Shown here: positions 1 through 32,542 of the stretch, piece by piece
Layout of the letters: each line of letters opens with the position of its first letter
Position numbering within the stretch: the stretch's first letter is position 1
Source of the DNA: Defluviitaleaceae bacterium
GTDB lineage: Bacteria > Bacillota > Clostridia > Lachnospirales > UBA5962
DNA length: 32,542 nt
Direction: 5' to 3'
NCBI GenBank assembly: GCA_009787435.1
Contig: WRFW01000222.1
Location: forward strand, 1 to 32,542
Notes under the pieces: generated by a model
Database searches by the model: none
What the model was told of the DNA's origin: nothing
The model's input: the letters and a program-made list of their open reading frames with translations, nothing else
Translations under genes and position numbers: made by a program

Positions 1-64
1 AATTTCCTTTTATTACCCCCCCCCCAACATTGTTGGAAGTAGTGTATTTATTATTTTGTGCCAT
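1..64 (-). CDS. 5' end of an unknown CDS running off the left edge (MAQNNKYTTSNNVGGG...), carrying a G10 tract
   Basis: Minus-strand ATG at 62-64, 7 nt after GGAGA. A consensus promoter lies upstream. The frame stays open to position 1. Confidence 0.35.
   Translation of the reverse strand, partial: MAQNNKYTTSNNVGGGVIKGN
16..25. repeat. C10 (plus) / G10 (minus) homopolymer tract
   Basis: Ten consecutive C at 16-25, counted directly. The tract lies in codons 14-17 of the edge ORF. Confidence 0.9.
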
Positions 65-96
65 AAAAATTTCTCCTAAAAAAATATTTTTTAGTA

Positions 97-125
97 ATTA
101 TACTTAAAAAATTGTAATTTGTCAA
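97..125 (-). promoter_or_regulatory. sigma-70-type promoter TTGACA-17 nt-TATAAT
   Basis: The minus strand reads TTGACA (120-125), a 17 nt spacer, then TATAAT (97-102), about 30 nt upstream of the ATG at 64. Confidence 0.55.
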
Positions 126-191
126 GCAATTTTAAAAAACAAGCAAATATTGCTAAATCAAAGCAAGGTTACGACTTAATTTAAGATTATT

Positions 192-902
192 TTAATCATT
201 GCTAATCTTCTTCTTTTTTTTGAAGATGCCAAAAATACCAGTTTTAGATGTTTCTTCTTCAAAATTTTCTTGTTCTAGTTCCTCACTATTTGGCAACCCT
301 GAAGATAAAGAATTTCCACCTATTCCTTGCTGAGGTGAATTAAATTGAAGCTTGGTTTTTGGGGAAGAAACTGCTTCACTAGAATCATGCCCAGAATAAG
401 ATTGCTGCCCATCTGCTCTAGGCTTTTTGCTAGTCGTGTTCATTTGCTCTAAGTATTTCTTAAACTTTTCTTGGTATTCTTTGGCGAGTTCAAGTTTATA
501 ATTTTTTAAATTAAGTTCGTGTTCTTTTTTCAAGTCTATTCTAAACTTTTTATATTCCGCTTCCTTTTCTTTTATAAGTGTGAGCTTATATTCTTCAAAT
601 TTCTCAGTTTGGTCGCTTTCTAGCTCTAATTCAAACCTTGCTTCTTGCTCTTTTAAGCTTTTTTTGTGCTCTTCTTTTAAAGCTTCTATAGCTTCATTTT
701 TTTTCGCTTCCAAATCTTCTTTTTGGCGTTTAAGCTTTTTTTTATGTGTCTGCTCTACTTTGGCAAGCTCTGCTTCGTGGTCTTTTTTATATTGTTCAAA
801 TTTTTCTTCTATAGCCTTTTCTATACTCGCTATTTTTTCATTTAGATTTTTTTCTAAATCTGATACTTTTTCTTTGATTTCTTTTTCTAGCACTTTTTCC
901 AT
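192..902 (-). CDS. Lys/Glu-rich coiled-coil protein with a Ser/Gly/Gln-rich tail, function unknown
   Basis: 236-aa ORF with heptad-like K/E-rich composition. No clear RBS at the annotated ATG, so the start is uncertain. Confidence 0.55.
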   Translation of the reverse strand: MEKVLEKEIKEKVSDLEKNLNEKIASIEKAIEEKFEQYKKDHEAELAKVEQTHKKKLKRQKEDLEAKKNEAIEALKEEHKKSLKEQEARFELELESDQTEKFEEYKLTLIKEKEAEYKKFRIDLKKEHELNLKNYKLELAKEYQEKFKKYLEQMNTTSKKPRADGQQSYSGHDSSEAVSSPKTKLQFNSPQQGIGGNSLSSGLPNSEELEQENFEEETSKTGIFGIFKKKKKISND

Positions 903-995
903 AATTTATTTTATCTTGCTTTCTCCTTTATCGTATTAATATAAGCTTAAACTAAGTTGAAAAATAGTTACGCTAGCTATAAAATAGATTTTAGA

Positions 996-1021
996 AGCCG
1001 CTTTTTACCTATAAAGCAGCT
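996..1021 (-). terminator. possible intrinsic terminator downstream of the MATE gene
   Basis: The minus strand forms AGCTGCTTT/AAAGCGGCT, a 9-bp stem with one G-U pair, followed by a moderately T-rich tract. Confidence 0.4.
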
Positions 1022-1050
1022 AACGCAACTACGGAGAAACTATTTAAAAT

Positions 1051-2400
1051 CTAAACTAACCTATTAGCCCATTTATTAGTTAAAACTCTTTTAGTGCCGA
1101 CTATTGCTTTAAATAATTCTTCCACATAAACTAAGGCAACTACAAAATAAATAGGAAGCCCCCAAATATGTGCCCCTAAAAGGCTAAGTGGCACACCAAG
1201 CCCAAGCACACCGATAACTACAACAAAAAAGCCAAATTTAGTATCACCGCCGCCTCTTAAAATACCGCCTATATTTGTAAAATTAACAGTCCTAAGAGCC
1301 ATTCCAAGCCCAGTTACAATTAAAATTCTATAAACATAATGGGCTATATTAGCTTCTATATTAAAAGCTGAGAGAATTAAAGGGGCAGTTAAAATTAATA
1401 GCCCTGCCATTGTTAAACTTAATAAAACACCATATATTAAACATTTTCTTGAATATCTTATAGCTAATTCACGCTCGCCAGCACCTAGTGTGTTTGATAT
1501 TATAACACCTGCACTAACACCTATTGCAGAGCCAAAAATTTGAAACATTTGCAACATTGGCGTTGCTATTTGCAAAGCACCAAATTGATAAACACCTGTT
1601 TCACCATATGCCGCTAAATAGCCGCTAATTGCAAATGCCCGAACTACCATAGTTGCTATTATAAAAGCACCAACTTTAAAATATTTTTTTGCAAAAGCTA
1701 AATCATAAGAAAAATATTGCTTAGGCGTTGCTTTTATAGCAATTTTATATTTTTTTATAAAAAATTCTTGTGCTAATAATTCTGAAGCCCTAGCGACTAC
1801 TGGTGCCAAAGCTAAAATATATATCGGCGAATTTAAAACAAATATGAATAAATAATTCAAAGAAAAACTAACTACGAGCGATACACTAGTTGTGAACATT
1901 GGGATTCTAGCAAAACCGACCATTCTAAGAGCTCCATTTCTAAGAAACACGATACTAAAAAGTAAATATGATAAAATGCTAAATCTAAAATAAGAAACAC
2001 CCAAATAGCTTACAACTTGGTCGTTAGTAAAAACACTAAACAACCAATGCGGCACAAAAATTGCTACTAAAATAATGAGTGCAGCTAAACTTATAATTAG
2101 AGTGAAGCCAACGCCTAACACTTTATAAATATTGCTTTGCTCGCTTCCTGCTTCGCCGCCTTTTCCGTGATATTGCCCTATAAAGACACTGCACCCGTGC
2201 ACAATGCCTGCAACTGCAAGGCTATATGCAAAAAATATTTGATTAGAGATACCGATGGCACTAATCTCTTCAATACCCATAACATTTAATATCATAAATG
2301 TTGTGATTAAATTAACCATGCCGTTTAACAATTCTTGAACCATAAGCGGAGGTGCAACTTTGGCTAGTTTTTTAAAAAACATTTTATTTTCTTGACTCAT
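1051..2400 (-). CDS. MATE family multidrug/efflux transporter
   Basis: 449 aa, about 12 hydrophobic segments, typical MATE N-terminus (KKLAKVAPPLMVQELLNGMVNLITTFM). AAAGGAGG RBS upstream. Confidence 0.85.
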   Translation of the reverse strand: MSQENKMFFKKLAKVAPPLMVQELLNGMVNLITTFMILNVMGIEEISAIGISNQIFFAYSLAVAGIVHGCSVFIGQYHGKGGEAGSEQSNIYKVLGVGFTLIISLAALIILVAIFVPHWLFSVFTNDQVVSYLGVSYFRFSILSYLLFSIVFLRNGALRMVGFARIPMFTTSVSLVVSFSLNYLFIFVLNSPIYILALAPVVARASELLAQEFFIKKYKIAIKATPKQYFSYDLAFAKKYFKVGAFIIATMVVRAFAISGYLAAYGETGVYQFGALQIATPMLQMFQIFGSAIGVSAGVIISNTLGAGERELAIRYSRKCLIYGVLLSLTMAGLLILTAPLILSAFNIEANIAHYVYRILIVTGLGMALRTVNFTNIGGILRGGGDTKFGFFVVVIGVLGLGVPLSLLGAHIWGLPIYFVVALVYVEELFKAIVGTKRVLTNKWANRLV

Positions 2401-2450
2401 TAAACCTCCTTTATTGTTTTTTAAAATAGCATTCCTAGTATAAAAGCTAT

Positions 2451-3455
2451 TTAGCCCACTACCAACTTACTAGCTGCGTTTAAGCTCATATTAGCAAAAT
2501 CTCCTTTTAAAAAAGAATAATATCCCCTTGCAGCTACCATTGCAGCATTATCTGTGCAATAAATAGCTTTTGGAATATAAGCTTCTTTTAAACTTTCACG
2601 CAAATAACTATTGCAAGCGACCCCACCAACGACAACCAATGGTGAAGAAAAATTGGGATTTACACTTTCCCTATTAATAGAAGTTAATTTATTAACTTTA
2701 GCAACTAACACATCAATTGCTGCTTTTTGAAAGCTTGCCGCTATATCTTCTTTTACTAGCGTTTCACCTTTCATATTTAAAGTGTTAACATAGTTAATTA
2801 CAGATGATTTAAGACCACTGTAACTAAAATCAAAATTATCTTCATTAACTTTTGGCTTTGGAAAATTAACAACTGCCTTTCCAAGCTTAGAAAGCCTGTC
2901 TATTAAAGGCCCTCCAGGGTAGCCAAGCCCTAATAGCCTTGCTACTTTATCATAAGCTTCGCCAACTGCATCGTCCATTGTTTTGCCGATTATTTCATAA
3001 TCATCATATGATTTAACGCTGTATAAAAGTGTATGACCGCCGCTAACTACTAATGCTTTAAATGGCGGTGCTATATCGCTTTCTAAAAAAGCTGCTGCAA
3101 TATGCCCCTCTATATGGTTTACAGCTATAAGGGGCTTTTTTATAGCAAAACTAAGTGCTTTTGCATAGTTAACGCCCACCAAAAGAGCACCTATAAGCCC
3201 CGGATTTGTAGTTACTGCTACCCCATCTAGCTCTTCAAAGCTTAAATTAGCAATTTTCAAAGCTTCATCTACTACATTTCCGATATATTCAATATGCTTT
3301 CTACTAGCTATTTCAGGCACAACTCCGCCAAATTTAGCTTGAATATTTGCAGAGCTTGCTATTACATTTGAAAGCACACCCCTACCACCTTCAACTATAC
3401 TAGCACAAGTTTCATCACAAGAAGTTTCTATGCCAAGTATTTTAATTCTTTTCAT
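2451..3455 (-). CDS. tsaD: tRNA N6-adenosine threonylcarbamoyltransferase TsaD
   Basis: N-terminal ILGIETSCDETCASIV and the HIEGHI metal-binding motif. 334 aa is typical Kae1/TsaD length. Confidence 0.93.
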   Translation of the reverse strand: MKRIKILGIETSCDETCASIVEGGRGVLSNVIASSANIQAKFGGVVPEIASRKHIEYIGNVVDEALKIANLSFEELDGVAVTTNPGLIGALLVGVNYAKALSFAIKKPLIAVNHIEGHIAAAFLESDIAPPFKALVVSGGHTLLYSVKSYDDYEIIGKTMDDAVGEAYDKVARLLGLGYPGGPLIDRLSKLGKAVVNFPKPKVNEDNFDFSYSGLKSSVINYVNTLNMKGETLVKEDIAASFQKAAIDVLVAKVNKLTSINRESVNPNFSSPLVVVGGVACNSYLRESLKEAYIPKAIYCTDNAAMVAARGYYSFLKGDFANMSLNAASKLVVG

Positions 3456-3461
3456 TTTATT

Positions 3462-3490
3462 ATTTTACCACGTTTCTTTGCCTTTGTCAA
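3462..3490 (-). promoter_or_regulatory. promoter TTGACA-17-TG-n-TAAAAT placing the TSS at or next to the tsaD ATG (candidate leaderless mRNA)
   Basis: Minus strand: TTGACA (3485-3490), 17 nt spacer ending TGG, TAAAAT (3462-3467), then only 6 nt (AATAAA) before the ATG at 3455. No Shine-Dalgarno sequence. Confidence 0.45.
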
Positions 3491-3512
3491 ACAATCCAAA
3501 AAAATAAAGCGG

Positions 3513-3615
3513 TTTAAATAGTGTTTATACTTTGTGTGCTTCTTCATAAACTCGGCAATATACAAAAGCACTGCCCCATTTAATCATCGCCCTACTAGTC
3601 TAAACACTATTTAAA
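3513..3615. repeat. perfect 15-bp inverted repeat (TTTAAATAGTGTTTA / TAAACACTATTTAAA) enclosing 73 nt
   Basis: Arms at 3513-3527 and 3601-3615 are exact reverse complements. Located in the proC-tsaD intergenic region. Confidence 0.7.
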
Positions 3616-3668
3616 ATGCTTTATAAAAATATTTCCTTGGAAATAATAAATATCCATTTATAAAAATG

Positions 3669-4583
3669 TTATTCTTTCATAGCTTTTGATTTTTCAACAC
3701 AAGCCGAAACGCCACTTATAATTGCATTTCTAAACCCTTGCCGCTCCAACTCACAAACAGCAGCAATAGTAGCACCCCCGGGGCTGCAAACAGCATCTTT
3801 AAGCTCTGCGGGGTGCTTACCTGTCTCAAGCACCATAGAAGCTGCCCCTAATAAAGCTTGTGCTGAAAATTTTATAGCTTGGTCTCTCGGTATGCCGTGT
3901 TTCACACCTGCATCTGCCATTGCTTCAATAAACATAAAAGCATAAGCAGGCGAGCTTCCCGCAATGCCTGTGAAAGCATCAAATAAGTTTTCATTTAAAA
4001 ATGTTACTTTGCCTATAGTTTCAAATATATTAAAAACTAGCTCTGTATCTTCTTTAGTTAAGTTGCGTATATCTTCGGTTTGCTCATTTTGAAACTGTAA
4101 ATGAAAGCTATTAGAAGATGCTAATTGTGCTGAATTGTTTAAACCTTGCGAAGTTTCATTTTTTACAATAGCTGTAATCCCTGAGTTAACTAATGATGGA
4201 GTATTTGGCATAGTTTTAATAATTTTAAGGTCTGGTCTGTTAAATTTTTCTGTTACTGAAGCTAAGCTTTGCCCAGCAGCAATGATAACTATAATCGCAC
4301 CCTTTTTAGTAGCTTTGCGGATTTCTTCTATAACTAAGCTATAAATATGCGGTTTTATACAAAGAAAAATAATATCTGCTTTTGAAGCTATTTCTTCGTT
4401 GCTAAGGCTAGTATAAACATTATATGTTTCTTTAATTTTATTAAGCTTAGCTTCGTTAGTGCTTGAAACTAAAATATTAGAAGCTCTAACAAAGTTAGAT
4501 TTTAAAACACCACCAATAATAGCAGAGCCCATATTGCCAGTGCCACCTATAAAGCCTAGCTTTAAATCTTTTTTTATAGACAT
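3669..4583 (-). CDS. proC: pyrroline-5-carboxylate reductase with an internal low-complexity insertion
   Basis: GFIGGTGNMGSAI Rossmann motif, MPNTPSLV, GSSPAYAFMFIEA and SPGGATI motifs. AGGAGG RBS. Confidence 0.88.
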   Translation of the reverse strand: MSIKKDLKLGFIGGTGNMGSAIIGGVLKSNFVRASNILVSSTNEAKLNKIKETYNVYTSLSNEEIASKADIIFLCIKPHIYSLVIEEIRKATKKGAIIVIIAAGQSLASVTEKFNRPDLKIIKTMPNTPSLVNSGITAIVKNETSQGLNNSAQLASSNSFHLQFQNEQTEDIRNLTKEDTELVFNIFETIGKVTFLNENLFDAFTGIAGSSPAYAFMFIEAMADAGVKHGIPRDQAIKFSAQALLGAASMVLETGKHPAELKDAVCSPGGATIAAVCELERQGFRNAIISGVSACVEKSKAMKE

Positions 4584-4659
4584 TTTAACCTCCTATCCAG
4601 CTTTGCTGAGGATTGAGAGAGATAAATAAGTATTGATTATTTTAAAAAAGTTCATCTCA

Positions 4660-4697
4660 AATCAAATAAAAATCTAAGTTCTATAAAACTTAGATTT
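4660..4697 (-). terminator. AT-rich hairpin terminator ending the peptide/regulator/DUF2520 transcription unit
   Basis: 11-bp stem AAATCTAAGTT/AACTTAGATTT (4670-4697) followed on the minus strand by TTATTTGATTT. Confidence 0.45.
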
Positions 4698-4805
4698 AAT
4701 AAAGAAGCTGCTACAATACTAGACCAAAGTTAAAAAACTAATTTTCTGCCCAAAGAGTGCCAGAGTAAGTAGCTAAAGTTCCTCCTGTTTGTGAAAAATA
4801 AGAAG

Positions 4806-4973
4806 CTAACCTAAGCGTTCCTCCCCATCTTCTGTTGTAGCAGACCACCAAGAAAATAAATCATTTTCTGAAGCAGGTTCTAATTCATAAGAGTAGCTAA
4901 GAGTTTGGTTAGCACTAACATTGTTGCTAAAAACTAGAAAAATAATTAACAAGCTTGATAAATATTTTTTCAT
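4806..4973 (-). CDS. small secreted peptide (MKKYLSSLLIIFLVFSNNVSA|NQTLSYSYELEPASENDLFSWWSATTEDGEERLG), possibly truncated by a frameshift
   Basis: AGGAGG lies 9 nt upstream of the ATG at 4973. Clear signal-peptide-like N-terminus. The ORF is below the 60-aa cutoff of the ORF track. Confidence 0.5.
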   Translation of the reverse strand: MKKYLSSLLIIFLVFSNNVSANQTLSYSYELEPASENDLFSWWSATTEDGEERLG

Positions 4974-5099
4974 TAACATTTACCTCCTAAGTTTAATATA
5001 GTTACATAAAAAGTTAATTTTATGCAACCTATTACGTTTCTAAAAAAAGACTAGTATATGCAAAGCAAACTTCTTGAAAAGATTATATCATTATTTTAA

Positions 5100-5882
5100 T
5101 CATTTGTCAATATTTTTTTGGATTGCTATTTTAATCAATTGGTTAGACATAACATTGTAAATATCTTTATAATTTTCTGGCAAGGCTTCTAAATGAGATT
5201 TAACAGTCTCTAGATCTCCACGCTCAATTGGACCTGTTAATGCGTTTATACTACCTTTTGATTTTATATTATTAATAGTAGTTTCTACTAGACCCATTAA
5301 CATTTCTGTGTTTTGAATGCCAGCTTCTTTGAGTACATTTTCAGCAATATTATAAATTCCAACTAAAAAATTAGAAGCTATTACAGCCGCTGCATGATAT
5401 AGCGGCTTAGCTTCTTTTTTAATTATTTGATTGTTTGGAAATAGCTCTTTTATTATGTGAATATGTTTGCTATCACCCTCTATAGTAAACATTATTTTTT
5501 TTAAGTCTGTTTCTTTTGTAACAGCTGCCATTGGATGTATTGAAAAGCCTATATTATCTTTAAACAAATCGGAAGCCAAAAAGCCAGACATATGGCAAAA
5601 TATAATTTTGCCACTTGCAATGGAAGCTATGCCATCGGAAAAACTACCGTCGCTAAGAGTAGGAACTAAAGGAAAGTTAGCTTCCAAACTGCCTTTTGAA
5701 ATATGATTATTGGCTAAATAAGTTTTAATTTGTTCATAGACTTCTTTAATTTTGCTATCTGGCGTTGCAATGAAAATAATATTTGCATTTTTGGTTTCTT
5801 CTATATTTTTTGTAGGTGTTATTCCGAGATAAGAACCAAGAGCAGTGCCAACTTTCCCACAACCAATTATACACTTTTTCAT
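5100..5882 (-). CDS. Rossmann-fold NAD(P) oxidoreductase, DUF2520 / ProC-like family
   Basis: N-terminal IIGCGKVGTALG dinucleotide-binding motif. Length and C-terminal helical domain fit DUF2520-type proteins. The start overlaps the upstream stop (ATGA). Confidence 0.7.
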   Translation of the reverse strand: MKKCIIGCGKVGTALGSYLGITPTKNIEETKNANIIFIATPDSKIKEVYEQIKTYLANNHISKGSLEANFPLVPTLSDGSFSDGIASIASGKIIFCHMSGFLASDLFKDNIGFSIHPMAAVTKETDLKKIMFTIEGDSKHIHIIKELFPNNQIIKKEAKPLYHAAAVIASNFLVGIYNIAENVLKEAGIQNTEMLMGLVETTINNIKSKGSINALTGPIERGDLETVKSHLEALPENYKDIYNVMSNQLIKIAIQKNIDK

Positions 5883-7024
5883 TGATTTACTACTAGAGGA
5901 ATGCTGTTTTCTTCTAGCTTTGGCGGTTCAGAGCTATTAACTGCTTTGCTTTTACAAGATTGCAAAAAATTTATAAAATCATAAACCATTGTTAAATCGG
6001 ATTCATTAAAATTGCTAGTGATAAATTTAATTTTTTGAAATATGTTAGATTTCTCATTAATTGTAGTGTTGCCCTCATTTTTGCCATATAAAAGCTCATC
6101 TAATGGGGTATCTAATATATATGCTAATTCAAGCATTCTATATGTAGGGAAGCTTCGCTCACCGCTTTCAAAAAGAATTAAGTGGCTTTTGCTAATGTCT
6201 AATTTTTCTGCAAAATCTTCTGCTTCAAAATTTAAGCTTTCCCTAATAGTTTTTACGCTTGAACCAATTAAAATACCAAAATGCCTTTTAGTGAGATTAA
6301 TACCCTTGCTAGGTCTATATCTTCTAACTTCATCTTTAGCGACATTATAAAGAGGTCTATCTTTCATTTTTTCAAGAAGCTCTAAATTTTGAGTTAAAAA
6401 TTCAGAATCTTCATCAAATATGCCTGCTCTTAATAAAGCAAAAGTTTCAAACTTCTTAAGTTCATCACCTTTTCTTTCGGAGATAGATAACACATTATTA
6501 AGGTGTGCTTTAAAAAGAGACTTAGCATTATTTAAACGTTTAGGCTCTTTTAAATGGTCTATTTCTAAAAATTTTGCTTTTAATATTCTTGATAACATAT
6601 TAATATGAATAAAAAAGCTTATACGAACAGTAGGAACTTCATCTACATATTTATTTAAAGCTGCCAAAGTCAAACTACAAAGTTTTTCAGCTTCTTCAAA
6701 ACTTTGTACCCACATTAAAACTAATTGTGAAATTCTTATATCACCAATATCCCAACTAGTAACAGGCAAATTCATAAGCCTATTAAAAACAGGCAATACA
6801 AGTTTATAAATTTCTTTAAAATCAACTTTTTGATTTTCAGCTTCATAAGCTTTAAGTATTTTCAAAATATCTAAAAGTTGTATATCTTCCTTGCCATCCT
6901 CTTTATGGTACTTTTCAATATCTTTCTTTAATTTTTCAGCCTTATCAATATTTTTATAGTTACCACCCAAAGAAGAAAACTCTTTTAATAAGTTTTCTTT
7001 ACTGATGATGTTAGTTTTCTGCAA
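5879..7024 (-). CDS. atypical XRE-family transcriptional regulator: about 240-aa helical N-terminal domain followed by an HTH
   Basis: TTG start 6 nt after GGAGGG. XRE-type HTH at about aa 245-312 (SVKTIRESLNFEAEDFAEKLDISKSHLILFESGERSFPTYRMLELAYILDTPLDELL). Confidence 0.75.
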   Translation of the reverse strand: MQKTNIISKENLLKEFSSLGGNYKNIDKAEKLKKDIEKYHKEDGKEDIQLLDILKILKAYEAENQKVDFKEIYKLVLPVFNRLMNLPVTSWDIGDIRISQLVLMWVQSFEEAEKLCSLTLAALNKYVDEVPTVRISFFIHINMLSRILKAKFLEIDHLKEPKRLNNAKSLFKAHLNNVLSISERKGDELKKFETFALLRAGIFDEDSEFLTQNLELLEKMKDRPLYNVAKDEVRRYRPSKGINLTKRHFGILIGSSVKTIRESLNFEAEDFAEKLDISKSHLILFESGERSFPTYRMLELAYILDTPLDELLYGKNEGNTTINEKSNIFQKIKFITSNFNESDLTMVYDFINFLQSCKSKAVNSSEPPKLEENSIPLVVNQ

Positions 7025-7039
7025 ATCAAGCCCTCCTAT

Positions 7040-7099
7040 CTAATCCCAACCTTCTGATATATTAGCATCTAGCGGGCGGATTTTAATTTCAATTCTCAT
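7040..7099 (-). CDS. 19-aa peptide, copy 1: MRIEIKIRPLDANISEGWD
   Basis: ATG 7 nt after AGGAGGGA. Its stop lies 15 nt upstream of the regulator start. It is a paralogue of two upstream copies that carry synonymous differences. Confidence 0.6.
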   Translation of the reverse strand: MRIEIKIRPLDANISEGWD

Positions 7100-7146
7100 T
7101 TTCTATCCCTCCTAAATTCTTTTTAGTTTTTATAAAAGGCAACTTA

Positions 7147-7206
7147 CTAATCCCAACCATCTGAAATATTTGCAGTTAAAGGCCGTATTTCAATTTTAAT
7201 TCTCAT
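7147..7206 (-). CDS. 19-aa peptide, copy 2: MRIKIEIRPLTANISDGWD
   Basis: Own AGGAGGGA RBS. Same length and frame as copies 1 and 3. Confidence 0.6.
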   Translation of the reverse strand: MRIKIEIRPLTANISDGWD

Positions 7207-7280
7207 TTTTTATCCCTCCTAAATTTCTTATAGTAATTTTCTGAAACCAAGCCTATTTAATTTTCTAAAAGGCAATAATA

Positions 7281-7340
7281 CTATTCAAAGCTGTCTGTTA
7301 TATTAGCACCTAACGGGCGTATCTTAATTTCAATTCTCAT
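7281..7340 (-). CDS. 19-aa peptide, copy 3: MRIEIKIRPLGANITDSFE
   Basis: Own AAGGAGAGGGA RBS. First gene after the promoter. Confidence 0.6.
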   Translation of the reverse strand: MRIEIKIRPLGANITDSFE

Positions 7341-7374
7341 TTTTCCCTCTCCTTATATTAGTTTCTTATAGAAA

Positions 7375-7403
7375 ATTATATCACATTTTCATATTTTTTG
7401 CAA
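7375..7403 (-). promoter_or_regulatory. promoter TTGCAA-17-TG-n-TATAAT driving the peptide/regulator operon
   Basis: Minus strand: TTGCAA (7398-7403), 17 nt spacer ending TGA, TATAAT (7375-7380), about 35 nt upstream of the copy 3 ATG. Confidence 0.55.
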
Positions 7404-7481
7404 GGCTTTTTCAGAAAAAACTACAAAAAAAGCCCCAAAAACAAAGCTTTATTAACTTTCTAATAAAATCACAAACAGCAT

Positions 7482-7511
7482 TTGACAATTGAAGTAAGTT
7501 TGTAGTAATAT
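7482..7511 (+). promoter_or_regulatory. promoter TTGACA-18-TAATAT for the small acidic protein gene
   Basis: TTGACA at 7482-7487 and TAATAT at 7506-7511. Divergent from the peptide operon promoter. Confidence 0.5.
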
Positions 7512-7563
7512 ATTACTTGTTAGTAATTTACTAAACATTATTTTGCAAAAAGGAGAAACCAAA

Positions 7564-7797
7564 ATGGTAAAATTTAAAGAACTATATACAAAAGCATTTA
7601 ACGAACAAACAGAGGTGTTGGAAACTCTAAAAGAATACCAACAAGAAGCAGAAGAAGTTTTCTTAAACATAGAAGATTATGAAGAAGCGTACAAAGAAGC
7701 TTATTTAAAACTTTTTGAAGCCCACACCGAAGCAATAGAATTTATTAAAAATTCTCAGCTGAAAAGCGAAGAGCTTTATTTAGAAATGGCTGTATAA
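7564..7797 (+). CDS. 77-aa acidic all-helical protein, function unknown
   Basis: ATG at 7564, 7 nt after AAAGGAGA. Followed by a clean terminator. I do not favour the TTG-extended version in the ORF track. Confidence 0.6.
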   Translation: MVKFKELYTKAFNEQTEVLETLKEYQQEAEEVFLNIEDYEEAYKEAYLKLFEAHTEAIEFIKNSQLKSEELYLEMAV

Positions 7798-7800
7798 AAT

Positions 7801-7828
7801 AAGAACCCCTAAGGGGTTCTTATTTCTC
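7801..7828 (+). terminator. intrinsic terminator
   Basis: AAGAACCCC-TAA-GGGGTTCTT hairpin followed by ATTTCT. Confidence 0.65.
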
Positions 7829-7956
7829 AAAGTTTATAGATAATGTTAAACATAGATAGATAGATTTGATTTATTGATTTTTAGTAAAAAATGTAACTAT
7901 TTACTATTGTTGTAGTTGTTGGCTCGATTAACTCTGAATAAGGATACATTTTCTCT

Positions 7957-10488
7957 CTAATTTACTTTAAAATAGCCAACTAGCTTTTGTAACAATTCTG
8001 CTTGGCTATTAAGCTCTGCTGAAGCACTTGCCGTTTCTTCTGAAACAGCAGAGTTATTTTGAACTACAGAAGAGATTTGTTCTAAACCGACGCTCACTTG
8101 TTGAATAGCTTCGGCTTGCTCTTTAGAAGCCTCTTGAATTTCTGTTATAATCTCTAAAAGCTCATTTGCACTTATAACTATACCCTCAAGAGATTTTGCA
8201 GTGCTGCCTGCTATTTCGCTTCCTGCTTGCACCCTAGTCATAGAATCTTCTATTAGCTTAGTAGTGTCTGCAACTGCCGATTGGCTAGAAGCCGCTAAGC
8301 TTCTAACTTCTTCAGCGACAACAGCAAAGCCGCGCCCATGCTCCCCTGCTCTAGCCGCTTCAACAGAAGCATTTAATGCTAGCAAGTTCGTTTGGAAAGC
8401 TATATCTTCGATTACTTTTATTATGTTTGAAATGTTGCCGCTCGCTTCTTTAATGCCTTTCATAGCATCAAGCATTTTTGCCATATCTTCATTGCCCTCT
8501 ATAGCTGTTTTGGTTGATTTATCTGAAAGAACGCTCGCTTCAACGGCATTTTCTGCATTTTGGCGTGTTTGGCTATTTATTGTATCTATTGTAGCATTTA
8601 GTTGCTGAACAGAGCTAGATTGCTCTGAAGCCCCTGCAGCTAAGTCCATAGCACTTGTAGAAATTTGATTAGCACCGGATAAAACTTGCTCTGCCGAAGA
8701 TTGAATTTCTGCCATAGTTTTGCTTAAATCTTTATTAATAGTAACTATAGAATTTTCAATGCTTTTGAAATCACCAATGAAGCTAAATTTTATTTTCCTA
8801 GTTAAATCACCCTCGGCGATGGCACTAAGGCTGTTATTAATCTCTGTTATATATTTATCTAAACTAGTAACAACATCATTTGCGGCTAACTTCATAACTT
8901 CAAAAGCACCTTTGAATTCACCAGAGACTTTTTGGTTAAACTTAGCTTCTTGCAAGTTTTTCATAACAGTTACTATTTCAGAAATTGGATTATCAACAGC
9001 TACTAAAACACCGTTTAACTCTTCAGCTATAGTTTTCCATTCTCCGTTGTATTTATGAACATCTAACCTATATTGCAAGTCTCCCTCGTCTGCTTTATCT
9101 GCTATTTCTTTTATTCCATTTGCAAGATTTTCTATATTTTCAACGATTGAGTCTACAGTTTTATTAATGTAGCTTTCTTCCCCCTCAAACTGGCGAAGCT
9201 GTGCTTTAAAATCTCCATTAATTATTTCTGCAATAGTATCTAATATTTCTTTTTTACTGCCTGTGTGGTATTCAAGCATTTCATTTAAGCCTTGTGCAAT
9301 TGCTCTAAATGCCCCCTCATAAGAAGAATCGTTAACACGATATTTATAACTTCCTGAAAGGTGCTTTTCATGAACTTGGGTAATATCATTAATTAGTTTT
9401 TCAATAATTGAAAGATTTCTACCAAATTCACTACTTATTCCATTTAAACCAAAAGAAGTATCAACGAAATTTGATTTTTGAATAGCACGCCCCTCTGCTA
9501 TAGCATCGGATTGAGATTTAAAATCGCTAATAAAGCCCCTTACCATTTGCCTAATTCTATATGAAACATAAGTAATAGCGAACACTGCTATAGCGATTAA
9601 AGCTATTACAACTGTTATCATCATTACTAAAAGCGTCTGTGTTGCTTGGTCTGAAATATGGTCTGTTGGCATTACTGCAATTAAAGTCCACCCTGGGGTT
9701 TCGAGGGGGAAAGTCATAACGTATGAAGAAGCATTTAAGTGGTTATCGTTAATTAATGTATATCTTTCATTAGAATTTATAGCAGCTTCAAAACGACCCA
9801 TGCTAGTAATTTCTGTTACATAAGTAAATTGCCCATTTTCATTCATTAAAAAGTTTGGGTTTGGGTGATAAATAATTTCACCGTTAGAGCCTACTAATAT
9901 TAAATAACCGCCGCCGGGAACTTGGTAGTTGCTAAGCATGTCTATAATAGTTTGAACGCTAGTAGTTATTACGAAAGCCGCATCTGCCCCGTCTACATTT
10001 ACCCAATAAGAGAAAAAGGCTACTAGCTCGCCTGTTGTAGCGTGAATATAAGGCCTGCCAACTACAAGCTCTCTATAAGTGCCTACAGATTCAGCCCACC
10101 AATTTCTTTCATACAGCCAAGCAGCAGAGGGTAAATTAAAATTAAACTGTATGTATAAATCATGGTCTGTTGAAGCTGAAAATGCATCTGAAATAAAATC
10201 ATGATTTTGATAAACTGAGTAAACTAATGCTTGGGTATGTTCCCGCCCTAGCATTTGCCCAGCGTTTGCAAATTCTTCAACTATAGCAGCTGGTCTTTCA
10301 AACCAAATGTTAGTCGACTGAGCCGCCATTTCAAGCTCTGCCAAAGTATAGTTCATAATATTTTGGCGAACACTGCTAATTACTATGGTGTTATTAATAG
10401 CTAATATAAACAGAAAGCTTATAACAGAAAGCGAAGCAAGCCCTAAGCTTAGCTTAGTTGAAAGTTTTAATGGTTTTCTTCTTTTCAT
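7957..10488 (-). CDS. methyl-accepting chemotaxis protein with a Cache-like periplasmic domain and several HAMP-like repeats
   Basis: N-terminal TM segment, about 250-aa extracellular region, second TM segment, repeated GDL/GDF HAMP-like segments. C-terminal signalling domain has the highly conserved [32 protein letters not shown]. Confidence 0.9.
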
Positions 10489-10649
10489 ACCATAAAATCC
10501 CCTTTTGAATGTAATTTAAATATTTATAAAATTAAGCTGCAGCATAAAATTGAGTATATTCTCACAAGCAATCACATACTACAACACAGTAACTTATATT
10601 ATAACAAAATTTTCACAAGATGTAAAGAGTTTTTAAAAATTGCATAAAT

Positions 10650-10717
10650 GTTTATATAATAAAGCTATACCTTGGCTAGGTTTCTTTAAATTTCTTTGAG
10701 ATGCATTGCCATAATAG
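10650..10717 (-). repeat. solitary diverged copy of the AAGAAnCnTAGCCAAG stem-loop repeat family
   Basis: The minus strand reads AAAGAAACCTAGCCAAGGTATAGCTTTATTATAT. Compare TAAGAAGCTTAGCCAAGGTGATG at 29142-29164 and TAAGAAGCATAGCCAAGTTATAG on the minus strand of 20588-20766. Confidence 0.45.
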
Positions 10718-10782
10718 ATATTTATTTAATATTTACACAAAAAAATAACCAAAAATAAATGTTAAGAAAACACCAAAATTGG

Positions 10783-11442
10783 TTATTTAAACTTTTTTTT
10801 AGCAAGATTTTTTAGCCAATCCATTTTAGGATTTGCGGTGATTAAAGCATCTTCTTTATAGCTTATAAGTTTTTCTGGCTGTTGTATATATGGATTTTGA
10901 TTAGAAGATTGCGGGGCAGGCGTTTCTTGAGCAGGCTGCTTAGTATAGGCTTGCATATGCTGCTGCTGGCTAAGGAGAATTGCAACAGTTGTATCTTTAG
11001 CTTGCTCTTGCACATTATTTATTTGTTTATCTTTAGATTCAAGCTGCCTATCTTTTTCTTCAATTTGCCTATCTTTAGTTTCTAACTGTGTTTTAAAAAT
11101 CTCGGCAAGTTCTTTTTTTTCTTCTAAGGCTAATTCGAGCGTCTTTACTTGAGCTTCTAAAATTTTTATGTGCTCTTCTAAAAAGGCTATTTTTTCTAAA
11201 TTTTCGGTTAAAATTAGCTCATCTTTTTCTTTCTTTTTCGGCGGCATACTCGCCCTTTTAGAGCTAGTCTTTTCAAAAGCTTCTTTTACTAATCTTTCAC
11301 CTTCTTCATCTAAATTTATAACTTTGCCTATGGTGTGTAAGTGGTTAGTTATTTTAGTTTTAAAAGGCTCTGTGTTTATTTTTTTAAAAACAGCTTGCTT
11401 AGTAACACCTATTTCATCTGCTAAATTTTTTATAGTCTTCAT
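10783..11442 (-). CDS. HTH DNA-binding protein with a coiled-coil and Gln-rich C-terminus (resembles DUF536-type plasmid/phage-associated proteins)
   Basis: N-terminal MKTIKNLADEIGVTKQAVFKKI HTH. Long E/K coiled coil, then LLSQQQHMQ. Confidence 0.65.
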   Translation of the reverse strand: MKTIKNLADEIGVTKQAVFKKINTEPFKTKITNHLHTIGKVINLDEEGERLVKEAFEKTSSKRASMPPKKKEKDELILTENLEKIAFLEEHIKILEAQVKTLELALEEKKELAEIFKTQLETKDRQIEEKDRQLESKDKQINNVQEQAKDTTVAILLSQQQHMQAYTKQPAQETPAPQSSNQNPYIQQPEKLISYKEDALITANPKMDWLKNLAKKKFK

Positions 11443-11449
11443 AATAATA

Positions 11450-11478
11450 ATTATAATACAAAATCGTAAAAATTACAA
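11450..11478 (-). promoter_or_regulatory. promoter TTGTAA-17-TATAAT ending 7 nt before the ATG (candidate leaderless mRNA)
   Basis: Minus strand: TTGTAA (11473-11478), 17 nt spacer, TATAAT (11450-11455), TATTATT, then the ATG at 11442. No Shine-Dalgarno sequence. Confidence 0.45.
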
Positions 11479-11569
11479 CATATATTTTTTCGTGTTTTTG
11501 TAGTAAATTTTGCTTGGGCTTGGCTAGTGATTTACCCAAAAAAACTTGCCTATTAAAGTGAAATAAAAT

Positions 11570-11600
11570 ATCAAAAAAAGAGCTGTTTTTAAGCTCTTTT
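11570..11600 (-). terminator. intrinsic terminator
   Basis: AAAGAGCT/AGCTCTTT stem followed on the minus strand by a TTTTTGATTTT run. Confidence 0.6.
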
Positions 11601-11628
11601 TATAAATTAATAAAAACTAAGCATTTAT

Positions 11629-12399
11629 TCATCTTAAATAATAATGCGGAATGAAACCTCTTCTTCCCTCAAAATTACCATCTAAAATAATTACTTCATG
11701 CAAAAGACCATAGTTTTCAAAAAAGCTTTCTATTTGAAAACTAATAGAAGGCACCGCCATGCTTCTTACTATACTAATTTTAGTATTCTCATCTAAAGTA
11801 ACTAACAAATCACGAGTGCTAATAGAATCTCTAGCTAGTATAAGAAAAGGAGATGAATTTTTTCTAACATAGCGTACCGCACCATAGCTCCACTGTTCTT
11901 TTAAATTTAGGTTATATTCTGGATTTGAATTTAAATTATGATGATTAATTAACTGAGAAATAAAAAGCCTTGAATTTGAAAAAGAAGCTGGAAAAAGAAC
12001 TGGAAAAGAGACTGAATTAAAATCATCTAAAGAGATAATATCACCCATAAACCCATAAATAGGGTATTCATCTGTTAAAAATAAAGATACTGTATTAATT
12101 CTAGGAAAACTTGCTTCTAGCTCAGCTCTTCTTTGTTCGCTAATATCATCTCTTATAAATTCTCTATTATATTTCCAAAATAAATTTATAGGAGCATCAA
12201 AATTATATATAAATTCTTCACTTATATTTTCATCTAAAAGAGAAAACTTGTCAAAAAATAATTGCTCTATAACCTTTCGCTCTCTAACAATATAAGGGCT
12301 TATGAAAGTTTCTTCAGAAGCAGTGGTGCTATACTCATAAAGAAAATAAACACCAGATACAGCTAAAATTACAGACAATATAAAACTTTTAAAACTCAT
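11629..12399 (-). CDS. membrane-anchored hypothetical protein
   Basis: 256-aa ORF with AAGGTGG RBS. Single N-terminal TM segment (FILSVILAVSGVYFLY). Confidence 0.6.
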   Translation of the reverse strand: MSFKSFILSVILAVSGVYFLYEYSTTASEETFISPYIVRERKVIEQLFFDKFSLLDENISEEFIYNFDAPINLFWKYNREFIRDDISEQRRAELEASFPRINTVSLFLTDEYPIYGFMGDIISLDDFNSVSFPVLFPASFSNSRLFISQLINHHNLNSNPEYNLNLKEQWSYGAVRYVRKNSSPFLILARDSISTRDLLVTLDENTKISIVRSMAVPSISFQIESFFENYGLLHEVIILDGNFEGRRGFIPHYYLR

Positions 12400-12542
12400 A
12401 TTAATACCACCTTGCTTAAAATAACTATTTATTTTTGAAATTCTTTTTCATTTTTTCGCAGCCTTTATTTGCTTATTTTATAACAAGAACATTATACCAT
12501 ACTTTTTTGGCAATGTCAAGAAAAAGCCAAATAAGTTTTAAT

Positions 12543-12567
12543 GCAAAAAAGAGCCAAAAAGGCTCTT
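12543..12567 (-). terminator. intrinsic terminator (bidirectional hairpin)
   Basis: AAGAGCC-AAAAA-GGCTCTT with T runs on both strands. Confidence 0.65.
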
Positions 12568-12580
12568 TTTTGAAATTTAT

Positions 12581-13084
12581 TTAAAAATTAAAAATATCAT
12601 CAAAAATTTCAATACCAGTGTAATAATTAGTGTCTATAACATCTAATATAGTGCCAAGGGTTTGCAATGCAGCAGCATTATTGCCCCTTGCATAATAAGG
12701 AAGAAGCTCTACCATGTTTATTATACCTCTTGTACCATTTTCAGCTTCGCTCGTTTGCTCGGCTTCATTTTCAAAGAGAAGAGCAACGTGTGCTTCTCTT
12801 TGCGGCGGGTATATTAAAGGTGATATTTGACTTTGTTCGTATATTACTACTAAATCATCGCCTTCGTTTATATCTCTTACTTCAGCGAGAAGTGTATCTT
12901 TTAAAATTGGTGTATTTTCAAGTAAAATTGTGTAATTTCTATTATAATTCCCTCTGTTTGTTCTTATTGTAACTTCTGTATCTCGAACGTTTGTTACTGT
13001 GCCTTCAACTCTTGAAAAGGCGAAAGCAGGCACAGCTAATACTGCAGTTAAAACAGCGGTTGTAAATATTGTTTTTAGCTTCAT
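12581..13084 (-). CDS. secreted hypothetical protein
   Basis: I prefer the start at ATG 13084 (MKLKTIFTTAVLTAVLAVPAFA signal peptide), preceded by a GGGGGA RBS. The ORF-track start at 13123 lacks an RBS. Confidence 0.6.
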   Translation of the reverse strand: MKLKTIFTTAVLTAVLAVPAFAFSRVEGTVTNVRDTEVTIRTNRGNYNRNYTILLENTPILKDTLLAEVRDINEGDDLVVIYEQSQISPLIYPPQREAHVALLFENEAEQTSEAENGTRGIINMVELLPYYARGNNAAALQTLGTILDVIDTNYYTGIEIFDDIFNF

Positions 13085-13143
13085 AATAAATCCCCCTTGT
13101 TGAAGCAAGATTTGTTTCAACAAAATTATTATTTGAGGATTTT

Positions 13144-13241
13144 AAAAATTTATGAGTGCCAACATTTATACAGTGAAATTTTTTAATAGGTTCTATTCTA
13201 TTTTGAAAATATTTCAAAATTTATGAGTGCCAGTATTTATA
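13144..13241 (-). repeat. two direct copies (72-nt period) of a 26-nt core AAAATTTATGAGTGCCArYATTTATA
   Basis: 13144-13169 and 13216-13241 are identical at 24 of 26 positions. On the minus strand the core resembles the GTATAA..TTGGGCA block of the repeat family. Confidence 0.6.
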
Positions 13242-13263
13242 TAGCGGTTTGTTAGAACTTTAT

Positions 13264-14352
13264 TTAAAAACTTATAGAATTTAGCAAATCATAATTAATT
13301 ACAAAATTTAAATTTGCTTCTTCTAAAATTCTTTCTATTTCTTCCATTGCAAGCGGCTCAGCTACTAACATCATCAAATGTTCCATATGGTTAGAATCTT
13401 GAAGCGTTTCACGCCCCTCTAAATACATAACGTGATAACCAAATTGGCTTTCTACTATTCCTGTGTCTCCTATGTTTGCAGAAAAACTCCAATCTTCAAA
13501 CTCGGGAACCATTTCGCCACGTGAAAAGTGATATGCACCCTCATCTTGCACAACGCCTGGGTCTTGTGAGTAAATTGGCGCCAAATCTCTTGCACGCTCG
13601 CCTGCGTTTAGCCTCGCTAAAAGCTCTTCTGCTTCTTCGCGTGTGTCCACTAAAATGTGTACCGCACTAACTAACATTTGCAAATCACGCTCTACCGTTT
13701 CTCTGTTTTCTTCAAAATATTGCAGTGCTTGTGCTTCTGTTACTTCAACACTATCTACAAGAGACATTAAAAATTCATTTATTACTAAAATATTAGGTTG
13801 GATTAGTGAAAAAGTGCCTAGGCTAATACCTGCCATTTCATAAAAATGTTCTTCTGGGTCATCACCACCTGCAGAAACAATTTCTGCAAAATCATCTAAA
13901 TTTCTTTGTGCTTCCAATTCAAGCTCTGGTGTTACTTCATATCCTCTTGAAAGAGCTATATAACGAAGAGTTGCCATTTCTAAAACTTCTTCCCAAGTTT
14001 CTTCATGAATACGCTGGCGGTGGGTTATACCTGTTACCGGGTCTGCTTCATCTTCCCAAAAATCTTCTAAAGATTCTTCATCTAACCCCATTTGAAGCAA
14101 AAAGTTTGCTTCTGCAGCAGAGCGAATATTTAATAAATATTGAAACTCTTCTTCATAAATGTTAATATCGCCATAGTGAGCAAGCACTGTTAAAGAACCG
14201 GCTGCTGGTGTAAACGTGCCTACTATTGGCTCGTTAGTTGCTGTGCCATTTTCTGAAATGCTATATTCTTCACCGTTATTTGTGCTTTCATATTCATTTG
14301 CTGTGCCGCATGCTATTAAAAGTGCTAATGCTGCTATCGTTAAAAATTTCAT
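13264..14352 (-). CDS. PrsA-like lipoprotein with a parvulin-type peptidyl-prolyl isomerase domain
   Basis: Lipobox LLIAC|G at the N-terminus. PpiC-type motif VSAVHILV...FSRGEMVPEFEDWSF...GIVESQFGYHVMYLEG. Confidence 0.8.
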   Translation of the reverse strand: MKFLTIAALALLIACGTANEYESTNNGEEYSISENGTATNEPIVGTFTPAAGSLTVLAHYGDINIYEEEFQYLLNIRSAAEANFLLQMGLDEESLEDFWEDEADPVTGITHRQRIHEETWEEVLEMATLRYIALSRGYEVTPELELEAQRNLDDFAEIVSAGGDDPEEHFYEMAGISLGTFSLIQPNILVINEFLMSLVDSVEVTEAQALQYFEENRETVERDLQMLVSAVHILVDTREEAEELLARLNAGERARDLAPIYSQDPGVVQDEGAYHFSRGEMVPEFEDWSFSANIGDTGIVESQFGYHVMYLEGRETLQDSNHMEHLMMLVAEPLAMEEIERILEEANLNFVINYDLLNSISF

Positions 14353-14375
14353 ATAAATTCTCCTATAGTTTATGT

Positions 14376-14448
14376 TGCGCCTTACAGGAATTGAACCTGC
14401 GACCTGTAGGTCCGGAGCCTACCGCTCTATCCACTGAGCTAAAGACGC
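14376..14448 (-). tRNA. tRNA-Arg (anticodon CCG)
   Basis: Hand-folded cloverleaf. Acceptor GCGTCTT/AAGGCGC, D arm GCTC-AGTGGATA-GAGC, anticodon arm GTAGG-CTCCGGA-CCTAC, T arm GCAGG-TTCAATT-CCTGT, discriminator A. No encoded CCA. Confidence 0.85.
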
Positions 14449-14453
14449 ATTGT

Positions 14454-14482
14454 TATTAATTTGTTAAGAAAAAGACTTGCAA
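14454..14482 (-). promoter_or_regulatory. possible promoter TTGCAA-17-TTAATA placing the TSS at the mature tRNA 5' end
   Basis: Palindromic TTGCAA at 14477-14482. The -10-like TTAATA (14454-14459) ends 5 nt before tRNA position 1. Confidence 0.35.
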
Positions 14483-14661
14483 ATTCCCTCCTATAATGTT
14501 AACATATAATTAAAGATTTTTCAAGAACTTTTTTATATTTTTATAATTAGGCACATCTAAAACTGCTAAGTTTTTAGAAAGGTGCGTTAAAAACAGCCCG
14601 TTATTTAGGCTTTTCAACAGATTAATAAACTTTTAAAATTTTAAAATAGGAGGCATTTATT

Positions 14662-16482
14662 ATGAAAAATGTGAAAAAAACATTGCTAGGGGCATTAGCC
14701 ATTTTCAGCATAAATACGATTACTTACGCAACACCAGTTTTAACAGAGCCAGAAACCGGGCCTTTAGATTTAACTGGCCAAAATGCCCCTCAAAATGCAA
14801 ATGAATGGGCTGAAGCACATAGGCAATTTTTAAATAGTATAAGCGATTGGCAAAACCAGCAAACACAGGCGAACCCACCAACACAATCACAAACACAACA
14901 GCCAACTAACGAAAACCGCCCTGTTCAAAGTGTAACTGGGCAATTAACGCAAAACCAATCAATAATTACAGATATTACAAACATGAACACCGAAAATTTA
15001 ATGCTATATATGCACGACCAAGGCTATTTACACCTTTTTTCTGGCGAAGCTAGACCAAATATGAGAGTAACTAGGGGCGATTTTGCATATATGCTAGGAA
15101 GCTTTGTGCGTACGAACAGTGCCCTTTTAAATAGAAATGGTTTCACAACTTCAAGAAGAAATAATGTAAACTTTAGCGATATAACTAACAGCCACTTTGC
15201 ATATGAAAATTTAATAGAGCTAGCAAGAAGAAGAATAGTTCATGAAACAGGAAGAAATATTCGCCCAAATGAATATATAACACGTGAAGAAGCATACAGA
15301 TGGATTCACAATTTATTATATTTAATGGACAATAGCACACCTAGAGAAAGAACTACTAACCCAAGGCTAAACTTAACGAGGATTGAAGCAGCCGAAATAA
15401 TAACTCAATTAGAATTACTTTTAAACGGCGGCCCAGTTATAACTAGCCAAGGGCTAAACTTAATTAGAGCAAATGCTAGAAATTTCACACAAGATGGCTT
15501 TGAATTACACTTAACTATAAATAATACGAGCGTTTGGAGGGGTGCAAATGTTCATTTTAGAATAAACGACTATCAAAGAACAGTGCCTTTAAATAATTTA
15601 ACACCTATAGCAGTTTTTGCACACAACAGCGTTTATTCTGTTTTTGTGCCTGCAGAATTCCCGGGCACACATTCAACTTTTGTAAACTTAACTCTAGGAA
15701 ATGAAAATTCGGCAGTTCGTATAGTTAATGCTAGTGCTGTGGCAGGGCCTGCAAATTTAACTAACCAAGCTACTATAAGCGTAGGCGGGCTTCCAAACTG
15801 GCAAGCAGGCACAGCTAACAATTGGGGCTGGAACAATGAAAACCGCTGGAACACAAACTGGAGCTGGCAGGACAATAATTGGAGCTGGGAAAATAACAAC
15901 TGGAACAATAATTGGAATTGGCAATGGGAAAACAACAACTGGCGTTGGGTAAATAACAACACAAACGACCAATGGAGCCAACCTACACACCAATTCCCGG
16001 GTTGGAACATGCCAGAGGGAAACCAAAACAACAATAACTGGGGCAATCAAAATAATATAATCTTTGGCGACCCAATAATAGAACAAGAAGTTAGAAGACA
16101 ATTAAACAGACCACAAGGCAATATAACAGCTGCAGATGCAAGAACAATTACAGATATAAATATAACTATACCAACAAACCATGGTGTGTCTTCAAGGGCT
16201 TTAATGGGCTTGCAGCACTTCACAAACTTACAAGCACTCCGTTTTAGCTTTATAGGAACAAACATGGCAGCATCAAATTTAAGAAACCTTAGAGATATAG
16301 AGGGCTTAACAGACTTACGCAGGCTAGAACTTAGAGGGCATGGAATAAACAATCTTTCACACATAAATAACTTAAGAAGACTTGAAGTGTTAGACTTAAG
16401 CATGGCAGACCAAACGATAACGAACAATTTAAATTATATAAATTATTTAAATGGAAACCACTCTCTAACGACTTGGAGATAA
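14662..16482 (+). CDS. secreted surface protein: signal peptide, SLH-like domain(s), Asn/Trp-rich repeat, C-terminal leucine-rich repeats
   Basis: AGGAGG RBS. Signal peptide MKNVKKTLLGALAIFSINTITYA. SLH-like FSDITNSHFAYENLIELARRRIV. LRR-like LTDLRRLELRGHGINNLSHINNLRRLEVLDLS. Confidence 0.75.
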   Translation: MKNVKKTLLGALAIFSINTITYATPVLTEPETGPLDLTGQNAPQNANEWAEAHRQFLNSISDWQNQQTQANPPTQSQTQQPTNENRPVQSVTGQLTQNQSIITDITNMNTENLMLYMHDQGYLHLFSGEARPNMRVTRGDFAYMLGSFVRTNSALLNRNGFTTSRRNNVNFSDITNSHFAYENLIELARRRIVHETGRNIRPNEYITREEAYRWIHNLLYLMDNSTPRERTTNPRLNLTRIEAAEIITQLELLLNGGPVITSQGLNLIRANARNFTQDGFELHLTINNTSVWRGANVHFRINDYQRTVPLNNLTPIAVFAHNSVYSVFVPAEFPGTHSTFVNLTLGNENSAVRIVNASAVAGPANLTNQATISVGGLPNWQAGTANNWGWNNENRWNTNWSWQDNNWSWENNNWNNNWNWQWENNNWRWVNNNTNDQWSQPTHQFPGWNMPEGNQNNNNWGNQNNIIFGDPIIEQEVRRQLNRPQGNITAADARTITDINITIPTNHGVSSRALMGLQHFTNLQALRFSFIGTNMAASNLRNLRDIEGLTDLRRLELRGHGINNLSHINNLRRLEVLDLSMADQTITNNLNYINYLNGNHSLTTWR

Positions 16483-16485
16483 GTT

Positions 16486-17052
16486 ATGAAACTACTATTA
16501 TTGATTTTAACAATTTTTTTATCTTCATGTATACAAACACCCGGTGAAACAACCGAATTGCTTTATATAGGAACGGTTAATAGTGAAAATATGTCTTTAA
16601 AGATATATACGATATATCTTCAAGAGCAAATAGATTTTTTTGAATATATCGGCAGCGGTGCTGCTATATGGCAAACAAATATTTTTGGGCAGCCAACAGA
16701 AAGCTTAGCAATGGAACATGCTTTTGAAAATATGGCATTAAGCTTAATAATTAGAGATATTGCAAAAACAAATGGAATTGAAGTTAGCATTGAAAATGTA
16801 ACAGAAAATGCAACTTCAATGTATGAGCAAATAGATTGGGCGGTATACAATGCAGACCTGCCAAATTTATCTTATTTTGAATTTTTCTTTGAATCTATAG
16901 CGATAAGAGAAGAAGTAATGAGACATTTAACACTAGCTTACAATGAAGCCCAAAGAGAAGAAGTGTTTAGAAGTATGGAAGAAGCATGGCTTAGCGAAGC
17001 TAATATTGTTAGAAACTTAGAAGAATGGAACAAATTAGGGGTTAGAAGATAA
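16486..17052 (+). CDS. lipoprotein, possibly a SurA/PrsA-N-terminal-like chaperone domain
   Basis: Lipobox FLSSC. The start is 4 nt after the upstream stop, with a GGAGA RBS. Confidence 0.55.
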   Translation: MKLLLLILTIFLSSCIQTPGETTELLYIGTVNSENMSLKIYTIYLQEQIDFFEYIGSGAAIWQTNIFGQPTESLAMEHAFENMALSLIIRDIAKTNGIEVSIENVTENATSMYEQIDWAVYNADLPNLSYFEFFFESIAIREEVMRHLTLAYNEAQREEVFRSMEEAWLSEANIVRNLEEWNKLGVRR

Positions 17053-17094
17053 CGTTTTATAAATGTTAGTATATAACTTAGGAGAAAAACAATA

Positions 17095-18390
17095 ATGTTT
17101 GTATGCTTTGAATGCGGGCAAAATAGCCGCAAATGGTTAGGAAGATGTACTTCTTGCGGTAATTTTAATACTTTTATCGAAGAAGATGAAAAGCCCAAAA
17201 AAGCTAAAAAGCCAAAAGCTTTTAATATTTCTTCAATTTCTGATATTGAAGAAACTAGAAAATATGAAACTAACATAAAGGAGTTGGATAGAGTTTTAGA
17301 TGGCGGCTTAACTGAGGGGTCTTTAACTTTATTGGGCGGCGAGCCAGGCGTTGGCAAAAGCACACTTCTACTTCAAATTTGTGATTTTATAAATGAAAAA
17401 GTGCTCTATATTTCTGGAGAAGAAAGCCTAGGGCAAATTATGGCAAGGGCTAATAGAATCGATATAACGAACGAAAATATATTATTTCTAGCTGAAACAG
17501 ATATAGACACTATAGAAGCTGCCATTTTAGAAATTAAACCTTTTATAGTAATTATTGATTCAATACAAACGATTAGCGGTGCTAATTATACACCTGGGTC
17601 TGTATCTACTATAAAAGAAGTAGCTTCTAAATTTTTAAATATTGCTAAAGATAAAAACATAGCGACTATACTAGTTGGGCATATTACTAAAGACGGAAAC
17701 TTAGCAGGTCCAAAGATGTTAGAACACATGGTGGACACAGTTTTATATTTTGAGGGTGATAAAAATTTAAGCTATAGAATTATTAGAGCTACAAAAAATA
17801 GATTTGGCAATACAAACGAAATAGGAATTTTTAAAATGGAAAAAGAGGGGCTAATAGAAATAGAAAACCCCTCTGAATATATGCTCTTTGGCAGACCTAA
17901 AAATGTTGCAGGGTCTGTAATTACTTGCTCTATAGAGGGAAGCAGACCAATTTTAACTGAATGCCAAGCCCTTGTGAGCCAAACTGCCTTTGGAATTCCT
18001 AGAAGAACTGCAACAGGGTGTGATTTAAATAGAATAAATATGCTATTAGCTGTTCTTGAAAAAAAGCTAGGCTTTAAGCTTTCTACATACGATGCTTACA
18101 TAAATATAGTTGGTGGAATGAAAATTTCAGAGCCCTCTTTAGATGCCGCTATAATTGCAGCAGTAGCTTCCAGCTATTCAGATGTGGTAATAAGTGATAG
18201 CACTGTTGTGTTTGGGGAAATTGGGCTTTCTGGTGAGCTTAGAGCGGTAACCCACTTAGATAAACGCATAACAGAAGCCCAAAAGCTAGGCTTTACAAGG
18301 TGTATAGCACCAGAGCAAGCAAAAGTGAAAGGTATAAAAATAGTGAAAGCTTCAAATATAAGTGAGTTATTAATACAGCTAGGTATGTGA
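17095..18390 (+). CDS. radA: DNA repair protein RadA/Sms
   Basis: N-terminal zinc finger CFECGQNSRKWLGRCTSCGNFNTF, Walker A GGEPGVGKST, KNRFG motif, Lon-protease-like C-terminal domain. Confidence 0.92.
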   Translation: MFVCFECGQNSRKWLGRCTSCGNFNTFIEEDEKPKKAKKPKAFNISSISDIEETRKYETNIKELDRVLDGGLTEGSLTLLGGEPGVGKSTLLLQICDFINEKVLYISGEESLGQIMARANRIDITNENILFLAETDIDTIEAAILEIKPFIVIIDSIQTISGANYTPGSVSTIKEVASKFLNIAKDKNIATILVGHITKDGNLAGPKMLEHMVDTVLYFEGDKNLSYRIIRATKNRFGNTNEIGIFKMEKEGLIEIENPSEYMLFGRPKNVAGSVITCSIEGSRPILTECQALVSQTAFGIPRRTATGCDLNRINMLLAVLEKKLGFKLSTYDAYINIVGGMKISEPSLDAAIIAAVASSYSDVVISDSTVVFGEIGLSGELRAVTHLDKRITEAQKLGFTRCIAPEQAKVKGIKIVKASNISELLIQLGM

Positions 18391-18405
18391 ATGAGTAGTG
18401 GATAC

Positions 18406-18592
18406 CCTCCCCCAAATATAATAGCTGCTCACGGTTGGGAAAGCAGTGGCTAAAACCGCTCGCTAGCTATTATATTGGGAGAGAAAAAACTTACTAGCTG
18501 CTCATGCGTTGGAAAGCAGTGGCTAAAACCGCTCGCTAGCTATTATATTGGGAGAGAAAAAACTTACTAGCTGCTCATGCGTTGGAAAGCAA
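18406..18592 (+). repeat. tandem repeat, 73-nt period, about 2.5 copies, each unit with two hairpins. The first unit lies within a long imperfect inverted repeat.
   Basis: AGCTGCTCA starts at 18423, 18496 and 18569. Unit 3 matches unit 2 exactly over its 23 retained nt. CTCCCCCAAATATAATAGC (18407-18425) is complementary to GCTATTATATTGGGAGAG (18466-18483). Confidence 0.8.
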
Positions 18593-18627
18593 TAGTTAAA
18601 TATATTAAATACCTTACAGGTGTGTAA

Positions 18628-19920
18628 ATGAAAGAAGATTTAGAAGAGCTTTTTTATATTAAAACTTGGCAAAGAGTATATCCTGATAGGAATGCTCTTT
18701 CTTTGATTGATTACAATTTTTCAAAGGAAACAGAATGCCTGCCAATGAAACTAGAAAAAAACAAATTACACATAGCTATGGCAAACCCTTTAAATAAACA
18801 AATTTTAGAAAGTATTTATTTATACTTCAAAAATTATGAGCTAGCCATTTACTATCTTGAAGCTGAAACACTTTCTGAATATAGAGAGCATTTTTTTAAT
18901 GAAAAAATTGAAAGTTTAACACCAGCCGTTCAGACGATAGAAAGCTTAATAGAACAAGCTATTTTAAAAAGAGCAAGCGATATACATATAGAACCCGCCA
19001 AAGATTATATAAACGTTAGATTTAGAATAGACGGGCACTTACAAGAGCAACAAAGCTTAAGACTTTCACTGTTAGCGATGATAGTAACTAGGCTAAAGAT
19101 TATGGCAGGAATTGATATATCCGGAACGAGAATTCCTAGAGATGGCAGCATAAAAAAAGAATACAATTTGCAAGAAAATATAGATTTTAGAATAAGCACA
19201 ATACCAACTGTGTTTGGTGAAAAAGCAGTTATAAGGCTCATTTATAAAGAAACAGAAAATTTAACTATAGAAAATATTTTCAAACGAGAAGATTTAACAT
19301 TAGTTAAAAGCTTCTTGAAAGGAAACGGCATAGTTCTTTTAACTGGACCAACAGGAAGCGGAAAGACTACTACACTGCACAGCTTTTTAAAATATTTAAA
19401 TAAAACTGAAAAAAATATAGTAACTATTGAAGACCCTGTGGAAAACACTATAGAGGGGATTACACATATAAACGTTTCAGAAAATTTAAATTTTTCTAAA
19501 ATTCTTCGCCACGTGTTAAGGCAAGACCCAGACATAATTATGATAGGCGAAATAAGAGACAGAGAAACAGCAGAAATAGCTATAAGAGCTGCAAATACAG
19601 GGCATCTAGTTCTTTCAACGTTACATACAAATGATGCAAAAAGTGCTATAACTAGGCTTTATGATTTAGGCATAGAAGATTTTATGCTTAAAAACACTTT
19701 AAAAGGTGTAATAGCCCAAAGACTTTTTAGAAAGCTATGCAGCTGCAATAAAAAAAGCGGCTGTGAAAGCTGCTTTTATACTGGTTTCCGTGGCAGAATT
19801 CCTATTTATGAGATTTTAACTTTTGAAAATAATAACGCTAGAATGCATAAAACTATAAAAGAAAACGCTGAAGAAGCCGAAAAAAATGGTCTAGTCAATT
19901 TTAGCGGCTTAGATTATTAA
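18628..19920 (+). CDS. GspE/PilB-family type II/IV secretion ATPase (orphan)
   Basis: T2SSE N-terminal domain, Walker A GPTGSGKTTT, Asp box, Walker B DPDIIMIGEIRD, His box GHLVLSTLHTND, tetracysteine CSC...CESC. Confidence 0.85.
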   Translation: MKEDLEELFYIKTWQRVYPDRNALSLIDYNFSKETECLPMKLEKNKLHIAMANPLNKQILESIYLYFKNYELAIYYLEAETLSEYREHFFNEKIESLTPAVQTIESLIEQAILKRASDIHIEPAKDYINVRFRIDGHLQEQQSLRLSLLAMIVTRLKIMAGIDISGTRIPRDGSIKKEYNLQENIDFRISTIPTVFGEKAVIRLIYKETENLTIENIFKREDLTLVKSFLKGNGIVLLTGPTGSGKTTTLHSFLKYLNKTEKNIVTIEDPVENTIEGITHINVSENLNFSKILRHVLRQDPDIIMIGEIRDRETAEIAIRAANTGHLVLSTLHTNDAKSAITRLYDLGIEDFMLKNTLKGVIAQRLFRKLCSCNKKSGCESCFYTGFRGRIPIYEILTFENNNARMHKTIKENAEEAEKNGLVNFSGLDY

Positions 19921-20043
19921 ATAAAATTATTATAGGTGCGTTAAATTATATTTATATAAGGGAAACAAATTGGAATAAGGCGAGTTCGTATTAAAATACG
20001 TAAACCAAATTACAATGAAAAAATATTAATATAATTTAACTAA

Positions 20044-20574
20044 CTATAATTGCCTGTTATAAACATCACCACCGTAACAATCCAAAGCTACTATTAATGG
20101 CATTTTTTCAACCGTTAACTTTCTTATAGCTTCTGTGCCTAAATCTTCAAAGGCTACTATTTCTAAACTTGTTACGCATTTGCTCATTAATGCTGCTATT
20201 CCACCTGGCTGTGCAAAATATACCCCTGTATGGTCAATTACTGCTTTTTTAACTTCTTCGCCGCGAATTCCTTTTCCTATCATGGCTTTTAAACCTTTTT
20301 CAATTAAAATAGGTGAATATTTATCCATACGAACTGCCGTAGTAGGTCCAATAGAGCCGATAACAGCCCCGGGCGGCGTTGGAGAGGGTCCTGCATAAAA
20401 AACTATTTGACCCTCAAACTGGATAGGCATAGGCTCCCCTTTTTCTAGCATTTCACATAAACGCTTATGAGCCGCATCTCTTGCTGTATATATGCTGCCA
20501 GTTAAATATACAGTTTCGCCTACTTTTAAACTTTTAATTATATCGTCTGTTAGTGGTGTGCTAATTTCTTTCAT
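20044..20574 (-). CDS. class I Fe-S hydro-lyase beta subunit (fumarate hydratase/tartrate dehydratase beta type; plausibly mesaconase beta)
   Basis: 176 aa. Typical GSIYTARDAAHKRL and GPTTAVRMD motifs of FumA-C-terminal/TtdB-like proteins. Confidence 0.8.
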   Translation of the reverse strand: MKEISTPLTDDIIKSLKVGETVYLTGSIYTARDAAHKRLCEMLEKGEPMPIQFEGQIVFYAGPSPTPPGAVIGSIGPTTAVRMDKYSPILIEKGLKAMIGKGIRGEEVKKAVIDHTGVYFAQPGGIAALMSKCVTSLEIVAFEDLGTEAIRKLTVEKMPLIVALDCYGGDVYNRQL

Positions 20575-20587
20575 TTCTATAAATTCC

Positions 20588-20766
20588 TTTTTTAATAACG
20601 CCCAAACTTTGTTATACCAAAACTATAACTTGGCTATGCTTCTTAAAATTATTAAAATAATTTTTTATAATGCCCAAACTTTGTTATACCAAACTATAAC
20701 TTGGCTATGCTTCTTAAAATCATTAAAATAATTTTTTATAATGCCCCAAATTTTGTTATACCAAAA
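20588..20766 (-). repeat. tandem repeat, 71-72-nt period, about 2.6 copies, filling the whole alpha-beta intercistronic gap
   Basis: GCCCAAAC recurs from 20600 and 20672, with GCCCCAAA from 20743. The minus-strand units contain the stem-loop GCCAAG-GTTATA-GTTTGG-TATAAC-AAAG-TTTGGGC. Confidence 0.85.
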
Positions 20767-21606
20767 CTACAATTCAAAAGCCATATGCCTTGTAACGTGG
20801 CAGCCTATATTTAAAGCTACTGGCAACCCTGCAATATGGGTTGGGTAAGTATTTATGTGCACTGCAAGAGCAGTAGTTCGACCGCCAAAACCAGCAGGAC
20901 CAATGCCTGTTTTATTTATTTCTTCTAATAACTCATCTTCAATTTTGCCCCAATATTCATCTTCATTTTTAGTGCCAATTTCACGAAGAAGAGCTTGTTT
21001 ACTCATTATTGCCGCTTTTTCCATAGTGCCGCCAATTCCTAAGCCTACAATTATAGGAGGGCAAGGGTTACTATCTGCTTCCACAATACTTTTTATTACA
21101 AATTTCTTAATACCCTCTAACCCATCTGAAGGCATTAACATTTTTAAAGTGCTCATATTTTCAGAGCCAAAACCTTTTGGTGAAATTGTTACTTTAAAAG
21201 TATCCCCCTCTACAACTGTGTAGTGAATAACGGCTGGTGTGTTATCTTTCGTATTTTCACGGCGAAGCGGGTCTTTTACTACCGATTTTCTTAAATATCC
21301 ATCTTCATAGCCTATGCGTATACCCTCATTTATGGCATTTTCAAGGCTGCCGCCAACAATGCGAACATCTTGCCCAAGCTCTACAAAAACCGCTACCATT
21401 CCTGTATCTTGGCATAGTGGTATGCGGTATTGTTCGGCTTGTTTGGCATTTTCAAGCATACTTTCTATAATATTTTTCGCTTTATCATCTTCACGCTCTA
21501 ATGCACGCTCTAATGCTTTTTTTATATCTTCTGCAACGAAAATATTTGAAGATATACATAACTTAGCTACATTTTCCGTAACTTGGCTTATATTTATTTC
21601 TTTCAT
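20767..21606 (-). CDS. class I Fe-S hydro-lyase alpha subunit (fumarate hydratase alpha type; plausibly mesaconase alpha)
   Basis: I prefer the start at ATG 21606 (MKEINISQ...), 5 nt after GGGGG. PLCQDTGM Fe-S ligand motif. Confidence 0.8.
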   Translation of the reverse strand: MKEINISQVTENVAKLCISSNIFVAEDIKKALERALEREDDKAKNIIESMLENAKQAEQYRIPLCQDTGMVAVFVELGQDVRIVGGSLENAINEGIRIGYEDGYLRKSVVKDPLRRENTKDNTPAVIHYTVVEGDTFKVTISPKGFGSENMSTLKMLMPSDGLEGIKKFVIKSIVEADSNPCPPIIVGLGIGGTMEKAAIMSKQALLREIGTKNEDEYWGKIEDELLEEINKTGIGPAGFGGRTTALAVHINTYPTHIAGLPVALNIGCHVTRHMAFEL

Positions 21607-21618
21607 ACGACCCCCATC

Positions 21619-21631
21619 CCACCTGCGGTGG
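21619..21631 (-). repeat. GC-rich hairpin CCACC-NNN-GGTGG, copy 1, immediately upstream of the alpha-subunit RBS
   Basis: ccacctgcggtgg read directly from the sequence. Confidence 0.7.
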
Positions 21632-21693
21632 AGCAAAACCGCCTGCAACGGAATAAGAAAATAATTTTCTAATATTCACTTTATAACTCAAAA

Positions 21694-22923
21694 CTAGGCA
21701 GTTAATGCTAATATTCTTTGCATTTCATTATAATTAATCATATACCCCTCGTCTACACCCATTCCAGGCTTTGAAAGAACTTGCATTGGGCTAGTTGCCA
21801 TTGCAATGTGCATACAAACTTGGGCACTTCTTTCTGTTTCATTACATGTGCCGCCTAAGTAAGCACCCATGCCATGCTGTTTACAATGAAGAACAGACTT
21901 TATAGAGTTATTTATGCCACCTAAATCGGGTGTTTTTATTTGAAGAATATGCCCAGATTTTTCTTTAGTGAATGCTATAATATCTTCATAAGTGTTACAC
22001 CATTCATCGGCAACGATTTTAACATTTAAGCCTTTTGCTTCACACTTTTCCCTTAAAGTTTTGAGTGCGTATATTTGCCCATCTAAAGAATTTGTTTCAA
22101 TAGGCCCCTCTAAAAAGAGTTCTAAGCCGCGGGCTGCCTCTTCTAATTTACCTATATAATCGGCTATTCTATCATAATGCATATCAAAAACGTAACCTAA
22201 TGTGCCATAAATATCTAAGTGGATTATTGGCTTATAATCTTCATAAACTTTTATTTTATCTATACGCTCTCTTAGCCATTCAACATATGCAAGCAAGTTT
22301 TGACCAGATTGCCCTGTCTTTTCTATAGTATTAAAAAGGCCATGGGGAAGTGCAGGAACACCTTTTAAAATCATTTTATCTGCATTTAAGTATCTATCAT
22401 CACCGGATTGAGTGAATATAGGTATTATTTTTTTAGATATTTCTGTGTTATATTCTTCAGAGATTACTTCAGCCATTAGCTTTCCTTTAGCTTTTGAAAC
22501 GGCATCTAAGAGGGCTTGAGTTGCACCATATCGAATGGCAGTGTGAAGCTTGCCGCCTTTAAATTCTAAACTATCAACTTTTTTTGCAGCTTCTCTAAAA
22601 TTTTTAAGCTCATAACCTACTAAAACAGGCTTTAAAGCTTCTTCTATAACTGGTATATAATCCGAAGCTATAAATAGCGGGTCTCTGCCACCTGCCCCAG
22701 AATATTGAACAGCGGCACAATCGCCATAAGCAACTTGCCCATTTTCTAAAACTAGCATTATAGAAACACTTTCCCCTGGTTGGCGAACTGCTTTAAACCC
22801 TTGAGTAACAGGCGTTCCTCTATATGCATTTCCATCACCAACAGCATTTTCTTTTATAGCTTTTTTGTCATCAAAGAAAAAACCGCTATACCCTGCAGAG
22901 CATTTCATATCTACTATTTTCAT
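21694..22923 (-). CDS. mal: methylaspartate ammonia-lyase (3-methylaspartase)
   Basis: The full length resembles the clostridial enzyme as I recall it: MKIVD...GFFFDD, CAAVQYSGAGGRDPLF, HTAIRYG, QSGDDRY, IKTPDLGG, GAYLGGTCNETERSA. Confidence 0.9.
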   Translation of the reverse strand: MKIVDMKCSAGYSGFFFDDKKAIKENAVGDGNAYRGTPVTQGFKAVRQPGESVSIMLVLENGQVAYGDCAAVQYSGAGGRDPLFIASDYIPVIEEALKPVLVGYELKNFREAAKKVDSLEFKGGKLHTAIRYGATQALLDAVSKAKGKLMAEVISEEYNTEISKKIIPIFTQSGDDRYLNADKMILKGVPALPHGLFNTIEKTGQSGQNLLAYVEWLRERIDKIKVYEDYKPIIHLDIYGTLGYVFDMHYDRIADYIGKLEEAARGLELFLEGPIETNSLDGQIYALKTLREKCEAKGLNVKIVADEWCNTYEDIIAFTKEKSGHILQIKTPDLGGINNSIKSVLHCKQHGMGAYLGGTCNETERSAQVCMHIAMATSPMQVLSKPGMGVDEGYMINYNEMQRILALTA

Positions 22924-22940
22924 AAGTTACCTCCATTTTT

Positions 22941-22954
22941 CCGCCTAAAGGCGG
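22941..22954 (-). repeat. GC-rich hairpin CCGCC-TTTA-GGCGG just upstream of the mal RBS
   Basis: The minus strand reads CCGCCTTTAGGCGGAAAAATGGAGGTAACTTATG. Confidence 0.6.
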
Positions 22955-23030
22955 GGTATGATTATTTTGCAAAATACAAGTTTCTACACGATTAGAAAGT
23001 ATGTTAATTTTTTTAAATTCTTATATAATT

Positions 23031-23059
23031 ATTATACAACATTAACAAACCTTTGTAAA
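23031..23059 (-). promoter_or_regulatory. promoter TTTACA-17-TATAAT for the mal/hydro-lyase operon
   Basis: Minus strand: TTTACA (23054-23059), 17 nt spacer, TATAAT (23031-23036), about 100 nt upstream of the mal ATG. Confidence 0.5.
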
Positions 23060-23072
23060 GAAATTTTTAAAA

Positions 23073-23085
23073 CCACCTGCGGTGG
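23073..23085 (-). repeat. GC-rich hairpin CCACC-NNN-GGTGG, copy 2 (13-mer identical to copy 1)
   Basis: ccacctgcggtgg. On the minus strand it is followed by TTTTAAAAATTT. Confidence 0.7.
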
Positions 23086-23164
23086 GGCTATAATATCCAA
23101 GTATCTCTATACCATATATACATCTTAGTTAAGTTTCTTTAAAAGTTTAAAAGTTTTAAACAAA

Positions 23165-23177
23165 CCACCTTCGGTGG
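23165..23177 (-). repeat. GC-rich hairpin CCACC-NNN-GGTGG, copy 3
   Basis: ccaccttcggtgg. On the minus strand it is preceded by the direct repeat TATAGTCCCGC x2. Confidence 0.7.
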
Positions 23178-23227
23178 GGTTGCGGGACTATAGCGGGACT
23201 ATAATAACTAAGCATTATTATACATAA

Positions 23228-23253
23228 AAAATAAAAAAGAGCCTTTCGGCTCT
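23228..23253 (-). terminator. intrinsic terminator of the PFOR gene
   Basis: AGAGCC-GAAA-GGCTCT followed by a TTTTTTATTTTTT run on the minus strand. Confidence 0.75.
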
Positions 23254-23260
23254 CTTTTAT

Positions 23261-26200
23261 TTATACTTCCAAAGGCTCTTGGTCTGCAATACGTTTGTAT
23301 TCTGCATATTTTCTTGCCGCTTGGTCTGCAGCTTCTTTATATAAAATTTCAGCACGCTCTGGGAAGAAACGTTTTAATGAAGCATACCTATTTTCTGTGT
23401 CTAAAAATTCTTCCATACTTATTTTCGGTTCTTTTGAATCTAATTGGAATGGATTTTTACCTTGCTCGCGTAAATCTGGGTTGTAACGGTACAAATGCCA
23501 GTAACCACTATTTACTGCCGCTTTAATTTGGCTCATAGATTTACCCATACCCTCTTTTATACCGTGTTCTATACAAGGAGAGTATGCAATTACTATACTA
23601 GGTCCATTATATTCTTCAGCTTCTTTAAGTGCTTTTATAGTTTGGTTGTAGTCTGCACCCATACCTACTTGAGCAACATAAACGTTACCGTAACTCATAG
23701 CTATCATACCTAAGTCTTTTTTACCTGAAGATTTACCACTTGAAGCAAATTTTTGGATAGCACCAACTGGTGTAGACTTAGAAGATTGACCACCTGTGTT
23801 TGAATAAACTTCTGTGTCAAATATTAAAATGTTTATATTTTCACCAGTAGATATTACATGGTCTAAACCGCTGAAGCCTATATCATAAGCCCAGCCATCG
23901 CCACCAAATATCCAATGGGATATTTTAGCTAAACTATCTTTATTTTTCACAAGGTCTAATCTTATTTCTTCTGCTTCGCCTGTGAAAGAACTTGTTTCTA
24001 AAAGCTGAACTAATTCTTTTGAAGCTACTTTAGATTCTATAGTTTTCTCTATAGTAACCATCCAATTTTCTATAGCGTTGTTTAACTCTTCATTGCCAGA
24101 TATTTCAGCTAAACGCTTAGCTTTAATCATATGGCCTTCTTTAATTTTTTTGTTTCCTAAAACTATACCGAAACCAAACTCTGCGGCATCTTCAAAGAGA
24201 GAATTTGCCCAAGCTGGTCCTCTACCTTGGCGGTTCACAGTATAAGGAGTTGAAGGTGCTGAAGAACCCCAAATAGAGCTGCAGCCAGTAGCATTAGCTA
24301 TAACCATGCTATCACCGTATAGTTGAGTAACTAATTTAGCATAAGGAGTTTCACCACAGCCTGCACAAGCCCCAGAGTATTCAAGAAGTGGCTGCTCAAA
24401 TTGAGAACCTTTTGGAGTGTATTTATTAGCAGGATTTGGTTTTTCTGAAAGAGTCATCGCATATTCCCAAGCTGGGAATTTGTGAATCTCTTCATCTATC
24501 GGCTTCATAACTAACGCTTTTTTACCCGCTTTACCAGGGCAAACATCGGCACAAACAGAACATCCAACACAGTCCATTTGATTTATCAAAATGCTGAAGT
24601 TGTAATCAACGTTTCTATCATTAAATTTTAAAGTATCAAAAATTGAACCTGGTGCATTTTCTAACTCTTCATGAGTTGAAAGGAATGGCCTTATAGTAGC
24701 ATGCGGGCAAACGTATGCACAGAAGTTACATTGTATACAGTTTTCTTTTTCCCAACTTGGCACTTCAAGGGCGATTGCTCTTTTTTCATATTTACTAGTA
24801 CCTTGTTGAAATGTACCATCTTCTTGACCAACAAATGTTGAAACTGGAATGCTATCCCCTCTCATTGAGTCTATAGGCACATTTATACGTTTGAAGTGTT
24901 CAGGTGCCTCAATTTCTTTTGCTTCTTCAAGCGGAGCATTTGCCCAGTCTGCCGGAACATCTATTTTAGTTAAAGCGTTAACACCTGCATCTACAGCGGC
25001 ATTGTTCATATCAATAACTTTTTGACCACGCTTACCATAGCTTGATTCAATAGCTTTTTTCATTTCAACTATAGCGTCTTCAATTGGTATTATATTTGAA
25101 AGTTTGAAAAATGCGGACTGAAGAACTGTGTTAGTTCTGTGCCCTAATCCAATTTCACCCGCTATTTTAGTTGCATCTATTATATAGAAGTTAATTTTAT
25201 TTTTTGCTAAATAGCGTTTCACTGAACCTGGAAGCTTTTCTTCTAAGTCTTCTACAGACCAGTTAGTATTAAGAAGGAAAGTGCCCCCCTCTTTAAGCCC
25301 CTCTAAAACATCGTATTTTTCAAGGAAATTTGCACGGTGGCAAGCTATAAAGTTTGATATTTTAACGAGATATGGAGAGCGGATTTTTTCTTTACCGAAA
25401 CGCAAGTGCGATTGAGTAACACCGCCGGCTTTTTTAGAATCATAGCTGAAATAGCCTTGTGCATATTGGTCTGTACTATCACCTATTATTTTAATTGCAT
25501 TTTTATTTGCTGAAATTGTACCATCTGAGCCTAGCCCCCAAATTTTCACACTAATGTTTCCATCTGGAGTCATGTCTACTTCTTCGCCAACTTCTAATGA
25601 AAGGTTTGTAACATCATCTACTATTCCGACTGTGAAACCATTTCTAGGCTCTGGCTGTTTTAAGTTTTCAAAAACAGCTAAAATTTGAGCCGGTGTAACA
25701 TCTTTACTACTTAAACCGTAACGCCCACCTACTATTAAAGGGCGGTTTGCTTCTGAGAAATAAACAGTACAAACATCTTGATATAATGGCTCGCCAATAG
25801 CACCCGGGTCTTTAGATTTATCTAAAACGCTTATTCTTTCAACAGTTTTAGGCATTTCTTTTAAGAAGTGTGCCACAGAGAAAGGCCTAAACAATCTAAC
25901 ATTTAAGACACCTACTTTTTCACCTTTAGCCATTAAATAGTCTACAGTTTCTGCTATAGTTTCGCAAGCAGACCCCATAGCAACTATTACGTGTGTAGCT
26001 TCTGTGTGCCCATAGTAGTTGAAAAGCCTATAATCACGCCCAGTTAATTTATTTATTTTATTCATATTTTCTTCAACAACAGCAGGAACAGCGTTATAAT
26101 AAGGGTTTGCTGCTTCTCTAGCTTGGAAGAATATATCTGGATTTTGTGCAGAACCACGCAAAACAGGCTCTGTAGGGTTTAACCCTCTCTTTCTAAATTC

Positions 26201-26803
26201 ATTAAGAGCATCCATATCTAATAAATCTCTTAAATCATCATAATCTAAAACGTCTATTTTTTGGATTTCGTGGCTAGTTCTGAACCCATCTAAAACGTGC
26301 CCAAAAGGAACACGCCCTTGTATTGCACTAAGGTGTGCAACTGCTGCCAAGTCCATAGCTTCTTGAACATTTGAGCCGAAAAGGAAAGCAAACCCAGTTT
26401 GCCTTGCCGCCATAACGTCTGAATGGTCTCCGAAGATTGAAAGTGCATGAGTCGCTATAGAACGAGCTGTGATGTGTAAAACTGCAGGCAAAAGCTGCCC
26501 AGCCATTTTATACATATTTGGAATCATTAAAAGAAGCCCTTGAGAAGCTGTGTAAGTTGTAGTTAGAGCCCCTGACTGTAAAGAGCCGTGAACAGTTCCG
26601 GCTGCACCACCCTCAGACTGCATTTCTATAACATTTACTGTTTGCCCAAACATATTTTGCTTGCCTTGGGCTGCCCAAGCGTCTGTATTTTCGGCTAAGG
26701 CTGTGGACGGTGTGATAGGATAAATGCCAGCAACTTCTGTGAAAGCATATGCTGTGTAAGCTGCTGCTTGAGCACCATCCATTGTTTTTTGAATTTTCGC
26801 CAT
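23261..26803 (-). CDS. nifJ: pyruvate:ferredoxin (flavodoxin) oxidoreductase, single-polypeptide NifJ/PFOR type
   Basis: 1180 aa. Two ferredoxin-type CxxCxxCxxxCP motifs (CIQCNFCAYVCP, CVGCSVCADVCP). TPP-binding GGDGWAYDIG. Confidence 0.93.
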   Translation of the reverse strand: MAKIQKTMDGAQAAAYTAYAFTEVAGIYPITPSTALAENTDAWAAQGKQNMFGQTVNVIEMQSEGGAAGTVHGSLQSGALTTTYTASQGLLLMIPNMYKMAGQLLPAVLHITARSIATHALSIFGDHSDVMAARQTGFAFLFGSNVQEAMDLAAVAHLSAIQGRVPFGHVLDGFRTSHEIQKIDVLDYDDLRDLLDMDALNEFRKRGLNPTEPVLRGSAQNPDIFFQAREAANPYYNAVPAVVEENMNKINKLTGRDYRLFNYYGHTEATHVIVAMGSACETIAETVDYLMAKGEKVGVLNVRLFRPFSVAHFLKEMPKTVERISVLDKSKDPGAIGEPLYQDVCTVYFSEANRPLIVGGRYGLSSKDVTPAQILAVFENLKQPEPRNGFTVGIVDDVTNLSLEVGEEVDMTPDGNISVKIWGLGSDGTISANKNAIKIIGDSTDQYAQGYFSYDSKKAGGVTQSHLRFGKEKIRSPYLVKISNFIACHRANFLEKYDVLEGLKEGGTFLLNTNWSVEDLEEKLPGSVKRYLAKNKINFYIIDATKIAGEIGLGHRTNTVLQSAFFKLSNIIPIEDAIVEMKKAIESSYGKRGQKVIDMNNAAVDAGVNALTKIDVPADWANAPLEEAKEIEAPEHFKRINVPIDSMRGDSIPVSTFVGQEDGTFQQGTSKYEKRAIALEVPSWEKENCIQCNFCAYVCPHATIRPFLSTHEELENAPGSIFDTLKFNDRNVDYNFSILINQMDCVGCSVCADVCPGKAGKKALVMKPIDEEIHKFPAWEYAMTLSEKPNPANKYTPKGSQFEQPLLEYSGACAGCGETPYAKLVTQLYGDSMVIANATGCSSIWGSSAPSTPYTVNRQGRGPAWANSLFEDAAEFGFGIVLGNKKIKEGHMIKAKRLAEISGNEELNNAIENWMVTIEKTIESKVASKELVQLLETSSFTGEAEEIRLDLVKNKDSLAKISHWIFGGDGWAYDIGFSGLDHVISTGENINILIFDTEVYSNTGGQSSKSTPVGAIQKFASSGKSSGKKDLGMIAMSYGNVYVAQVGMGADYNQTIKALKEAEEYNGPSIVIAYSPCIEHGIKEGMGKSMSQIKAAVNSGYWHLYRYNPDLREQGKNPFQLDSKEPKISMEEFLDTENRYASLKRFFPERAEILYKEAADQAARKYAEYKRIADQEPLEV

Positions 26804-27145
26804 TTCTCCTCCTAAGAAAGATTATTTTATAATTTTTTATAAATCTTTATAATTTATAGTATACCCTGTAAGTAGTGCGGTTATATAGATAATTTACGGG
26901 CAGCAGCTAAAAAGCTTTTAGCTTGAAACTACAAAAAACACTAAAAACAGACACCCTAAACTTTGTTTAAGGCACGCTTAAAAAAAATTAATATGGTTCA
27001 CTCTGTTGTATACAATATAATTATATCAAATTTATCAAGTATTTGCAACGATTTTTTGAAAAAAACAAGCAAAAAACTGCATAAAACATAAGAGCTAAAA
27101 CCAAATTGTATTATGTAAGTTTATTTTATATGTGGCAAAAAAGAC

Positions 27146-27174
27146 TTGAATTATAGTATACTTTGTGTTAAAAT
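27146..27174 (+). promoter_or_regulatory. promoter TTGAAT-17-TG-n-TAAAAT for the MFS transporter, giving a 5' UTR of about 125 nt
   Basis: TTGAAT at 27146-27151, TGT then TAAAAT at 27169-27174. Confidence 0.45.
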
Positions 27175-27307
27175 TAATTAAGGTGAAAATTATCCCTCGG
27201 CACATATAGATAACCGTAAATAATTGAGTGAGCGAAAAGTAATTTAAAGCTATCTATAACGTACAAAAGATAAAATTAATCACAAAAAAAATTAAGGGGT
27301 TTTACAT

Positions 27308-28579
27308 ATGCAAAAAAATGATACTGAAAATAAAGAGAGAGAAAATGGCAACAAAAAGGGTATAAAAGCAGTAATAGCTTCTTTTGCTATTCAATTAACA
27401 CTTGGTGTTTGCTATATTTGGAGTGTTTTTCAAACAGGCGTTGCAATAAGTGTTTTCGGCGGAAACCATGCCCATGCAGGGCTTGCATTTTCTATTCTTT
27501 TAGCTTTTCTCTCTTTTTTTAGCCCTGTTGCAGGGAAGCTTTCAGCAAAACATGGAACTAGAAAAGTAGTATTTTCAGGCGGTATCCTTTTAGGGATTGG
27601 CTTCTTTTTAGCGAGCTTGACTACAGCAGGAAATGGCTGGCTTTTATGGCTTGGCTATGGAGTAATAGGCGGCATTGGTATGGGACTAACTTATTCAACG
27701 ACCATAGGGCTTGCCCAAAAATGGTTTCCAAATAAAAAAGGCTTAGTTACTGGTATTATAGTTGCAGGGCTTGGGCTTGGCGGCGTTGTGTTTACGCCTA
27801 TTATAGAATTTTCTATACAACATTTCGGCGGCATTGGATATGGTGAATTTGGAACATTTGCAGTGCTTGCTGTAGTTTTCTTAGCTGTTTGCAGCATAGG
27901 AAGTATATTTCTTGCTGAGCCACCAAAAATAGAAGCAAAAAATAATAAAGAAGCTTCAAAAAATGCGGCGTCTGCTTCTATATCTAATGATGTTTCACCG
28001 GCTGAAATGCTAAAAAAATTATCTTTTTACTTAGTTACTTTCACTTTTTTGCTATCTGTTGTAGGCGGGTTAATGATGATAGCCTTTGCAAGACCAATTG
28101 CAGTTGCCCGTGATTTAGAACACGTGGCAACAATAGGCGTTTTGTCTATAGCTATGGCAAATTCTCTAGGAAGGCTCTTTTGGGGTGCTATTTCTGATAA
28201 GCTAGGAAGAATAAACACAGTATTTATTTTGCTTCTAGGCTCTGCTGTGCTTTCTTTACTAGTAAATGTAGTAGATGGCTATTTAATTTTTATAGTAATA
28301 GCTTTAATAGGCTTTTTATTCGGTGGATTTTTAAGTAATTTTCCATCTTTAACGGCAGAACTTTTTGGAGTTAAAAATTTAGCTACTAACTATGGCTTTG
28401 TATTATTTGGATTTGGTATAGGTGCAATTGCAGCTTCACAAATAGGCGGGCACTTTATGAACATAGCTAGTGAAGATATTAGCCTTTTAGCACCCGCATT
28501 TATAATAGCTGCTGTATGTGCTTTAGTCGGCTTTGTGCTTATATTTTTGCTTAAGGCTAATTTGAAAAAAACAGCTTAA
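27308..28579 (+). CDS. MFS transporter, oxalate/formate antiporter (OFA)-like family
   Basis: 423 aa, about 12 TM segments with a central hydrophilic loop. N-terminal IQLTLGVCYIWSVFQ is typical of OFA-type MFS proteins. Confidence 0.8.
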   Translation: MQKNDTENKERENGNKKGIKAVIASFAIQLTLGVCYIWSVFQTGVAISVFGGNHAHAGLAFSILLAFLSFFSPVAGKLSAKHGTRKVVFSGGILLGIGFFLASLTTAGNGWLLWLGYGVIGGIGMGLTYSTTIGLAQKWFPNKKGLVTGIIVAGLGLGGVVFTPIIEFSIQHFGGIGYGEFGTFAVLAVVFLAVCSIGSIFLAEPPKIEAKNNKEASKNAASASISNDVSPAEMLKKLSFYLVTFTFLLSVVGGLMMIAFARPIAVARDLEHVATIGVLSIAMANSLGRLFWGAISDKLGRINTVFILLLGSAVLSLLVNVVDGYLIFIVIALIGFLFGGFLSNFPSLTAELFGVKNLATNYGFVLFGFGIGAIAASQIGGHFMNIASEDISLLAPAFIIAAVCALVGFVLIFLLKANLKKTA

Positions 28580-28613
28580 AAATTAGATGATTTAAAAAAG
28601 GGTCTATAAATAT

Positions 28614-29000
28614 ATGATAAACCATATAGAAATATATGTATCTAACTTACAAAAATCTTTAGTGATGTGGGAATGGTTTTTAAATGAGCTTGGCTATGAA
28701 AAGTTTCAAAAATGGGAGCAAGGGGAAAGTTATAAACTAGGAGAGTTCTATATAGTTTTTGTACAAGCGGAAGAAAAATTTTTAAAAGATGGCTACCATA
28801 GAAAGCGTATAGGTTTAAATCACCTAGCATTTAAGGCAAATTCAAAAGAGCAAATTGATAAAATATCGAAAGAATTAAAAAAGCAAAAAATAAAAATTTT
28901 ATATGAAGAAAAGCACCCATATGCTGGTGGTGAAAATCACTATGCAGTTTATTTTGAAGATTATGATAGAATAAAAGTTGAGCTTTGTTACAGTTCTTAA
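28614..29000 (+). CDS. VOC (glyoxalase/bleomycin-resistance/dioxygenase) family protein
   Basis: 128 aa. INHIEIYVSNL start and GLNHLAF motif, paired beta-alpha-beta-beta-beta module pattern. Confidence 0.75.
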   Translation: MINHIEIYVSNLQKSLVMWEWFLNELGYEKFQKWEQGESYKLGEFYIVFVQAEEKFLKDGYHRKRIGLNHLAFKANSKEQIDKISKELKKQKIKILYEEKHPYAGGENHYAVYFEDYDRIKVELCYSS

Positions 29001-29022
29001 ATAGTATCAATTAATCTTAAAG

Positions 29023-29198
29023 TATCATTACACTTGGGTATTTCTAAGATTTGCTTGAAAAATTTTTAAAAAGCTTAGCCAAGGTGATGATTTGGTATCA
29101 TTACACTTGGGCATTTCTAAGATTTGCTTGAAAAATTTTTAAGAAGCTTAGCCAAGGTGATGATTTGGTATCGTTATACTTGGGCATTTCTAAAAAAT
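29023..29198 (+). repeat. tandem repeat, 73-nt period, about 2.4 copies; same family as 20588-20766 (opposite strand)
   Basis: GTATC starts at 29023, 29096 and 29169. Shared blocks are TTTTAAGAAGCwTAGCCAAG, TTTGGTAT and TTGGGCATT. Complete stem-loops at 29079-29113 and 29152-29186. Confidence 0.85.
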
Positions 29199-29234
29199 AC
29201 CCAAGAATAAATATTGCCGTATCTATTCTTGGGT
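29192..29234 (-). terminator. intrinsic terminator of the BlaR1-like gene
   Basis: 10-bp stem CCCAAGAATA/TATTCTTGGG followed on the minus strand by TATTTTTT. Confidence 0.7.
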
Positions 29235-29251
29235 AAGTTTTAGTCGTTTAT

Positions 29252-31489
29252 TTAATTGCTTAGTTCTATTCTAACGCTATTTATTATAATTGCTTGCAAA
29301 TTTTCTAAATCTATTATTCCTGGGCTAGTTCTAAATTGCAAGTTACTTTCATGGCGACTAATTGGATGTGAATAAAAACTGCTTCCTGTAGCAGTTGGGG
29401 TTATTCTACCAAATTGAACACCTGGCATTAAGCTAATAAACTGAGGAGTATTGCTATAAATAATTTGGCTATAGTTTTCATATTCCAAAATTATTTGCAA
29501 ATCAAGCGGCAATGCTAGTTCATCCACAACCATTGCTAGCTCTGCACCATTTTCTATAGTAAATGAAAACTCACTTGAAGTTAAAACTATATTTGAAAGA
29601 TTAAAACTTTCATTTGATATTTCAACAGCTATATCATTAAAATATAGCGGGCTAACATTTGCTATAGGGCTTTCAAACTCAAAATCAATATTTAAATTAA
29701 TTGTATGCTCAAAAACCATTGATTGTAAAAATGAGTTCATAGACATAACTTCAAAAGTCTCTCCTGTCCTAACATCAATTACTTTTGATATCTCTACTTC
29801 ATCTTCTATTGCAGATATAATTGTTGAAACTTCTTCTGTTATTGGTGTTATCATGCGGAAGCTAGCGTATCTTTCTACTGGCAGTTCTCTCATTTCTATA
29901 AAGCCTACATTAATTGTTGCAATATCTAGTGTTCTTGTTGAATCTCTAGGCTCTTGCCCCTCTATTTCTATATGCCATTGATGCTCTAAGAGATATAAAA
30001 CGCCATCTTCTTCATGAAGCAAATGAACGAGAGATAAACTACCATCACTTCTTAAAAATTGAGGTGTAAACTCTCCATATTCATTAAAGAAGTTTAAATC
30101 TCCGCTGTTATCACTTAATGAAAAAATATTAAATTTACGTAAATTCTCAATAGTAACTTTTTCAGGGGTATACGTTTCATCTATTTGCCCGTCTTCTAGC
30201 CAAAGGAAGTTATAAAAGCTAAACTCTGAAGTAAGTGAAACAGTGTATAACACTTCTATAGTTATTTGGTCTGCTGTGTAAATTAAATTTAAAGGAGCAG
30301 CATTTCTTAACGCTAATCCATACCCTGCCCCAAAAGCACGATAAAATAACTTATTTGTGATACTTTCAAAATATTGCTGCTCACCATTTTGTACGTTTAT
30401 TTCTACAGCATTAAGCTGCACACCTCTCGTTGCAAATATTGTAACTGCTGTGGCAACGGTTGCAACAGCAAAAACATTTCTTAATAAATTTGTCTTTTTA
30501 CTTTTCATAAGAACACCTATCCTTTCTTCTATGTTATTGTTAAAAGTGTTTATTAACGGAGAAACCTTTAATTTTTCCACGTGTGTTAATTCTTTAATGT
30601 TTGCAAAAGAAAGAAGAGTTAAACAATAGTCTTTTTTGCTTGAACTGCCAAAGTGTGTGTTTAAATTTTTTATTACTATTTCATCACAAGAAAGCTCTAT
30701 ATCTCTATTTAGCATAAAATACATAACCCAAACGAAAGGGTTAAACCAATGCAAGCAAAGGCTGAGCGTTGCAAGTAATTTTATTAAGGAATCAAACCTT
30801 TTTATGTGTACGAGCTCATGATTTAAGACGAACTGAAGAGCAGATTCATCAATATTTTTCGGTAAAATTATAACTGGTCTAAATATACCATAAGTTAAAG
30901 GACCTAAAACTTTATCACTAGTTTTTATGCGTATGTTCCGTTTAATTTTATTTTCTGCTAACCATTTTGAACAAGAAAATGTTTCTAAAGGAAGTGCTTG
31001 AGCAAAATCTTTTAATGAACTTAAATATATTTTTGTGAAAAATAGTAACATAATAACTGCAACCGCTAGCCAAACTAAAATTAGAGGGTTAACCAAATAT
31101 AAAATATTGTTAGTTAACGAAGTTTCTTCTGATTGAAGAAGAATCGGGGTTATTTGATTTTCATTTGAAAACTCTTCTAATAACATTTGCGGAATGAAGC
31201 TAGCGGCTTGAGGTAGGTTTATAACTTGATATAATTCTGGATATAGTTCTAAAAACTGTGATTGTTCTAATTGATAATCAAAATTTTGAGGCAGGTAAGA
31301 AGCTTGAAATAAATTAAAAATACTCATTTCAGACTGTATAGAAATTGGCACTAATAACTTTACTAATACTGCAAACCATAAAAATAAAAATGTTGATTTA
31401 GAAAAATGATATAGTGCCAAAAATCGTATAACTAAAGTTACTATAATTAATAAACTTGCAAAAAAGCTCATCTCTAATATATTCATCAT
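29252..31489 (-). CDS. BlaR1/MecR1-family M56 peptidase signal transducer with a large non-PBP extracytoplasmic C-terminal domain
   Basis: N-terminal TM segments, HELVHIKRFD zinc motif, a further TM segment at about aa 335-355, then about 390 aa with no recognisable motifs. 4-nt overlap with blaI. Confidence 0.75.
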   Translation of the reverse strand: MMNILEMSFFASLLIIVTLVIRFLALYHFSKSTFLFLWFAVLVKLLVPISIQSEMSIFNLFQASYLPQNFDYQLEQSQFLELYPELYQVINLPQAASFIPQMLLEEFSNENQITPILLQSEETSLTNNILYLVNPLILVWLAVAVIMLLFFTKIYLSSLKDFAQALPLETFSCSKWLAENKIKRNIRIKTSDKVLGPLTYGIFRPVIILPKNIDESALQFVLNHELVHIKRFDSLIKLLATLSLCLHWFNPFVWVMYFMLNRDIELSCDEIVIKNLNTHFGSSSKKDYCLTLLSFANIKELTHVEKLKVSPLINTFNNNIEERIGVLMKSKKTNLLRNVFAVATVATAVTIFATRGVQLNAVEINVQNGEQQYFESITNKLFYRAFGAGYGLALRNAAPLNLIYTADQITIEVLYTVSLTSEFSFYNFLWLEDGQIDETYTPEKVTIENLRKFNIFSLSDNSGDLNFFNEYGEFTPQFLRSDGSLSLVHLLHEEDGVLYLLEHQWHIEIEGQEPRDSTRTLDIATINVGFIEMRELPVERYASFRMITPITEEVSTIISAIEDEVEISKVIDVRTGETFEVMSMNSFLQSMVFEHTINLNIDFEFESPIANVSPLYFNDIAVEISNESFNLSNIVLTSSEFSFTIENGAELAMVVDELALPLDLQIILEYENYSQIIYSNTPQFISLMPGVQFGRITPTATGSSFYSHPISRHESNLQFRTSPGIIDLENLQAIIINSVRIELSN

Positions 31490-31845
31490 TCCCCCTCCTC
31501 AATTTGTTTCTTCAATTTTTCAAACATATCTGAAGAAATTTTTCTTCTACCTACCAAGCTTGCAAATAGCAATTCTTTAGAACCACCAAAAAGTTTATTA
31601 ACGAGTTCTTCAACTTCTGCATGCTGAACTTCTTCTTTAGTAACAATTGCTTCACAAACAAAGTTTGGGTCTATACGGTTAATTGCACCTTTTTCGATAC
31701 ATTTTTTTATAACTGTGTAAGTAGTATTTTTGTTCCAACCAATTTCTTTATTTAGCAAAGTGGCAATTTCTTTTGCAGTGAGCATATTTTGGCTCCACAA
31801 CACCTCCATAACTTTTAATTCAGAATCAAAGAGTTTAATGGCCAT
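31486..31845 (-). CDS. BlaI/MecI/CopY family winged-helix repressor
   Basis: 119 aa. SELKVMEVLWSQNMLTAKEIATLL...WNKNTTYTVIKKCIEKGAI is typical of the Penicillinase_R family. AGGAGGGA RBS. Confidence 0.85.
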   Translation of the reverse strand: MAIKLFDSELKVMEVLWSQNMLTAKEIATLLNKEIGWNKNTTYTVIKKCIEKGAINRIDPNFVCEAIVTKEEVQHAEVEELVNKLFGGSKELLFASLVGRRKISSDMFEKLKKQIEEGE

Positions 31846-31873
31846 TATTATCCCTCCTTTTCTTTTTTTTCTA

Positions 31874-31928
31874 AGACTATTTTAGTAGTCTATAAATATA
31901 TACTATCACAATAGTCTTCGTTTGTCAA
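31874..31928 (-). promoter_or_regulatory. promoter TTGACA-17-TAGTAT overlapped by two dyads (candidate BlaI-type operators)
   Basis: AGACTA-TTTTAG-TAGTCT at 31874-31891. ACTAT-CACA-ATAGT at 31902-31915, sharing the AGACTA/TAGTCT half-site. Minus-strand TTGACA at 31923-31928. Confidence 0.5.
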
Positions 31929-31978
31929 GTATTTTTTAAGTTTTTTCAATACCAAAATTATACATACCAAAAACTTGA

Positions 31979-32008
31979 TTGACTTAATAGAGGAAAATAT
32001 GGTATAAT
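31979..32008 (+). promoter_or_regulatory. promoter TTGACT-18-TG-n-TATAAT
   Basis: TTGACT at 31979-31984, TGG then TATAAT at 32003-32008. Confidence 0.5.
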
Positions 32009-32092
32009 CTTGCCTGTAGGTTTATATTTAATTAGTGAGAGGAGAAGTTCTTTAATCTACATAGAAAAGTAAAAAACAAGGAGTAATTGATA

Positions 32093-32418
32093 ATGAAATT
32101 TAAACAAACTGTTGCTATAGCTTTATCGGCTACTATGTTATCAAATTCGATTGTGCCTATTTTCGCCAATGATAGCTATTTAGTTAAAAACATTGAAGCT
32201 ATAAAGATTATTTAAGAATTCCTATAGTACTTAGCGATTTATTAGAAAATAACAATATTGATGACTTGAGAATAGATGATTTCAGAAAATCATTAGTATC
32301 TTTGGATGAAAAATATAACAACTATGACGACAAGATTATTAAAGATATAGTTGTAGAGTATGGAAAATGGCTTAAAATGCCTGATGGCAGCGAAAAAAAA
32401 CTTAAAAATATTAAGTAG
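32093..32418 (+). pseudogene. small secreted protein gene split between two frames (frameshift, sequencing error or recoding)
   Basis: AAGGAG RBS. Frame 1 gives MKFKQTVAIALSATMLSNSIVPIFANDSYLVKNIEAIKII, stopping at 32213-32215. The -1 (+2) frame continues open from about 32199 to the TAG at 32416-32418 (...DYLRIPIVLSDLLENNNIDD...KKLKNIK). Confidence 0.4.
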
Positions 32419-32445
32419 CCTATACTCAAAAAGTTCTAAAAAAAC

Positions 32446-32473
32446 ACCTACCCTCTCTAGGTGTTTTTTTATA
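32446..32473 (+). terminator. intrinsic terminator
   Basis: ACACCTA-CCCTCTC-TAGGTGT followed by TTTTTTT. Confidence 0.75.
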
Positions 32474-32542
32474 TAGTAAATAGCTTTTTAAAATTGTAAT
32501 CTAATTGATATATAGTTGCAAATTAACCCCAAACTATTTCAG

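What the first reader, a model, noticed from the sequence alone, without database searches (positions are those of the whole stretch)
5879..7403. Three tandem paralogous 19-aa peptide genes feeding directly into an atypical XRE-family regulator
Three minus-strand mini-ORFs lie between the regulator start (7024) and a near-consensus promoter (7375-7403). They are below the ORF-track cutoff. Sequences: 7281-7340 MRIEIKIRPLGANITDSFE, 7147-7206 MRIKIEIRPLTANISDGWD, 7040-7099 MRIEIKIRPLDANISEGWD. Each has its own AGGAGGGA-type RBS at ideal spacing, and all are exactly 19 codons. The copies differ mainly at synonymous sites: Ile7 ATC/ATA, Arg8 CGC/CGG, Pro9 CCG/CCT, Leu10 CTA/TTA, Ala12 GCT/GCA, Ile14 ATA/ATT. 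The other differences are conservative (E/K swap, S/T, D/E, W/F). That is the signature of selection on the peptide rather than on a nucleotide repeat. The last peptide stops 15 nt before the regulator's TTG start. The regulator has its HTH at about aa 245-312, after a helical domain of about 240 aa, which reverses the domain order of classical RNPP/Rgg regulators. Its stop overlaps the start of a DUF2520 oxidoreductase (ATGA). The peptides have no signal peptide and no Cys, and no radical-SAM, ATP-grasp or ABC exporter gene is nearby. They therefore fit no peptide system I recognise. Possibilities: leaderless pheromones in the style of ComS/SHP, direct intracellular ligands or anti-regulators, substrates of the coupled oxidoreductase, or regulatory leader peptides.
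Basis: partly seen in the sequence, partly recalled or inferred. Interest (0 to 1): 0.85.

Follow-up and report, generated by a model that had tools for sequence, protein, structure and literature searches.

The report
Peptide genes feeding a reversed Rgg-like regulator
Three tiny 19-codon genes sit directly in front of a DNA-binding regulator whose probable peptide-binding domain resembles known Gram-positive pheromone receptors but lies at the opposite end of the protein, and this peptide-plus-regulator pairing recurs across a large, unstudied protein family found so far mainly in uncultured Defluviitaleaceae, so it looks like an overlooked type of peptide signalling module.

Summary
Three minus-strand 19-codon ORFs (7281-7340, 7147-7206, 7040-7099) each have a strong ribosome-binding site. 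They lie behind a near-consensus promoter and ahead of a 381-aa regulator and a DUF2520 gene. They are real genes. The paralogues differ mostly at synonymous sites. Related short ORFs sit immediately upstream of 10 of the 13 regulator homologues I could inspect (down to 20-25% identity), and in an eleventh the peptide-like segment is fused in frame to the regulator. The regulator belongs to an uncurated family with more than 100 clusters at 50% identity, named only "helix-turn-helix protein", mostly in Defluviitaleaceae MAGs. Its N-terminal domain folds with high confidence (pLDDT 91.5) into a TPR-like repeat. The best PDB matches are Rgg2, PlcR and ComR, and the commonest weak Pfam hit is Rgg_C. 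The HTH is C-terminal, an order not found in described RRNPP receptors. A palindrome (TTTTCTGAAAA) abuts the -35 box here and in three related loci. Two distant members sit directly upstream of radical-SAM RiPP clusters, as streptococcal shp/rgg does. Best reading: these are cognate leaderless peptide ligands of a domain-reversed Rgg-like receptor in an autoregulated operon. Binding and export are inferred, not shown.

The parts
7408..7418 (.). Palindrome TTTTCTGAAAA, 4 nt upstream of the -35 box. Candidate operator of the regulator.
   Evidence: It is the only exact TTTTCWGAAAA in the 32.5-kb window (0.21 expected). The same or a near-identical element abuts the -35 box in L008, L017 and L013.
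7375..7403 (-). Sigma-70-type promoter TTGCAA-17-(TG)TATAAT of the peptide-regulator operon
   Evidence: It matches 10 of 12 consensus positions plus an extended -10 TG. No terminator-like site lies between it and the end of the DUF2520 gene.
7281..7340 (-). Peptide gene 1, MRIEIKIRPLGANITDSFE (RBS 7345-7354)
7237..7246 (.). Second, partial copy of the palindrome (TTTCAGAAAA) between peptide genes 1 and 2
   Evidence: inverted repeat I5. L017 also has an exact copy downstream of its promoter.
7147..7206 (-). Peptide gene 2, MRIKIEIRPLTANISDGWD (RBS 7214-7220)
7040..7099 (-). Peptide gene 3, MRIEIKIRPLDANISEGWD (RBS 7107-7113). Its stop lies 15 nt before the regulator start.
6299..7024 (-). Regulator, N-terminal TPR-like (Rgg_C-like) domain, aa 1-242. 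Putative peptide-binding domain. TTG start; RBS 7031-7037.
   Evidence: AF2 model with pLDDT 91.5, ten helices. Foldseek top PDB hits are Rgg2, PlcR-PapR, ComR and a Listeria Rgg-like protein, TM 0.48-0.59. Pfam Rgg_C is the commonest weak hit among family N-domains.
6092..6256 (-). Regulator, XRE-type HTH_3 DNA-binding domain, aa 257-311
   Evidence: Pfam HTH_3 and HTH_19. PDB sequence and fold matches to SinR, P22 C2 and 434 repressors.
5879..6091 (-). Regulator C-terminal tail, aa 312-381. Predicted helical, low confidence, poorly conserved.
5100..5882 (-). DUF2520 Rossmann-type gene, translationally coupled to the regulator (ATGA overlap). Probable co-transcribed cargo.
   Evidence: Pfam DUF2520, E 7e-35. 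The same gene follows the regulator in L001.

Best explanation
The three 19-aa ORFs are paralogous genes for short peptides without a signal sequence. They are the cognate ligands of the regulator encoded just downstream. The regulator is a distant, domain-reversed relative of Rgg/RRNPP pheromone receptors: an N-terminal TPR-like domain that binds the peptide, then a C-terminal XRE helix-turn-helix that binds DNA. One promoter drives peptides, regulator and the DUF2520 gene as a single mRNA. The regulator, translated from a weak TTG start 15 nt after the last peptide's stop, is probably translationally coupled to that peptide. A regulator dimer with peptide bound would sit on the palindrome TTTTCTGAAAA next to the -35 box and change transcription of its own operon, giving an autoinduction loop. 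By analogy with SHP, ComS and LCP peptides, the peptides (or C-terminal fragments such as ANISEGWD) would leave the cell and re-enter, making this a cell-density signal. Three slightly different copies would raise dosage or give several signal variants. Shown here: the ORFs are real and conserved as peptides, the peptide-regulator pairing holds across the family, the fold resembles Rgg/PlcR/ComR, and the operator-like palindrome is conserved. Inferred: binding of peptide to the N-terminal domain, binding of regulator to the palindrome, and the direction of regulation. Least certain: export and re-import.
For: (1) Coding. The paralogues have pN/pS of about 0.2-0.4 with third-position bias, and each has a strong RBS. 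The leader RNA is less structured than all 100 shuffles (z +2.55), as expected for translated sequence rather than a structured RNA. (2) Conserved pairing. The only close homologue of the regulator (P0002, 51% identity) has two intact 20-aa ORFs, MYIAEVKVKP[AL]D[GT]NFSGGFD, in the same place, followed by DUF2520. Homologues at 20-35% identity carry related RBS-preceded ORFs of 15-28 aa ending 1-77 nt before the regulator start: L002, L003, L005, L008 (2 copies), L009 (3 copies), L013, L017 (2 copies) and L018. That is 10 of 13 regulators inspected. (3) Natural fusion. In P0059 the peptide-like segment (MKNTKITISFGVIGAPVAPDDGN...) is fused in frame to the regulator N-terminus on 5 contigs, which supports a direct physical relationship. 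(4) Peptide type tracks receptor clade: Mantel r 0.78-0.85, p 5e-5. (5) Fold. The N-domain model has pLDDT 91.5. Its best PDB hit is the SHP receptor Rgg2, and PlcR-PapR7, ComR-ComS, AimR and Rap are also listed. Rgg_C is the most frequent weak Pfam hit (4 of 25 members, best E 4e-4). (6) Operator. The only exact palindrome in the window abuts the -35 box, and the same arrangement occurs in L008, L017 and L013. (7) Family behaviour resembles Rgg. At least three paralogues appear to come from one MAG, judged from neighbouring accession numbers. Downstream cargo varies between loci, and in L003 and L002 it is a radical-SAM RiPP cluster. This parallels shp/rgg-controlled RaS-RiPP operons (PMC13361665). 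(8) Leaderless secreted peptide signals have precedent (PMC10518010).
Against: Foldseek E-values are weak (0.08-0.5) and TM-scores are 0.5-0.6, a level that generic TPR proteins such as LGN also reach. The window's peptides are amphipathic and charged (GRAVY -0.1 to -0.45, net charge 0 or -1), unlike hydrophobic SHP/ComS peptides, so export is doubtful. No Opp, PptAB or Eep gene is in the window. The fusion variant fits an intracellular ligand as well as a secreted one. Two of the 13 homologues (L014, L015/16) have no recognisable related upstream ORF. The Mantel test is inflated by shared ancestry. A separate 55-aa ORF with a Sec signal lies nearby and could be the real secreted signal.
Confidence: 0.55

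Rival explanations
1. The peptides are purely intracellular partners. They are never exported. They are made stoichiometrically with the regulator from the same mRNA and act as a co-factor, anti-regulator or tethered-ligand equivalent. The system would then report translation, proteolysis or peptide turnover inside the cell rather than cell density.
For: The window's peptides are charged and amphipathic and lack any signal-like hydrophobic stretch. The peptide-like segment is fused to the regulator in P0059. Spacing between the last peptide gene and the regulator is tight, 1-49 nt in most loci. No transporter or protease genes are linked.
Against: Most relatives' peptides have a basic-then-hydrophobic N-half and a polar, acidic C-half (L002, L003, L005, L009, L013). 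That is the layout of SHP-type and PrgQ-type propeptides that are exported. Several diverged tandem copies are easier to explain as signal dosage or variety. Leaderless peptides are known to be secreted without recognisable signals (PMC10518010).
Confidence: 0.2
2. The ORFs are cis-acting regulatory leader peptides (upstream ORFs). Their translation, or ribosome pausing at the conserved Pro and C-terminal residues, sets how much regulator is made from its weak TTG start. The peptide product itself has no function.
For: The length matches classic leader peptides of 9-24 codons (from my own knowledge, not checked here). The regulator has a TTG start 15 nt after the last stop codon, with its RBS in that gap. 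A central Pro is conserved in all copies.
Against: The leader RNA has no alternative structure: it folds worse than all 100 shuffles, and there is no terminator. Three copies with their own RBS are unnecessary for coupling. Only the last copy is near the regulator; the others end 122 and 256 nt upstream. Peptide type is conserved and tracks the receptor across 20-50% identity. One lineage has the peptide fused to the receptor, which leaves no stop codon to couple on. In L008 the last peptide ends 77 nt before the regulator.
Confidence: 0.1
3. The ORFs are precursors of a ribosomally synthesised, post-translationally modified peptide (RiPP), with a conserved N-terminal leader and a variable C-terminal core. 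They would be modified by the DUF2520 oxidoreductase or by unlinked enzymes, and the regulator would simply control the cluster.
For: Tandem paralogous short ORFs with a conserved N-half and a variable C-half are typical of RiPP precursors. Distant family members sit directly upstream of radical-SAM/PqqD/CPBP-protease/ABC clusters. DUF2520 is translationally coupled to the regulator here.
Against: The window has no RiPP enzyme, RRE or exporter. In the loci that do have radical-SAM clusters, separate longer precursor-like genes are present (75 aa in L003; MSKKIKETYNPP... x2 in L002), while the short ORF stays attached to the regulator, upstream of it. DUF2520 is absent from most family loci. 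The short ORF accompanies the regulator whatever the cargo.
Confidence: 0.08
4. The real pheromone precursor is the 55-aa Sec-signal ORF at 4806-4972(-), in classical RRNPP style, and the 19-aa ORFs have some other or no role.
For: The ORF has a strong RBS, a canonical signal peptide (MKKYLSSLLIIFLVFSNNVSA|NQ...) and a 12/12 consensus promoter directly after the operon. L003 and L005 also have signal-peptide ORFs of 62-71 aa next to the module. In L005 that ORF follows an HTH-less paralogue of the receptor domain, an arrangement like Rap-Phr.
Against: A signal-peptide ORF was seen near only 3 of 13 regulators; my heuristic scan flagged two of them and L005 was seen by eye. The three ORFs are not alignable with each other. 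Here the ORF is separated from the regulator by DUF2520 and has its own promoter without the palindrome. This reading does not explain the conserved short ORFs.
Confidence: 0.05
5. The repeat is non-coding: an array of regulator binding sites or a decaying DNA duplication, with ORFs open by chance.
For: One copy in L001 (51-119) is degenerate, lacking an RBS and an ATG and carrying an indel. This shows the copies turn over.
Against: Substitutions are biased to synonymous sites. Every copy has an RBS. The ORFs are intact and the peptide motifs are conserved in loci whose DNA no longer aligns. There is a fusion variant.
Confidence: 0.02

Closest known systems
Rgg/SHP and ComR/ComS (XIP) systems of streptococci (RRNPP family)
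   Same: A cytoplasmic XRE-HTH regulator carries a TPR-like all-helical ligand domain; Rgg2 is the best PDB fold match and ComR is also listed, and Rgg_C is the commonest weak Pfam hit. The peptide genes are very short (15-28 codons) and unannotated, lack a Sec signal, and are adjacent to the receptor. Several family peptides end in an aromatic residue such as Trp, which I recall as typical of XIP peptides (not checked here). A palindromic site lies next to the -35 box. There are many paralogues per genome, cargo varies between loci, and some members sit next to radical-SAM RiPP operons (PMC13361665).
   Different: The domain order is reversed, with the HTH C-terminal plus a 60-70 aa tail. There is no significant sequence similarity outside the HTH. 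The peptide genes lie co-directionally upstream in the same operon, in 1-3 tandem copies. The window's peptides are charged and amphipathic rather than hydrophobic.
RopB/LCP (leaderless communication peptide, e.g. SIP) systems
   Same: The peptide signal has no secretion or processing leader and is encoded by a tiny ORF that annotation pipelines miss. It acts on an adjacent cytosolic receptor (PMC10518010).
   Different: SIP, the founding LCP, is an 8-aa peptide translated directly as the mature signal. Here the ORFs are 19 aa with a conserved N-half that may be removed. The receptors are not in the RopB clan and have the opposite domain order.
PlcR/PapR, NprR/NprX, Rap/Phr and AimR/AimP (classical RRNPP)
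   Same: A TPR-type receptor is paired with an adjacent small peptide gene, and the PlcR-PapR7 and AimR structures are among the fold hits. L005 has an HTH-less paralogue followed by a signal-peptide ORF, which resembles Rap-Phr.
   Different: The classical propeptides are longer and carry a secretion signal, and the HTH, when present, is N-terminal (PMC9765709; bioRxiv 10.1101/2023.09.19.558401). RRNPP_detector explicitly discarded clusters whose TPR region was N-terminal (PMC10075063).
SinR/SinI-type XRE repressor with a small protein antagonist
   Same: SinR gives the best sequence and fold match to the HTH domain. A small co-encoded polypeptide would control an XRE regulator inside the cell.
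   Different: SinI is a longer protein that mimics SinR's oligomerisation helices (from my own knowledge). Here the partner is a 19-aa peptide and the regulator has a 240-aa TPR-like domain.

Membership tests
RRNPP(A) / Rgg-type peptide receptors | TPR or TPR-like helical-repeat domain that binds the peptide | tested here: inconclusive
   The N-domain AF2 model has pLDDT 91.5. The Foldseek top hit is Rgg2 6w1a_A (TMq 0.56, E 0.08). PlcR (0.52), ComR (0.48), a Listeria Rgg-like protein 4ryk (0.59), AimR and Rap are also listed, but so are generic TPR proteins such as LGN. Pfam Rgg_C gives a weak hit in 4 of 25 members, best E 4e-4 and below the curated cut-off. Peptide binding was not tested.
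RRNPP(A) / Rgg-type peptide receptors | [quoted passage not shown] | tested here: not met
   HTH_3 lies at aa 257-311 of 381, and the repeat domain at aa 1-242. All of the more than 100 full-length family members share this order. The literature describes only an N-terminal HTH (PMC9765709; bioRxiv 10.1101/2023.09.19.558401).
RRNPP(A) / Rgg-type peptide receptors | Small peptide gene immediately adjacent to the receptor gene | tested here: met
   Three copies in the window. A related upstream ORF is present in 10 of 13 homologous loci, and it is fused to the receptor in one more.
RRNPP(A) / Rgg-type peptide receptors | Propeptide is secreted, processed and re-imported (Sec or PptAB, Eep, Opp) | not testable with these tools
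   The peptides have no Sec-type signal (sequence), and no Opp, PptAB or Eep gene is in the window. The rest of the genome was not available.
SHP / ComS short hydrophobic peptides | Short peptide with a basic N-terminus, a hydrophobic body, and the mature signal at the C-terminus | tested here: not met
   The window's peptides have GRAVY -0.11 to -0.45 and alternate Ile with charged residues. Relatives in L008, L009, L002-L005 and L013 do fit this layout.
LCP (leaderless communication peptides) / RopB | Ultrasmall ORF encoding the mature peptide directly, about 8 aa in SIP, with a receptor in the RopB clan | tested here: not met
   The ORFs are 19 aa. The receptor shows no sequence relationship to Rgg/RopB beyond the HTH. 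The definition comes from PMC10518010.
XRE-family (HTH_3) transcription regulators | Cro/C1-type helix-turn-helix domain | tested here: met
   Pfam HTH_3 scores 26.7 bits against a cut-off of 23. The PDB profile search gives SinR, P22 C2 and 434 repressors at E 1e-5 to 2e-9, and the fold search agrees.
RiPP precursor peptides | Co-located modifying enzyme, recognition element (RRE) or exporter | tested here: not met
   None found in the window. NCBIfam has no model that matches the related short upstream-ORF peptides of L001, L002, L003, L009 and L018; the window's own 19-aa peptides are below the tool's 20-residue minimum and were not scanned.
Attenuation-type regulatory leader peptides (Erm/Cat/Tna style) | Alternative mRNA structures or a terminator coupled to translation of the leader | tested here: not met
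   The leader RNA 7010-7368 has an MFE of -48.1 against a shuffle mean of -58.8 (z +2.55). No terminator-like site lies in the operon.

The most novel reading that the evidence does not exclude
This is a distinct class of peptide-gated transcription factor. A TPR-like sensor domain precedes the HTH, and the ligand is a co-translated peptide that is never exported, a 'self-made' ligand that in one lineage has become a tethered N-terminal segment. The module would measure an intracellular variable such as peptide turnover, proteolysis or translation capacity instead of cell density. It would have arisen by domain permutation of, or independently from, Rgg-type quorum sensors, and would control RiPP clusters and other accessory genes in Defluviitaleaceae.
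Probability: 0.2. Interest if true: 0.8.

Novelty: new variant of a known kind. Interest (0 to 1): 0.68.

Why it matters
Peptide quorum sensing through RRNPP receptors is described as always having the HTH N-terminal. At least one large-scale detector, RRNPP_detector, discards candidates whose repeat region is N-terminal (PMC10075063). It also requires signal-bearing propeptides, so a family like this one would not be catalogued. Here is a family of more than 100 sequence clusters with the opposite layout, each member paired with unannotated 15-28-codon genes. If the peptides are ligands, the known design space of Gram-positive peptide signalling grows. There would be a new set of receptor-peptide pairs, some directly upstream of radical-SAM RiPP clusters and so useful for activating silent clusters. 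It would also be a natural test of whether receptor function tolerates domain permutation. The finding further shows how much signalling capacity is hidden in uncultured Defluviitaleaceae, which are gut bacteria of termites.

Tried and rejected
(1) Word-indexed protein search with the regulator alone found only one homologue. With a 70-sequence family alignment it was swamped and returned 3. The exhaustive HMMER search was what revealed the family.
(2) The genome contigs and metagenome-contig scans returned one locus and two already-known loci. The viral-contig scan found nothing: one search failed because the alignment was too diverse, and one search gave no relative. tblastn of the N-domain against PLSDB plasmids and INPHARED phages gave no match. 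The family is therefore not seen in sequenced plasmids or phages.
(3) Pfam and NCBIfam have no model for the N-domain or for the related peptides that could be scanned.
(4) The first fold search with the full-length model was dominated by HTH hits. It was re-done with the N-domain alone. The BFVD viral library gave nothing meaningful.
(5) Stop-codon read-through fusion. The peptide gene nearest the regulator is in frame with it in the window, L001, L002 and L003, but not in L005, a close relative of L003. I therefore treated this as chance.
(6) Attenuator or structured-RNA reading: rejected.
(7) Rfam found only a tRNA in the window.
(8) Literature searches for a reversed-order RRNPP/Rgg receptor, for Defluviitaleaceae peptide signalling and for DUF2520 function found nothing relevant.


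Full report
OBSERVATION. Reading the minus strand of 5700-7600 confirms three 19-codon ORFs:
- 7281-7340, MRIEIKIRPLGANITDSFE
- 7147-7206, MRIKIEIRPLTANISDGWD
- 7040-7099, MRIEIKIRPLDANISEGWD

Each is preceded by a strong Shine-Dalgarno sequence: AAGGAGAGGG at 7345-7354 for the first, and AGGAGGG at 7214-7220 and 7107-7113 for the other two. A 26-nt degenerate pattern built on their 5' ends matches only these three sites in 32.5 kb, with none in 100 shuffles. The repeat finder reports one 88-nt family of three copies, 83% and 70% identical. The promoter at 7403-7375(-) is TTGCAA-17-TATAAT with an extended -10 TG, and no terminator-like site lies between it and the end of the DUF2520 gene. The last peptide's stop is 15 nt before the TTG start of a 381-aa ORF (5879-7024), and that ORF's AGGAGGG site lies in the gap. 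The 381-aa ORF's stop overlaps the ATG of a DUF2520 gene (5100-5882) as ATGA. Pfam finds only an XRE-type HTH (HTH_3, aa 257-311) in the 381-aa protein. Pfam scans of all ORFs of at least 90 aa show ordinary chromosomal genes (tsaD, proC, MCP, PFOR, fumarase, methylaspartate ammonia-lyase, radA, MatE, MFS, BlaR1/BlaI). None is a radical-SAM, ATP-grasp or ABC exporter gene. The window's methylaspartate ammonia-lyase shares a 90%-identity cluster with a protein of a Defluviitaleaceae MAG, so the organism is an uncultured Defluviitaleaceae with 33.5% G+C.

ARE THE ORFS GENES? Between the three paralogues the proportion of synonymous differences (0.35-0.60) is 2.3-4.6 times that of non-synonymous differences (0.11-0.20), and third positions change most. 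A rough Fisher test on the most diverged pair gives p of about 0.008. The 359-nt leader RNA folds worse than every one of 100 dinucleotide shuffles (z +2.55). This argues against a structured RNA or an attenuator and fits translated sequence.

The strongest evidence is comparative. The regulator has a single close homologue among 5.8 billion clustered proteins (P0002, 51% identity). Its 1.8-kb metagenome contig (L001) has, in the same position, two intact RBS-preceded 20-codon ORFs, MYIAEVKVKPADGNFSGGFD and MYIAEVKVKPLDTNFSGGFD. It also has one decayed copy. These are followed by the regulator (again with a TTG start) and a DUF2520 gene.

THE FAMILY. A profile of five regulators, searched exhaustively against 1.84 billion representatives, found 87 proteins at E<=1e-30 and 920 at E<=1e-10. 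More than 100 of the best 150 are full-length (330-395 aa) with the same architecture and a conserved N-terminal motif LLxEFFxLGGN. Of ten members looked up, five are named only 'helix-turn-helix domain-containing protein' or 'helix-turn-helix transcriptional regulator' from Defluviitaleaceae MAGs, two are JGI 'transcriptional regulator with XRE-family HTH domain', and three carry no name. Three of them have neighbouring accession numbers, which suggests they come from one MAG. Neither Pfam nor NCBIfam has a model for the N-terminal 240 residues.

I could inspect the DNA around 13 different regulators. Ten have one to three related short ORFs with an RBS, ending 1-77 nt before the regulator start:
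- L002: MKVKAPVVVIPFGGIIKPNLPEEDNNG
- L003: MKAPIVVIPFGGGGKPNLPEDE
- L005: MKKPVVTPIIPFGGVGKPTLPEEG
- L008: MLLFSLFVPFFKSEPIIDW and MFYILDIVLLAPRDFVGWA
- L009: three copies of M[RT]FLGIL(F)SIMPLG...GDEE/GDTD, each duplicated together with the first 43 codons of the regulator
- L013: MKKILQIIVKPNNDLVFTD
- L017: MSNIIKINPASWLVGFGRD and MLQTNIKINPASWLW
- L018: MIKKCLKPSLLSRDSLSGGFD
- plus the window and L001

The shared plan is 15-28 residues with a beta-strand-like N-half ending in a Pro. In nearly all copies the C-terminal residue is acidic (Asp or Glu) or the last few residues include an aromatic residue or an acidic run. In an eleventh regulator (P0059, seen on five contigs) the homologous segment MKNTKITISFGVIGAPVAPDDGN... 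is fused in frame to the regulator's N-terminus. Two regulators (L014, L015/16) have no recognisable relative of the peptide. Peptide similarity tracks regulator similarity (Mantel r 0.78-0.85, p 5e-5). This statistic is inflated by common descent. It is still informative, because the intergenic DNA of these loci is no longer recognisably similar. Within loci, the residues just after the Pro vary most between copies: G, T and D in the window, and ADG against LDT in L001.

WHAT IS THE REGULATOR? The full-length AF2 model was mediocre (pLDDT 68.5) and its fold search returned mostly HTH proteins. The N-terminal domain alone, with a 25-sequence alignment, folds with pLDDT 91.5 into ten helices. 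Its best PDB match is the SHP pheromone receptor Rgg2 (6w1a_A, TMq 0.56). The list also contains a Listeria Rgg-like regulator (4ryk, 0.59), PlcR with PapR7 (0.52), ComR with ComS (0.48), AimR and Rap, alongside generic TPR proteins such as LGN. All E-values are weak, at 0.08 or above. Independently, Pfam Rgg_C is the most frequent sub-threshold hit of the N-domains (4 of 25, best E 4e-4).

So the domain is TPR-like and most resembles the peptide-binding domain of Rgg-type receptors, but homology is not proven. The domain order is the reverse of every described RRNPP receptor. Reviews state that the HTH is N-terminal (PMC9765709; bioRxiv 10.1101/2023.09.19.558401). The RRNPP_detector pipeline explicitly discarded clusters with an N-terminal TPR region (PMC10075063). 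Literature searches found no description of such a receptor.

OPERATOR AND CARGO. The only exact occurrence of the palindrome TTTTCWGAAAA in the window (0.21 expected) is at 7408-7418, 4 nt upstream of the -35 box. The same 14-mer TTTTTTCTGAAAAA sits 4 nt upstream of the -35 box of the peptide promoter in L008, whose regulator is 34% identical. Close variants occupy the same place in L017 (TTTTTCTTAGAAA) and L013 (TTTTTATGGAAAAA). This position suits an activator contacting RNA polymerase, as Rgg, ComR and PlcR sites do (from my own knowledge of those systems), and implies autoregulation.

Genes downstream of the regulator differ between loci:
- DUF2520 in the window and L001
- proteins of 1,633 aa (L008) and 1,761 aa (L018) with no Pfam match
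- a Listeria-Bacteroides-repeat protein (L005)
- L003: a 75-aa precursor-like gene, a CPBP protease, a radical-SAM enzyme and an ABC exporter
- L002: a NusG/LoaP-like gene, two small precursor-like ORFs, BtrH_N, PqqD and a B12-radical-SAM enzyme

A conserved peptide-regulator pair in front of variable cargo, including radical-SAM RiPP clusters, is the pattern of streptococcal shp/rgg loci (PMC13361665).

MECHANISM. The best-supported reading (confidence 0.55) is as follows. The 19-aa products are cognate ligands of the regulator's N-terminal repeat domain. The peptide-bound dimer acts at the palindrome to autoregulate the operon, which includes DUF2520. The three diverged copies raise dosage or provide signal variants. 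Whether the peptides act from outside the cell is the weakest step. Leaderless secreted signals exist (PMC10518010), and most relatives have an SHP-like layout of a basic, hydrophobic N-half and a polar C-half. The window's own peptides, however, are charged and amphipathic. The natural fusion fits an intracellular ligand equally well.

Rivals:
- An exclusively intracellular partner (0.20).
- A cis-acting upstream ORF that tunes translation of the TTG-initiated regulator (0.10). This is weakened by the lack of RNA structure, the distance of copies 1 and 2 from the regulator, the peptide-level conservation and the fusion.
- RiPP precursors (0.08). This is weakened because there are no enzymes here and because separate precursors exist where enzymes are present.
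- The nearby 55-aa Sec-signal ORF as the true pheromone (0.05).
- Non-coding repeat (0.02).

VERDICT. It is one instance, amplified to three copies, of a conserved peptide-plus-receptor module belonging to a sizeable uncharacterised family. I class it as a new variant of a known kind: it works like Rgg/RRNPP signalling but fails the family's architectural definition, and homology is unproven. Binding, DNA recognition and export all remain to be tested.

Noticed in passing
window 4806-4972 (-), promoter 5082-5110 (-): An unannotated small ORF, MKKYLSSLLIIFLVFSNNVSA|NQTLSYSYELEPASENDLFSWWSATTEDGEERLG (55 aa from the second ATG). It has an AGGAGGT ribosome-binding site and a Sec-type signal peptide. 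It lies behind a perfect 12/12 TTGACA-17-TATAAT promoter directly after the DUF2520 gene. It could be a regulated target or a classical secreted pro-pheromone.
   Followed up: partly
L010:3001-4020 (also L011, L012): Regulator homologue P0059 carries the peptide-like segment (MKNTKITISFGVIGAPVAPDDGNTSKKVTE) fused in frame to its N-terminus, on five contigs. A further 35-aa ORF, MRNRRREIVIRPFNG..., lies 274 nt upstream (2619-2726).
   Followed up: partly
L009:4374-5001: A three-fold tandem duplication. Each unit holds a 26-28-aa peptide gene plus the first 43 codons of the regulator, which are called as two 43-aa genes at 4481-4612 and 4739-4870. Only the last unit continues into a full-length regulator.
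   Followed up: partly
L005:4699-5721: A 266-aa paralogue of the regulator's N-terminal domain that lacks the HTH. It is followed immediately by a 71-aa ORF with a signal peptide. This Rap-Phr-like arrangement lies just upstream of the short-ORF/regulator pair. L003 has a 62-aa signal-peptide ORF in the same place (5625-5813).
   Followed up: no
L003:7383-11530 and L002:2587-7251: RiPP-like gene clusters lie directly downstream of distant regulator homologues. L003 has a 75-aa precursor-like gene, a CPBP/Rce1-like protease, a radical-SAM enzyme and an ABC exporter. L002 has a NusG/LoaP-like gene, two small ORFs (MSKKIKETYNPP..., MSRKIKETYNPP...), BtrH_N, PqqD, a B12-binding radical-SAM enzyme and a VTC-domain protein.
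   Followed up: partly
window 7040-7099 and 5879-7024; L001, L002, L003: The peptide gene nearest the regulator is in the same reading frame as the regulator in four of five loci checked, but not in L005. The regulator uses a TTG start in the window, L001 and L013. The frame match is probably chance. The TTG start and the short gap suggest translational coupling.
   Followed up: partly
L001:51-119: A decayed third copy of the peptide gene: TTG in place of ATG, no RBS, a two-codon deletion and a diverged C-terminus. It is followed by a hairpin (CTAGAAGCGAAGTGCTTCTAG). This shows that copies are gained and lost.
   Followed up: no
window 7543-7797 (+): An 84-aa acidic ORF with no family match, predicted helical by eye only. 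It is transcribed divergently from the peptide promoter (promoter-like site at 7482-7511) and shares the 140-bp control region, which also holds a second palindrome, AACAAAGCTTTATT, at 7440-7453.
   Followed up: no
window 3669-4583 (-): The proC gene (pyrroline-5-carboxylate reductase) matches its NCBIfam model in two stretches, with roughly 35 extra residues at about aa 135-174. This looks like an insertion relative to the family model.
   Followed up: no
L013 (whole 6.7-kb contig): One family member (P0015, peptide MKKILQIIVKPNNDLVFTD) lies on a small contig with a Mob_Pre relaxase and a MazE antitoxin, so it is probably a mobilisable plasmid. However, tblastn found no relative of the window's regulator N-domain in PLSDB plasmids or INPHARED phages.
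   Followed up: partly
window 14376-14448 (-); 29252-31845 (-): A tRNA gene is the only Rfam match in the window. A BlaR1 (peptidase M56) and BlaI (penicillinase repressor) pair lies at the right end.
   Followed up: no

What the first reader, a model, noticed from the sequence alone, without database searches (positions are those of the whole stretch)
29023..29198. Second array of the same repeat family on the other strand, with compensatory base changes that support an RNA structure
The 73-nt units here share long blocks with the minus strand of 20588-20766: TTTTAAGAAGC(T/A)TAGCCAAG, TTTGGTAT and TTGGGCATT. The inner stem differs between copies but stays paired: GUGAU/AUCAU here, GUUAUA/UAUAAC at 20.6 kb and GUAUA/UAUAU in the solitary copy near 10.68 kb. 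The apical UUUGG and the outer GCCAAG/YUUGG(G)C stem are conserved. The outer stem has C-G here and U-G at 20.6 kb, which pairs only on the strand described. That argues for function at the RNA level, or as single-stranded DNA of that polarity. All copies except this one sit in the sense orientation of the local genes. This array lies between convergent genes, so its orientation is uninformative.
Basis: seen in the sequence. Interest (0 to 1): 0.65.

Follow-up and report, generated by a model that had tools for sequence, protein, structure and literature searches.

The report
Lineage-specific hairpin repeat in intergenic arrays
The 73-base tandem array is a real copy of a short hairpin-bearing repeat that has spread into the gaps between genes of one uncultured termite-gut bacterium, an ordinary kind of bacterial "junk" repeat rather than a demonstrated structured RNA.

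Summary
Window 29022-29193 (+) is a 73-nt tandem array (2.4 copies). It shares the core TAGCCAAG-N7-8-TTGGTAT-N8-TTGGGC with the array at 20577-20776 (-); chance expects 0 such matches and 4 are found.

The window is part of a 181-kb metagenome contig from a Defluviitaleaceae MAG sampled with termite-gut relatives. In about 63 kb of this genome I found five arrays (B, C, D, F, G) and two degenerate single units. About 88 kb from the closest relatives has none, and neither do Rfam, the GTDB representative genomes, plasmids or phages.

Relatives have empty sites. Their fumarase alpha-beta spacer is -4 to 27 nt, against 192 nt here.

The RNA-structure argument is only partly supported. A strong hairpin exists only in the C/F1/G subtype (z -2.9 to -4.7). 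Array B pairs weakly and in a shifted register, and D, F2 and the 10.68-kb unit break the inner stem. The excess of G-U over A-C fits the G+T-rich strand composition. Orientation is not uniformly sense: unit G is antisense inside an operon, and D and S23k lie in probably untranscribed spacers.

Best reading: a new, lineage-restricted interspersed hairpin repeat of the REP/BOX/MIRU kind, with incidental effects on mRNA at most.

The parts
29022..29062 (+). Array C, first (partial) unit C0: the 3' half of the hairpin (GTATCATTACACTTGGGT) plus the A/T-rich tail
29063..29135 (+). Array C, full unit C1. Hairpin at 29079-29110: CCAAGGUGAUGAU / AUCAUUAC-A-CUUGG, loop UUGGU
   Evidence: CM 84.4 bits
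29136..29193 (+). Array C, last unit C2. Hairpin at 29152-29183; its 3' arm AUCGUUAU keeps pairing through two G-U pairs. Unit homology ends at ...GGGCATTTCTAA
   Evidence: 86.8 bits
29198..29235 (-). Intrinsic-terminator-like hairpin with a T-run, for the convergent BlaR1-like gene (29252..31489, minus). Its stem CCCAAG/CTTGGG resembles the repeat's outer stem. Not part of the repeat
   Evidence: weak CM hit, E 0.34
28614..29000 (+). Glyoxalase/VOC-family gene. Array C starts 22 nt after its stop, on its sense strand
20577..20776 (-). Array B: 2.5 units of 71-72 nt that fill the spacer between the fumarase/mesaconase alpha (20767..21648) and beta (20044..20574) genes, in sense orientation. 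Absent from the same site in relatives
10619..10691 (-). Degenerate single unit S10k (3' outer arm lost), directly upstream of the conserved promoter of the MCP gene (TTTACA-17-TATAAT at 10626-10598)
   Evidence: (70.1 bits)
23076..23144 (-). Degenerate single unit S23k, between the PFOR terminator (23262-23229) and the conserved promoter of the methylaspartate ammonia-lyase operon (23059-23031)
   Evidence: (57.2 bits)

Best explanation
This is a lineage-restricted, non-coding interspersed repeat.

Unit anatomy. Each unit is about 72 nt. It has a conserved 5' block (TTTTAAGAARCNTAG), an imperfect palindrome (CCAAG, a variable 7-8 nt, TTGGTAT, a variable 8 nt, YTTGGGC) and an A/T-rich tail.

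Shown. The family occurs at seven or more intergenic places in about 63 kb of one Defluviitaleaceae genome, mostly as head-to-tail arrays of about 2-3 assembled units. The same sites are empty in the nearest available relatives, so the copies are insertions or expansions acquired in this lineage. Its positions are of every intergenic kind: intercistronic, 3' of genes, and upstream of pre-existing promoters.

Inferred. Copies are seeded in intergenic DNA by an unknown transposition or illegitimate-recombination step. No terminal inverted repeats, target duplications or partner transposase were seen. Copies then grow by slipped-strand or unequal recombination and homogenise within an array. The palindrome is a property of the element, possibly a recognition hairpin in single-stranded DNA or RNA, and not a selected RNA fold.

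Possible effects. Where a unit is transcribed in sense (array C after its gene, array B inside the fumarase operon), the hairpin may act like REP or BOX elements, as a barrier to 3' exonucleases or a weak pause or processing site. The two strong-hairpin arrays (C, F) lie outside operons. The two copies inside operons are either weak (B) or antisense (G, whose complement folds at -4.9 against -12.5 kcal/mol). That fits selection against strong sense hairpins within operons, but it rests on only four loci.
For: The family is real and non-random.

More copies in the same genome: array D (L004 2429-2631), array F (L020 945-1115, identical in an independent JGI assembly, L008/L022) and unit G (L020 4950-5050).

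Empty sites in relatives. The alpha-beta spacer is 27, 15 and -4 nt in relatives whose beta subunit is 79-82% identical, against 192 nt here, with the alpha C-terminus and the RBS conserved on either side. The MAAL promoter is conserved in L013 without the unit, and the MCP promoter in L018 without the unit. The promoter of the SHOCT-like gene is conserved in L023 and L025 without array F.

No copy was found in about 88 kb of relatives with either nhmmer or the covariance model. There were only chance hits in GTDB representatives, and JGI metagenomes gave only the same organism. Nothing turned up in Rfam, plasmids or phages.

Short-read Logan contigs of the same organism stop inside arrays C, D, F and G, as expected for a multi-copy repeat.

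The inner stem is not maintained across subtypes. D and S23k sit between a terminator or divergent promoter and the next promoter. G is antisense.
Against: Within the C/F1/G subtype the hairpin is strong, and its four arm substitutions all keep pairing as G-U. G-U exceeds A-C by 14 to 3. Among loci with co-directional flanking genes, 4 of 5 are sense. Primary sequence is best conserved in the 'loop' TTGGTAT and the 5' block, which could mark a protein-binding site. No mobilisation machinery or insertion signature was identified, so the spreading mechanism is unproven. Only about 63 kb of the genome could be read.
Confidence: 0.6

Rival explanations
1. A structured cis-acting RNA module. The hairpin with its conserved UUUGGUAU apex is read on the element strand of mRNAs (3' UTRs, intercistronic spacers). 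It binds a protein or blocks RNases and so tunes the stability or relative expression of the flanking genes.
For: Strong hairpin in C1, C2, F1 and G1 (z -2.9 to -4.7). Wobble-preserving transitions, and G-U exceeding A-C. The element strand folds better than its complement in 11 of 12 units. B, C, F, S10k and S23k lie in the direction of the neighbouring genes.
Against: The inner stem is broken in D, F2 and S10k and shifted in B. B folds no better than shuffles. G is antisense in an operon. D lies between divergent promoter-like sites and S23k lies after a terminator and before a promoter, so both are probably untranscribed. The G-U excess is explained largely by G+T-rich composition. There is no Rfam match and no conservation in relatives.
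Confidence: 0.2
2. A DNA-level protein-binding array. The palindrome arms GCCAAG / CTTGGC and the internal TTGG repeat would be sites for a regulator, a nucleoid-associated protein or a recombinase. The 72-73-bp period (about 7 helical turns) would place sites on one face of the helix. Copies just upstream of promoters would act as upstream regulatory sites.
For: Four of seven loci (D, F, S10k, S23k) sit directly upstream of, and co-oriented with, strong sigma-70-like promoters. Primary sequence (5' block, TTGGTAT, TTGGGC) is better conserved than pairing. An unrelated array at 18414-18600 has the same 73-nt period.
Against: B lies between two cistrons right up to the RBS, C lies at a gene's 3' end, and G lies inside an operon, so none is at a promoter. 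Those promoters pre-date the element. Arms 22-24 bp apart are unusual for a dimeric regulator. No candidate binding protein was identified.
Confidence: 0.12
3. An assembly artefact. The arrays would be mis-joins or collapsed or duplicated k-mers in a metagenome assembly, not real genomic features.
For: All arrays show 2.2-2.5 copies in a k=141 assembly, and Logan contigs break inside them, so the copy number is uncertain.
Against: Array F is identical in independent ENA and JGI assemblies from different samples. Units within arrays carry distinguishing substitutions. Flanks are collinear with the genes on both sides. The family is present at seven loci.
Confidence: 0.03

Closest known systems
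REP / BIME elements (repetitive extragenic palindromes; GTAG- and CGTC-tagged families, PMC3733652)
   Same: A short imperfect palindrome of about 32-38 nt that is interspersed in intergenic DNA, often 3' of genes or between cistrons. G-T pairing in the stems suggests transcription. Abundance differs sharply between close relatives. It has a possible role as an mRNA 3' barrier.
   Different: The base before the stem is NTAG (T/A/C-TAG), not GTAG or CGTC. Units are head-to-tail, whereas in REPs HT dimers are absent or rare and HH/TT dimers dominate. The unit carries about 35 nt of conserved non-palindromic flank. No RAYT gene was seen in the DNA available. That survey reported such REP families in other phyla and does not mention Firmicutes (PMC3733652).
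MIRU (mycobacterial interspersed repetitive units; Supply et al. 1997, as summarised in PMC3184786)
   Same: Units of 40-100 bp in direct tandem arrays, scattered over many intergenic sites, including between genes of one operon and co-transcribed. They are absent from the homologous site of related species.
   Different: MIRUs contain small ORFs whose ends overlap the flanking genes. Here all three frames are full of stops and the period is not a multiple of 3. There are no tetranucleotide direct repeats at the filled site. The host is a low-GC Firmicute, not a mycobacterium, and there is no sequence similarity.
BOX elements of Streptococcus pneumoniae (also SPRITE, the terminator-like repeat) (PMC3184786)
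   Same: A Firmicute intergenic repeat with a tandemly reiterated internal module (boxB), predicted stable secondary structure, transcription, and modulation of neighbouring gene expression.
   Different: There are no distinct terminal boxA/boxC modules: the left flanks of arrays B, C, D, F and G share nothing. There is no sequence similarity. The units are not called terminator-like by the scan.
MITEs (e.g. Correia, RUP)
   Same: A small non-autonomous repeat in intergenic DNA next to promoters and terminators.
   Different: No terminal inverted repeats or target-site duplications were found. The tail-flank junction does not fold better than shuffles. Copies form tandem arrays, not single insertions.

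Membership tests
REP (GTAG/CGTC-tagged palindromic repeats) | 20-40 bp imperfect palindrome repeated in intergenic DNA | tested here: met
   32-nt hairpin CCAAG...CTTGG in full units, at seven intergenic loci
REP (GTAG/CGTC-tagged palindromic repeats) | Unpaired terminal tetranucleotide GTAG (or CGTC) at one end of the stem | tested here: not met
   The four bases before the stem are TTAG, ATAG or CTAG and never GTAG; there is no CGTC. Definition taken from PMC3733652
REP (GTAG/CGTC-tagged palindromic repeats) | Clusters made mainly of head-to-head or tail-to-tail dimers (REPIN/BIME); head-to-tail rare | tested here: not met
   All arrays are strictly head-to-tail
REP (GTAG/CGTC-tagged palindromic repeats) | Associated RAYT (IS200/IS605-type tyrosine transposase) gene in the genome | not testable with these tools
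   None appears among the genes called in the about 63 kb seen. The rest of the genome could not be read
MIRU | 40-100 bp units in direct tandem arrays at many intergenic sites, including inside operons, absent at the homologous site in relatives | tested here: met
   71-73-nt units. Array B lies between the fumarase alpha and beta genes. Sites are empty in L011, L012 and L013
MIRU | Units carry small ORFs overlapping the stop and start of the flanking genes (translational coupling); uniform orientation with transcription | tested here: not met
   Stops in all three frames of arrays B and C. Unit G is antisense
BOX | Modular boxA - (boxB)n - boxC architecture with conserved terminal modules | tested here: not met
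   No conserved sequence flanks the arrays
MITE | Terminal inverted repeats and target-site duplication | tested here: not met
   No terminal inverted repeats: the junction or whole-unit palindrome is not significant outside the C type. Both flanks of array B pre-exist in the empty site
Any Rfam RNA family | Score at or above the family's gathering threshold | tested here: not met
   Only a tRNA in the window and nothing in L020. The best sub-threshold hits over the array are eukaryotic snoRNA or miRNA models, far below threshold
CRISPR array | Conserved repeats separated by unique spacers of similar length | tested here: not met
   The whole 72-73-nt period repeats, 'spacer' included
Intrinsic-terminator-like repeats (e.g. 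SPRITE) | G+C-rich hairpin followed directly by a U-run | tested here: inconclusive
   F1, G1 and D end in GGGC(A/G)UUUUUAAAA, but no unit passes the terminator scan, and the C and B tails lack a U-run

The most novel reading that the evidence does not exclude
The element is a mobile, strand-specific RNA module. Its conserved UUUGGUAU-capped hairpin would be recognised by an RNA-binding protein or RNase, and its spread into 3' UTRs and intercistronic spacers would have wired unrelated genes (fumarase/mesaconase, a glyoxalase-family gene, L31, an R-M operon) into a post-transcriptional regulon in a termite-gut Firmicute. The variable arm segments would tune hairpin strength according to context.
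Probability: 0.1. Interest if true: 0.55.

Novelty: new member of a known kind. Interest (0 to 1): 0.3.

Why it matters
Small interspersed repeats are well described in Proteobacteria, pneumococci and mycobacteria, but hardly at all in uncultured gut Clostridia. This family adds a clean case: filled and empty sites can be compared between related genomes, and tandem head-to-tail growth occurs inside an operon.

In practice, the family fragments short-read assemblies of this organism, because contigs end inside the arrays. It may also serve as a strain marker of the VNTR type. It does not by itself open a long-standing question.

Tried and rejected
1. GTDB representative genomes, scanned with the 21-base core pattern: one chance hit in Microbulbifer.

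2. JGI metagenomes, same pattern: three chance hits in GC-rich contigs and one real hit from the same organism.

3. IMG/VR: two chance hits.

4. Plasmids and phages by blastn: nothing.

5. Rfam at gathering and at permissive thresholds: nothing relevant.

6. Using an MCP query to reach paralogous loci of the same genome: it returned only three close homologues, all from relatives. The two of their contigs that I fetched (L018, L019) lack the repeat.

7. Whether the 73-nt array at 18414-18600 is a diverged member: its alignment scores are no better than shuffles, and neither the HMM nor the CM hits it.

8. A second hairpin at the unit junctions, or a whole-unit palindrome (MITE-like): significant only for the C unit as a whole; the junctions give z -1.0 to +1.0.

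9. The element donating a -35 box to downstream promoters: rejected for S10k and S23k, because the same promoters exist in relatives without the element. It remains possible for D.

10. An alternative pairing of CCAAG with the apical UUUGG: 92% of cells pair, but it is almost invariant, with one double change in D0 only, so it is uninformative.

11. GC skew as a guide to replication strand: it follows gene strand only.

12. A target-site duplication at array B (GAATTGTAG / GAATTTATAG): both halves are ancestral sequence.

Full report
**What is at the coordinates.** Window 29022-29193 (+) is a head-to-tail array with a 73-nt period, 2.4 copies and 95% matches.
- It has a partial first unit, C0 (29022-29062), which is the 3' half of the hairpin plus the tail.
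- It then has a full unit C1 (29063-29135) and a last unit C2 (29136-29193).
- The array begins 22 nt after the stop codon of a + strand glyoxalase/VOC-family gene (28614-29000).
- It ends 5 nt before a 16-bp hairpin with a T-run (29235-29198, minus). That hairpin is the terminator-like site of the convergent BlaR1-like gene at 29252-31489.

**Is it the same family as the 20.6-kb array, and beyond chance?** Yes.
- AAGAAGCWTAGCCAAG has 9 matches at up to 3 mismatches, against 1.45 expected. These include both arrays and the 10.68-kb copy.
- The core TAGCCAAG-N5-9-TTTGGTAT-N5-12-TTGGGC has 4 exact matches against 0 expected: two on the + strand here and two on the minus strand at 20.6 kb.
- A profile HMM and a covariance model recover, in the window, array C, array B (20577-20776, minus) and two degenerate single units. 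These are S10k (10619-10691, minus) and S23k (23076-23144, minus).

**Where the window comes from.** It is the reverse of part of ENA metagenome contig ERZ27257291:k141_1124102, which is 181 kb long.
- Proteins just outside the window are identical to NCBI entries named 'MAG... [Defluviitaleaceae bacterium]'.
- The gene content is clostridial: SipL, BofA-type neighbours in relatives, FliW/CsrA.
- The nearest homologues come from sister ENA, JGI and Logan samples. Named hits include termite-associated MAG labels, and the one paper found on Defluviitaleaceae MAGs concerns higher-termite guts. The habitat is therefore inferred, not shown.

**More copies from the same organism.** I could read about 63 kb of this genome: the window, 10 kb and 9.3 kb beyond its two ends (L002, L004), and 11.6 kb of a second contig (L020).
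- Array D (L004 2429-2631) has a degenerate unit D0 plus D1 and D2. It lies between a divergent GH67 gene and rpmE.
- Array F (L020 945-1115) has units F1 and F2 and lies upstream of a SHOCT-like gene. The identical array is in an independent JGI assembly, L008/L022.
- Unit G (L020 4950-5050) is one full unit preceded by a unit tail.
- Short-read Logan contigs of the same organism begin or end inside arrays C, D, F and G. That is what a multi-copy repeat does to a small-k assembly.
- Every array has 2.2-2.5 copies in the k=141 assembly. A 72-nt period would tend to collapse at that k, so I treat the copy numbers as lower bounds (inference).

**Distribution.**
- The 21-base core pattern hit only a chance site among 185,579 GTDB representative genomes.
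- In JGI metagenomes it hit only the same organism plus three chance sites.
- IMG/VR gave chance sites only.
- blastn against plasmids and phages found nothing.
- Rfam has no match at gathering thresholds, and permissive hits are noise.
- About 88 kb from the closest available relatives contains no copy by HMM or covariance model, and no arrays of this period. These relatives have a fumarase beta subunit 79-82% identical, an MCP 56-62% identical and a SHOCT-like protein 70-73% identical.

**Filled versus empty sites.**
- In three relatives the fumarase/mesaconase alpha and beta genes are 27 nt apart, 15 nt apart, or overlap by 4 nt. In the window they are 192 nt apart. The alpha C-terminus (...HVTRHMAFEL*) and the RBS region are conserved on either side, and array B begins at the alpha stop codon.
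- The promoter of the methylaspartate ammonia-lyase operon (TTTACA-17-TATAAT plus spacer sequence) is conserved in L013, which lacks S23k.
- The MCP promoter is present in L018, which lacks S10k.
- The promoter region of the SHOCT-like gene is conserved in L023 and L025, which lack array F.
- The copies are therefore lineage-specific insertions or expansions. No terminal inverted repeats or target duplications were found. The similar 9-mers on either side of array B are both ancestral sequence.

**Anatomy of a unit (alignment A1, 12 units).**
- Conserved: the 5' block TTTTAAGAARCNTAG, then CCAAG, TTGGTAT and YTTGGGC, then an A/T-rich tail (TTTTTAAAAA).
- Hypervariable: the 7-8 nt on each side of TTGGTAT.
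- 5' segment types: GTGATGA (C, F1, G), TTATAG (B, F2), ATAAGGC (D), GTATAGC (S10k).
- 3' segment types: CATTACA, CGTTATA and TGTTACA (C1/F1, C2, G), AACAAAG (B and D), TGTGAAA (F2).
- The two sides are therefore re-assorted, not co-varying.

**Test of the RNA structure.** I used the C-type structure: outer CCAAG/CUUGG and inner 8 bp.
- 74.8% of cells pair. The outer stem is almost invariant and so says little. The central inner-stem pairs are unpaired in 5-7 of 11-12 units.
- The shuffle control is exceeded on percentage paired and on covariation score (0 of 500 shuffles). It is not exceeded on the number of pairs with double changes (142 of 500). The tool itself warns that related sequences exceed the first two measures without any structure.
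- Only C1, C2, F1 and G1 fold better than shuffles (-12.5 to -15.7 kcal/mol, z -2.9 to -4.7). B, D, F2, S10k and S23k have z between +0.1 and -1.1. The whole B array has z 0.07.
- The B-type stem GUUAUA/UAUAAC uses alignment columns 22-27 with 35-40. It is therefore not the homologue of the C-type stem with compensated changes.

**In favour of strand-specific pairing.**
- The four arm differences among C1, C2 and G1 are all transitions that convert a Watson-Crick pair into G-U.
- G-U cells outnumber A-C cells 14 to 3.
- The element strand is the more stable in 11 of 12 units.
- Against this, the strand is G+T-rich (T130 A110 G89 C45), which predicts about 2.3 G-U per A-C. There are only about ten independent events (inference). 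I rate this as suggestive, not significant.

**Orientation and transcriptional context.**
- B is sense and lies between two cistrons.
- C is on the sense strand of its upstream gene, before the shared terminator region.
- F is sense, 227 nt after the upstream gene and just upstream of the next promoter.
- S10k is sense and directly upstream of a promoter.
- S23k lies after the PFOR terminator (23262-23229) and before the next promoter (23059-23031), so it is probably untranscribed.
- D lies between two divergent promoter-like sites (11 of 12 matches each), so it is also probably untranscribed.
- G is antisense, between the res gene and the gene upstream of it in a type III restriction-modification cluster.
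- Among loci with co-directional neighbours the count is 4 sense to 1 antisense, which is not significant.
- The promoter and terminator calls are consensus scans, not evidence of function.

**Interpretation.** The best-supported reading is a new, lineage-restricted interspersed hairpin repeat of the general REP/BIME, BOX or MIRU kind. It colonises intergenic DNA and grows into short tandem arrays, with incidental effects on the mRNAs that carry it at most.
- One pattern worth testing concerns hairpin strength. Strong sense hairpins occur only outside operons (C, F1).
- Inside operons the copy is either weak (B) or antisense (G, complement -4.9 against -12.5 kcal/mol). That would fit a polar effect of the sense RNA hairpin, but it rests on four loci.
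- The rivals cannot be excluded with 63 kb of one genome and no expression data. They are a selected cis-acting RNA module, or a DNA-level binding array upstream of promoters.
- An assembly artefact is unlikely for the family as such, because array F is identical in two independent assemblies. It is likely for the copy numbers.

**Comparison with known families.**
- REP: it lacks the GTAG/CGTC tag, the head-to-head or tail-to-tail organisation and, so far, a RAYT gene. The definitions come from PMC3733652.
- MIRU (PMC3184786): it resembles MIRUs in unit size, tandem direct arrays, intra-operon position and empty sites in relatives. It lacks their overlapping small ORFs and has no sequence relationship.
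- BOX and MITE: it lacks BOX's terminal modules and a MITE's inverted ends.
- It is therefore a new family of a known kind.

**Verdict.** Novelty: new member of a known kind. Interest: about 0.3.

Noticed in passing
window 7040-7368 (minus strand), next to 5879-7024: Three tandem paralogous 19-aa peptide genes (MRIEIKIRPLDANISEGWD, MRIKIEIRPLTANISDGWD, MRIEIKIRPLGANITDSFE). Each has its own RBS, and they lie directly upstream of a 381-aa protein with an HTH_3 domain. This looks like a signalling-peptide/regulator locus or a RiPP-precursor locus.
   Followed up: partly
window 18414-18600 (+): A second kind of 73-nt tandem array (2.3 copies, 96% matches) lies between a RadA-like and a PilB/T2SSE-like ATPase gene. 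It has no detectable sequence relation to the family studied and no other copy in the DNA available, yet it has the same period and copy number. The shared period is unexplained and may partly reflect assembly at k=141.
   Followed up: partly
window 23165-23178 and 23073-23086 (minus); 21618-21632: Mini-hairpins CCCACCG(A/C)AGGTGG, followed by T-rich sequence, flank and interrupt the degenerate unit S23k. One is called terminator-like. A third, imperfect copy lies inside the fumarase alpha gene.
   Followed up: partly
window 13141-13173 and 13212-13244: A 33-nt direct repeat (88% identical), 71 nt start to start, in the spacer between two minus-strand genes. Again the spacing is about 71 nt.
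   Followed up: no
window 29252-31845 (minus): A BlaR1-like M56 peptidase sensor (745 aa) and a BlaI/Penicillinase_R repressor (119 aa) form an overlapping gene pair convergent with array C.
   Followed up: no
window 20044-26803 (minus): PFOR, methylaspartate ammonia-lyase and a two-subunit class I fumarase (probably mesaconase) lie in a row, which suggests part of the methylaspartate route of glutamate fermentation.
   Followed up: no
L020 1-354 and 1709-8824: The gene upstream of array F carries a 24/48/72-nt coding repeat. Unit G sits inside a type III-like restriction-modification cluster (two N6_N4_Mtase genes, a small gene and a ResIII/RE_endonuc gene).
   Followed up: no
L004 2624-2652: The -35 hexamer TTGACA of the rpmE promoter-like site (11 of 12 matches, with TG) falls in the tail of the last unit of array D, where internal units read TTGAGA. 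The element may contribute to this promoter. There was no relative with which to test it.
   Followed up: partly
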